Below, one piece after another: positions 1-64,000 of a stretch of DNA of 64,000 nt. The stretch is from Trichoplax sp. H2 (taxonomy: Eukaryota). A program made the position numbers and the translations under genes. The notes beneath the pieces are model-generated. The model was not told where the DNA came from. It worked only from the letters and a program-made list of their open reading frames with translations, and made no database searches. Where the stretch lies: contig NOWV01000017.1 of NCBI GenBank assembly GCA_003344405.1, positions 744,001 through 808,000 of the forward strand, given 5' to 3'. Within the stretch, counting starts at the first letter, position 1, and each line of letters begins with the position of its first letter.

Positions 1-979
1 ATAATGGAACAGGCATAGAACTAAAAATAAAATCGACTAAAGTATTTACGAAAGTAGTTTATGCCGACTGAATCGCAGTAACTCACATGAGTTATACAGT
101 ATTATCATCGATATTGCGCTAAGCAATGAGACACATCATCACGGCATACTTGAAAGTCTATTCTGAATAAAGAAATAAGTTACGCATGTTATCTTCTAAT
201 AAAGTATGTCAGCATGTATTTACAATAACATTGGACCGATACAAATATATTTCAAACCATACAGATCTACTATTGACAACACAAGATTGGATACAAGATA
301 CTACAAGCATTCCATAAACATCTTAATCTATCTCGATTTTAAAAGTATTACAAGCGTACGCGTACAGTTATACTGTAAAATTCTAACCCAGTCCACAAGA
401 TATACCGATAACATAATTTGCCTACATTTGTATTCGTATGATGATTGACTTTGCGACACAACTATTACAAAATATATTTCACAGGATGGCTAAAGTAATC
501 GCACATTTAGCGTCATAAATCCATACAAAATATTAGACGCAGATGCTAGTCAAAACACGCAAAACAATACCAAAAAGTAAGCATCATCGCCAATCGATAA
601 AAATAGAATTCATAATCTAAATTTCATAATTTGATGACTTGAAGGTTTTCAACTCAGTCTAAATTGAGCGAATGGTACGATGTATTATTTTTACCAGTGT
701 TAACACTGCACTTTAGCCAAGTTAACATTCTGCAATAACGTAACATTAATAACACAACAGGACAATAAGGACGATTTGAATTCTACAACACGAAATAAAT
801 TAATGAATATCAATAACTAAAGATAAATGACAGTGGTCATGAATTAGAAAGCCATAGTACCACAAATGTACGTACAGTAAAAAGTTCGCGCTGCACATCA
901 AAAAAGAGCCGAATTTAGTAATCATTTAATTTACGTTCAACAGCAAAGGGTACACATATTCGATTATACAGTAGCAAGA

Positions 980-2641
<1,662 letters not shown>

Positions 2642-3682
2642 TCTATGACTAGTTTTAATTAATGACTGATCGTTTTGCACATCCTCCACCAGAAAATCTC
2701 TTTTTAATTTTAAAAAATTTGTGAATAACAATATGACTAGGTAATATTTCTATTGCCTAATATCTGGCCTATACGTATCAGTCTACGCAACTATTCTAAT
2801 CAAGATCAGCCAAGTCCCGCAATGGCAGGATATGAGGTGAAAATACTTCCAAAGCGAATGAAGAAAGTGTAAGATAAACCACCAATGTCGAAATATTGAT
2901 TTCCCAGCCGTATGCAGTCGTGTCGAGGATAATGGCGCTATCGCAGCTGAAATCGTTCAATTGAGAATGAAACAATTCAAATTTAAGTCTAAAATGTGAT
3001 TTAGAACAACTCGTCTACTAATTTCGATGATAGCAGGAAAATAAAATGAAATTCATAGCAGCTAAACTAACTCGTGGAGGATTGCTGGAGAAGAAGCAAC
3101 TAAGTCTTGTCCTCCTCCTACAGCAGCAATTTGATGTAGTATGCTCGATACATACGAGAGTAAAGCAGAGCACAGTATAGCACCAATGATAGGCGTCGAT
3201 GAACGTAAGACATGGAGGGCTCGATTTTGATGCCTATGGACTGGGTATAGTGTTAGTATAGTGTATCAAATGCTCACTCCTGTAAGCAAATACACTACGA
3301 ATCTATACTAAGCCTGTAGTATAATCGTATCCATGTTATACAGCAACATTCTCCGTGGATCATCAAGCCGATTAATGATGATGCAGCTACTTCGTTATTG
3401 CAAGAGCTCTCTATAACATATACAAGCGAATAACCACTTTAATCGAGCACCATGATGTTGTTCATTACTTCTTCATCTGTTGGATCATCGTAGAATTGGA
3501 GGTATCAATTGCGATCATACGAATTTAGATTAAATCCAAGTCGTTCATGATCATCCATTCATTGCAAGACTGGACCTCGTATCTGTTTAAACCATCGTTG
3601 AAATTGACATAGATACCGAAAGATTTCAATCTCCTTCAGTAGAAACTAATACATTCCCATAATTTAGCAGGCAAATTCACAA

Positions 3683-5868
3683 ATGGCAGTACTACATCGA
3701 TATAGAATGATTTATATTTTATTATCCATTGTCATTGGCATATCGATTACTAATTGCACCCACAATTTACGTCAACATGATTCCCATCCCATGCAAAATT
3801 CACCGCTATATCCAGGTAACTCATTGCTCTAGGATGCACCTTGATGGTGATAATTTCTTCTCATTTGTAAATTGAAGTGATTAGAGACTGAAACTTAATA
3901 CTTATGCCTATCTTGATTAAATCTTGTGTATGGAATAGTTTATCAGCATCTACTATACACTATATGTACATTGATAGGTTAGCCTGTATCAAAATTTCTC
4001 ATACGTATCATCTAATCTATTGCGTGTATATGTATTAATTTATTTGATAGATAAAAGAGACGATGGTTGTCATAAAGATGAGAATAAAAACTTAGCCTCT
4101 ATCGATCGATCTGCAGCACTGGAAGGTTTTCATAGGTGCATTCATTTATAAAATAGCCTAGTCGTGTTAATTGTTATTCATTCAGAATAATGTTATGGAA
4201 TGCTTTTGTGGTAATGTTATGTAATTTAGCTCGATACAGTATACCAAACGGTCATGAGTGCTTCAACTAACTGTAAATCAAAGTATACAGTATCATGTAC
4301 ATTAATAATAAGACGATATTGCCATCAATCTGAAAACTCGAATACTATAGTTGGAAAGCAACGAATCCAACAAAAATGTCGACACACTAATTTATAGAGT
4401 CAAGGATGAATAACAAATATTTAAAGTGTACTCTTAAAAGCTATCATAGCAATAACTTGCACTCTTAAACATATACCCTTACAATTACTGATCACCATCT
4501 ACTACGTCCATAATAATCATTATCATGTAGGGATTTAATAACCAAAATCAACTTTCGCTCCGAGGTTAAGTCAAATTTAACTTCATTTTCCGATCAATGC
4601 TCATTATTACTGGTAGAAAGGTTACCAACGGGTATTTATGTCGATTTAGACCAGGTTTTAATAGTATAAAATATCACTCTCATATAATTAATTGAAATTG
4701 AAAGAGAACCAACCTATTCTCTTCGCTATTTCTTAAAATTAGTTTATGCTCTTCATTTTATAGGTAGCAGAAATGGAAAGGCTACTTAAAGATATCTCGG
4801 TATATATTCAAATAAATATATCTATTATACGCACAATTTTAATCCAAAATCATATTTCAGTCCGTAATTTAAATCTTAAGTAATTACTATTGCTACAGGT
4901 TATATCTTCTGACAGAATCGATGTCGAAAAACCTGCTCATTTATCAACGGAGCATTTACTCCTGGTATATGCAAGAATAAACCCAATTACTGACGTAAGG
5001 TAAGTCGCGTCTTTTATTGCTGTTATCATTTTCCTTCCGTTTCCGTTAAATTTTTATCGTCATTCATTACTTAATTTGCTTCAAATAAAATGTAGTAGAA
5101 ATACGCGTATTCGTGTCATAGATGTAACTGATTTAAGTGACATGATTACATCGTTGTCATTAATTAAACAATACGACGTATAACCCCCTTGATGACAATA
5201 AATGATAAAAACGTTTTAACCGCAATTATAATTTTTAATCTTGTAATTTTGAACGGAAATACTTGCAATAGATCTACTAAGGTCTCACTTCCAATCCACC
5301 TACGTTATCACCTACCCCAGGATGACTGGTATGGCTACACAGAAGTTGTTATGCCTCGTCCAATGTTAATACTTATCCATTGTGATAAAGGTTAGCAATT
5401 GCTTAAACTCCAATTTCCAGTAAATCAATCGGCTGTTAACAACCAGACACTGCTAAATAACCTCTTGGTCAATTTATATATATTTAGAACTACCGGAATT
5501 CCAGTGTCAACCTAAATATACAGCTCCATGCAGCAATTCGAATAAGAGTTCTTGCGTTTGGAATCTCCTTTATGTGTGTATATACCCCTTATAACAAATA
5601 TCTGCAGGCACTTAATTATTTACACTATTGATTACTGAACCTTGTTTTTATGCACGAACTTCAGGATAATGAAAATGAAGATTCAGCCAATGAAATTATT
5701 CTTAAGGTACCTGTTGGAATTGTGAAGCATGGAGTTTTAGTCTCAATTGGAACGATTATTTCTGCAATTGCTGGAACAATTATTTTAATTATAGCTATAA
5801 GAAATGCATTCAGCGGAAAGGCAACGTACAAAGACAGTAATTACGTTTTAAAATCAAAAGTGCAGTAG
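3683..5868 (+). CDS. PIGX: GPI mannosyltransferase I subunit PIG-X (PIG-X/PBN1 family)
   Basis: Exons ~3683-3815 (signal-peptide-like MIYILLSIVIGISIT), 4051-4135 (LEGFHR), 4531-4654 (CSLLLVERLPTGIYVDLDQ), 4764-4799, 4899-4999 (IDVEKPAHLS), 5272-5390 (LPIHLRYHLP), 5488-5573 (APCSNSNKSSCVW) and 5665-5868 (VPVG plus C-terminal TM). All junctions are frame-compatible. Confidence 0.9.
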
Positions 5869-6427
5869 CTAAGTTATTTATATAACTCGCTTATATGCAA
5901 TCAATTTGTTACGGAGGTCAATTAACAAATATGTATATTTTTATAAATAGTATACAAATTAGACTCGTCTTTAATTGTATGAGTTGATCATATTCATCAC
6001 ACGTATTTCAAGGCCCTATGGCGTAAACATTCAAAGAATCCAATTTATTTGTAATAGTAAAGATAAAATGTTTACAATTTCAGATCGATATCATCTATAG
6101 AGATTATGATCATTTTCATAAATTGTATTATTATAATAAAAGATGTTAATGCAAACTATAACCGAAGATCATAACACTATCACATTTTAATTATCTTCGT
6201 AGTAATTTCAAAGTGAGTAAAAATCGTGGTAACCGTTTAATAATCAAAAAGATTTTACATGATTGATGTATGTATTTGTCTTAGTACGAGATATAAATAC
6301 TTGAATTTACAGCAACTTAGCGCCATTCGTATAATTATGATATTGTGTTACTGCAAATTGTAGCTAAAAATTTCGAAAGTCATGCAATTAACACTACTTT
6401 AGCCCTAAATACAAACGCTGGATCAGA

Positions 6428-8289
6428 TTAAGTTTTCAACATTTTCGTAATTAATTGCTGACCATCTCCGTCAGCTTTTCGTTTGTTTACGTTTTCAAGA
6501 GGAATATTAAATTTAGTAGAAATTTCAGCTGCCCAGAGAGCTAGTTCTACTTTATGAGCGTTCCAGTTGTCTGATTCTTCTATAAAAGGTAACAAAGTGT
6601 TGTTGAATTCAGTGTGCAGCTTAGAGTATACCTGTCTGTAAAGTTACATGGATAGATGTATCTTCCTGTCACAAGTATAGTGTATGATTCCTAAGTTGAC
6701 TAAAGTATCCACACTGGCGCAAACGTATGCAATCGTTTTTAAACGCATACACGGATCTAAAGGAAGCGATACCTAACATTTATATTGTACCTATTTACGG
6801 AATGATATACTGCAGTAGTAATACCGCAATCACTAAGTAATAAAATCGATGAATATATAAAATTATCGGGATTCTCATTCCATAATATATATATCTATAT
6901 ATATAATATTTATCACTAACCCGCCTTATTTAATTTTTTGGCACGATCAACTATCTTTTGTGTATACTTGTTAAAATATGATATATCGTATTTGATCATT
7001 CCAAGGCTAGCCACCCCAGCCATCGATTCATCAGCCATGAATGGAACGGATTCAGGACATGCAGCACATAAAATTGCTTACAAGTTTAAGTGGTAGTAAC
7101 TTAATTAGACTATGGCATGAAATTATATTTAAAGTAGGTGATCAACTTCGTTGTATATAATGATTTAAATTCTAAATTTCACTAGTGTAAATAGCTTGTA
7201 TTACTGTTGTTGCTTACCGGATGCAGTCGCTGGGCCGACAGCTTTTAGTTCTGTAAGCTTATTGCAAGCAGCTAGTCTATCGGGTAATTTACTAAACGCT
7301 TCCTTCGAAATATCAATAACTTGTTTATCTTCATTTTTCTTGATCATTTGACCTAATCCAGGTCTAAATTTACCTCGCTAAACATTACGAATAATAGCGT
7401 CAACTTATAACTTCGTATGCTACTATTTTCCTTGTTCCTTATAAAAATGTATTCTAAGTGACGGTGATAAGCAAAGTTGAGTTGACTAACCGAGAGTTTC
7501 CATTCCATTAATTTTACTAGCTCACTTTTTAGTATATGTTTCTCTTTCCTTTTATTGATAGCCTTAGGTAGTTGATTTTGATACCTGGTCATAGTAAAAG
7601 TACGAACACATACATAGAATGTATTTTTATATCACGATAAAATATGATATGGAATATGAATGAATATACTGTGCAATTTGCAAATTTATTAATCACAACT
7701 TGTGCTGTAAATATAGTTATTATTGCAAATCATTTTGCAACAAATAGCTGACGACTATTATAATTACATTTGACATGATACAGAATTCAGACTACAAAGT
7801 GCACTTTAAGATCACGATCCAAGATCACATCACATGGAATTTGTTACTGCACAATCGATAAAGATAAATGCAACAATCGACAAGCCGTACACATTTCAAC
7901 GTGTGAACTACTAATGTCTACGCGAACTGGTATTTACAGTTAATGGATGAAAATAAAGTAAAGCTACAGATACAAATGTTCAATAGATTTATTTGCTGTA
8001 TATATGAATTGTATATTAGTGCCTGTATAATGTGTTAAGATCGTTCGATTGCATTCAAAGGTACTCTTTCAGCTCAAATAAGCAGCCGAAAGTGTTTAGC
8101 GTTCATACAGCAGTTATCATATGCACACTAGCCATATAGTCCTCCTTACCAGTTATCTAAAGCTACGACATCAGCCCTTGGTTTTCGATTTCCAGTAGCA
8201 GTAAATCTTGCTTTTAGAACATCCTCGTACCTAGACAACGCTACTGTCCATTGAGTTAAATCGTCACTCTCGTAAAGTGCAGCAGCCAT
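6428..8289 (-). CDS. Amun-like conserved protein with a putative HhH DNA-glycosylase-like fold
   Basis: Five exons (~8150-8289, 7492-7584, 7219-7377, 6921-7076, 6428-6579) give ..LDNWYQNQLP..ELVKLMEWKLSRGKFRPGL..LTELKAVGPATASAILCAACPESVPFMADES..WNAHKVELALW. These motifs are typical of the Drosophila Amun family, with HhH-like LxxVGPATAS. Confidence 0.85.
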
Positions 8290-8737
8290 AATGATATGGA
8301 CTAACTACTGTAATGACTGTCAGCAACAGGTATAAACGTATAAACTATGTGCTAGAAAATAAAGAGCTAATGCTAGTAGTGCATCCAAAAAATCATCGAA
8401 ATTACTAACAGCAATCCAATCTAGACCTGATTCCAATCCAATCAAAGCTATCAAAAAGATTACGGTCCAGAATCCTGACGTCCGATGACTATGAGCAAAT
8501 TTCCCTTTACATCTCCCGCCAAAATATGCGCGTGCTCATTTCGTCTATCAGGTTGTCAATAAAGGAAGAAACAATTTTTCCTTCTTAATTCTATTATGAA
8601 AAGTCAGTAAAACTCTTTGACCGTAGAGTGAATATACGTCATTACAAGCTATACTGGGTTAGGTAAGTTAGCATTCTATGATTCAATCTCGTCCATTAAA
8701 TTGCCAGTTCGTCCATCTCCTAAAGCCAGGGAAAATC

Positions 8738-8890
8738 CATACTGTGCAGTGTGCACTATGCTGAGATATTCCTTTGCCTGCACGATGCATACAGTGTACA
8801 GTACAATACTGTACAGTACTGTACTGTACTGATAGACTAGACATTGACTCGATGTTACAGTACATACTGTTACTATGCACTGTACACGTG
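8738..8890. repeat. CAGTA/TACTG low-complexity palindromic tract between the divergent Amun-like and NTHL1 genes
   Basis: e.g. acagtgtacagtacaatactgtacagtactgtactgtactg. Confidence 0.85.
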
Positions 8891-9048
8891 CATGCTAATG
8901 TTTATTTACAGTTGGGCCCAAATGTAGAAAAGCAGAGCTGCAACTGTTACAAACTCAAGCAGTAAATAGATTACTGTCTAACCTTTAGTATCTTGTAATT
9001 TAATTTCCACCGACTACAGTAGTGCCGATGCACGTGCAATAAAAGCTT

Positions 9049-10810
9049 ATGTTATATGTGCCGACAAATTTCTTTTGCACATTGCCAAGGTTAAGTCGAC
9101 TGATTTGGAATATGGCAGAAAGCGCATCTCTTCATGCTCGACCTGAGCTGCACAATGCAAGAGCAGGTCGAAGAAAACACCTCGATATTCAATATGAAAA
9201 TGATCCCATCAAAAAAGTTAAAGGTCCAAGTCCTATTGCTAGAAAAAAACGTGTCGAGAAGGTACAAAAGCAACATGTTGATAAGGGTGAAAAGCCCTCT
9301 TGGGAGCCAAAAAACTGGCATTTACAACTGCAAAATATAAGAGAAATGCGAAAAGCTAAGGACGCTCCTGTAGATACGATGGGCTGCTCTGAATTATCGG
9401 ATAGATCCGAATCTGTAGAGGTACGAGTATATACTCGTCTACGCGTATGCAATCTTTAATTTTTTCATGCTGTACTTGAGGAGTTTCTGATACTGAGCTA
9501 GCCTGAAATGATGAACTATGGATTACTGTACTGCAAAGAAACCTAGTAGTCTATGGTATTGCCTAAATGATACCAGATGCTTACTTTGGAGCAATTCGCG
9601 TATAAAAATTTTACTTTTGCATAGCTAATTTTCAGTATACAACTACCTTACTTTTGATGGCATGGCAAATCACTCAATAGTAAATTTTAAATTCTGTATG
9701 TAATATTTACGACGCACTCTTGTCCTGCAATCATTAAACACTGAAAGCAGACTGCATGTCCGAATTGTGTATTGCAAACTTACGTATACGCGTATGATCA
9801 ACATCTCTCAATAATTTCTTGTATCGGATATTCTGGAATTCACTGTACTGTACAGGTGCAAAGATACCAGATCTTAATCTCCTTAATGCTATCCAGCCAA
9901 ACTAAAGACCAAATCACTGCAGCAGCCATGCATAGGCTCAAAAATCATGGTTTAACCATGGATAATGTTATGGCTACCTCGGACAAACAATTGGGAGAAT
10001 TAATTTTCCCAGTCGGATTTTGGCAAGTAATACTCACATGCAATAATTTTAGTATCAGTAATTGTTGAGGTAGTTAGCTTAAGGTACCGGACCTGATGCA
10101 TTTAAACTTATCTAATTAATACTCGGCAACAGAAATTTTATCAGTCTTTAAGTGTTGTACCTTATTGCTTATCCATTCTTATGTACTGTATTATTATTCA
10201 TCAGAGAAAAGTACAATATATTAAAAGGACTACAGCAATGTTAATCGAAAAGTACAACAAGGATATCCCACCGACGCTGGATGAATTGAAGGCACTGCCT
10301 GGGATCGGACCTAAAATGGCTCATTTAATAATGCTTTCAGCATGGAATTCGGTTGTCGGTATTGGTGTGGATACACATGTCCATCGTATCTCCAATCGCC
10401 TAAAGTGGGTAAAGAAACCGACTACTGACCCAGAGAAAACAAGAATAGCTTTAGAAGAATGGTTACCGAGGTATGATAGATTTGTAGCTGACGTCAGCAT
10501 AACCTAAAGGAATTGGGATTGAATCAATTTTATTCAATTCGATCCAAGCTTACTAAGTACATTGTAATATACTGTAGTAAAGATAAATGTACTTTATCAG
10601 TATGCTGTACAATACTGAATCAGCTTTAAATAAAACTACTTGATAACTCAATGGGATTACCAGTATGATCTTCCTGTTTTTAGAAATGAGTGGAGAGAAA
10701 TAAATTGCTTAATGGTTGGGTTTGGTCAAACTATATGTCTGCCTATTAATCCATTATGCGATAATTGCCTTAACAAGCCTATCTGCCCGTACGGCAAAAG
10801 AGGAAGATAG
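9049..10810 (+). CDS. NTHL1: Endonuclease III-like DNA glycosylase/AP lyase
   Basis: Exons 9049(or 9112)-9420, 9856-10026, 10205-10470 and 10684-10810. Motifs: [17 protein letters not shown], Hh[18 protein letters not shown] and [4Fe-4S] motif [17 protein letters not shown] (C-x6-C-x2-C-x5-C). Confidence 0.97.
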
Positions 10811-11932
10811 AGCAAGATTTGCTACATGCACATATCTTTTAAAATCGTCGATACTTAAAGTCTCTTTATTTGTAATTGATAAAATCAATGGCCTTAAACG
10901 TAATTGTTGAGATCAACGGTTAAGTTATCCAGGTGTTACTTCAGCAGTAAATTGGTTAATCAATATAATGAATAACATTTACTGTAACAATGAAAAATGT
11001 ATGACGCTGCCATAGATCGATTCTGAAAAATGATTATTATCTCTTGATTAATCAACCAAAAATATCGTTGTGTCTTACTTTATTGATAGAGTCACCTGTT
11101 TTATATCATTTTCGCTATAGACTTCATTATTATAGCCTCTGATGCGTATTTATGCTGTACAATGCTTGCTTTACGATATCCGTTTTATCTATGGTACATG
11201 CATCTTCAAGACTGCTACGTAATTGTGTATCTGTATGAATACTGTACTTTGGCATTCGATCACACTATATCAATGCTGTACGGTGGATTGTAGACTAGTA
11301 GATTCTTTGTTCACAAATTGCCCAGCTCTATTAATTATTGCAAAAGACGATAACTACGGTAAGTTGAACCAATCTAATTAAAGAAAAATACAATATACGG
11401 TATGTTTTCCACCTATTCTATATTCGATTCGAAATTTCGAAGATTCAATTCATTTTTCATTATTGTCGCATGTTGCTTGTTAATTCCTAAAAAGTTTTCT
11501 TTTACTGTATTTGATGGCTAGTCATACAGTACTGTATACGAGTGATGTAGGCTATCTAGCTGGGATATAGTATGCGTATATCGACAACAAAATGTGTGCG
11601 GACCAACATTTTGTAGGGGTCTGGTGCAAATTTTCATAAATTACTATGTTCTGAGGTGTCTAGTACAAACGTTATTTATTACAACACAATGTCATTTGAT
11701 AATATTATTTTCAGTATAGCGCAAGGTAAATCAGTCATATGAGACTATTGTTATAGTTTATTGTTCATACTCTCACCCAATTTTCCATACAGAATTGCAG
11801 ATATGTAAATCTTTACAACCACTCAAATCATTTAATTTCTGTGTAACACTGTAGTGCGTAAACATACACTTAGAAAAATTACCATTACTTTTTCTGCATT
11901 ATGATCGACTCAAATAATTTTACTTCACAGGG

Positions 11933-14900
11933 CTACTTTTTGCTTGTAGTCCTACCAGAATCTTTCGTAGTAGTTGACTTCTTTTCTTCAGCTGCCTTTT
12001 TCGATGCTTCACGCTCCTTAGCCTTTGCCTCTCTTTCCTTCCTAATTATAGCTAAGCGGGCTAAATCAGCACGAGCTTCTTCTGTTTTGCCTTCGGCTCG
12101 TAATTTTTCATATTTTATGCGATCTTGTTGGCGTTTAATCTCTTCTCTAAAAACGAATTTTACATGTATAGCGCCTAGTTAGTATTTTGTAAGACTGAGA
12201 AAATGAATTTAAACCATATTCACTCTTTGCAATGGTCAAATTCATGTAAAATTATGCCAATGTAAATACAGGATAGCATGTTACCTTTCTCGTCTCGATA
12301 ATTCGACCTTGGGGGCAGCATCTGTATCTAACTGACTAACTTTTTTCACTTTAGCTTGTGCTCTATTCGGATTTTCTATATCAATTAAGCCTTCTACACC
12401 TTTAGCCTTTGAGGAACCCTAGGTATGAGAAGACAGTTACTGTGTTAGAGTGTGTGACATCACAACATAATTTAGGTGATAGAACAATTGTAATATTTAT
12501 GTATAAACAGTCAAATTCCTTCCTTTTTATTAAATCTACTCGTGTACAAAGCCGAAGCAAATTTGTTAATGATTTAATAAATTTTTTCAATGAATTAGTT
12601 AATCATTCAAACTATAAATATCACTATTTTTATATGCTAGTGTGTGTCAGAATTTTGTATTCTGAATAAGAATAGGAAATTGCACCTTGAGCGCCAATTT
12701 TGAACTTACATTGTTCTGATAACATACAATGCAATGAACTCTGCAAACACTTACTTCTTCGCCGCTAGAATTACCACTTTCTTCATCTTCTTCTTCATCA
12801 CTTCCTGGTGGTAAATCACGATTCTGTATACCAATGGAAATATGAAAGAACCTAGTTTTAAAATTTTAACTAGGAAATAACACACACCAGCTAATAATAA
12901 CCATATACGTAGGCTGAAGGATGTCTTTTTAAAAGTAAAAATTAGAAAAATACTAAAGCTCATATATTGTTACATAATTAAAATTATCTTTAGCAATACA
13001 ACATTTTAGTATATTGTTACTGTGTAACTTGTATACTAATTTTGCAATATACGTACGAGTAGTACATACATATCATGAATACATAAAAATCATCCATTTT
13101 TACATTTGTAAAAGTCTTCTGCTGTTTCGTTCACATTATCCTATCTGATTAGGATTACAATAGCAGTACTCAGACCGTAAATATTAGATTGCTTATAAAG
13201 CAGAGATGATACGATGGGATGATTCGACAGAAATGGGTGTTACAGTGGTAGCTACAACCCAGACTGAGTTTACAGATGATTATTAGTTACACATCACCAT
13301 TACAGCTCAAGGGACACGCTACATTAAGTAAAATTATAAATTAATCAATTCTTTCAACAATTTCATGCAATTATAGTCGATCTCAGTGAATTCTGTCTTA
13401 GATAGTAATTTAAGAATTTATCAACCAATATCAACAAGAAACTAATAGCAAATGTATAACATTTATTACGTAATCTTCCTACTCTACAGTAGAATAAGAT
13501 CGCACTATTTCTAACAATGTTATTGCTTATCATTAGAGGGGTGTGCTAGCAGTAGTTTAGCTGTGATTCTAGATAGAAAAGTGGTACAAATTGCAATCTA
13601 ATTGTATACAATAAATAGTAATATCTGAATGGCATCGAATATTACTTTTTTATTTTATAGTGGGAAATTCTACTGTATGAAGAAGTATAGTTTAACCTAA
13701 TTTAATTAAAAAAGTAGTAAGTTAATATAAAACATTTTGCGTATAGTATAAGGTTGTTGTCGTTTTTTTGTAGTGAACTTGATGAGCATTACATACTTGA
13801 CAGCTGGATGTATGGGTTTGCTAGTATAAATATTTATAATTGTCCATTTTGGCTTACTATAATTACTGGAAGATTCGAACAAAAATGAGATCAAGTTACT
13901 TACTTGTTGCGGTTTCAGCTCTTCTGGTTCGGTAGCATAAACCCTTCGTTTACCTTTATGTGATTTTCCTTTCGCTAGTAGATAGAGCAGTATAAAAAGA
14001 AGAGACAACGATCATAATATTAGTAAGTAAAAAGCAGATTATTTGCATAAACATTAAAATTTGCTTGAAATATGATAGCTAATGTAGTGGATACTAATAT
14101 TAGTGATAACTGTTCTTATTTATCACACATCGTATCACACATACTGCTAATCCATTTACGCAACATGCAAAATATCAGGAAAACAGTTAATTATGCAAAG
14201 TGTCAAGGAGATTCTTCTTCAGGTGAATGAATTTAAAACCCTAATAGGTTAAGTGAAATGCTCAGGAATATAGAATGTAATTTTTCTTGATCAAGATACA
14301 TTCATACTTTGTATGACTGTTGTTTTTAACGCTATCATCATTTTCAATACAAGCTATATCAAGGAAATCCTTTTTACTTTAAAGAGTATACTTATTAAGA
14401 TCTATATACTTCTGGTGGAGACTTTACTTAGTTACACTACAATTTGATTAGAGTCATTATTAATTTAGTTGATTAATAGTGTACAGATTACGCGTATCAG
14501 CAGAGATAGTAAAAACATTATGGCTGATCGCTATTATAAGACTACTTAGGACATGTAGCAGTTCATGTTGTTAAAGTAGTAAAGATTGATTATCAACTTA
14601 TTAAGACTGCAATTCTCGACTATACTGTACTACAGTACAAGATTGTATAGGAATACTTGGGGAGGAATCTCCAAAATCGACCTACTATAAAATCTGTTGA
14701 ATGTCTAAGAATCTAAGCAAGCGTTGTGCCATTTCAAGACAAAGCCATTCGCAGCATGGATAGGATGATTATATTATTTTAGCTCATACTTTTGGACTTG
14801 TTTTGAACCACAGCATCCTATCATCCAATTTGCTTAGCAATGCTGACGTTTAAGTCAACTGTGGAAAGCAAATGTGTCTATTACAGTGGGCATTTTGTTG

Positions 14901-15069
14901 CTTTCAAAATTTAGAATGCAATTCACATCCACCATTGAAATACCGGTGCTAAGAGCAGACAGGATACTACTACTCTACTCTACTCAATACGATCCATTGA
15001 TCACTGCAAAACCGCGATAAAAATACCAATAATAACCTACAATAGACGCCGTAACTTACATTTTGGCAT
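11933..15069 (-). CDS. PDAP1: 28 kDa heat- and acid-stable phosphoprotein (PDGFA-associated protein 1)
   Basis: A 10-nt first coding exon 15060-15069 (ATGCCAAAAT|GTAAG) is followed by ~13902-13975 ([10 protein letters not shown]), ~12756-12824 (acidic), ~12286-12417 ([21 protein letters not shown]) and ~11933-12147 ([20 protein letters not shown]). Confidence 0.93.
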
Positions 15070-15344
15070 GTTGGCAATACAGGTCGGACAAAATCAAGAG
15101 TCTTTCTAAGATAAGTTACGTTGTCGTCGTCGATTAAGAGTAATTGGGATTGAATTTTTAAATTACTACTTAAGGTTGTCTCTGCGTCAACGGAGACTTG
15201 ACTACCTAGCCAGGATTGGAAATCACCTTCAAGCCTTCTCTGTCTGCCTGATGTACGCAACCGTATTTATATACTCTTTACTATTGCACGTTGACAGAGT
15301 CGTGATATTGTATTGCTATTAACACTATTTTGACTGCACCATCC

Positions 15345-15515
15345 ATACGTAGAGTACAGTACTGTGCACTGTCGACTAGCAAATGACTGTAGACTGTAGA
15401 CTGTAGAGTACTGTACTGTACAGTACAGTAGATCATAACGGTTTCCGACCGAACCGAATCTTCTCAGGTCTACAGTGTACAGTGTACAGTGTACAGTACA
15501 GTACAGTACTGCACA
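15345..15515. repeat. CAGTA/TACTG tract between divergent PDAP1 and CPSF4
   Basis: gtactgtactgtacagtacagtag..tacagtgtacagtgtacagtgtacagtacagtacagtactg. Confidence 0.85.
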
Positions 15516-16179
15516 AGTCAAGTCCATTACCGGGGTTGGTTGAGTCTCACCGACTTGGATTAGTCTTGCTAACCCCGGGGTTGAGTGGCGTGGGTTAACC
15601 GGGCGGGTACTGTTTCCACACCCGCTAGTGGCCTGTGGCATATCAAACACGGTAACACATAACACATGGGACGATCGCCCATGGTAATGTGCGTTGGATA
15701 CGTTACCGTAGAAAACAACGCTTAAAGCATGGACGTCAGGACGTCAGGATGGTTTAAGTGTAAAGTGAGGAAATGCATCAGCGGTAATTCATATTTGGAG
15801 TGAAGTCGCTGTCAGACAACAGGGAAAAAGCTAAAAAGACTTTGCAAATTGTCAAGACCTAGGCTAGACCGGATCACCATTTCCGATCATGTAAGTAAAT
15901 GATAGTTATAATGACTTCATAATGTACCGTCATAGGGGTGGAGGATGGCTATGTTGTAATACTGCTTCATCATTCAGTACATTGGAAGTAATACTGATGT
16001 AGTACGGCCAAAACATAAACTGTAGTGTAGAAAGTAGTCCGCTAGTAATGGAAATGAATGCCAAAGTAGAGCCAAATGGCCTAGAGGTGGTACTGCAATA
16101 GCCGAGGCTTGTCAATATCTGCTTACAGGGCCAATCAATTATCTTATTTTCATATTCAACACTTAGAAAAACTTGAAAA

Positions 16180-18195
16180 ATGGAGAGTATCATCGCCAAT
16201 GTTGATAATATCAAATTTACTATCGAATTTGAGCTCGATGACCAAATCGGAACACAGCAATTACCCTTTCCAGGAATGGATAGTAAGTAAAAAATGTATC
16301 GCTAATTGTTCATTCCATTAAATACGATGTATAGCAGTTATAGTTTACAGTAGTACTTTTAAGTAAAGCCAGTTTGTCAAAATTCTTGATAGAAATATCT
16401 TTAACAAGATACATACATGAAATTATTAATTGTCCGCATCATACTGGATATAGATTATATTCAAATAAACCACTGTACCAGATGTATCGAGTGACACTTT
16501 TATTACCTAATCGATGCCAACTTTGTTAATTCATGGCTATATTTTGACTAGCATGATACGAGATTGTAACTACTACTGCAGATAAATATTCATTAGCATA
16601 GAAAGTTAACTATAGGAGAGCTTAATATTTCATCCATTCAAAATCTGAAACATCTTTGTCAATGTAACGTTTTAGAATCTGGGGCAGCTGTATGCACCTA
16701 TTTCGCAGAAAGTCAATGCGTAAAAGGGTCAATGTGCCCTTTCCGTCATACTAAAGGCGATAAAACTGTCGTATGCAAACATTGGCTGCGAGGGTTATGC
16801 AAGAAAGGTGATCAGTGCGAGTTCTTGCACGAGTACGATATGACCAAAATGCCTGAATGTTATTTTTATTCAAAATTTGGTAAGATCTGGCACATCCGAT
16901 AATGCTTAGCAACAATACTATTGTAAGCTGACCCACAACATTGATTTATTTAGGTGAATGTAGCAATAAAGAGTGTCAGTACTTACATATCAATCCAGAA
17001 AGTAAAATTAAAGATTGTCCGTGGTATGATAGGGGTTTCTGCAAACATGGTAAGGGAGCGTGTTAAGCATTTTCAATACACTTAAAGTTGTAGCAGTTAT
17101 CACACTTTTGTAATCTTGTACGTACACTACATTGTCAATACAATTCTTTACCAACTTTCTATGCACTTTCTATTATAAACTCATTATAGGCCCAGCATGT
17201 AGACATCGACACGTCAGAAGAGTTGCTTGCCTAAATTACCTTAATGGTTTCTGCCCTGAAGGATCAAACTGTAAACATGTACAGTAAGTAATGTAATACA
17301 TGTATACTCGCATATACGCGTAAATTAAGAGTTTTAATTACAAGATTTACGAGAGTATCTTATGAAAAGATAGTAAAATCCATGACAATAGTATGAGTTT
17401 TCTACTCTAGTACAAGGCCACTGGTTTAAATTTTGGAGTTCTTTCATGTTTTTTATTCTCCATTTAAAGTAGCAAATTGATTTTATTGTAAGCTGACGCA
17501 ATTGAATATAAGATACCTCAGCTGAATTGATATGCTTTGCAAATTGATCATCATCCTGACCTTTTATTGTTGTACAGCTTAAGGTTTGAACTACCGACGA
17601 GAGAAATCGATATTCATTCTGAATCTAAACGTAAACCTAGCGTAGTAGTTTGTCATAATTGTGGAGAGTATGGACATAAAGCCTCCGCTTGTCCTAATCA
17701 GCTTATCTCTATTCAAAAGGAAGTGAGTAAAATATCAATCAAATCTAAAATAATATCGTATGTTATTGGTATTGCTCTTCTAGTTCCTAAACTTTGGTTT
17801 ATTGTCACACAGAATAGCCTAACCAATGATAATGGTAACAGCATTGGCATATCTCACGACCAAAATCAACAACAACAAAAGCGCCCTATGGATCAAGTTA
17901 TCTGTTTCAAGGTATTGAAAACTGTAAATTTTCAACTTTGTCCATAGTGTGTAACGTATAGATCTGTATAAATGCATGAAATCTCACTTTAGATTAGGCT
18001 GTACTAATATTGCGATTTTGTATCTTTAGTGTGGAGATAGAGGTCATTTCGCAAATAGGGTAAATATCTTCTCGTGTAACGCGAACTACCTAATTTAACG
18101 TCTACTCATGATTTTTTCTTTCTCACATTATCATAAAATACTTTTATTATTTTTATTTATATTAACAGTGTCCCAAACAAGGAAAGCTGAGGTGA
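16180..18195 (+). CDS. CPSF4: Cleavage and polyadenylation specificity factor 30 kDa subunit (5 CCCH fingers, 2 CCHC knuckles)
   Basis: [121 protein letters not shown], stop at 18193-18195. Confidence 0.97.
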
Positions 18196-19750
18196 TAATT
18201 ACCTTAGGATCCAATTAATGAAGCTCTTTGGAGTCGTGTACCCTTCCTAACATTCTTACTTAAAATAGTCTTATTGTATATCTATGGTGCATTCATGAAT
18301 GCCCTAAAGTATTATGTCAATGATCTGTATACTCATTTGAAATTATCAAGTTTGAAGCTTGTAAAGGTGTCGGAGTGATTGAAACATGTTCTAAATCCTT
18401 TTTTTCAAAATAGGATAGTTCCTCATTGAGATTCATTTACCGATAGATAGTACAGAGATCAAAATTAGATTATTTCCGCTATTGTATCATTAACAGTAAT
18501 CATGTTACATGATTACAAAATCAAGTAATGCTAAGATTGTAGCTGAAATAACTGTAACTATTTCTTTATTAAAGTATTTGTAGTGTACAGACAGATATGA
18601 CTCGAACCTCTAATCACATTATTCTGTTGTAACTTATACTTTGTCCGGCATTCATCTCTACGAAAGTATACTGTAACTAAAACTACTACTTCTCTAAATT
18701 ATCTATTAAGGCTGCAATAATTCTTAAGCAATTATTACGAAATATTGCATTTGTCGTACAAATTCTTTTCAAAACTTCTATTCGGTGTCGTCTCATTTAC
18801 CCATACAGGATGATATTCTAGATCCAGAAAACTTCACAGGTATTAGCATCGTATGACATGTACCCATCATTTCATGCTTATGACATCACCAAAATAAATT
18901 CTTTTTCATTGATTTTATGATCTCCGTCCATAAATTACTTTTCTTTTTATGCAGGACTGCATAAAATATGCTTTCTGTCCTCTACGATCTCTTATCAATT
19001 TTGAAATTTTGTTTCATAACGGAGTCAGTTATTTTTTTAGCCATTACACTATTGTAGATTAGAACGAGTGGTGTGCAATTACGGTCTATATACTCGTATT
19101 GTACGAGTTTATACAAATGCCATTTATTTCTAAAGGTATTTACTCCAACAATCACTAGGCGCTATCATTATCCAATGCACGTATCCAACCTACCCAATAA
19201 AAAGAGGGTTAGGCGTTAACTTTTTAACACGAATAGGAGCCAACGTTTAGAAAATGTCATCAGGCTGAGCAGCTATCGATAGCCTCAATTCTAGCTTCTA
19301 ACTGATATCATGCAAGTAATTTTCAACCCCTTCCAATAATGATTACAATAGTAGCCAAATATAAATGATCTTTATCTCAATATGGGATTAACATTATTGC
19401 ATGCACCAATTTTACACATTAATCAACACGCTAATAGGTATATGATACGTAAAATTACAAGAAAAGATTTATTTCACATTTTCCTTAAATTGCTACAGCA
19501 ATTCAATAGATCTACAAAGCACCATTGGCCGACGGGAGTCATATAAATATGAAAAACAAAGCAATCACAAAATTAGTACAACCGTGGTATAGAGTCGGTA
19601 GATTAGCGTACTGCTGTACTTTCACTTGTACGTATGGTAAGCTAAATACAAAAAAAGATATAATACTAGCTTCTATAAGTACAGATATTAAACCATCAAT
19701 AATAGCCTTTAGTCTTAAATATCGACAACTACACACTATTTTAGTCTCAC

Positions 19751-21233
<1,483 letters not shown>

Positions 21234-21293
21234 CTACACGTGGAAGCAATTGCTCTGACCCCCCTCTACCACACAATGGATAATCGCGTTTTT

Positions 21294-21945
21294 GCAGTAC
21301 TGTACACTGTACGGTACACTCATACTGTACACTGCAGTACAGTACTGTACAGTATGTACTTACAATGTACAGTACGCTGTGCACAGCACACTCCATACTG
21401 TACACTGTAGGGGCATGGGCTTGATGGACTAGTTGTCCATAACTGACTAACAATGAGACTGTTTAGTACTGATACTGGTACGAACCATTTTTACCTATGA
21501 AAGCATAGAGTACAGTATGCGGTACCATACTGCAACTTAGCAGGCTAATACCAGCTAATTTGGATGTCAATCGCAGACAGTATACAGTATAGTACCATAC
21601 GCATTATCCGCATTAGGGCTGTTGAAAACTGATGTCATGGACTCATAGTTTCCGGCTTTGGATGTATCACTCATACTCAATCCGTTGAATCACTCACTCA
21701 TTACGCAATACGCAGTGGTACAAAGTATAAACTACCAATAAAAGTCCGGATTCCTTGCTGAAACGTCTCCAACTGAAATAGTCCAACTGTCCAACTGTCC
21801 ATTCTTGAGTACGGTACACTGTACTGTAAATGAAATTGATTGTACAGTACTGTACAGTACTGTACTGTACTGTACAACCGTTGCAGTCAATTCTAAGTTT
21901 TGTACAGTATAATATTGTACTGTACTGTACTGTAGGTACTGTACA
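21294..21945. repeat. Two CAGTA/TACTG tracts (21294-21412 and 21806-21945) between divergent RPS9 and BUD31
   Basis: cagtactgtacactgtacggtacac..; tgtacagtactgtacagtactgtactgtactgtac. Confidence 0.85.
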
Positions 21946-22586
21946 AGCAAGGCCTTCTAGACCTGAGAACGGTACGGTTCGGTTCGGTTCGGTTCAATGC
22001 CTTTATGATCTATACAGGCCTACTCAAAATGACCAGTAGTCCATAAAAACAAGAAACAGTCATGCGTGATGCGTTGTATTTTGAGATGTCTCGCCTCTTT
22101 TTGCAGTATTTTATTAGTACTGTACTGTANNNNNNNNNNNNNNNNNNNNTACAAAACCTTCATTTTTACTTTGTACTGTAGCGTCTCGCGTACTTTAATT
22201 AATAATTACGATGAAAGTAAACGTCGTACGTAAATTTTGATGACAGATTCGTGTAAATTAACTCTTTTTCTATAGACTGATATAAAATTTGTCAAAAAAA
22301 AAAAAAAAATTTAATCCATCTGTTTGCACCAAAATCATAGAAATTAGCCCGTCCACACTGTACTGTACAGTACTGTAGGTACTGTACATTGTACAGTGTA
22401 CAAGCAAGGCCTTCTAGACCTGAGAAAGGTACGGTACGGTTCGGTTCGGTTCAATACCTTTATGATCTATACAGGCCTACTCAAAATGACCAGTAGTCCA
22501 TAAAAACAAGAAACAGTCATGCGTGATGCGTTGTATTTTGAGATGTCTCGCCTCTTTTTGCAGTATTTTATTAGTACTGTACTGTA
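21941..22586 (+). repeat. ~190-bp direct duplication (21941-22129 and 22398-22586) flanking a 20-N gap
   Basis: Near-identical copies starting gtacaagcaaggccttctagacctgaga, with about 3 substitutions; N run at 22130-22149. Confidence 0.9.
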
Positions 22587-22728
22587 CTGGTAGCAAAGTA
22601 CTGCATGATACCGTTGATACCCATACTAACTGACGCATAGCCACATTACTAACTGAAAATCGCTTGCGGTAAAAGATCACTTCGTCATCATTGAAGTTCA
22701 ACTTCTTCTTACAAACTTTATTGCCGAC

Positions 22729-24316
22729 ATGGGGAAGATAAAACGTAGCAAAAAGCCTCCTCCAGAAGGTTACGAATTGATCGAACCAACACTAGAGGAA
22801 TTAGATGCTAAAATGCGCGAAGGTAACGAGATTGATGAAGCCTTTTATATGTATTGACAGTATTATGAATTGACTTTAACCGTGGTATAAAATGACGGTT
22901 ACAAAATACAGTCATGTCCTGTCTTGTACAACATGAACAACCTTGATACCTGTAAATTAGTTTGCCACGCAATAGCAAGCTCTTAACAGATTCAACATCC
23001 AAATACAGTATTTTACTCAAATCTAGTAACAAGATATTATCAGTTTGTAATGTAGCTGATACAATTGGAATAATGATGATAATAGCAACAAAACTTAGCT
23101 GAAAGCAATATTATTTGCCATAGCATTGTGGAAACCTTCATACAACGTCTAATTATGCCATCTGCGTAAAGCAGTGCGAAAACAGATCAATAAGTGTTCA
23201 TGAACGTTATTAATCTCGCTATGGACTTTGAACAGTATTAATTAATTAATGAGCTGCAATACGTGTAATATCTTAAATAACCTACTATTATACGAGTTTG
23301 TGTATCATCATCAATATACTCAAAGGAATAATGTAATTCATGTCTAATCCTGTTATTAATGACGATTAAAAATTCTTACAGCTGAAGTTGACCCTCACGA
23401 AGGAAAGAGAAAGGTAGAATGCCTTTGGCCCATCTTTAGGTACTGAGAACAACATTGAAACAAATATTTAGCATTTACTATCTATGAAAACTCCAACTGT
23501 ACCATAATTGTTGCCTTATAACATCTAACTCTCCCACTTAGTATTACTGATCATAATGAAACTAATGCTATATACCCCTTCATGTCATGCAATAGGGTCC
23601 ATCATCAACGATCTAGGTATATTTACGATCTGTACTACAAGAGAAAGGCTATCAGTAAAGGTATGGTCATGATTTTACTCGAAGACAGTGTGTAATAGAC
23701 GTAACTGTAGCGATAGTAGTGTACGGCTACTATAGGATTGAAAAAATTTCCCTATTGTAGCTTCTAATTATAGTAATAATCATAATCGGGCTTATGATTT
23801 ACTAATGCTTCAAGCGTAATCTTGAAAATATCTTCCTTTCTATTTTACTCAATTTGTTCTGGTCTCGATAATTGATACTGCAGTAATCGTAGCTGAGTTT
23901 ATAATTCCATTTCCTTCAATACGCACTTTTATTGGTCCTTATGATATATATTCGAGGACATTCAACAACTGCCGCATTACAACTTGATTAATACCTGTAA
24001 TTCTTGCATTCCTTACAGAACTATATGAATATTGTTTAAAAGAAAGTATCGCAGATAAAAACCTCATTGCAAAGTGGAAAAAGAACGGTTACGAGAATTT
24101 ATGTTGCTTAAGATGCATTCAAACCAGGGATACAAATTTTGGAACTTCATGTATCTGTCGTGTGCCCAAATCTAAATTAGAGGAGGTTAGTTCTTAGATG
24201 CAGTTATATAACAATCAATAAAGGATTTGAAATCCCTTTTAATCATTCACTTATCCTTGCTTTAGGATCGTGTTATCGAATGTGTGCATTGTGGATGCCG
24301 TGGTTGTTCTGGATAA
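22729..24316 (+). CDS. BUD31: Spliceosomal protein BUD31 (G10), 5 exons
   Basis: [22 protein letters not shown]..[49 protein letters not shown]..[26 protein letters not shown]..[14 protein letters not shown]. Confidence 0.98.
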
Positions 24317-25222
24317 AATGCTTGTCCAAGATTGAGTATACTATAGGCTACAGTTTAGCGTATGGTAATGTGTTATACTAAAAGCTAGTTCCTGCTAGTT
24401 TTTGACTTAAAACTACTGATAGTATTTTATGCTTTATGTAGCGGGCATGCTATCAATAACGTTATATCGACTAGTAAGTTGTGTTTATTTACAGTACTGT
24501 CTCACTGACAATTAGAATCGGCTTAGGGTGGCAGTGGTATCGTTTTCGTAGTAATTTTGAAACTTCATAATACGATATAAATGTGTTCAAACATCAACTG
24601 TTATATTATTGAAAACAATAAGTTACAATACGTAGCGTCTGATCAGTTGAAACCGCAGTACGGAAGTACGTCAAAGACTTAATTACCAAGCTAACGAATT
24701 TGAATTAAAAAAATTTTAATATTTGTGTATCTCGAAATATTTATCGAAACCGATCCAGACTACCGGTACAACTTCCGCTATTCACCCTATGATAAACTGT
24801 TAAGAACTGATCGGTGTAATACCGTCAATCCAAATTAAATATAATCTACAAAACGAATTTATTACCCTATTGCAAATAAAATTTCGATTTAAAATCTCTT
24901 TTCAGTTATTTTATACTTTCGGCAAAGCATCATACCTAAAATTACTCTTTTTCAATCTAATTAGTAATACACTTATATTTGAAACTATAATGCCCCTTCA
25001 GTAGACTACTGCAGTATTAATCGCCTACCTCATCAATTAATAATATTGTACTATGAATCAATTTTATTTGTTCCTGCTATTTGTCAATCGTTAAAAAGTA
25101 AAGTAAAATATTTTATAAAATATCTATGACCTTTTAGTAAATGCTGTAGATTAATTTACGCCGTGCATATAATAAAACTTTAATTTCCATTGAATAGCAA
25201 TTATTAATTACAAGATTTCATC

Positions 25223-28200
25223 TTAATCAACAGTTACAGACCAACCAATATGACGAAAACAAATAGCAAAGTACAATTTTATTTCAGGCTCAGGCAAGTA
25301 CCACTCGATTGTAATCTGTCTCTCGCCGATTGTAAACGAAACTCTTAGTCTCTTTGGCATAATTTCTTGTGCACATATGCTAATAACATTGCCACGTCGT
25401 AAAGGTGGCAATTTATTCTTTAACGCGTTCCCATCTTTGTAAATTAAGCCAGAGCTGCTGATGTAGATAGCACCTGGCTGTCTAAGGTTCCGTTGCACGA
25501 AGTCCACTCGATTATTAGCAAGTCCAATAGCATCACTTGATTCTGACTTACCGGTCCCACTAACAATTAGCGTGATTGTTTCACCTAAAATATAACAAGT
25601 GCCACTAGAGCGTAAAATTGTGGCAACTTCGCTAGAAATTCGCGTTGCTGTTCGGCCGTCACTGCTAATTTCATATTCCATCTTTGCATCGGGATCGCTA
25701 CGAAAATTTTCCAACGCCCATTCTTTCACAAATTGTATCAGAAAAACGATGCTCAAAAGTTAATAATTCTTGCAGAATAAACCAGCTGTATACTCTACTA
25801 TTTAAGATTTAATACACTATTGTAAACAGATAATTTAACCCTTAAAAAGCGTCAAGTCTAGCGTCAACAGATCATGCACATAGAAGGATATCATATCCAA
25901 CCAGGAACTAAACTGAACTAAACTACGTATTATAAGTTCTTAATCATCTCTTATAAAAATAGTGCCGTTCCTAAAACTAACAATACGTGTAAATATTTTT
26001 ACAGTAATAAAATAACTGATATAGAATATCGAATATTTAGACCAAACTTACTGTGTGACGGAATGGCTGTACGACCTGTTTTAGGCTCGCTCCACATTCC
26101 CCAATCAGAAAAAGGGGAAGGTCGTGAACGCACGCGAAAACTGTACGTCGTTGTCGAAAGTAAATCTCTAACGACGAAATAGTTCGGCCTTCCCGAATAT
26201 ACTGTTTCGTATTTAACTTTACCCGGTGTTTCTTCATAGATATCACCTTCATAGATTTGTAACTGATATTCTTTGTCAGATTGCGAATTGGTATCTATGG
26301 TATCATCGTTGTGCTATATTAAGTATAGAAGCATAAAAATATATAAAACTGCCATAAAATTGTTTAGATTAGCCAATTGAAAAAGTTTAAAAGGCATACT
26401 ATATCTTATCTAAAATATCATATAGCAATCTACTAAAAATTCATCTAGTTATTAAAGCCTTAGTTCTATAGAAAATACTCTCACCTCAGACCATTCAATA
26501 TAAAAAGCTCCAGGCCTTTCTACCATTTTAACAATGACTGGAATTTCTGATACAAAACAGTGGGACTGAATTGCATCTAAAATTGAATTTAGATATCTAT
26601 CATTCAAATTGACCAATATTGAACGCAGTTGACCACTTTGCTCATTCAAGCTATTACCACTAAGAGCAAAGAGTAAGACCCAGTTAATTTGGTTAAATCT
26701 CGCAAGATTTCACACTGCATTTACGTAATAATAGTAACTGATAACGCAGGATTTAATTTTAAAGATTCAAGTCTACATATTATATTACGGTTGCAAACCT
26801 CTGTTCTAAAAATTTTAAATTTTTTTGTTTGAGGGTGGCTTTATTGTTAAGAACTTCAGCATCTTTACTTTTAAGTAATAGCTTACCTAGAAGTTTGTTA
26901 ATAGTATATCCATGTTACTATAACAAGCAACGGTCTCAACCTATTTTCTAAAATTATTTTCTGTTAAGTAGTGATACACAAACTGTACATATGCATACAG
27001 CAACAAAGCATAAATAATATTTAAAGAATTTATCATGTATCTCGCTAAAGCTTCGACGTAATATATTCTTACATCATATATCTATTATTTTTTATTAACT
27101 ATTAGACTAGTTACATTATTAATGTACTTATTTGAGAATAAGACAAATTTTTCGTGCAATCGAAATGCCAAGATTACGATCAACTATCCTATAGATGCAC
27201 CAGCCAATATGTATATATATATATACGCATGGTAGCGGTATAAGCTTAATGCTGTAATTAAACATATCATATATTTCACGTACCTTCTTCCATAAGTACG
27301 ATTCCAGAAGCTAATTGTGTTGCTAAGTTCTCCTGTTGATTTAAGAATGGTTTGATATGTCGATGTTCCTGGGCTTCAACTTGAGCTAAAAGTGCATCTA
27401 AACGTTTTTCTAAGGCATCAACGATTGCTTTGCGCGCTGCGAATAAAAAAGGTTACAGTTGAAACCTCTTGTATACTTTAGGCATACTCTATTAATCATC
27501 CAGCAATTAAAATTAAAATCAAACGTGTTACAGTAGATACACTTGCGTAACCTTTCGTGAAATGGGCTGTTAATTGTCGTCGCGTGTCTGAAGCATTAGC
27601 AGTCATTTTAGCCACATAGTAAGCGTGTTTCCCCATTTTATCATCTATTTGATTACATACTCTCTTTACTTTGGCTAACGTATCAAATAGCTCCACTTTA
27701 CATTGCTTGACTGCCGTATTCATACCTTTATCTGCAACACCAGTCTGCCATATTTTAATAGTAACAATAATTATGTTACTAAAATATCAAATAGGCAAGG
27801 AAAACACAATAGTATTCACATCACAGAACATATTCCTTAATGCGCATAATTGGCTCACCTAAATTTTTAAATAACCTAAGAGCGTAAGATATGATATTTA
27901 TCTATATAGAAACTGTTATTTATGAGTAGAAACAACTGTATAAAGATATATCTAACCTTTCTGAACTTGCTGTGGAAATGATCATTTTTTATTAATTCTA
28001 AAAGAGAATTATGAACTTTAACATCTTTAACATTCTGTATTGCCAGTATAGATGCTTTACACATTAGAGGACAAGTTATAACTGATGATTCTTTAATGCG
28101 GACATGTTTCTCAATGCACTCGTTGCAGAATACATGGCAACAAAGCATTAAGCGTGGCAATTTGTCATCGCTAGTTGTCAGTTTTTCCTTACATAGGGCG

Positions 28201-29305
28201 CATGTAGTTAGCTTAGCTTCTACAGGTGATAGCACAGACTTGGTTTACCATGGTTATTCGAAGCCCATAAGATTTTAAACATCGGAAAATATAAAAATTA
28301 GTAACTACCCTTGTCTACAAAAGTCCTATTGCGTCTGACAGCAAAAAGAAGATAGATTTAATTTTCCAAAATGTAATTGTCGATATCGCATATTGAATCG
28401 TAATGATTATTATTGATATTTTACGCTTGTTTTAGCAATAGATTTGGAGTACGGTAAATGTTATAGTCTCGATTGTGCTTTGAAAAGTTTTTCAACTCCT
28501 TACGACTTTTAATCTCTTATTGTAATTGATACTGTTCACTAGTCATGCTAATATAACGAGCTAGTGGGCGTAATTACATACCTACAGTAAAGTATATGAA
28601 AGTTTATGGAGGATCAAATAAACTGATAATCTTGGTTAATAAATGATCGCTTGCATTTGGAATCTTATTTCTATGCAGGTGAATAATAGATTAATAGGTG
28701 CAACATTTTTGATCAACAGAAAGAAGTATCTTGATCTCCCTTACTAATTATTGTTAGCAAGGGTAAAAATATCGATACGATATTGTATAATTAGTCTATC
28801 CAATGAATATCTACAATCGATTACGCGTGCAAGTTCGAATTATTAATAACTTTATGGTAACTCACTATTAAATAGAAATGGACACTACTGTACGATACAA
28901 CACTAAGTTGCATTAAAAATTTGATCGAACGATCTAATTAAATTAACTATCTGCATCAATCGCAGGTTACAATTAGTTATTAACTACTAGCATTCCAATT
29001 ATAACAAAGTTTTTCATTTAACGCAATTATTTTGCTCTCTTCACTTTACATTGAACATGCTGTTTTAACATAAAAATAACAGATAGCATATGCAAGACGA
29101 ACGCAATTAGCTGCAACGATATTATACGAATGCGAAATGTAAATTGAAGATTTAGCAAGAATAAGTATCTGTTTATGATAGTTTGGCCACGGATCTTAAG
29201 CCACTATACAGTATACAGTAAAATTGGAAAGCAAAATAGATACATTAAAAGACGAAAATCAATGCTAACCAATCTCTTATACCTTACCTCATCGATAGGA
29301 TCCAT
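25223..29305 (-). CDS. CRLF3: CRLF3 homolog (coiled coil-FN3-SPRY-like) with an N-terminal C3HC4 RING finger
   Basis: RING exon ~27957-28238; coiled coil ~27553-27744 and ~27283-27437 (ASDTRRQLTAHF..LEKRLDALLAQV); ~26484-26650 (IPVIVKMVERPGAFYIEW); FN3 ~26054-26313 (YSFRVR..WGMWSEP); terminal exon 25223-~25722 (LYFAICFRHIGWSVTV). These match recalled CRLF3 motifs. The first exon MDPIDE (29288-29305) is tentative. Confidence 0.85.
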
Positions 29306-31450
29306 TTGATATCTCTACGAAAGTCTGCAATAGACTATGTAAAATACTGTCGTGAAAGCAGTGGAATTATTCCAGCGTTAACTATTGCATTAAGCTAACA
29401 ATAAAAAATCATAGCGATAGGTAACACGCTATTGTAATGCTTAATTCTATATGTAATATTACGTTCCTATGCTAGGGGAGAAATCTTAATATGTATCGAA
29501 CGATTTATATTTACTCGTAAACTTAATGTTATATTAAAGGAAGAATAAATAAACATTATCAATTTTACATAATATTGCAACATTATCCAATAAGGAACGG
29601 CTTACGCAGTATATTTTAGGCACAGCCTCTGCTTTATTTACACTGATACCTAAACATACAGTAGGTTAAAGTCATTACCGACTGTGTAAGTCCCGGATGA
29701 GGACATGTAAATAAATCACCTTAAAAATTGCACGTAGATTATGAATTAAGTTCAAGCGTAATTTCTAACTTTAATGATCACGTTTCATATAATTCATATT
29801 TATATACAGTATAGTAATGTAGCACGTCTCATACACGCATGTTTTGTCCATGACGGAAGGATATAAACGACTGGTTTTCTACGTATGCTATATATACATT
29901 TGGATATTGTCTTGATATTTCTGGGTTATTTTTTAATTGCTCCTAACCTGCAACCATTGAGGTATCCCAGAGTAATCAATATAATCTTGAAAATTACGTT
30001 TATCGTCATCATTATCGACATACGGGCTCGGGATGTATCGTATAAAATTTTCGCAGGTTATCACAAATGACATTATTAGGTATTGATTTCTTAATCTTTA
30101 TTATAATACTGTAATACTACAGTATACTAGCCCCAAGACCGTTCTAGGAACGGTTAGCCCCTTTGATTAAAATAGATTAATTTTATTTTGTTACTGATCA
30201 ATGCTAGATTCAAAGTATGAAAACTATACTGTGCTAGTTTGACAGAGTAGACAGTGTACATCAAACACACGTACACGCACAAATTTATTTTAACACAGTA
30301 ACGGATTAAGCTTGGATACCCTTGAATACATCCATAAACTTGTGGCACTTGTGCAATTTATAGGTTTTTTATTTTTTATCCGATAATTACTTTCATTACA
30401 GTAGCTTCTAGACTTTTTTGAGCTTTCATGATGATTATGCAGACATCAATACGTATTTTTTCGCTCAATGGGCATTGTACTGGTATAGTAAATCACACTA
30501 CTTTTATATTGTTACTTTTAAGAGTATTACTACTGGTATATGAAGATATATGTCTTGTAGTATTACTTGAAAGCTATGAAAACTTGCTATGGTGTTAAGG
30601 GAAAATGCAAGATTCTTCTTTCAAGTTTTCGCTGAATGTGATTTTGGATGAGAAAATATTAAGGCTGATATAGGAATGAAAATATTGAGTGAATAGGTTT
30701 GAGGGAAGAGTATACGATGCTAAGAATTTTATTTAGTGCTACCAAACAAGATTGAGGGTAGGGGCTGTAAAATGTGGTATTTCTGTTAATCCTGTTGCAT
30801 GTACTCGACTATTATGATGGAGTCCATGACTAGAGCAGAGAGTCAGTGACGATTATTTTTCTCTAACATGCTTTGCTTCTGCATTGGTATTGTACCGCAT
30901 TTTCTACACAGGTAGCCACGATAGATAGGTTTTATTTTATTTGCAGTCACTATCAAAATTGCAATACCTATGTTATGTGGTGTATTTGTTACAGGAATTA
31001 ATATGAAAGTCCCCGATCAGAATACATAATAGTCGAATTCAAGCGACGCAGAAGCAAGATCTCCTTAAAACGTCCGACCAGGGACTATTTGTACTAAAGC
31101 CTCCTGTTTCACTCCAAATAATCTCCGTCTCAATTCATACACAAATAGAATTAATTAATCCATTCATGATGTATATCAATATAGGCTGAGCAGCATTAGG
31201 TGAATTAGTGTCATTTTGGGATGTGGTCAAGGAGATTTAGTCAGGGACTTTTTGCGAATTTTGAAAATTCCCAACATTGGCGATACTCTTCTGTACCGTA
31301 TGACAGATTTGGAAACACAGACCCATGACTGACGGACTCCGGACGATACGGTACAGTACAGTTTTTTTAAATATACCGTAAGCGCGGTAACTCACTTCCA
31401 AGGCGGCGAGATATCTTTGAAGTTGTGGAAACTGCTTAAACACGTACACT

Positions 31451-32022
31451 CGAACAGTAGTTTAGTAAGAAGATATTTAGAGCTGGCCGGCAATCGTGTG
31501 TCGCTTCAGTACAGTGCTCAAACACGACCTGCACAACGTGTCGTTGCAACGCCTGACGTTTCAGTGACGAACAAAATTCAATTGAGGTAAACGAGCTGCT
31601 TCAAAATATTATTAACATAGACCTTCAAGTATTTTCTCCTCCTTCTATTACACTTGGAAGCCATTGAATCCTGCAATACTTTGATGTAAAAGGTCGTTGT
31701 TGATTGATTAAGTGGAAAAGTTTAAAGATAAAGATAGCGAACAGTAGTTTGGTTAGAAGATATTTAGAGCTGGCCGGCAATCTTGTGTCGCTTCAGTACA
31801 GTACTCAAACACGACCTGCACAACGTGTCGTTGCAACGCCTGACGTTTCAGTGACGAACAAAATTCAATTGAGGTAAACGAGCTGCTTCAAAATATTAAC
31901 ATAGACCTTCAAGTATTTTCTCCTCTTTCTATTACGCTTGGAAGCCATTGAATCCTGAATTACTTTGATGTAAAAGGTCGTTGTTGATTGATTAAGTGGA
32001 AAAGTTTGAAGATGAAGATAGC
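31451..32022 (+). repeat. Tandem duplication, two copies of a ~287-bp unit
   Basis: Units start cgaacagtagttt at 31451 and 31738 and are highly similar throughout. Confidence 0.95.
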
Positions 32023-32228
32023 CAAGTTCGACAAGGCCGACTATTGCATGGCTTAATACAGTAAAGTTAGTTCAAGAGAGCTGAAAGATGCCCTTTCATT
32101 GGCGTCATGCTTGTGTCAATCGAGTTGTAATTTAAAAGTGGAAAAATCACTGGGTCTAAGATCTGAAAATCGAGGCGATTGTCAATTTTCTCTGCCATTT
32201 TTATCTGACAGTGAATATCGATTTCAAT

Positions 32229-35200
32229 ATGAACAAGGGAAAAGGATTTCAAGAAAAGGTAGACAACAATACGGTAGATCTGATAAATTAATCGTTCTAC
32301 ATCCCACGATGTTGTGGTAATTCTGGCTCAAGCAGATGTTGTAATCTTGTAGCCTCTCTTTATCCATTAGTTGCATACTATTGCTGATATCAGCGCTATC
32401 ATTGCAAAATTGTTTATTGACTCCATTACTGTTTCGCTGTGACAGCCTAATTATTCATAAATGACCGAATTTCTGTAGTAGTTTGACTTCTATTACCCGG
32501 ATCAAGTTATAAATATCATTCAGAATTGCACAATTCTCATTGTAAAGAACTAAGTGGTGCCTGCAAAGGTTATACAGTACAAGACATATTCAATCTTTAT
32601 TCTATGCAACCAAGTAGACACACATTTACTCTTCTTGATAACCCTAACTTGACTGACTTGACACAGTATGAATAGAAATTTCTATAGCCGCCCAATCGAT
32701 CCAATGACTGTCATAAATTTTCATTGCTGTAGCATAATATTAATCATATTATTATGATACTACGAACTGCAATCTTCAAATTTTTACCCACAATCAGCAC
32801 AATCTATTTTATACTAATATACAGCAGCTAAAAATGTTGACCTTGTCTACTCTTTATTATATTGGATCGTCTACGGGTCAACCAGATTAGCAATAGAGAA
32901 GTACAGTGACGCACGTACAGTAGACAGCATAATATCGCTGCGATCATTATGCATCGATAAATATTTTATTCTTTGTTAATACGATTTGAATACTGACGAT
33001 TACGTTATGTTATTGACTAATTAAATGATTAATTGATGATCGGTCATGCCTGGCAAATTTTTCAAGCACTCATAAGCAACAGAAGTTCTCAAATATATGC
33101 ACATATACTATAAAACATGATAAATTGACAAGACAATCCGGTAATAAAAACGCATAACCCAATACTGGTTGAGCGAACGAATCTATTTCTTAGTCGATTG
33201 GACTTTGCTAAGTTGTGCTCTACTGTAGAACGCTATGACTACTGCGGGAACATAATTACAGTATTTATATCATTACAAGTCCTATTACGTTGATGATATC
33301 CCCTTCACGGTAGCGCTACATCATGATTACTATCGTAGATTAAAGTCTAATCAATTCCATTATCCTTATTTTCTTTATCAAGGTAGCTTGTCGTTCACTT
33401 AGCATTCAGGTATAGCGTAGTGCGTCATCAGCGAATACTTACTGACGCAATATAAAATAAAATAAAATGTAAATAATTCTGCCTACTGCATACGTTCATG
33501 GATTAAAACACTGAAGTATTCCCATTTTCACTGATGCACAATTAGCTTAAGTTAAACCATTTCGATATTATTCAATAGATAAATAAATAAGACTACAACA
33601 CAACGTCTAAAAATATGTTGTAACTCTATCGAAACCGGTAATTTACTTATTGATCAATAAGTTGCATAATATGTAATATTAATGGAAAAATAGAAGAAAT
33701 ATCATTTGCTAAGATGAGATAATAGCCAGTTTTACTATCTACCAGACAGTATGATTGATTCATTATAATATACAGTACTATAGAATAGAATAAAAGTACG
33801 TTTGTTTGAAAGGCAATACAGTAATATGTACCTCATTTAATGAGAGATTGATATCAACTATTATTTCTGATGCATATGGTACATAGCTCGCTAGAAGAAT
33901 AGCTAAACATGAAAAGCAATTACAGAAGCTGACCAGTTATTATCAGGTATAATTAATTACGTCAATCCGTCTCTAACTTACGTATATTTTAATTAGTAAT
34001 TTAATTATCGTTTAACTTTACAAGGTAACCTATATATTTGTATACGTAGTTAAGTACACGTGTATCTAGTCTATATAATTGCTATGAATTACGTAATAGA
34101 TAAGTAAAATAAAGATTATTGTGCTTACTTCAATTAATAAAATTTTATTTTCTTAGGAAAGCACAATTTTCAAACATGCAATATTTTAACAATGTAATTT
34201 TTGATAATTTCTATTTTACGTATTTTCGCAATAGGATTACATAAATAAGCATAAGCAATCTATCAAGCAATCTCCTAATTCAACTGATTGCTGTATTAGC
34301 GAGAATAATGATAAAACCGGAAATATATCCAAACATAATCCAGTAACATGTCCCGACGATATGATAGCCAGTCAGGATACCGCTTTGTTCTTACCTACAC
34401 TACAAATGTTTGATAACGATGATGACGATAATCAAGCATTAACCCAAATTGAAGATCATGACGGTCATATTGAAAATGATAGTCAATTAACAGGTCATGA
34501 TATCGATTTGGTTAGTAATCTACAAGGAAATGGTATGGAAACTGTTGAAGATGATAGTTTATTGATGTTGGAGGCAAAAGCAACCCCATCATATAAATGC
34601 GATAACAATGCTAGCATAAATAGCGACAACTCTCATGCCTTAAGTACTGGAAATAAAAGACAACAATCTGTAGATACCAAAATAAAATCACTTAATTGGA
34701 CTATCAATAGCTGCGCAGACGTTGATGACATAGAGAAAAGTAGTACAACGTTGTATGAATTTCAATTACAAGCATGTTTACAGGTAAATGGGCGAACAAT
34801 ATTATTACCAACTAAATAATGAATTAGAATTTATTAATATTAATGCTAAATCTTAATTTCTAACGACCTTAAGGTTAAAGAACCAGTCAAATCGATCGCT
34901 TTTTCAAGTAACAATGGCAATTGTAATGACTCTATTAAGATAGCTACTTGTTCCGACCGAATAATCACTATATGGACATTATCAAAGGACGATTTTTCTG
35001 AATGGAATTTCGTAAAATGTCTCACATGCGATAAAAACGTATATCAAACTATTGGATTTAATATAAAACAATAAAAATGATGGACAAATTAACGTTATAT
35101 TTTGATTATCCTTAAATATTTAGATGGAAAAATTTAGCGATGTTAACTTTCTCTCAACGGACACCGGAATCTGTATTTCAGTTACTGGTAAATTTCGGGC

Positions 35201-36871
35201 ATCTCATAATAGGTAAGTAAACATAGTACAGCCTGTCAAGACTATTACGCATATTGTACAATTATCACGCGTTGATAGCAAATTTTTTTTGTAATCTTGT
35301 AACGGTGATATAACTATTTGAATATGAATATTTAGAATTTATAGAATAACAGACAAAGAAGACTTTAGTTTAGAACTTCGTAGCGGTTGTTCAAAGTAAG
35401 AGAAAAAATCCCAATAGGAATGTAGTCGAAGCGATTATACTGCACTGGTTCATCTTATTTCTTAATATACATTGAAATAATTCCAGGTTCCCGTGTAAAT
35501 GTGAATATCGATCTGTAAATTGTCCACCTGGTCACAAAGACGTTATTACTGCAATATTGAATGGAAACGATAAAAATTATTACTTTAGAAAATACTGTCT
35601 TGATGACAAATGCCAGTAAGTTTGATGTTATAGCACCTTCATATTATTACTAATATAAAATTTATTCCTTTTAACGGTAAATTGATAGATAATTAATTTA
35701 TATTGTCTACATTCTACACAGGAATTTAATATCTTGTAATGATTTCGAAAAACCCAATATATTAGAAAAGTTATCGTCTATTATTGTAGCGCATGGATCT
35801 GAACTGATGTTATTAGGATTATTTGAAAAGACGATTGTCCTATGGTAATAAACTACTTTGTAGAAAATATCGGATTTTTCTTATAAGGAGTACTTTATAA
35901 TAATTTTTGCAAAAATAGGAATTGGAGTAACTGTCAAATCACAAAGAGAATAGCGCTAGACGGGTCGTTTATTGAAAAAGAGGCTGCAAAATGTTTTCGA
36001 GTTGTAATCGAAAAGGTTAATTAGTGGCTTAAAAACAGATTCATGCATGCTTTGTTTGCATAAGTAAAATGTGAACAACAGTTTAGGAAATATTGTAAGA
36101 GATTTCTTACATTTTCATTTATATTAATACTATTATAGGACTGGCTGTTCGCAGTGATTGGTTCCAGTTTCGACAAGGTAATATAGCGTAAATAATAACT
36201 GCTAAAGTCTCGGATATTGTTTATTTCTTGCCTTAGATACTTATTTATTATTGATAGCGATCGATTTTTTTTATTTTCGTTCGTCTCATTTTTACATATG
36301 TACCTGGTACCTGCAAATAATTCTTCTTTGAAAGAATAAAGACAGCGATGCATTGATGCATAATTATTGTCTACTTGCTCTCAATCATAAAAGTAATCGT
36401 ATAGTGAAGCTACAAAGCTATGGATTCCAAGAGTGCGAAAGTACCCAAAGGTTGTTAAAAAAGTTCCAGCATTTTCATCAATAAATCATTTTTATCTTAT
36501 CTATCGTAACTATATTATTTTCTGTTTTTATATCCTTGTTCTTAGAACTGATGTAGCGTTATGTTGCGTATCACAAACACACATCGCAACAGTCACTAGA
36601 AATAACACGATTTACTTATGGAACCTCTATACATCTGCTTGCTTAGCAGAAATACCGTATCAGGGTACTGTATATTATTATGATTTACAGGGATAATAGC
36701 TTAATAAGTTTCAAAAAAATTTTAGTAACACATAACATAACTCATTCTCTAGGTCAATATATTACTAGTATTCAATTACATCCCGAGCTTCACCTTTTTG
36801 CATTAGCAACGAATTCTAATTGTCTTCATATCTATTCAAAAGTTAAGAAGGATGCCCAACTAAATAAGTAA
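32229..36871 (+). CDS. PALB2: PALB2-like protein (N-terminal coiled coil plus C-terminal WD40), about 13 exons
   Basis: Exons 32229-32258 (MNKGKGFQEK, tentative), 33887-33946 (LARRIAKHEKQLQKLTSYYQ), 34235-34783, 34874-35038, 35124-35212, 35336-35395, 35487-35615, 35722-35844, 35919-36015, 36139-36177, 36335-36450, 36546-36664 and 36753-36871 splice in frame. The WD40 segments and intron phases resemble recalled human PALB2. Confidence 0.72.
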
Positions 36872-39800
36872 TTATTGCAACTTTAATACATCTTAATAAC
36901 TTAAAGAAAAAGAGAACTTAAAATATGCATATGAATAACTATAAAAATAAAATCTGTATTTCCGTGCTTAGTTAACATTAACTGCCATATCCTTCCGTTT
37001 AATTGAAGAGCAAGGAATTAATATTGGCCCTTGATCGAATGAAATAATGATGACTTTACATATGGATGCTAGACTTTCAATTAGATCATAGTCGTATTAT
37101 TAGAAAATAGATTTCAATAATCCATTATGAGCGGCGCAGGTGCGAGAGAAGAATACGCGATTGTAAACACGTATCATAATCATATTTATTCTATTAAATT
37201 GAGATACTATTGATACTGTACAATAAATTTATTAAGAATTGTTAAAAAATTTTATATTGCTATCATTTTTCGAATAAATAAAAGTAAAACAATTGGGAGC
37301 CGAAATTATTTTTGAAAAGGAGTAAATAGGAAGTTTTATCTATTTGCATTTTTAGTTGTTATTCGTATAATGTTCTACCTGAGTAATGCAGGTAGGACTT
37401 ACTGATGATAAATATTTTGTATAATTTATATTTTACCTCTTAAATTATCATGTGAATTACACATGATTAGCCATGATGTTTATTATATTATTTGTGATTA
37501 AGAATAATAACTGCTAAGATTTTCATAAGTGGAATTTTTATTTTCATTAGAATAAAAATAAATGTCAAAATATTCAATTCAAGTTTTTATTAATAATATA
37601 CAATCATTTTCTTATTGTTAAGTGTATTGATAACTGTTGACTACATGATGCCCATTCATACTATCAAATGGCTTATAACTCTAAACTGGTGTGCATACTT
37701 CAAAGTCTCTTTAAAATGAAAAGCAGATCGGCTAAAAAATTTTCAATTTTGAAAGCACTTCTAGATTTTAATGAACGATTTTGTAGGCGAACGAACACAG
37801 TACTGCAGAAGTTGTCCACTTACACAACAGCGATACTCAACTCTAGTTTTATGATTGCATACTATTATACACCAGCATAAGCAGTCTTGATATCATTGGC
37901 ATTAATTCGAAAGATTAATATACAGGGATTAAAGTTATTCAATCAAGTATAACCAATTTATATAGAGAGGTAATTATATTAAAATGAATGAATTGATATT
38001 TAACTGTGATGTGTAATCGTAGAGTATCTCGTAAATGAAAGATGAATGGCATGAATTATATTGATATTTGTTAGCTGGCCTAAGTATCTTGATTCTTCAC
38101 CTTCTGATTTCGTTAAGGTATGACTTATTTGCTACCTATTTATTAAATCAACGAAAATTATATTTATAACGGTCTTGTTGATGCTTCCATGGGCATTAAT
38201 TATAGATTGTTAGTCTATTTCATCCATATTAATTGATATTGCAATAACTTACAATGATGTAACCAATATTTTTCCTGTACTAATATCATTTCAGCGGTAC
38301 TTGATAATAAAAAGAAGAGCTTAATGATGAAGAACAATAAAAGGCAGTATGGCAAACATTAAAAAGTTGATTATACTTAGTTTATACTATAATTAATTGC
38401 TTAAATGGTGTATTACATTAATGAAAATAATATAATGGTCGATATATTCAAATCGCATATTTAATCCTATTGATTAAATAGAGCTATATGGATTGTTCAA
38501 CTCATTCTTATATCTGCAACTGTAAAATTGTCTTGTATTAACCTTTACGTTACCGTTACCTCATATTACGCAAACAATCCTCACTGTCTTGACACTTCTA
38601 CAATGGTGATAATAACACTCTGATGAATAATAAATATATTATTTATCATACTAAACAATAAAATAAAATATGAATACTACTTCTATAATAAGAAGAAAAA
38701 TTCTAATAGTTACAGCTATATTACGATTTAAAAAAGAGAAAGGAAAAATGATGAACTTTTGTAAAGGACTGTATCGATTTCCTTGTCCATAGCTCGATAA
38801 TTTAGCTTGTATTACTGTGATCTTTGTCCTACAGTTCCTTGATCCATGGTTTACAAGAAGGAAACCGAGCCGACATTTGCCGTTTATTTATACATCCGTA
38901 CGTATATTATAGGTATGGTACATATCTCTATGTATATTATATAAAGATAGATTTATATAACATACATAAATAATTTTATGATAGTATGTAACGCTAGGCA
39001 AGCAACAAAATAAAATAGGAACTTTTAGTCAATTCTAATTCACGTAGAATTTGTTAGCTGTAATTTGCCGATATGAATAAATAACAAACCCATAACAAGG
39101 GAATGAATAATAATGAGGAAAGGAATAGTATTGGCGCATGTCTATGTTTAAACTAGATTAATCTTTCCTTTGTACTACTTCACCCATAGAAATATTGCCT
39201 AATTCAATTAATCAATACATTTCTGTGTTTCATTTCGATGGTTATGCTAGCAAACAAAAGGCGAAAAATAAGGTAAAAATGAAAATTTAGATACTGAAAG
39301 TTGTTCATCAAAAAGCAATGTATTAGGCGTATGCTACTGTAATTAACGTAGATAGCATGTTAACTTAATTCGGCAAGCTTACGAAAGGATGAATAGGTAT
39401 TGATCCATCTACAATCTAGCAAAGTTACGGTATTGGAAGCGAATATAACTGCGGTTGTTTGTCACCTGATGTAGTCGCGGCTATTATAACTTAATATGGA
39501 GTACGTAGGCTGACTCCGCTAGATAATTACGAGTCAGAAGCCCACATACAGCCATGTATTATATTATTTCTGTCATTCTGACATCAAAGAGGACTCATAT
39601 CAACACTAATTATGAAGGTTATTACAAATATTCGATGCTGCTGAGTCTAAGTTAATAAAATAACCCACCTATTCTACCCACGCTACAAATAGATTACCAA
39701 ATCCGTATAAAGTAACTGCAATTCTGCATTTTGACATTATTATCAATATAACAAATCCAGGATAAGATTTCGCATTTTGGGGTCTAGGTTAGACTACATA

Positions 39801-42359
39801 GACATTCGATAAAATTTTTTAAATTTATCCTTATTTTTCGTTTTATCTTGTACAAACGATATATAACTTCTTTTTGCAATGTATAATTAAGACATATACC
39901 TATAAAGCGAAGTAGCTATATATAGATATCAATATATTGAGAGAGAGATTTACAACCATGTATAAAGATAGCAAGATATTACTTTCGATACAGCATAGTT
40001 AAATCTCGTATAATGTTCTTGCTTAGTATTCTTCTTCAATAGTAGTCATTTACATTCTTTATACTCTCGTCTATTAGATAAGTAAATTCTTTTGAGTTGT
40101 ACCAAAGTCACATTTTATTAAATATTTAATACCCGATCTAGCTTCACATGAGAACGATTTAAAATTTTTATATGCTTGATTCTTAATATTGTAGGTGAAA
40201 AATTAGATGACATTTATATCATCAATTAGGAAGACATCGTGATCATTTGGTTTGAATCATTGCCTATCCTACTATTACTATCATCATTTTAATATAAGAT
40301 TTACAAAGGGGTGCGTTATATTCAATATAATTATTTTACTTCAAAATTTTTAACTATTGGCATTACTGGTGACTGCTATTCGAAGGCAAAAAAAGAAGAA
40401 AATCATACAAGTATATTACGTATATATACTCGTGTGTAAGCATAGTATATATATACGTGTAGGTCATATATGCATATTTAAGAAAGAATTCTAGCCATGA
40501 GAAATAGCATTTTCGCCTTGTTAACATTACTTATTTGGCAAAGTTCCTATTGGATGATGATATTAAAGCAACAGGGTATAATAGCACTACCAAGTAAGTC
40601 CAATTCGACTAATAATCCATAGCATCATCGATACAGTTTTAACTTTTCTTTCGTTAAATTGAATCAGTTAACTAGATACACCGTAAAATAGGTTAAATTT
40701 TTATTTATCGAGCGACTGTAAAATACGATTTTTAACTTTTATTAGATGGGCATCACTTCACCCCTGGTCGTTTTAATAAATTTATAATAGTATTGAGTAT
40801 AAATTTTTAGTTAAATTCCATCATCCTATGTTTGAATAGTCAACTTATAATCGTTTCTATAATGATATTGACATGGTATCAAATCCTTCTGAATATCACG
40901 ATATCATACTATCTTGAGATCAACCGTAGATGTTGTCGTCTCAATATCATAACGGATAGTGCATTTGAAACTAAAAAATTTTTCTGCTATCCCACTCCTA
41001 CTAAAATGATTCATTATTGTGTCAATTCATTGATTTTTTTTCTTTCCCTCTTCTTCCATAATAATTAATTAAAATTCAATGGGCCAATAGTTTGGTTGCT
41101 AGCAATAAATGATAAGCTAGCATTAATTAGACCAATTTTAACTTGTATGAATTTCTATAGCTGATCGATTTCTTCATATTATCTCGTTTGCGGTAAGTTA
41201 GATTGTCTAAATATGATGATGATAGCAAACAGTAATCGATAGAGAATCATTATGCAAGGTCAATAATTGTTATACAAAAAAGATTGAATTCGGTTCAATT
41301 GTCTAAGTTGGAAAAGTAGAATACTGTCATGCAAAGGATATAAGCAGGAAGCTAAGAATAAATAGTGAAAGATATTGCCGTCATTGTCCACTAGTACGTA
41401 AGGAGTAGAGCATATAAATTTTTTTGATTTGTATCACATGGGGCGTCTTGAAGGTGTAGCAAACTGATTGACACGATGGTCATAGAATCAAGTAGGAAGC
41501 AACAATAAATAACATCTCTTCCTCATGATTTTGATCATTTTTTGTCCGAATACGAAGATATGGTCCATTCACGGGCCCAATAGTAATGAATGAGCGTAAT
41601 CTACCTTGCCTAAAATTGTAATTGTTGTCGTTTTGGTAAGATGACACAAAATTGTCATTATTATACAATATTAGTCATTTTACAAGTCGTAGGTTACAAG
41701 AAGAATCGGCAGATGGCTCCTATTTAACAATTTTTTGAATATAATGAAAACCAATCTATTGGACAATTTCAGATGAAGAAAGTAGAATTCAATCTACTGC
41801 TATTGTTGACCATAATTATTAGTTGATCAGTTGCTTTTTAGATGTCTTCTTACCTATGGACATACAATACAAAATCTCCTAATTGTCAGTCTACCTGTAT
41901 CCACTCATGCCCACGCTTAATTTACGGACATATTGCTATAGCAATCCCCCATGTCTGTAACTAATTATCGATTATTCTAGACACGCACTAATAGAATAAA
42001 AAATAATATGAATCCACCAACCCACTTGCATTTATACGCGATACAACTGTGATATATCAGGTAATCTGATCGGTAATTTTTTTTCAAAATAATATTTATA
42101 CCTTTCCATTTTATAAAAAAAATTTTTTATCAATTCCTTTTTCTGCTCTTGTGAAGTTGTGCTGTAATTACTTCACGCTTCAAAATCCTTCGTTTTAAGT
42201 AACACTAAGCAAATAAAATTATAAAAAAAAATAAATTACAAAAAAATTGCTAGCTGAAATCATTGAACATGTTACTTTCTATTCTCCAACAGGATTAGGC
42301 TTATGTATGCATAATGATATTAAATTAATAATTTTTATTCTTTTCCTAATACATTGTAG

Positions 42360-43297
42360 TATCGGATAAATGGAATAAAACTATAGCCAAAGCAATATCT
42401 CCATCATCATTGTTGCCATTATCAATAAATGATAGAAATAATCCGTCAGTTTCAGACAATCATCCACCGGTAACTCATCGAACGACAATAAATTCAACTA
42501 TACCACAGGAGCTATTATTAAATAGTACAATTTTGTCACCATCCGTAGACCAGACAAATTCAAACAATACCGATCATAATCAGGATCATAGCATGGTTAA
42601 TAGCAATAATGATATCGATCATCATCGCCATCCGCAAGGTAATAATAGCCATCATCACCAAAATAACAATGATGACAACAATAACGACAACAACTATTAC
42701 ATCAATACTAATTCAGTTATAGTTGTGACAACACAGTGGCAACAGCAATCTACCTCGCCATCATCTCCAGGTTTAGCAACAACTAGGACAAATACAAATC
42801 GAGGGAGGTATTTTTCTCCTCGTGAAATAAAATGTTGTAACATAGCAATGGTGAGTGGTGACCGTCATTATCCATGTAATGTTTATAGACAGACACAAGA
42901 ACGAAATGATCAAATAGAACGACATAAGAAAAGCTTGAACACGAATAATGTGAACCTTAGAAAAAAGCTAGTGAAAATATTTAAAGCTGCAATTGCAGAA
43001 TTGCAAGAGGTTCAACGCTGTACTGATACTTCAAAGAAAATCCGTCATTATGAAAGATGTTGTACATCAATGAATTATTTTCGATTGGTTCGTAAGTCTA
43101 GAAAACGAGGTTAAATAATATTGCTCAAAAAGCAATATTAAACTTTAAACCTTGAAATTGTTTCATTAATCTATCACCTGTTTATCATATTATCGCGTAT
43201 AGTATTGAGTGAATTTCCCACAAATCAAATGATTGATCCGATTGACTGCTTAAAAACATTGACAGAAGCCAGCTGCGAGGATAACATAATATCATAA
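42360..43297 (+). CDS. Uncharacterised protein: Asn/His/Ser/Thr-rich low-complexity region followed by a Cys-containing helical domain (5' exons unresolved)
   Basis: A ~750-nt open exon (42360-~43109) in AT-rich DNA splices (phase 1) to exon 43203-43297 (VLSEFPTNQMIDPIDCLKTLTEASCEDNIIS*). No family recognised. Confidence 0.65.
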
Positions 43298-44731
43298 TTA
43301 GGCAGCTATAGATAACCTTATACACCCACTATATTATTTATCGTAAAGTTTAATTAAAATTTTGTCTAGCCTTCGCCATTACAGGTTGGATAATAATTTT
43401 TAAAATGAAACTTTTCTTAATAGAATTTTATGTAACCCATGGATTTATTAAGTGTGCATATATCTTTAACTAAAGTAAAGTCGTACAGTTACCTGCTATT
43501 AATATCAATCGATCATATCAGATTATAGCGTTATAACAGGAAATTAAAACAAGGTTTATGAACTATACACATGGTATGCACATTAATTGTAATGTATATT
43601 CATGTGTAATATATTTTAATTTATAACCATGTTTTATCTAAAATAAGGTATTAGTAGTCATACATATCAGTTCATGTTTAGATGGCATATATTACAGATT
43701 CATGATAAGCTTAGATATTAGCAATAATTCGTCTAATGAGAAAGAAAGGTTTTCTACATATAATAATTATTAATTTATTACTGTGTTTGCGGCAAACCTT
43801 AAAAAAATATGCTTGTCGACAAGCCGGCTTATTATTTTATTGCCAAGGATTCCTATTATTATGTATCATTGCTGTATGCATATTCAGTTATCTGATCAAC
43901 ACAAGACATTTAAGAAAAATGTTTATGAAATTTGCATAGTCGATTCAACCAAAAATGATTCCATCCAATTATTGGCTTTTGCTCCATCAGTAATGTGACT
44001 ATCTAAAATGCCAAAATAGCACTATATTTATTATAATCAACATGAGTTACATCGAAACAAAGTATAAAAATGATAATCTCAAGCAAAAAAATCCGTTACT
44101 ATCAATGTAACTTCATTGGATGCTAATCATGATCATGATATGGTTTAAGTTTGGGAGAAAATACGTCTGATCAAAAACTTTTAAAATTTTAATCGTAAAC
44201 ATGTATTTTAATCACATACCCTTCTGTACGAGTACGGGTACAGACTGTATACATACGCATACTCGTACATCGATATGCTAATTCTACGTATGCTGTATAC
44301 TGTGACAATTATTAATTATTTGTGTGTGGTCACAACATTAACATACATGAAGTATTTAAACAAGAATTCTGGTATCTATTCTCGCATGAGTACATCATAT
44401 GCTTAACTAAAATAGAACATAATTCCAATAAATATTAATAACTGCAAAAGATTTACGTAACAAAGTAAATTCCGATATTACTTACTACCATTAACAAACA
44501 TTGAATAATATTATTGTACTTGTAAAACTACTATACAGTATTCAAATATTCGCATAAATTAAACAGGTCTATGTATCTTGATAAACAACCATGCAACAGT
44601 TATATTTATTCAACAAAAAATTTTTGATTATCACCTGATGTCAATGATAGATTTCTATCATATAATTGATATAATCTAATTAAATATCATATATACGGTA
44701 TTATGAAATAGCATAAAAAATTTTAAAATGG

Positions 44732-47700
44732 TCAGTCATCCTCTACTTGGTTTTCAAGAGACGGATTGTCATCTTTATCACTATTGCAGTTAATTTTTCT
44801 TTTCCATATAAACACCATACCCTAAAAATTGATATTAATATTATTATCATTGTCATTTATCACATTGCTAAGTCTACTTGTAATATCAAGGTTGTTTATC
44901 GTAAACTTGAATGTAATAAGGAAATAAAAATACATACTAGAGAATCACTTGAAGCCAAAAAACTTTCGTCGTAATTCCAAGAAACACCCAAAACTGGGGC
45001 AGAATGACCGTGTAATATATTCACAGAGGCATTTTCATCATTTTTTTCGATGTTATACAGATGAACACATAGATCTTCACTTCCTGTCACTATAAGGCAC
45101 GGTAAATGAAAGACGCATTAATTGCAAATAATTATTTTCTACACTATGCGTACTGTACATATATGCATATACGGTTATAAATAAAAATTTAGAATTCAAT
45201 CAGGCATGATAGGTAAAACGTACATGATTAGGAATTAGTTTTATCTATAAAGGCTATTTACAGCATTAATAATTAGATGAGGATACAAACACTATAAATA
45301 AACAACAAAAATATTTCAAGTAGTTCGCTTACCTACGCAAGCACCCTCACGAAATGACATTATCGGACAAAATGTACTTTTAATATCTTGCTTGCTATGC
45401 CATACCGGATATGAACTTTTCAATTCAGCATTACCATCTGGTGAAATTATTCTAATTTTCAATTATAAATTAACTGTAAAATTTCTACCATTGTCTATCT
45501 TGAAAATGAAGCAAATCGAAATTTCTATATACGCCTGTGTTCAGGGTAGGTTTATTATAATTATTAACGAAAAACTAGTAAAACCGGTAGGAGAATACCA
45601 CATAGCGAAAGATTAATTCCTGTAACAACATTAAAGACTCAATAATAGGTATACCTTAACAACCACAAGCTATCTCTCATAGTATTCATTAATAATACTG
45701 GATTTTTCCCTTCTCGATTGGACCAGCTACGAGATACAATCGAAGTAATCGGGCTACCTTCATTTATAGTAATCCTACATGATATAGTAGATGAATTTTC
45801 GTTTAAAAAAAGTGGTACCTTAATGAATTAACCATAATTAATAGCATACTACATTATTGTAAGCGTACTTTCTACTCTTTATAATTTTTCCCGTCATTGT
45901 ATCGAAAATAAACGAGTAGATATGTCCCTGAAGTTCGAAGTGTTAGAGCAGTAATTTAAATAAATGAGAATTATCAGTGAGTACTAGGCCTCAATAGCAA
46001 TAATAACAGGGCCTACTTTAGTGTCACCGGACCAAAGTATTTTTCCATTTATATCAAATGCAAGGCATTTTACTACCCCTGAAACTTTGTTACCACCACC
46101 CTAAGAAATCAAATAGATAATAACGTCTCTTAACATTAATGAACTTGTATAACTTCCTAAAGGTCATACAGCAATAAATGGCGATTACTTCATAGTGTAT
46201 TAAGTATAGTTCTTAGTTTTGCAGTTATATCTCAGGTGAATATACCTTAATTCTTTTACCAGTAGAAGTATTATAGACTTGTACTTGCCATTTAGAGTTG
46301 CCAGTCTAATCAGAGTTTTACTCGTTAAGAAAACAAGACTATAAACTGGTGCCATCAATATAGATGGTTATACTGTAGCTATCATTCATAATTACAGTGA
46401 TATCATGTTATTTATATACTTTGCAAGTGTAAGGATACAACAACATGGTTATTATTAACTGGATGAAATATACAACAGTTAACTTCAGACGATCCATAAT
46501 CATTAACAACCCTAAGGCATGATCCACCAACAGAATTCCATATGCGCGTTGTTTTATCGGAAGAAGCACTCATAATTAAATCATTTGTTAGAGACCAAGA
46601 AAGATCTGAGGATATCCAGTGTACCCCCAATGATAAATAATGATAGTATTAGTTATAAAGAGGTCATGATAACTACATCAGTTCACTGTATAGCAATTTA
46701 AATACCTTGCTTTAATTGTTACTAACACGATGTATTACTTACCGTTTATACTGTTAGTATGTCCTTTTAATACAAATTGTACAGTAGGTGGATTAAGTCT
46801 AAGTATAGAAATAGTACCATCGACAGAACAGCACGCCAGTCTATCTCGTTCTTCATTAGCAAATTTAACAACCTTGACTGATAATTGATAAAGATATTTG
46901 ATTTCCATAGACAGGTAAAGTCAAAAAAAATTATTTGTAAAGACTATACAACATCCATATAAAGTAAATTAAATTATTTATGGTAGATTGAATATTTTAC
47001 CTGCTTTCATATGCTGATGAAATACATGGTAAACAGGTTCGAATTGATAGTACTGCTCGATATTTTGATTGCCAGCTAATTTTCTATTGTAGAGTTGCAT
47101 ATTAGCAGAGCAAATAGTTAATCCGTCATATACATAAAGATAGTTTATAACAGATCGAATGAACATTATTAAGAAGGCTTTCTCGATAGCTAAAATAATT
47201 TACTTGCTAGCTTTTGCATCTTCCGTTGGTATAACGTTTTCGTTGTCAAGTTGAGGAACAATTAGACTTTTAGTATTATTAGCTGCTGTATTCTTGTCTT
47301 CATAGTTGATAGAACCTAGACTTGTTGAACGTGGTCGTAAGAAGGAGAAAGAACTATCACTTTGTAAACGGCTATGTCTAGGTGATCTATTGGTAGAACT
47401 TGGGGATGAGGATCCAAGTTGCAATGATACAGATCCAATAGGTTGCTATAATATTTAATATAGATATTTTTCATTTTATATATTAGAAATTTTGCCAGCT
47501 TCTATTACAGTATAATTTATACCATAAATGGCTAATGTTTTTAATAGTAAACACGGTATGTCTAATTGTAGTCCTATAAGAAATAAGATTAAAATTGAGT
47601 TAACCTCATATAACGATTCCGCTCTACTTCTAATACTAGGATCACGGCTTCTAAAAATTAAGAATACAAAATGTAATACGAACGAGTTGTACTATATATT

Positions 47701-49350
47701 GTAAATTAAATAATTATAACAAGCGTTATGAAAACTGACCTCAAATCAGGAACACTTCCGTATTTTATAGTTAAAATTTGAGTTCTGATTTTCAGATATT
47801 GTTTTCTAATATTTGGATCCAACTGTACAAATATTGGGTTAATGTTTAATAACTTTATATTGAAGCAACATCAATATCGATAAGCTATAATTTTAAAATA
47901 AGGCATATTTTGCCAGATATATAATGGCATCCGTGGTATTCTAAGTAATAATTTGCATTGTTCCATTTGTGTATGATTACTGTAGTAAAAAAGATATGTT
48001 TCAAGCTAGTTACATCATATTCAAAATTTATTATTGTACCTCTTTTTTAGTATTTTCGCGCAGTAATTGTGTTCTTCTCTTGAGATACAATGTTCCTATA
48101 ATTTGGTACAGTATGTTAGTAGCTGTTTCATACATTGCTGATTTTCTTGATATAACAGAGCATAAAGTAGAGAAAGATTGTGAGATGTTTATAATTCTCA
48201 TACTGTCAGTACTTGGATAATATTATCAAGCCAATACTGGCGTATAGAAGGGATATCGTTTTATAAAGATTCTAACAGTTCAATTGTAAATTACAGTATA
48301 TCTTTAAATGCATGGAATAAAAACGAAGATGTATTCAATATTCATAAGTTAAAGGATGTAATTGAAATATGATAATTGTATTGTAAACTTCATCAACTTA
48401 CACTTACGAGTATAAATACTCCTATATACTGTTGTGATTGGTTTTAATACATTATACAAGTTCGTGGGCAACAAAAAGTCTGTGATTTCTTTCTATGTTG
48501 TTTGGACCGGATCGGCAATCAGGTTATACTCTAGAATGATTCATTTTCATGGCTGTGGAGATATCTTTGCAAAGTAGCCTTGTCATATTTCGTAAATTAG
48601 TGATATAGTAAAACCATTTAGTAATTAGATACTTTTACTACCTCTCCATTAATTAATTAGAACTATTAAAAAACACGCGTATAAGTTGATTTATTTACTA
48701 ATTTGGACAGAAAATACGTATACAATTCACTAGATCAAATGTCGATAGACCAAGACACGATACTATATCGTCAAATTACTCTATTCAAATATGAGCTACT
48801 TCTAGCTACAGTATATCGGTAGTCAAAGAGAAATTTGTCATTGGATACTTTCGTTAACCGAGATGTAATTGCTTGATGGTAGAGTAGAAGCAGATTCCGA
48901 TACTGTACGTTGTTCGATGTAGTCAGCTACTAGTAAGTACAGTACGAGTATATATCTTGTAGGTGATAACTAAGCTTTACACATTCGTATCCTTGCAATC
49001 CGGATTGATATAATTAATATAATACATTACAATTAGATATACATGAAATAACGGAATCAGTCCTAGGAAGATGGATCATCCATCACTTTATTTATTACAA
49101 GCATGACTATTCTGCTTAATGCAATCAATGATGTCCGTGAAGATGGCACTTGCCGTTGTCATTTGTACTCATGGCCGTGTAGAAGAAATGATCATTTGCA
49201 AGAGAGAATATTTCTTGGAAAACGATGATCAAAATTATTTCCAAGATGGCTAATTTCTAAATCAATTCACTTACTTATTCGTGGACTATTCGCTGTCCTA
49301 CACATGCTATAATGCGAATCAAAAGCCGCAATTTGCTGTGCTATATTCAT
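44732..49350 (-). CDS. WDR13: WD repeat-containing protein 13
   Basis: MNIAQQIAAFDSHY..-RTLYLKRRTQLLRENTK..-YYQFEPVYHVFHQH..-VKFANEERDRLACCSVDG..[58 protein letters not shown], matching recalled WDR13. Confidence 0.93.
46306..46438 (-). other. Probable U12-type (minor spliceosome) GT-AG intron in WDR13
   Basis: Donor GTATCCTTAC; branch-like TTTCTTAAC about 18 nt before the AG; flanking exons join in frame (NHVV|TGNSK). Confidence 0.75.
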
Positions 49351-49427
49351 GATTGATTTGACGACGGAGTAACCATGTTGTGCTTTGAGCCAAAACTGGA
49401 GATTTTGGCTCTTTCACTTTAGCTTGG

Positions 49428-49606
49428 CCACTGTACATGTACAGTAGAAGTTTACTGTGTTCAGTATATTATCACACACTAACTGGTACGGTACTGTATG
49501 GAGCAGCGCACCATACGGTACGAGCAGTTCAGTCAGTACTGTGTACAATACAGTACAATTTAGCATGTACTGTACACTGTATACTGTACACTGTACAGTA
49601 CTGTAC
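49428..49606. repeat. CAGTA/TACTG tract upstream of WDR13
   Basis: gtactgtacactgtatactgtacactgtacagtactgtac. Confidence 0.85.
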
Positions 49607-49643
49607 GGGTTACCCAAGATACTACGGTAGCTCTCGGACATCT

Positions 49644-50112
49644 TGTTTCGGGATTTACTGGAAGATTAGATTTATGAAGGTGGCACAGCAATCGACCAGA
49701 AGACTGGCTAAAGTAAAACATATTTCAATTAGCAATATCCTATCAGTACAGTACAATCGAAAACGAATAAGAAAGTGTTGTTGAGACTCAATTCTTCATC
49801 ATGTTTCGGGATTTACTGGAAGATTATGATTTATGAAGGTGGCACAGCAATCGACCAAAGGGCTGGCTAAAGTAAAACATATTTCAATTAGCAATATCCT
49901 ATCAGTATAGTACAATCGAAAACGAATAAGAAAGTGTTGTTGAGACCCAATTCTTCATCATGTTTCGGGATTTACTGGAAGATTATGATTTATGAAGGTG
50001 GCACAGCAATCGACCAGAAGGACTGGCTAAAGTAAAACATATTTCCATTGGCAATATCCTATCAGTACAGTACAATCGAAAACGAATAAGAAAGTGTTGT
50101 TGACTCAATTCT
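49644..50112 (+). repeat. Tandem repeat, three copies of a ~158-159-bp unit
   Basis: Units start tgtttcgggatttactggaag at 49644, 49802 and 49961. Confidence 0.95.
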
Positions 50113-53100
50113 ATTCTTGCGGAAGCGTGCACGTTCTACTCTTAAGTCTATAACAAAAGCTGGAATCTTCCGTTTTCTGATGGTGGATGAAACTGATCTT
50201 TAGAAGGCAAATAGCTCATCAGTAATAACACTATCAAATTCTCTCCGGTCCAATGTTATCATGCAACACTGGTATTTACAGTTTAATGAAAATTTACTTC
50301 TCGACAAGATAAGGAGAAAGCTAAATCTACAAATCTTCTCCCTGAACCGCGTAGAAGGGCACTAAAATCTATCCAAGAAACACTTTAGAACACTTCTCCC
50401 TGATTCCCAGTGATTTGCACGGTATTGACTTTGTGCTAAACATTAAATTTAAGAATTTCATTCAGGGAGGTCACAAAACGGCTTTGCAACGAGATAACGT
50501 AATGTACGATTAGTAAGTCAATTCCCCGAGCCATATATCAGGGAATAATATCTGCACTATCAGGAACACTTCTTCCTCTATTAACAGGCAGCACAAAGAC
50601 TAACTACGATTCATGAACTATTGTAAAGGATATATAAATGCGGTATACCGCATAATATAATTCCGTTCTTAAAATTAGTGCTCAACATAAAATACGAGGC
50701 AGGCCTCATAGTAAGATTATCTTTGAAGGCATTCAATGAGTTAGAAGCTAACTTTACCTACTGCTACCCAATGAAGACAATAGTATTTACGAACATAGAT
50801 ATCTAATAACTAGTGCAAAATAATCAGATTGCAATCGTAATATCACGGAACATTTTTATGATCATCTACTATTAGAAAGTTACAATCACAGGGATTCGAA
50901 CCGTGAATAGATTATTCTTAATTCCCTAATTTAACTATTTATCTCAGAACACGTATATATATCACTATTACAACAAGCTAGTGCTATATTTGGTATATCT
51001 AAATTAGAAACAAATTAAATAAGGGTAAACCAACAGAATTATCCTAAAATATTTCTACTCTAATCTCGACAATACAGTATAAAACACTGTAACAAGGGAC
51101 ATCTAAAATCCCTGCTTTATAGTGCGCTATGCTGAGCTTATATGTATGCATTTCTAAAATAGCTAGAAGTTATAATTAATTGGAATCGATAGCACCTATA
51201 AATCAGGTTGCAAATTTATATCGAAATACCTAATTTATCGATAATGCGAGATTTGAAGGACATAGAGATCTGATAACTAACACAAAATAGCTTAAGCACA
51301 GTGTACCCATTTATGGAATTAATTTAGGCATAATATGCAGCCTACTACAGCTCAATCACATATTTCGTTACAAAACGTTTAAATTAATTAATATGAACTT
51401 TCGCAATCTGAATAAGGCTATACTACTAAACACTAATTTCTGAAGATAATTGTAACATACAAATATTAGCAAAAATTGCCATATTGTGTACCTCCTTTTG
51501 TGTAATTCTATAATAGTGTTCACTATCGCGTCGCAAATAATAACTAATTATGGCTGCCAAGATGCATCCTCATACTGGTGCATTTTAATAAAATAAACTA
51601 TTCTGATAGGTTAAGGTTAAAATAGTAGGGTTTATTGCAACAGGCAGTCGATGAGATTCCATTCAGTGCTTCTACTCCCCATGACCTACGCGAACAGATT
51701 CCAACACTATTGAAAGTTTATATTGTACGACATCAATATACTATAAACTTCCAACTTTTACCTCTAAAATTCTCTCGTCTCTAAACAGTTGGAAAGACAG
51801 CGGCAGGCATGCAATCACTCTAGTAGAAGTGTATAAACACGAAATAAGAAAGCCAAAAGCCAAAATGAGAAAAAAAAATGGAGGGTATGGGATACAGACG
51901 GACAGGCGGTCTAACTCTTGTACTATACTGTACTAGTCAGTACTATATAGCAGCTAAAACACTCGTAGAGAATCTATACAAATGCATAGTATCTGCTGGA
52001 ACAAGTTCCACACAATAATTGCGTACGATTTATAGAGGACGATAATGGATACCGATCGTCATAACAACCATCTACTGGAGCTGGCTGGAGTCAAGGAGTC
52101 CTTCCCACTCTGATTTTAAATACTTTCAAGATCAAATTGGATTGAAAGGAGAAAAGATATCAGCCCCTTTTTTACTGAAGAGGATTCCGAACTTCTCATT
52201 CATTATCCCTCTTTCCCCCCCCCCATGCTATCCGCGAAGACACCATCCTATCCTAGGCTCGAATCCATAAATGACGGTGTAAGTAAAATTGCCGGCGATA
52301 GCACAGTATAGAAAGCTGTTGTCGATACAAAATGACTCGATTGAATATTGAAATTAAGGCGTAAATGACTACTGTTGTGACAATACAGTGGATAGATCAA
52401 TATCATTTAGTAATTTATACTTTAACTATAAGCAGTGACTTTAAAACTTCATAAACACCATTGCAATAGTCTATCATTTCGCTATTTTGAATCAATTGAT
52501 CATGACCAAACGTAAATATCAATTCAATTATGACAATTTATTTTAATACTAGTGTAGGGAAAAATAATCGATCGCTTTTCTAAACTAATCATAATATAAA
52601 GATACAGGATATGCAAATGAAAGGCTGATGATGCTTGAAATCGACCGATAATGTATTATGATAGGAATCCAATTAGTCGATTGACGTTCGATTGAAAATG
52701 GAATGCGACTATAATCAATCTATTCTTGGACAACGATTAATCATAATTTGATAGGGTAACTTGACACACTTTTGCATACTCGAAAAGTACAACGTAATGG
52801 CAGCCAATGAATTCATACTTTAACTATCTTATAGACATGACGCTTAGAATAAGTATGTGTATAATCTTCTCTTGTTCTAATCAGGTGCAATCATCACATA
52901 CCAGTACTATCTTACAAACGCTATGTGTAAGAATACATGGATATGATCATCTCTTGTTATGGAATGCAATGACAACCAAGTAATGGATAAATTGCTACCT
53001 TATAGATACTGCACGTATGTGTAGAATAATATTTAAATGTCCAAGTTGATTTGGTGGACGTCATTTTCCTACAATGAAAGACAGTTCAATATCAATATGC

Positions 53101-55780
53101 AAGAATTTGATCCATATTCGCTTTCATCGCTACAGTATCCCTCATACAGGAAAACAACTTAAATAGAATAAAATTCAATCAAGTTAACCGCCCATTCGCT
53201 AGTACATTGATTTTTATAATATTGAAAACAGTCAATACCCATTGTGAGCCAACCGAAACTATGCGTAGACATTATAAATTGAGAGATCATTTTCAAAACC
53301 CCATCACAGCGTTAGTAGAGATAGAGAGAGAGAAAATAAATACAATTTTAGAACCAAATGGATCAAGTTCTTGCTATGTCTACTACGATAATATAGGCTG
53401 ATTTCTCAATGATATTCTCCTACGATCACTCTATTACTATTTAACATAAATATGATTTTAATTTTCAATAGATAGTGAATGCTTTGTATTATAGTTGACA
53501 AATTCCTATTACCGATAGTGATTAATGCTATATTAATCATGTTGATCATCAATCTACTGTAACTTGAAGAAAAGAAAAATTTACACTGTTTATGTAAAAT
53601 CATTAGTAAGATGGATATGACAAATCGATACAGAAAATGTTGAGTAGGGCTTAGTTTAAACTACTCATCCATAATTCAGTTTGACTTAATCCGATAAATT
53701 GTCTAGCATTTTAATCTTTAGCTAAGCATTGATTAAAATGTTCATTACAAGTAAATAACGATTACTTAAGCAGACTGTTCACTATTTGATGTCTTTGAAG
53801 ATGGCCAACATCAAGTGCAAACTCGTGAATGGAGTAAAAATCCTTAAAATTTTGAGACCGCTACAATAAATTTTCTTGATCTTCAATTACATCTACGTAC
53901 GGTAATTTCATCGTTATTTACTCGTCATGAACTTTTCAATGGTATTGATTAAGCTTTACACCCTAACTTCGAACATACCCGAAGAATAAATTAAAGTCTC
54001 TTCCCTTTTTTCTCTCGGTAGTGTAATCAATTTTGACAACTTTAAAGTACTCATGGATTGAAGTTTATTTCCTAACATTTTTTCAGCTGTGATATTATCC
54101 GCTAGGGAACTAATTTATAATTATTCTGTTAGTAGACAATAAATTAAAATAGACTAGAATACGCTCTAGTATACGGCATTAAATCATAGTATATAAATGA
54201 TAATTTTAGCGGAAAATTTTCCCTAATAAGTTGTAACAACTCTTTAAGCATTGAATCAAGTATAAGCCAATTAATCATTTTCGATTAAGAGGGTATACCT
54301 TTATTTATTTCAATATCGTGGTAATAGAATATTGAAAGTCAACCGTGTGACTATAGGTTGCAGCAGTTTATTATTTTGATCTATTATTTTTCCTGAATAA
54401 AATTAGATTACATTACACAACATAGGTTGTCTAAATAGACTTACTAATTCTTCCATTAAATCGTATCCATTTGATTACCAACTGTTTATACCGTTGAACA
54501 TTTGTAATTCTTTACTTTGTAATGAATGCTATTTACTCCTGTTACCTTATTCCTAAATACGAAAATGAGGAATATTACAAGTCCTATTAGTTGAAGCATC
54601 ATTGTGTGTAGATTAAATGATAGACATTCTAAAATACAAGATTAAGAATTGTATTAGCTATTAGTGGTCCCTAATTAATCAATTTCAACCTAAGTTATCA
54701 AATCATATTATTACCTTCAAGGAATAATCTGCTTAGCTGACCATTTTATAGATCCTTCAAACAATTGGATTCTCCGTTGTCTGAAATAATAACTGCTTCA
54801 TACACCTTTGTATGATCTAATTCCAAGTTTTAGCATAGTAGAAAGTCGTTAGTATGAATGATCGCGGTTTGATAGCGTACAAATTTTGAGATTTAATTGT
54901 GAGACCCTATAGTAGTTGAAAATAGCAATGGCGAATATAGTTTATGAAGTAAAAGTGCGATACCAGGAACTATTAAATACTCTAATTTTAGATTATTTGC
55001 TTTCGTAAATTATTGCGATTCCACAGCTTTTAAGAAAAATATATGGTCAATTATTTTCAGCAATACTTGCTTGTTCTGAGATAGGATAGGATCTCATTCT
55101 TTGCGTATAAATTTAAGTGTAGAATTCTTATTCTTATAGGCTGCTATTTACTAGAAATATTCGATCTACTAGATACATGCTTATTATGAAATAACATTAA
55201 GATGATTGTGATATCATAAGTAAATCTTTAATTTTTGATTAAATTGTTTGCTGTTTATAATGACAACAGGTTCCAAATTTAAGTACTTGTGTGTGTTAAA
55301 TATGATTCATGTCAATGTTAATAATATCAAATGACATCTATATACAGATCTTTTGTTTATCATAAAATAATATACGAAATCTAGGTCTAATTTTATTCCT
55401 CCTAGATTATGTATACAGAACGTTTGAAACAAGCTAATTCTTAAAAATTTTATGCACATAGGAATAGAATCAGATCCATCGATCGTAGGATTTGACAAAC
55501 TCGATTGCCATAAACATTGTTATTCAAAGTTAATAACCTGTTACTTGTAGCGCAGTTAATTTCATCATCATTTTATGCTTTATTCAACCGTTTTTAACTG
55601 ATGCTATTTGAAGGTATGTACCACTAAAGCAAAACCATTAACTTATAGAAAGTGCTTATTTACTAACAGTAAATTATTTGAAATATCATGTACGGCTATT
55701 ATTCAATATTGAGTGAGACAATTAATCCTCATTTCTCCCGTTTTTCTCTTCATTCAGTAAAGTAATGTCAAACATTCGCT

Positions 55781-56612
55781 ATGTCTAGCAATCCAAAAGC
55801 AGATGAGAATAACAAAAAAATTGAACGTTCACCTTATCATGAACGCCAGAGACAAGGTCTATGTGCGTTACATACGCTAAATTGTATTTTTCAAGATGGT
55901 ACATTTACCAAAAAAGATCTCGATAATATTTGTTTCGAATTATCTGACAAAAAGTGGTTCAATCCACATAAAAGTTATAGCGGGTTCTATGATGTCAACG
56001 TTATTATTTCAGCCTTACGAAAAAAGTCCTATTCCTTGATTTGGTTCGACAGAAGAAAGTATGATATATGCATATACTAGTGATAATATAAAAGAATGCT
56101 TATAATATTAAAATACGGTAATTAGTTGAAAGTTGATTGTGTTATTTTGAATAAGTTATCATACTATATTGCACAGTTACCAAATATAGCAAAAATTGGG
56201 CAATACCATAATTTCTATTTAGTTATTGATATTAGTTATATTATATCAATGCTACCTAAAAAGCCGATATATTCCCTAACAACCTATTTTTGGATGTATT
56301 ACAACTAGGAAAATATCAAGTATAAATTTTAGCAACGTCTTCTCATTTGTTGTCAATACTTCAACTAATTTCAAACTATGTTGGTTGGTATTAAAATCTT
56401 ATTGGAGCCATTGGTTTAGTATCCGTCAAATTGGTGATAATTACTACAATCTGGATTCGAAATTAACTCGTCCACAGCAAGTACAAAATATTACAGATTT
56501 CTTGCAACCATATTCCATTAACCCAAATTGTCATATATTTCTTGTGGTTTCTGAGGATGTAGAAAAGGAGAAATCGTGGCTAATTGATGATGAATCGACT
56601 ACCTCAGATTAA
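55781..56612 (+). CDS. Josephin-domain deubiquitinase (JOSD1/2-like), 2 exons
   Basis: Exon 55781-56058 (YHERQRQGLCALHTLNCIFQ..NPHKS..YDVNVI..WFDRRK) plus exon 56309-56612 (HWFSIRQIGDNYYNLDS). The Cys/His/Asp catalytic triad is present. Confidence 0.93.
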
Positions 56613-58421
56613 TTTATCACTTACTATACAGATATGGCAAATGATAAGGATAAGAGATTACTTACCTTGTAATGATTCAATGATATTAATCGTGAACTGA
56701 TACAAATAATTTTATAAGCTGTAATAATTCAAGGGATACATGTACCTAATATTGCTGCAATTATGTATTATACAGAAAACTTATATATGATAGGATGTTC
56801 TACAGCGTATAGTAACTGCTTTGACTTCTAAGTTTATCAAACGCTGAAAGTCAATAATGCTGTACGTAGTAATTTTGGGGGTAAATGTTTACCTTAACTT
56901 GAATCATAGATTAGATCAACTGACGAACAATTAATTTATAGCTTGCTTACTTATTGTATACTTATGGCGTGCTATATGATATATTTTAGTATTTACCATT
57001 ATGGAACTAAATTTACCGTATCGTTACTTCTATGCTACATTTTTTCACTCGACAACTTATTCTGGAATTTAAGGTTTTAATAATATCTATTATAAGTATG
57101 TACAGTAATTCTAATTTCGATAAATAACAGAGACGGAGCGCGGTAATACGTGAAAAGTATTACATACTACGATGTACTGCACAGCAGACGTCAGCGCTGC
57201 TCAACAGATTTTGCAGATCTCTGCTGTACAGTATATTTATACCTTAATACTATTTACTGTGCTTTCTACTTTATAACTAGTAAAATTTCTTAATTAGATT
57301 CCAATTGTACAATTCATGCATTTTACTAAAAGGATAATATCCGAAGATGATCGTGGCCAAGTAAGACGTTATTTTATTGTAAACTAAACTTTATGAAAGT
57401 TAACTAATCCTAGAATAGCAACTTAATCCATTCGATTTCTTAAAGTATTCAATAAATCATATCATGAGTGTGATATGTTAACGGACGACTAGATATATAT
57501 ATCTACTTAGTTCCTTCATTATAATATAATTAGAGGGATGTTTATTGAAACTAGAATCTCTGATAATTAGTAAACATCAATAGTTTAAAGCCAATAATAC
57601 CAGCATCGCTTAACTGGGGCTTACTTTTATTTAAAAGTATCAGTTATCTGTGCCCACTGTTATAAGATAGAAATTGATCACCAGACTGGACCAATAGTTG
57701 CTTTGAGATACGTTGATGGAATTCAGATCATTTTATCAGTAGCATACGAACAGTAGTAAGATAGCCAAGGTTACTACAACGTGTTATCTTTAAGCTACAT
57801 TAAGAATATTAGACACAGTAACAGGCAGTATAAGCGGCAGTAACGATAGCAGCAATTCATGTAGCATAGCAAATAGTATTCGTCATCGACTAATTTTTAA
57901 ATAGGGCGGGATGATCTAGTTTAAGGAGAAAATTTTATTCATGAAATATCACAATTCCAAATACAATATCAATCGCCCTGACAAAATTAATGACTTAAAT
58001 TCTATGAATACCTACATATACGAGTTTGATCTCTAGAAGACATTTGCCTAACTTTAGACTATACATTCGTATGCAATAATATGGCATGATGGCATTGAAA
58101 GTATTATTAGTACAGTAAGATCACACTTCGTATAAGCTCTGCTGTATCATCATTTTGCTAACTTGCATGTATACGAGAAGCCGGTTCTAAAAATTTTCAG
58201 ATTTAAAATTTCTTAGTATAATACAGCAGCCTCAGTATTGCAGAGTTCTCCTAATTCATAAAGTTTAAAATTAGATAGGAGTTAAACTGGCACGTCAGTG
58301 GACTGGTAGTTTGTACGATATTGTGCAGCAATGATGCTTGAACTCGTTACAGCATTATAACTTGGGTTTAGCTTAGAACATGTAGTACAGTAGGTAAAAT
58401 AAAATAATTGTATTAAGATGA

Positions 58422-59434
58422 TTAATCCTTTTTGTTATGATCCTCTTCGTTATGTTCCTGTGCACTTTCCATCTTTACTTTTTGGATTTCAGCAAGAAAC
58501 CTAAACGAAAAAGGGAATTGTAAATCAAATAATTTGTTAGTTATCACTTATATTAGACTAGCATGGATCTATGGTAAGATTATTCCGTATAATCATGCAA
58601 TCCCTGTTAATACATGGCTTATAAAGTGGATGTATATAGGAACTGGCTTCGTTGATAACTTGGCTAAAGTACTGAGGAGTAGAGATAATAATGATGAAAA
58701 TAAATGGGCTTCACTTTCAAGCACCTGAAAGGTTTCTCAGTCTTTACATAGTAACTGTGATGAAGACTTTAAATCCAACTACTGCTTACAGTTTAAGGTA
58801 GAATACTCTGGAATGTAAGTTACATCGTTCAGTACATCTTGCAAGTAAACTTAGTTTAAGTTGATTACTAAGGGTGAGCTATCACTATTTCTAAATACTG
58901 TACCAGTAGTCATTAGTGCTTGGCTATGATGATTTTTAATATGCTGATCGATAGATATACTGCAAACAGTATAAGATATCTTATTAATACGTCTAAATAC
59001 GATTAATTACAATTAGTGGGCAATCAATACATTCGCAAGATTATGAAATATGAGTCATCATATGGTATCAACATAACTCTACATTATATTGACATGATGA
59101 CCCATTTGGTAGCGTTATTATTACTCTATAATGCAGAGTAGCAATCGCAGACTTACCAATTTATTGAAATAATTAAGATAAAGGTTAGCGATCCTAGGAT
59201 GATAAGGTGAATATTTAACTCCCATAACACCGCTAAAGTTATAAATAAAATTAACAGGATTACGAAGACGACGTTAATAAAAATGACTACTTGAGAATTA
59301 ACACCAGGTTGGAAAATATTATCAACAATTGGGCCAAAGAAACCCGAATTATCGCTACTAAGAGCTGCATCAGTATCATTATTACTTTTCGCCATATTAT
59401 CATGGCTATTATCAACATTAGTATCGGTAGACAT
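58422..59434 (-). CDS. Pkr1-like ER membrane protein (V-ATPase assembly factor family), 2 exons
   Basis: Exons 59157-59434 and 58422-58500 give ..FFGPIVDNIFQPGVNSQVVIFINVVFVILLILFITLAVLWELNIHLIILGSLTFILIISINW-FLAEIQKVK.., which resembles recalled yeast Pkr1 (FxPG..NIH..WF.E) with two TM helices. Confidence 0.8.
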
Positions 59435-59502
59435 TATTAGTTGTGCTAGATATTTGTTGCTGCCCACTCGCAAGTTCTCAACTTTAATGTCGTTAATCCA
59501 GT

Positions 59503-59680
59503 CTACGGTATTACTGTACGCATGCACTATTATAATACTGTATTGTCCTGTGCTGTACCGTCTACTGTATGGAAGTACTGTTGAGTACCGTACCGTACCG
59601 TACTACATAGAAGACTAGTGCCAGCTGCATTAAGCCTGTAGCTAACAGACTACAGAACAATATCGCACTACAGTACAGTA
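59503..59680. repeat. Degenerate CAGTA/TACCG tract upstream of the Pkr1-like gene
   Basis: tactgtacg..gtaccgtaccgtaccgtact..ctacagtacagtata. Confidence 0.7.
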
Positions 59681-60389
59681 TAAATCCTAAAACTTTACAT
59701 CAGACATCGCCAAATTTATCCTTACTCATTTCTACAATATTAATAATAGTATAGTATCGGTGTCCTTGTTTACTAAGTATAACTAGTTAACGCCATCCAT
59801 ACGTGTATTATAAGAATATATTGCATTTATTAAATTTCTACTTTGATCGACTTTAATCATACATTCGTATCCAGACTTCATATCAGAAATTCATACAGCG
59901 CTATGCATAAATGCATAAGTGTATATACATATTTAAAAAAGCTTTGATAATACGAGCGTACTTATACAGTACAGCTGTACGTTTGGATTATTCACATTCA
60001 TTAAGTTTGCGAATAACCTAAGTATCCTATACACGTACAGTAAATTACATAAAATATATATAGAGAAGTTGATCAAAATTTAAACTGCCGGTATCGATTA
60101 GGGATAAAATTAATCACCTATCAATGAAATTAAATAAAAAAGATACTACAGTATTCGATAAAATTAAAGGTGTATATATAGTAAAATAGTACTGCATGAC
60201 TTATGCTCACTAATTAATTTTTAAAATACCATCGGTCAATTGAAGTATTAAACATAAAAATGAAAACTTTATCGACGAAGTTATATACATTAGATATGAT
60301 AATAATTACATTTCATTCACTACCTTTAAGTTTATCTTAGGGAAATAACATCTTAAATCTTGTTATTACAATCGTCATCTTTGTTCATG

Positions 60390-63300
60390 CTATACTGTCA
60401 CAGACCAAATGAGTACGTCTATGTATCCAACAGTGATAAGATAGTTCCCGGAGGGTGAGAATTTGACCGTTTTAATACAGTCACTGTGGCCTACGAAATC
60501 TTGAAAACTACCCTCATAGAAATCCATTATTTGTACCAGCCGTTCTAAGTAGTACAAGTGATACATTTTAGATTAAATAACTATAATATTAATAATGTGA
60601 TCACGATACATATGCAATGCTAAGTATTAAAGCAACAATCAGCTTCAAATAAATACAAAAATTATCTTTGTTGCAGTTGGCTACACATGTTAAAATAGTA
60701 CCTTTGCAACCCATAGCAATTAATTGTCCCTTTGGAGACACATCTAAGCTAGTCATCCAGTGCGTTAGTGGACATTGTCTAATAATCTAGAAACATGAAT
60801 TTAGAAATGGATTAGGTAAAGAACTATAATGCTGTTATTTGAAAGATTGCTGCGTAAGAAACAAAATTAGTTAATACCTTTTGTTGAGATAAACTATAGA
60901 AAATTATTTCTTTTTGTATTCCGTAACCGGTATAAATTACAATATCTGAATCTGTTTTTGAAAAAGCAGCTAGGCTAGGAGGAAAGTCCTCATTGTTTGG
61001 CTATAATTTTTAAATGTAGGTATGGGAGAAATAAAAAGAAATCTGTTAGTCACGCTATAAAACATGTAGAATCAAGAGTTGTAGTATTACAGCTGTTAAG
61101 TTGAATCGATAAGTTTTATAATATTCTAATATTAGTCTTCTACCAGTCCTCCTTTAATCAAAGTTTCTTCTGGTGCAAAATCAGGTGCAGCAAAAGTTAA
61201 CCAATCGACAAGCTCACAAAAATCTTTAGACCAGTCAGCGCTCCAAATACTAATCCTTCTATCCGCACTAACACCTAGCCAGAGAAGTGGCGACGATAAA
61301 TTCCATTTCTCGTCCTTTATTTAAATTAAATTATATAGACAATACTGAAATTAGGGACGGTAGGCAAAGTTGAACCAATAAGAATATTGTAACAGCTTGT
61401 AAATAGGCAAAACGCATATTGCAGGGAAAAATAAAACAGTTGTAGATACTTCATCAAGCACATAATCAGTTACCCAAGAAACGGCCACATCAAATCCTAA
61501 TATCGAAGCGCCCTTATGATCGTTGAGAACTCGTAAAGTTAAACCAGTACTTGGACTATTTATCGCAATTAATCCATCCGCGCTTCCGGACAATATTACC
61601 CGACCTATATTAATTGCATTAAAATATGTTTTTACCAGTATCGAATTTAAGTTATGAATTTTGGCAAAGGCATTTAACAACACTAACAAATATTACTAAA
61701 TAACATTTTACTACCGTCAGCTGCATATGTTATTGCCGTGACCGAGTTTGCGTGAGGTTGCATCTTCATGACCATGTGTATTTTTTCTATATCAAAAAGT
61801 CTAACGGTACCATCGCTATATCCAGCAACGCAGTGTGTTGGGTATGTAATACTATCCGCTCCGACATTTTTCAGTACCACAGTTGACTTAGGGTTAGTGT
61901 GAGAGCTTGTATATGAGATCGTGTCTTGTATTTTTGGGGCAGGACTAAATGCCATACAGTTACAAGACTTCGTAGGAAAGATACGTTAAAAACGAGATTA
62001 ATCACTACCATTACTTTGATTATTTCTCATTTATAAATCTTTATGATAACAATAGTGCGTAATCACATTATATTTAGTCTTTAAAACAGGTCATGTTTGC
62101 AATGTACCTCTCCCATGACTTGAAATTGCAACGTTTGTTCAACTTTATCAGTCGTCCAGATTCTCAGACTACCATCAGCACCACATGTACCAAAGTACTT
62201 ATCATCAGGACCACTAAATACTACATCGTTGACCTGAAATGCAAAGAATAACTTAGCTGTGTATAAGAGTTCACACAATATTGGTTAAGCCAATTAATTT
62301 AATTAGGTATTAGCAGATTTTAGTGTCTATTTGAACCTGATTAGTTTGTCCACTGACTAAGCGAATACTAGCTCTTTCAGGCCAGTTAATGTACCACAGT
62401 GTTCCAGCGGTTGTTCCAACAATTCCCTATACTCGTATAAACACATACAAATAATTATCGAATGATACTGTATACTGATAGCTTATGTATTTGGTATTCC
62501 ATATTTAACATATACATATATATTGTGTCCGCTTTATCTATTGTAATATTCCTTACCGTATCAATTGATTCATCGAATGAAGCCGCGATTATAGCTCCAT
62601 CTAAAGGCATTTCGTCTTCCATCGTTAATCCTTCGCTTCTTATACTAATTTTTTTAAAGAAATTAATATCTTGGTAATTGAAATTCAGTTGCTACCTTGC
62701 GCGTACGCAATGTGCATAGTACACTTTAGTTACTGTAAAAGTACATTTGCAAAGGAGATGGTACCACTGCAATAGCTACTATCAATATTTCAAAAAGTAA
62801 CTATATAATGGTATAAATAAAATGGGCACGTTACAAATTTTATCAAAAATTAACTGTAAAAATGATATAAAACAATGCCTGCATAACAAAATTATGTTAA
62901 GTAGTTGCCCAATTAACTAGTTAATCATTCAATTGTTTATTACAAACCTGACTGAGCCGCCTGGCAATCTCATTTCCCCAATTCCTACTATAGACCAGAG
63001 GCGCAGATTGTTGGTACAACTACCAGTTACCATTCGACCTCCGCGACAGACAATTACACCTGTGCATTAAGTTTTCCAATTCATTAGGTGTCGTCAATTC
63101 ATCCAGAATTAAATATATCTTAATAAAAATGATACGTACCTATTTCCTTTTTATCCGCTTCCCAGTGAGCAAAGCATGAATTATTTCTGGTATCCCATGC
63201 GGTTATAATGCCTGCATTATTTTAGAAACATTAAATCATGACTTTGGCTACATAATACACATTACACATTTTATCTCACCAGAATTAGTGGCCGCATAAA

Positions 63301-64000
63301 GGATACTATCCCCAGCATATCCAACAGACGTGAAATCGACACAATTGTTAGACTTCTAATTGACAGTTAAAAGAAATAATCCAATACTATCACTCACGTA
63401 AAAATGATTAAGTTTAAGGTAAGAGTATTTTGTACGTATTAAACGAAGATTAAAATTACATTAAGCCGCGGCTTTAACAATTCTTCAGGGACTTCAGCTT
63501 CGTGCATCTAAGTAATTTAAGCAATCTTGGTATAAAAGCTGATACCGTATCTTTATACGTGTAATATAGTAGCGATCGCATTGCAATACATTGCAAATAT
63601 TTATAGTATGCTCTTACGTTCAAGCTAATGGTATAGTTAGTCTCATCTAGTAGCCAAAATTTTATTTTGCCATTAGCTCCAACAGAAGAAAATTCGTTGA
63701 CAGTGTAGGGATCCCAACATAGATCATGTATTGGCTCAGTTAATTGCGTAGCTGCAAGCACTGAATGATCATTCGTACTCCATACAACAATTGCACAGTC
63801 TAGATAATTTCCTAATAAGAAATAAATTGCATTGGATTAAGAAATGAGTATATTTAAAAAGTACTAAAAGAAATTTCTGGTATTAATGCTCTGCATACTG
63901 ATAACATACCTACAGATATTAAAAACCGATCGTCTCGTGAAAATGCAAGACAACATATATCGCCTTTATGGTGTTTCAATATCTGTTTAAAAAATCACCG
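60390..64000 (-). CDS. WDR90: WD repeat-containing protein 90 (centriolar POC16), 3' portion; continues beyond the window
   Basis: Many in-frame exons: GIVGTTAGTLWYINWPE, CVAGYSDGTVRLFD..KMQPHA, WLGVSADRRISIWSADWSKDFCELVDWLTFAAP and QDFVGHSDCIKTVKFSPSG. These match the recalled WDR90 C-terminus. Stop at 60390-60392. Confidence 0.88.

What the first reader, a model, noticed from the sequence alone, without database searches (positions are those of the whole stretch)
25223..29305. CRLF3 fused to an N-terminal RING finger: a TRIM-like RING-CC-FN3-SPRY protein
Seen: a RING exon (CALC..CCHVFCNEC..CPLMC) ends in phase 0 at 27957 (AAG|GTTAGA). It can splice to a phase-0 acceptor at ~27744 into the CRLF3 coiled coil. 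The FN3 carries a WSXWS variant (WGMWS). Established: vertebrate CRLF3 has no RING, and RING-(B-box)-coiled coil-FN3-SPRY is the layout of class I TRIM E3 ligases. Inference: either CRLF3 derives from a TRIM-like ubiquitin ligase that later lost the RING, or this lineage gained one. Either bears on the debated function of CRLF3 and the origin of cytokine-receptor domains.
Basis: partly seen in the sequence, partly recalled or inferred. Interest (0 to 1): 0.75.

Follow-up and report, generated by a model that had tools for sequence, protein, structure and literature searches.

The report
Placozoan CRLF3 with TRIM-type RING finger
In the simple animal Trichoplax, the gene for the puzzling protein CRLF3 is made with an extra ubiquitin-ligase (RING) module at its front, which suggests that here it works inside the cell as a protein-tagging enzyme and not as a surface receptor.

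Summary
On the minus strand, eight exons (29305 to 25223) give a 556-aa ORF. It is letter for letter GenBank RDD45312.1, "Cytokine receptor-like factor 3" of Trichoplax sp. H2. Spliced RNA contigs from three studies join the RING exon (ends 27957) to the coiled-coil exon (starts 27744). Two of them also join the ATG exon to the RING exon.

The C-terminal half matches solved mouse CRLF3 (E 9.4e-25). The RING passes Pfam and its model resembles TRIM RINGs most closely. There is no B-box, COS box, signal peptide or membrane helix. The coiled coil is predicted to pair antiparallel, as in TRIMs.

New here: one run holds a 17-nt cassette exon that puts a stop just after the RING.

The fused model is already public, but the papers I searched do not mention it. 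I could not fetch CRLF3 from other phyla, so whether the RING is ancestral or a placozoan gain stays open. Ligase activity is inferred.

The parts
29288..29467 (-). Exon 1: 5' UTR plus the first six codons (ATG at 29305, MDPIDE), donor GAG|GTAAGG. An in-frame TAG lies 12 nt upstream of the ATG.
   Evidence: Contig X8 record 16 covers 29288-29467. The joint 29288|28238 is in X7 and X8.
28239..29287 (-). Intron 1 (1049 nt, GT..AG).
   Evidence: skips 1049, CT..AC on + strand.
27957..28238 (-). RING exon: 282 nt, 94 codons, phase 0 at both ends, residues 7-100. Zinc ligands C19, C22, C39 (or C40), H41, C44, C47, C62, C66 lie at 28059-28202. The last pair is spaced C-x3-C. Lys follows the last Cys. 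A helix V-x-x-H-N-x-L-L-x-L-I follows the finger.
   Evidence: Pfam zf-C3HC4 25.5 bits, zf-RING_UBOX 25.5 bits. PDB sequence hits are TRIM23, TRIM2, TRIM3 and TRIM32 RINGs. AF2 model pLDDT 76; all 12 fold matches at E <= 0.001 are TRIM RINGs. 80% identical to a 97-aa ORF from another source, with all ligands kept.
27745..27956 (-). Intron 2 (212 nt, GT..AG) between the RING exon and the CRLF3 coiled coil.
   Evidence: Joint 27744|27957 in X7, X8 and X9.
27859..27875 (-). Alternative 17-nt cassette exon inside intron 2. Its acceptor is ...CTCTTAG| and its donor |GTGAGC. Inclusion reads ...FRK-V-I-stop, giving a 102-aa RING-only ORF and a premature stop upstream of six exon junctions.
   Evidence: X7 contig with 11 extra letters between 27953 and 27746 (tables 5 and 5c). 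My reading is that the aligner placed the first four cassette letters on the identical GTTA at 27956-27953. Sequence and translation. Seen in 1 of 4 runs.
27552..27744 (-). Exon 3: linker and start of the coiled coil (residues 101-164). It holds Met108 at 27723-27721, from which a 449-aa RING-less CRLF3 could be read.
27284..27436 (-). Exon 4: coiled coil (residues 165-215). The predicted dimer dyad is near residue 169.
26799..26886 (-). Exon 5: coiled coil (residues 216-244).
26485..26659 (-). Exon 6: last helix and start of FN3 (residues 245-303).
26052..26313 (-). Exon 7: FN3 domain (residues 304-390) with WGMWS at 26089-26103.
   Evidence: Pfam fn3 E 0.0032 on the exon. Matches CRLF3 6rpx at E 4.6e-05..
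25223..25722 (-). Exon 8: SPRY-like CRLF3 C-terminal domain (residues 391-556) and TAA stop at 25223-25225. The 3' UTR continues below 25223; contigs reach 25153 and 25192.
   Evidence: E 9.5e-14 to CRLF3 6rpx.

Best explanation
This is the placozoan ortholog of CRLF3. Its main mRNA carries an extra, in-frame 5' exon encoding a TRIM-type RING finger. The product is a 556-aa soluble intracellular protein: RING (19-66) with flanking helices, a 40-residue linker without a B-box, a long coiled coil (about 108-280), an FN3 with WGMWS, and a SPRY-like domain.

Most likely mechanism (inferred): two chains pair through an antiparallel coiled coil, as in TRIM ligases. The RINGs recruit a ubiquitin-charged E2, and the FN3-SPRY end selects the substrate. 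That would make it a self-contained RING E3 ubiquitin ligase, not a membrane cytokine receptor.

A 17-nt cassette exon in the RING/coiled-coil intron can end the reading frame just after the RING. This gives either a RING-only peptide or an unproductive, decay-prone mRNA.

Shown: exon structure, fused transcript, domain identities. Inferred: dimer geometry, ligase activity, the role of the cassette.
For: - Transcript: contigs X8 record 16 (1864 nt) and X9 record 18 (1746 nt) join all coding exons from the RING exon to the last exon. The joint 27957|27744 is in 3 of 4 runs (3 studies), and the joint 29288|28238 is in 2 of 4.
- ORF: the spliced CDS is open for 556 codons and identical to RDD45312.1.
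- CRLF3 identity: residues 284-555 match mouse CRLF3 6rpx at E 9.4e-25. The database lists Pfam PF27984 and PF27985 for the Trichoplax adhaerens protein, which names CRLF3_N and CRLF3_C.
- RING: it passes the Pfam cutoff. The best PDB sequence hits are TRIM23 (3.6e-07), TRIM2, TRIM3 and TRIM32. The AF2 model has pLDDT 76.1 and pTM 0.70, with helices before and after the finger. All 12 Foldseek matches at E <= 0.001 are TRIM RINGs: TRIM23, TRIM2, TRIM32, TRIM21. All eight ligand positions are kept in an 80%-identical ORF from another source.
- Localisation: no signal peptide or membrane helix; the maximum 19-residue Kyte-Doolittle mean is 1.33.
- Dimer: two copies of residues 1-283 scored 0.65 in complex prediction, against a best of 3 controls of 0.00. 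The mark was reached by 21 of 30 proteins solved as pairs of one chain and 0 of 23 solved as single chains (microbes). On eukaryotes it was reached by 17 of 29 (animals 7 of 16), only 1 of 7 with no older solved relative, and 0 of 30 single chains. The runs agree in at least 68% of contacts and the partner pLDDT is at least 64. Contacts such as 162-177, 158-181, 133-206 and 169-169 are antiparallel around residue 169. TRIM coiled-coil dimers are solved, so this pass may be from memory: it shows likeness and does not show that this copy binds.
- Look-alikes: the FN3-SPRY part resembles a TRIM9 fragment (0.92), CRLF3 (0.90), MID1, FSD1 and TRIM36. The N-terminal half resembles RING/B-box proteins and TRIM2 models (leads only).
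Against: - No ubiquitination assay exists, so activity is inferred.
- The last zinc-ligand pair is C-x3-C and not the usual C-x2-C. One of the 19 aligned neighbours, P0006, has the same spacing.
- No B-box was found (Pfam), and there is no Cys between residues 67 and 114. No COS box was found. It is therefore not a canonical TRIM.
- The whole-protein AF2 model was unusable (pLDDT 35).
- Contigs cannot show transcript starts. A RING-less mRNA starting in intron 2 and translated from Met108 (449 aa, close to the 438-aa median of CRLF3 given in PMC6797617) is not excluded.
- The FN3 exon's weak sequence neighbours after CRLF3 are cytokine receptors (LIFR, IL2RB, gp130, EPOR; E 0.05-0.1, not significant) and not TRIMs.
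- The cassette isoform was seen in only 1 of 4 runs.
Confidence: 0.7

Rival explanations
1. The RING is a placozoan novelty. A TRIM-type RING exon was inserted by exon shuffling in front of an ancestrally RING-less CRLF3. The fusion then says little about CRLF3 in other animals.
For: - The RING and its linker sit in one separate exon of 94 codons with phase 0 at both ends, the kind that can be inserted or skipped without breaking the frame.
- From Met108 the protein is 449 aa, the usual CRLF3 size (median 438 aa, PMC6797617 passages).
- The large CRLF3 cluster in the Atlas (1678 members, 438 aa) lists no RING family among its three listed families.
- None of the 48 nearest RING representatives outside this gene carries fn3, SPRY or a CRLF3 body.
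- No B-box accompanies the RING.
Against: - The CRLF3 body itself looks like the coiled coil - FN3 - SPRY of class I TRIMs and FSD1. That makes a RING-bearing ancestor plausible.
- Domain loss is common in TRIM evolution (PMC3137616 passages).
- I could not fetch CRLF3 from cnidarians, sponges or ctenophores. All three word-indexed searches returned only Trichoplax, so the absence of a RING there is untested here.
Confidence: 0.5
2. The RING is ancestral. CRLF3 descends from a TRIM-like RING - coiled coil - FN3 - SPRY ligase. Placozoans kept the RING, while the line to cnidarians and bilaterians lost it, as FSD1 did relative to MID1.
For: - Both halves point to TRIMs independently. RING: TRIM23, TRIM2, TRIM32, TRIM21. 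FN3-SPRY: TRIM9, MID1, TRIM36, FSD1 by features and by the Atlas model.
- The predicted dimer is an antiparallel coiled coil about 120 residues long, with a fold-back helix.
- Mouse CRLF3 controls microtubule stability (PMC7614665 abstract and passages). From my own knowledge, class I TRIMs and FSD1 are microtubule-associated.
- CRLF3 is reported to promote K48 ubiquitination of TBK1 by an unknown route (PMC12026705 passages).
Against: - One RING-bearing lineage against many RING-less ones is equally parsimonious as a gain.
- There is no B-box or COS box.
- The Atlas similarities are leads without statistics.
- The FN3's weak sequence neighbours are cytokine receptors.
Confidence: 0.35
3. These are two neighbouring genes: a small RING protein and a classical CRLF3 starting at Met 27723. 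The fused contigs would be read-through or conjoined transcripts of little consequence.
For: - An isoform with the 17-nt cassette ends the RING ORF at 102 aa, before the CRLF3 part. Its contig depth (20.1) is similar to that of the fused joint (23.5) in run X7.
- Met108 gives a normal-sized CRLF3.
- The JGI model of T. adhaerens (488 aa) has no RING.
Against: - The intron is only 212 nt, which leaves no room for a terminator plus a promoter.
- The RING exon is spliced with GT..AG directly onto the coiled-coil exon in 3 studies, and the frame stays open.
- No contig ends or loose ends mark a separate 3' end or 5' start (tables 6 and 7), though contigs cannot show these.
- The JGI acceptor inside the RING exon appears in none of the four runs.
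Confidence: 0.07
4. The RING is catalytically dead because of its unusual C-x3-C last ligand pair. It would serve only as a dimerisation or binding module, making the protein a pseudo-ligase adaptor like RING-less CRLF3.
For: The C62-x3-C66 spacing departs from the RING consensus. Pfam scores are modest, 25.5 bits on the exon and 22.4 on the whole protein.
Against: - All ligands and the spacing are conserved at 80% overall identity in a second source.
- The only difference inside the RING exon among the four runs is synonymous (28059).
- The model folds confidently as a TRIM RING.
- Neighbours tolerate variants at this position, namely C-P-x-D in TRIM23-like proteins and C-x3-C in P0006.
- Leu21 and Lys67 sit where, from my own knowledge, RINGs carry an E2-contact residue and the linchpin residue.
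Confidence: 0.2

Closest known systems
Vertebrate CRLF3 (mouse structure 6RPX; human NP_057070 as listed in the PMC6797617 supplement)
   Same: Coiled-coil N-terminal region, FN3 with a WS-x-WS-type motif and SPRY-like C-terminus. Residues 284-555 align with the solved FN3-SPRY at E 9.4e-25. The database lists the Pfam families CRLF3_N and CRLF3_C for the T. adhaerens protein. No signal peptide.
   Different: An extra 107 residues at the N-terminus carry a RING finger. The motif is WGMWS and not WSPWS. Length is 556 aa against about 438-442.
Class I (C-I) TRIM ligases: MID1, MID2, TRIM9, TRIM67, TRIM36, TRIM46
   Same: The order RING ... coiled coil ... FN3 ... SPRY. The RING is TRIM-type. The FN3-SPRY tandem is among the nearest look-alikes. 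The predicted dimer is an antiparallel coiled coil.
   Different: No B-box 1 or 2 and no COS box are detectable. No TRIM FN3 or SPRY chain appears in the PDB sequence searches at E up to 10.
FSD1 / FSD1L (coiled coil - COS - FN3 - SPRY without RING; described from my own knowledge, and seen as an Atlas cluster)
   Same: A RING-less relative of class I TRIMs with the same C-terminal layout as ordinary CRLF3. It shows that this architecture can lose its RING.
   Different: FSD1 has a COS box (29% of that cluster). The Trichoplax protein has a RING and no COS.
RNF135 / Riplet (RING - coiled coil - PRY/SPRY, a B-box-less TRIM-like ligase; from my own knowledge)
   Same: A TRIM-like E3 that lacks B-boxes, showing that RING - coiled coil - SPRY without a B-box can be an active ligase.
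   Different: It has no FN3 domain and its SPRY is of the PRY/SPRY type. No comparison was run here.
Class I cytokine receptors (EPOR, gp130, LIFR, IL2RB)
   Same: WS-x-WS-type motif in an FN3. There are weak, non-significant sequence matches of the FN3 exon (E 0.05-0.1).
   Different: No signal peptide, no transmembrane helix and only one FN3. A zinc-binding RING is fused on the same soluble chain.

Membership tests
CRLF3 | Significant sequence similarity to the solved FN3-SPRY of CRLF3, better than to any other solved protein | tested here: met
   6rpx E 9.4e-25 over residues 284-555. No other FN3/SPRY chain at E <= 0.01. The SPRY exon alone scores E 9.5e-14, with the next hits at E 0.25 and unrelated.
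CRLF3 | Pfam CRLF3_N (PF27984) and CRLF3_C (PF27985) | tested here: inconclusive
   Both are listed as precomputed for the 99%-identical T. adhaerens protein and named. The local Pfam copy did not report them, so I could not score them myself.
CRLF3 | WS-x-WS motif near the end of the FN3 | tested here: met
   WGMWS at residues 374-378 aligns with the mouse motif. It is a variant: Gly replaces the first Ser.
TRIM (RBCC) ligases | N-terminal RING finger of TRIM type | tested here: met
   Pfam zf-C3HC4 25.5 bits, above the cutoff of 21. The top PDB sequence and fold matches are all TRIM RINGs.
TRIM (RBCC) ligases | One or two B-box zinc fingers between RING and coiled coil | tested here: not met
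   No zf-B_box at E <= 0.001 in the 556-aa protein. Residues 67-110 hold no Cys and only three His.
TRIM (RBCC) ligases | Antiparallel homodimeric coiled coil | tested here: inconclusive
   Predicted only: score 0.65 against a best control of 0.00, with antiparallel contacts about residue 169. The pass may be from memory of solved TRIM dimers.
Class I TRIM (C-I) | COS box after the coiled coil | tested here: not met
   No PF18568 hit at E <= 0.1 on the 488-aa form or at E <= 0.001 on the 556-aa form.
Class I TRIM (C-I) | C-terminal FN3 followed by SPRY | tested here: met
   Aligned to the solved FN3-SPRY of CRLF3. TRIM9, MID1 and TRIM36 clusters are among the nearest look-alikes over residues 284-556.
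Class I cytokine receptor | Signal peptide, extracellular cytokine-binding module and a transmembrane helix | tested here: not met
   The maximum 19-residue hydropathy is 1.33 and the N-terminus is not hydrophobic. Only one FN3 is recognised.
RING E3 ubiquitin ligase (function) | E2-dependent ubiquitin transfer | not testable with these tools
   Needs an in vitro ubiquitination assay.

The most novel reading that the evidence does not exclude
CRLF3 is not a cytokine receptor in origin. It would be a descendant of a TRIM-like RING - coiled coil - FN3 - SPRY ubiquitin ligase, of the microtubule-associated class I TRIM/FSD1 kind. Placozoans would keep the working RING, and cnidarians and bilaterians would have lost it, leaving a RING-less adaptor. 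That would explain the links of CRLF3 to microtubules and to K48 ubiquitination of TBK1. It would also place a WS-x-WS FN3 inside the cell before cytokine receptors existed.
Probability: 0.35. Interest if true: 0.8.

Novelty: new variant of a known kind. Interest (0 to 1): 0.6.

Why it matters
The function of CRLF3 is disputed. One line of work treats it as a surface receptor for erythropoietin-like cytokines (PMC6797617, abstract and passages). Another finds an intracellular protein that acts on microtubules and Hippo-pathway kinases (PMC7614665, abstract and passages). A third reports that it promotes K48 ubiquitination of TBK1 by an unknown route (PMC12026705, passages).

A natural CRLF3 with a TRIM-type RING on the same soluble chain is direct comparative evidence for an intracellular, ubiquitin-linked role. 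It also gives a testable protein: does it ubiquitinate, and what does its SPRY bind?

It also corrects the statement that Placozoa lack CRLF3 (PMC6797617). The 2025 review already notes crlf3 in T. adhaerens, but without the RING.

Tried and rejected
- Ortholog survey. Three word-indexed protein searches returned only the Trichoplax cluster: the SPRY exon with longer lengths, the 488-aa protein, and residues 284-556 of the 556-aa protein. I therefore could not inspect CRLF3 N-termini in cnidarians, sponges or ctenophores. This is a limit of the word index and not evidence of absence.
- Exhaustive HMMER search with the RING exon. It gave 49 hits, of which only one is close (P0003, 97 aa, 80% identity). 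The other 48 are generic or TRIM-like RING proteins. Of these, 10 of 48 have a Pfam B-box and 0 of 48 have fn3, SPRY or a CRLF3 body.
- A metagenome scan with the RING alignment found no relative; 102 pattern matches were all rejected by tblastn.
- The AF2 model of the whole protein from a 3-row alignment was unusable (pLDDT 35.3) and was not sent to a fold search.
- No whole genome is held for this window.
- Earlier-findings look-ups gave nothing relevant.
- Run X4 showed no joints and covered introns, so it behaves like DNA or unspliced RNA and says nothing on splicing.
- The JGI splice (MDPIDE joined to NVKDV...) and skipping of the RING exon were looked for among the joints and not seen. 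Contigs drop rare forms, so neither is excluded.
- tblastn of the protein and of all RING hits against the window found no second RING, TRIM or CRLF3-like gene in the 64 kb.
- The supplement of PMC6797617 (Table 2, part 1 of 2) lists accessions and species but no lengths, so it could not settle the architecture of cnidarian CRLF3. Its three PDF data sheets could not be read.
Full report
**What is there.** The window is AT-rich eukaryotic DNA (GC 0.29-0.37). On the minus strand between 29305 and 25223 lie eight exons with GT..AG introns. Joined in a script, they give a 1671-nt CDS. Its 556-aa product is identical to P0002, GenBank RDD45312.1, named "Cytokine receptor-like factor 3 [Trichoplax sp. 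H2]" by its source. The older T. adhaerens model XP_002110069 (P0001, 488 aa) is 99% identical in the shared part. It joins the first six codons to an acceptor inside the RING exon and so lacks the finger.

**Check of the observation.**
- The RING exon (28238-27957, 94 codons) ends AAG|GT at 27957 in phase 0.
- The next exon starts at 27744 in phase 0.
- Met108 is at 27723.
- WGMWS is at residues 374-378.

The start codon at 29305 is preceded by an in-frame TAG 12 nt upstream.

**Is the fusion transcribed?** One search found 21 public runs, and I laid four of them, from four studies.
- Two contigs, X8 record 16 (1864 nt) and X9 record 18 (1746 nt), are fully spliced and run from the RING exon to the last exon. 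X8 also includes exon 1.
- The joint 27957|27744 (skips 212, GT..AG) is present in X7, which is on record as RNA, and in X8 and X9.
- The joint 29288|28238 is in X7 and X8.
- X4 showed no joints and covered introns, so it is uninformative.

Neither the JGI acceptor nor skipping of the RING exon was seen, though contigs drop rare forms.

**A second isoform.** X7 also holds a contig in which 11 extra letters lie between 27953 and 27746 (tables 5 and 5c). Read against the intron, this is a 17-nt cassette exon at 27875-27859, with acceptor CTCTTAG| and donor |GTGAGC. Inclusion gives ...FRK-V-I-stop, a 102-aa RING-only ORF with a premature stop far upstream of the last junction.

The two forms have contig depths of 23.5 and 20.1, and the shared downstream exon has 41.1. 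Contig depth is a poor measure, however, and this comes from one run only. The cassette could give a small RING peptide, or unproductive splicing that lowers the amount of full-length protein. I cannot tell which.

**Domain identities.**
- C-terminal half: it matches the solved FN3-SPRY of mouse CRLF3 (6rpx) at E 9.4e-25, and no other FN3 or SPRY chain appears at E <= 0.01. The SPRY exon alone gives E 9.5e-14 and the FN3 exon E 4.6e-05.
- RING exon: it passes the Pfam zf-C3HC4 cutoff (25.5 against 21 bits). Its best PDB sequence matches are the TRIM23, TRIM2, TRIM3 and TRIM32 RINGs.
- RING model: built from a 20-row alignment, it has pLDDT 76.1 and pTM 0.70, with helices before and after the finger. 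All 12 Foldseek matches at E <= 0.001 are TRIM RINGs, led by TRIM23 (TM 0.67-0.83).
- Ligand pattern: C-x2-C-x16-C-x-H-x2-C-x2-C-x14-C-x3-C. The last spacing is unusual. It is kept in the 80%-identical ORF P0003, and one neighbour, P0006, shares it.
- Between the RING and the coiled coil there is no cysteine, and Pfam finds no B-box or COS box.
- There is no signal peptide or membrane helix.

**How it probably works.** Two copies of residues 1-283 are predicted to pair. The score was 0.65 against a best of 3 controls of 0.00. The mark was reached by 21 of 30 proteins solved as pairs of one chain and 0 of 23 solved as single chains. On eukaryotes it was reached by 17 of 29, only 1 of 7 without an older solved relative, and 0 of 30 single chains. 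The runs agree in at least 68% of contacts and the partner pLDDT is at least 64.

The contacts run antiparallel around residue 169 over about 120 residues, with residues 256-283 folding back. This is the geometry known from solved TRIM coiled coils, so the pass may be from memory and shows likeness only.

Together with the TRIM-type RING and a SPRY end, the simplest mechanism is a dimeric RING E3 ligase whose FN3-SPRY selects the substrate. This is inference; nothing here measures activity. A RING on the same soluble chain argues that placozoan CRLF3 acts inside the cell.

**Relation to TRIMs and the question of origin.**
- The Atlas lists a TRIM9 fragment cluster (0.92), the CRLF3 cluster (0.90; 1678 members, 438 aa, no RING among its listed families), MID1, FSD1-like and TRIM36 as nearest to residues 284-556. 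Its own structural model aligns with CRLF3, TRIM9 and MID1 models at TM 0.5-0.63.
- The N-terminal half is nearest to RING/B-box proteins and TRIM2 models. These are leads without statistics.
- Against a simple TRIM origin, the FN3 exon's weak sequence neighbours after CRLF3 are cytokine receptors (E 0.05-0.1). The RING also sits in a separate phase 0-0 exon, the kind expected for exon shuffling.
- Among the 48 nearest RING representatives, none has a CRLF3 body.
- I could not retrieve CRLF3 from any other phylum, so polarity is open. My estimate is gain 0.5 and ancestral 0.35.

**Literature.**
[quoted passage not shown] This locus contradicts that for Placozoa.
- PMC12026705 (passages) notes crlf3 in T. 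adhaerens and calls the N-terminal region poorly defined. It says the route to K48 ubiquitination of TBK1 is unclear and mentions TRIMs only by analogy.
- PMC7614665 (abstract and passages) reports the FN3-SPRY structure and a role in microtubule stability. The word TRIM has 0 occurrences in it.
- Searches for CRLF3 with other terms found no paper describing a RING-bearing CRLF3 or a TRIM origin, in what I saw: the top 20 of 48 and top 15 of 17 listings, and passages of the review. The terms were RING (48 papers, 20 listed), Trichoplax (2), SPRY+TRIM (17), Nematostella (2), FSD1 (5, all appear from their titles and abstract openings to be gene-list or expression studies) and E3 ligase+coiled-coil (1).
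- The library lacks most subscription journals, so this is not proof of absence.

**Verdict.** The sequence is already public, but as far as I could find its meaning has not been discussed. It is a new variant of known kinds: a CRLF3 with a RING, or equally a B-box-less TRIM-like protein. It bears directly on the dispute over what CRLF3 does.

Noticed in passing
window 27740 (minus-strand codon 102): All four runs laid read T where the window has C. This changes Gly102 to Asp in the linker just after the RING exon. Both deposited proteins have Gly. X4, which covers introns, has the difference too, so it looks like a strain difference and not RNA editing.
   Followed up: partly
window 28034-28238 versus protein P0001: The T. 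adhaerens reference model (XP_002110069, 488 aa) joins exon 1 to an acceptor inside the RING exon and so omits the zinc finger. None of the four runs shows that joint, so the reference model is probably mis-spliced.
   Followed up: partly
window 28239-28261: Contig X9 record 18 runs 23 nt past the RING-exon acceptor into intron 1 and does not join to exon 1. This could be unspliced RNA or an alternative start. An out-of-frame ATG at 28251 opens a 12-codon ORF.
   Followed up: no
window 25100 and below: X7 record 9 (1885 nt, depth 71) covers 25100-25721 with its last 622 letters. It extends about 1260 nt below the laid stretch without the upstream CRLF3 exons. This could be a long 3' UTR or an overlapping neighbouring transcript.
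   Followed up: no
window 20682-21233 (-): An open frame with Ribosomal_S4 N-terminal and S4 domains (E 2.7e-14 and 1.7e-06), probably a mitochondrial-type or organellar S4/S9 family gene downstream of CRLF3.
   Followed up: no
window 17534-17947 (+) and 16690-16830 (+): An open frame with a CCHC zinc knuckle (E 1.3e-05), and a stretch similar to the CCCH fingers of P0045 (tblastn E 2.8e-05). Neither is related to the finding.
   Followed up: no
protein P0003 (no locus): A 97-aa ORF from an unnamed Logan assembly is 80% identical to the RING exon and diverges right after the same ...RK boundary. This suggests that the exon and its donor position are conserved in a more distant relative. Its contig could not be fetched, so the downstream exons are unknown.
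   Followed up: partly

Follow-up and report, generated by a model that had tools for sequence, protein, structure and literature searches.

A very probable PALB2 (FANCN) ortholog in Trichoplax sp. H2, transcribed with 13 coding exons and a 3′ exon

Positions 32229–36871 on the plus strand of the window (the whole stretch of Trichoplax sp. H2 DNA that we analysed, 64,000 nucleotides of contig NOWV01000017.1) hold a real, expressed PALB2 gene. In DNA repair, PALB2 connects BRCA1 with BRCA2, and in humans its gene is a major one in cancer and in Fanconi anaemia; the placozoan locus, transcribed as 13 coding exons and a further 3′ exon, is in our judgement very probably the ortholog of this gene (also called FANCN). 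An earlier note, made from the DNA letters alone, had proposed 13 frame-compatible exons for a protein of roughly 550 residues. Splicing reproduces these exons exactly, with GT..AG at all 12 introns and a coding sequence of 1695 nt that specifies 564 residues. The same note described the gene as cryptic and mostly missed by the open reading frame (ORF) track. The latter description holds for the prokaryote-style ORF list only (its stop-to-stop ORFs of at least 70 residues contain no more than 4 of the 13 exons), since GenBank annotates the gene, and ‘cryptic’ has to be withdrawn: both Trichoplax strains have the gene deposited. The H2 entry, RDD45251.1, is labelled ‘hypothetical protein’, and the T. 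adhaerens copy (XP_002109525/UniRef100_B3RPS5) carries the UniRef name ‘Partner and localiser of BRCA2 WD40 domain-containing protein’. This is, then, an ordinary ortholog, the sequences of which are already in public databases. A scan of positions 31000–38000 returned no Rfam match.

The transcript evidence consists of spliced contigs from four runs, each from a different study. Every one of the 12 junctions of the 13-exon model occurs in three or four of the four runs, which confirms the predicted introns. The leader (32100–32228) is transcribed from at least position 32100, the contigs being unbroken to 32256/8 in runs X7 and X4, and, given an in-frame stop at 32157–32159, the reading frame can first start at the ATG at 32229. 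Coding exon 1 (32229–32258; 30 nt, 10 residues, phase-0 end) is followed in public models by a micro-exon (33383–33409; 27 nt, 9 residues), yet the RNA contigs contain no junction at 33383 or 33409 and leave it unused. Instead, the junction 32258|33887 is present in X4, X7 and X8; in the X7 contig exactly 60 letters separate exon 1 from exon 3, with X4 and X8 concordant. These 60 letters are coding exon 2 (33887–33946; phase 0-0), which encodes the core of the N-terminal helix and whose two junctions are seen in three of four and four of four runs, such that transcripts link the N-terminal exons with those for the WD40 domain. Coding exon 3 (34235–34783; 549 nt) encodes the end of the helix, an acidic disordered linker and the first propeller strand (LYEF.LQ.CL). 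It contains the conserved islands FLPTLQ.FD, VEDDSLL.L and KIKSLNWTINS, and it is 100% identical to the T. adhaerens protein.

Another observation to emerge from the RNA contigs concerns the 3′ end. If unspliced, coding exon 13 (36753–36871) would end with a stop codon at 36869–36871; in the contigs the exon ends at 36867 and the GT donor at 36868 is used, as judged from the junction 36867|36972 in X4 and X7 and, for X11 and X8, from loose ends at position 36867. This extra intron begins inside the last codon and leads into a mostly untranslated 14th exon, the beginning of which occupies 36972–37000 and which continues further 3′. Use of the acceptor at 36972 alters the last residue before a stop, and the alternative acceptor at 37009 adds three residues before a stop. 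The corrected gene model therefore has the micro-exon removed, the propeller complete and an additional 3′ intron. The public models, both of which include the micro-exon, differ from it and from each other: the deposited H2 protein (P0002, 573 residues) is the 564-residue product plus the nine residues of the micro-exon, and the T. adhaerens model (P0001, 476 residues), which represents the same gene with three substitutions in 447 shared residues, lacks the last blades because exons 11–13 are skipped and the 3′ exon is read in another frame. One might take this disagreement, and the retention of intron 4 in an X11 contig, as signs of a pseudogene or of a mis-assembled or mis-predicted locus. 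We regard that reading as extremely improbable, given that none of the 13 exons interrupts the frame, that the splice sites are canonical, that spliced contigs from X4 and X7, up to 2485 nt long, contain the entire coding sequence, and that the protein is conserved between two strains.

The intron structure is an instructive part of the case for PALB2. We inferred the human exon ends from variant names in the part of PMC9306493 that was accessible, and placed introns through alignments to the human PALB2 structure 2w18_A (by single sequence and by profile). The names c.48+1, c.49-2 and c.109-2 define human exon 2 as c.49–c.108, that is, 60 nt in phase 0-0, and so the proposal that Trichoplax exon 2 mirrors it is borne out, in size and in phases, by the names available from that source. 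Further downstream, the single 549-nt exon stands in place of human exons 3–6, and thereafter the exon sizes run in parallel. Exon 4 (34874–35038; 165 nt, phase 0-0; a weak Pfam WD40 match when scanned alone, E 0.0028) compares with the 162 nt of human exon 7, and exon 5 (35124–35212; 89 nt) with the 86 nt of exon 8. Exons 6 (35336–35395; 60 nt) and 7 (35487–35615; 129 nt, phase-2 end) together make 189 nt, where human exon 9 has 162 nt; exon 8 (35722–35844; 123 nt) pairs with exon 10 (117 nt), exon 9 (35919–36015; 97 nt) with exon 11 (88 nt), and exons 10 (36139–36177; 39 nt) and 11 (36335–36450; 116 nt), 155 nt in sum, with exon 12 (149 nt). Exon 12 (36546–36664; 119 nt) encodes the most canonical WD40 blade. 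Relative to human PALB2, Trichoplax has three extra introns; those 3′ of exon 6, of exon 10 and of exon 12 (phase-1 end) are without a human counterpart.

The seven WD40 intron phases that the note had listed (0,0,2,2,2,0,2) were reproduced, in the same order as in the human gene as far as the accessible variant names define it. Its further claim of equivalent positions stands in part. Three of the seven introns are codon-exact: the end of exon 5 splits an invariant Arg codon (AG|A) at the equivalent of human Arg945, the end of exon 8 splits a Trp codon (TG|G) at the equivalent of Trp1038, as had been predicted, and exon 9 has its phase-0 end at human 1067|1068. The other four agree only to within 1–3 residues, in loops that align weakly or not at all; among them is the phase-2 end of exon 11, within an Arg codon, which lies 1–3 residues from the human codon-1117 intron. 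By a hand estimate, about 0.08 exact coincidences would be expected by chance.

The PALB2 identity is well supported by Pfam, by sequence comparison with the PDB, by Foldseek, by the ESM Atlas structural search and by the intron phases. The best Pfam family for the deposited H2 protein is PALB2_WD40 (PF16756; E 7.6e-8), which at 32.0 bits passes its curated cut-off of 27 bits, with a match that spans only positions 196–317 of the 347 in the profile. Of the other specific propeller families listed, none approaches its own cut-off, and the generic WD40 repeat model, at 26.2 bits, falls just under its cut-off of 27. At E up to 10, PALB2_WD40 was matched by none of nine single-exon translations, which are too short for this; the truncated model of T. 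adhaerens likewise gave no PALB2 match in Pfam or the PDB. The best of 177,635 PDB sequences is human PALB2 (2w18_A, E 4.1e-4), followed by coatomer alpha (2.1e-3), and the two human PALB2 strings that the note had quoted match the letters of 2w18_A in the HMMER output. With a profile of four placozoan and cnidarian sequences, human PALB2 rises to E 3.9e-14, through two collinear stretches that comprise blades 1–2 (weakly, 6.5 bits) and blades 4–7 (47.7 bits); in the profile search the first-ranked entry, a bacterial WD40 kinase (1.8e-15), scores through four copies of one blade.

Among 1.84 billion representative sequences we obtained 51 matches, of which the only non-placozoan ones over the whole domain are a Nematostella and a Dendronephthya protein. 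Nematostella vectensis XP_048575648 (1310 residues, ‘uncharacterized protein LOC116614143’) is the closest non-placozoan relative: it matches over the whole propeller (E 3.4e-24; query 204–563 against 953–1308), carries its WD40 domain at the C-terminal end, has a helical N-terminus rich in Lys, Arg and Glu, and is more than twice as long as the Trichoplax protein. It does not match Pfam PALB2_WD40 at E 1e-3. The Dendronephthya gigantea protein (XP_028400065; 1015 residues, ‘uncharacterized protein’) matches over the whole propeller at E 1.4e-5, with 21% identity over 329 columns; it passes PALB2_WD40 with 37.1 bits and has a coiled-coil-like N-terminus and a long middle region. Six of the 51 representative matches were scanned, with no vertebrate PALB2 among those six, and the other 45 were called generic from their pattern, in which the best stretch comprises the last blades only. 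A word-indexed protein search returned only the query’s own cluster for the Trichoplax protein and only generic bacterial WD40 proteins, with no named invertebrate PALB2, for the Nematostella propeller.

Foldseek ranks the two human PALB2 WD40 structures first and second (2w18, 1.1e-14; 3eu7, 3.9e-14), ahead of the next entry at 2.3e-12; identity in these alignments is only about 14–15%, and the model itself is poor (mean pLDDT 50.5; rmsd to 2w18 of about 10 Å). In the ESM Atlas structural search the chordate PALB2 cluster is first (TM 0.77/0.74), with a score of 1483 against 801 for the next. A geometry-only comparison with VIA-align left all listed rows tied (Z 15.8–17.4), with PALB2 outside the 50 rows listed for this low-quality model; at such model quality, geometry alone does not separate seven-bladed propellers. 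It could be argued that the protein is a generic WD40-repeat protein, WDR54-like for example, the PALB2 likeness of which is convergent or stems from the common propeller fold. The ESM Atlas feature search named WDR54 clusters at 0.94 and did not name PALB2; 47 of the 51 representative matches are not whole-domain relatives (all but three that were scanned being called generic by pattern); and in the single-sequence PDB search PALB2 leads coatomer by a factor of only about five in E-value. Yet WDR54 (PF21031) is absent from the ten Pfam families reported at E up to 10, the generic matches cover the last blade only whereas PALB2 and the cnidarian relatives are collinear over the domain, and in the Atlas structural search PALB2 scores twice as high as the family ranked next. 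Bearing in mind also that different WD40 families would not be expected to have three codon-exact introns and seven phases in common, we consider a generic WD40 protein very unlikely.

The PALB2 assignment also agrees with the predicted architecture. Human PALB2 (1186 residues; 2W18, 3EU7) and the 564-residue Trichoplax protein have in common a helical N-terminal region, a middle that is disordered and, at the extreme C-terminus, a seven-bladed WD40 domain, and this order recurs in both cnidarian relatives. In the prediction for the deposited H2 protein, a low-confidence helix at residues 14–50 precedes an unstructured region (51–213) and the β-strands of the propeller (214–565). The acidic linker and the WD40 domain that the note had described are thereby upheld; the linker encoded by exon 3 (183 residues) has a pI of 4.26, with 32 Asp and Glu against 12 Lys and Arg. 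The coiled coil is only a helix predicted with low confidence, and its heptad pattern is weak: the helix has pLDDT values of 29–47, and hydrophobic residues occupy six of 11 a/d positions in its best heptad register. A short-query BLAST detected no significant similarity between this helix and the cnidarian N-termini, and a two-copy complex prediction (residues 20–62 of the deposited protein) scored 0.03, with the mark at 0.32, and gives no verdict either way.

By analogy with human PALB2, we infer the contacts and the repair role of the protein as follows. The amphipathic N-terminal helix (exons 1–3) would mediate self-association or BRCA1 binding, the middle would serve as an acidic disordered linker of about 170 residues with a few conserved islands, and the PALB2-type propeller would be the docking site for the N-terminus of BRCA2, and also for RAD51 and its paralogs; helix and propeller together would then bring BRCA2–RAD51 to DNA breaks for homologous recombination. 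An alternative, which we think unlikely, is that this is a PALB2 descendant of drifted function, in which the propeller scaffold was kept and the bridging of BRCA1 and BRCA2 was lost. Compared with its relatives in cnidarians and humans, the protein is half as long, its N-terminal helix is short and predicted with low confidence, and in the alignment to 2w18_A a Met stands opposite human Ala1025, enlargement of which presumably abolishes BRCA2 binding in human PALB2. ETGE, the KEAP1-binding motif of PALB2, is absent from the Trichoplax product and from both cnidarian relatives. The MRG15-binding motif is given as FxLP(x)2-3-hydrophobic (PMC8701324); a strict F.LP motif is absent from the 564-residue product, although this is a feature of the human protein that need not define the family, and the nearest sequence is the conserved island LFLPTLQMF, with Leu replacing the first Phe. 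Against such drift, blades 4–7, where we take the human BRCA2 site to lie, are the part best conserved relative to human PALB2; the size and phase of the N-terminal exon are kept; and the frame is intact in two strains that differ by the few substitutions noted above, in a gene that is expressed. Loss of chromatin, MRG15 or KEAP1 contacts, or a changed BRCA2 pocket, are examples of what might cause a drift of this kind. The chromatin-association motif ChAM has been described in 12 orthologues only, and those named in the accessible part of that source are mammals (PMC9671498).

With the Trichoplax gene read as a PALB2 ortholog, its small size invites an evolutionary interpretation. The note had seen an ancient minimal PALB2; this is unproven, in view of the length of both cnidarian relatives and of the sequence FSLPDKNF in the Nematostella protein, which is of the FxLPDxxF type and fits the MRG15 motif of PMC8701324. 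Long cnidarian relatives imply that the short placozoan form may be a secondary reduction. The BRCA1–PALB2–BRCA2 module that the note had ascribed to this lineage is a putative one. It is conceivable, if somewhat doubtful, that the placozoan protein is a ‘mini-PALB2’ with all the working modules, namely a helix for BRCA1 binding or self-association, a degenerate MRG-binding island and a BRCA2-binding propeller, and that the BRCA1–PALB2–BRCA2 axis (with MRG15) was in place before placozoans, cnidarians and bilaterians diverged; the island in question, [LM]FLPTLQ[MI]F, is conserved between two sequences from placozoans, within an acidic linker that otherwise evolves fast. Were this so, the axis would be far older than the origin just before vertebrates to which a 2014 survey that included Trichoplax and Nematostella dated PALB2, according to the accessible part of that source (PMC3969565). 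In the accessible literature on PALB2 with Trichoplax, Nematostella, invertebrates or metazoa we found no description of a placozoan or cnidarian PALB2. The name that UniRef gave automatically to the T. adhaerens copy foreshadows the present identification. The practical gain is small, a corrected gene model and a name for a ‘hypothetical protein’, and a natural PALB2 of half size could be used for structural and biochemical work. If confirmed, the placozoan ortholog, together with the cnidarian ones, would move the origin of PALB2 back to early animals.

We rebuilt the gene model from the window sequence and its three-frame translation, and thereby reproduced the candidate PALB2 gene of the earlier note: 13 exons on the plus strand (32229-36871), with GT..AG borders at all 12 introns and an open coding sequence of 1695 nt that yields a product of 564 residues. 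The window is eukaryotic and AT-rich (~29-39% G+C); none of the 20 N in the window lies within the 13 exons, and the translation is free of X. The exon 3 translation is 100% identical to P0001, the T. adhaerens model (XP_002109525 / UniRef100_B3RPS5, 476 aa), whose 90% cluster includes P0002, the Trichoplax sp. H2 model (RDD45251.1, ‘hypothetical protein TrispH2_002350’, 573 aa). The sole difference between P0002 and our product is nine additional residues between exons 1 and 2, which assigns the window to Trichoplax sp. H2 or to a source that cannot be told apart from it. P0001 has 3 substitutions in 447 common residues; it also omits exons 11-13 and takes the 3' exon as coding in a different frame, and so the last blades are missing from it. 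It is true, as had been claimed, that the ORF track largely misses this gene (only 4 of the 13 exons are ORFs of at least 70 aa in the prokaryote-style list), but the gene had already been deposited. Nor is it cryptic: NCBI names both entries uncharacterised or hypothetical, but B3RPS5 is already called ‘Partner and localiser of BRCA2 WD40 domain-containing protein’ in UniRef. Upstream, the minus strand carries ORF pieces (25999-28244) whose translations include Cys/His spacing like that of a RING finger and a segment resembling fibronectin III; these translations by themselves suggest a TRIM-like neighbour.

Evidence for splicing came from Logan contigs, which reveal splice joins, not transcript abundance, for four RNA runs from four studies (of 22 runs listed), compared with 32100-37000. 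Spliced contigs were found for every one of the 12 introns: introns 2, 5, 6, 10, 11 and 12 in all four runs (with an equivalent shifted cut for intron 12 in one of them), and introns 1, 3, 4, 7, 8 and 9 in three of the four. Furthermore, single contigs span the whole coding region from exon 1 to past exon 13 in runs X4 (2273 nt) and X7 (2485 nt), which joins exons 1-2 to the WD40 exons. Both public models include a micro-exon of 27 nt with AG/GT flanks (33383-33409), and no use of it was seen in the RNA contigs of the four runs. Exon 1 is instead spliced straight to exon 2 in three runs: exactly 60 letters separate exons 1 and 3 in X7 record 9, and contigs from X4 and X8 agree with X7 on the join. 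On this point the 13-exon version is better than the public models. If used, the micro-exon would break up the N-terminal helix.

The 3' end is also spliced: a GT donor at 36868, within the last codon, is joined to 36972 in X4 and X7, and loose contig ends in X11 and X8 place a second acceptor at 37009. Depending on the acceptor, the last residue is altered or three more residues are added, giving two slightly different C-termini; a long, mostly untranslated exon lies downstream of this intron. In X11 one contig retains intron 4 (35039-35123, 85 nt), which when read through brings a stop shortly past exon 4. Much of intron 1 (32259-33886, 1.6 kb) is covered by unspliced contigs, at a depth in X8 of up to ~21, near that of the exons. 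Neither an Rfam match nor a long ORF lies in it, and there is a strain indel at 32862-32870, where X4 and X8 carry letters that the window lacks. A short upstream ORF (32089-32136, ATG to TAA) lies in the 5' leader, where transcribed sequence is seen from 32100, the point from which contigs were compared.

The assignment to the PALB2 family draws on several searches. The best Pfam family for P0002 is PALB2_WD40 (E 7.6e-8; 32.0 bits, cut-off 27), the match being limited to profile positions 196-317 of 347. None of the nine further families listed, all generic propellers apart from the model for the generic WD40 repeat, reaches its own cut-off, and the specific propeller families lie far under theirs. 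Against all PDB sequences the top match of P0002 is human PALB2 (2w18_A, E 4.1e-4), followed by coatomer alpha (2.1e-3). No PALB2 match was obtained in Pfam or PDB sequences with the truncated P0001, or in Pfam with single-exon translations. When 1.84 billion representatives were searched exhaustively with HMMER, 51 matches were obtained at E <=1e-3, four of which reach beyond the last blades: the protein's own cluster, the 157-aa ENA fragment P0004, a Nematostella protein (P0003, 1310 aa; E 3.4e-24, query 204-563 against 953-1308) and a Dendronephthya protein (P0032, 1015 aa; E 1.4e-5). Six of the 51 were scanned with Pfam: the Dendronephthya protein exceeds the PALB2_WD40 cut-off (37.1 bits), the Nematostella protein and P0004 do not reach that family at 1e-3, and the last three proved to be generic WD40 proteins with multiple repeats. 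We judge the remaining 45 to be generic by pattern alone, in that their best-scoring stretch covers the last blades only. A four-sequence placozoan and cnidarian profile brings human PALB2 to E 3.9e-14. The alignment consists of two collinear segments, a weak one at chain 17-123 (6.5 bits) and another at chain 183-323 that scores 47.7 bits; the single row ahead of it is a bacterial WD40 kinase, with four matches with one blade.

Our AlphaFold2 model rests on a shallow alignment and is of mediocre quality (mean pLDDT 50.5), with a helix at residues 14-50, no structure at 51-213 and a propeller from 214 to 565. With this model, the two human PALB2 entries take the first two Foldseek ranks (1.1e-14 and 3.9e-14; next 2.3e-12), at a TM of ~0.5 and an rmsd of ~10 Å. 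In the ESM Atlas structural search, which uses the Atlas's own model, a chordate PALB2 cluster is top (TM 0.77/0.74, score 1483; next row 801). The Atlas feature search returned, instead of PALB2, unnamed and WDR54 clusters at 0.94; WDR54 is absent from the Pfam matches of P0002 at E <=10.

Gene structure provides a further comparison. Human exon ends were derived from variant names in PMC9306493 (c.48|49, 108|109, 2514|2515, 2586|2587, 2748|2749, 2834|2835, 2996|2997, 3113|3114, 3201|3202 and 3350|3351), and the frame was anchored by c.2834G>C (Arg945Thr), c.3113G>A (Trp1038*) and c.3348 in Gly1116; these three residues set human numbering at the 2w18_A chain index + 830. On that basis seven WD40 introns have the same phases in the same order as in human PALB2 (0,0,2,2,2,0,2), including the split Trp codon. 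Three coincide to the codon (P0002 numbering): in Arg307 (AG|A, phase 2; human Arg945), in Trp411 (TG|G, phase 2; human Trp1038) and at Lys443|Asp444 (phase 0; human 1067|1068). By a hand estimate (about ten and eight introns, ~1050 codon-phase slots), ~0.08 exact coincidences would be expected by chance. The other four are slightly displaced: exon 3/4 (phase 0; human 862|863) by 2 residues, exon 4/5 (phase 0; 916|917) by 1, exon 7/8 (phase 2; codon 999) by ~3 in a stretch left unaligned by HMMER, and exon 11/12 (phase 2; codon 1117) by 1-3. Exon sizes of 165/89/60+129/123/97/39+116 nt parallel 162/86/162/117/88/149 nt in human PALB2, and exon 2 is a 60-nt, phase 0-0 exon in both. Three Trichoplax introns are absent from the human gene as these exon ends define it.

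The proposed coiled coil is a helix predicted at low confidence, with hydrophobic residues at only 6 of 11 a/d positions; comparison with the cnidarian N-termini gave no significant similarity. As described, the exon-3 linker is acidic (pI 4.26; 32 D+E versus 12 K+R in 183 aa). P0004, a further and more distantly related placozoan-like sequence, shares 44% identity with linker residues 81-215. Four short islands are kept in it (FLPTLQ.FD, VEDDSLL.L, KIKSLNWTINS and LYEF.LQ.CL, the last being the first propeller strand), and are for that reason candidate docking motifs. Neither ETGE nor a strict FxLP motif is present in the 564-aa product. The Nematostella relative has FSLPDKNF at residues 658-665, which fits the MRG15-binding signature given in PMC8701324, FxLP(x)2-3-hydrophobic, including the positions of human Asp616 and Phe619; F.LP is absent from the Dendronephthya relative. 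In the placozoan island [LM]FLPTLQ[MI]F, Leu or Met stands in the place of the first Phe of that signature, and we regard it as a lead towards an MRG15-type motif, not a match.

We conclude that the locus is a real, expressed PALB2 ortholog. By analogy with the human protein, its propeller would dock BRCA2, and also RAD51 and RAD51 paralogs, its N-terminal helix would pair with BRCA1 or self-associate, and its linker would bear short docking motifs; together these parts would bring BRCA2-RAD51 to breaks. Relative to databases the identification is not new, since the UniRef name was in place; the protein is a further member of a known family, of modest interest. The proposal that it represents an ancient minimal form is not supported: both cnidarian relatives are long, and the short placozoan form may therefore be a reduction. 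In the literature searched we found no description of a placozoan or cnidarian PALB2. PMC3969565 states that PALB2 originated ‘much later, before vertebrates emerged’, and the presence of the gene in Trichoplax is a correction to that dating statement.
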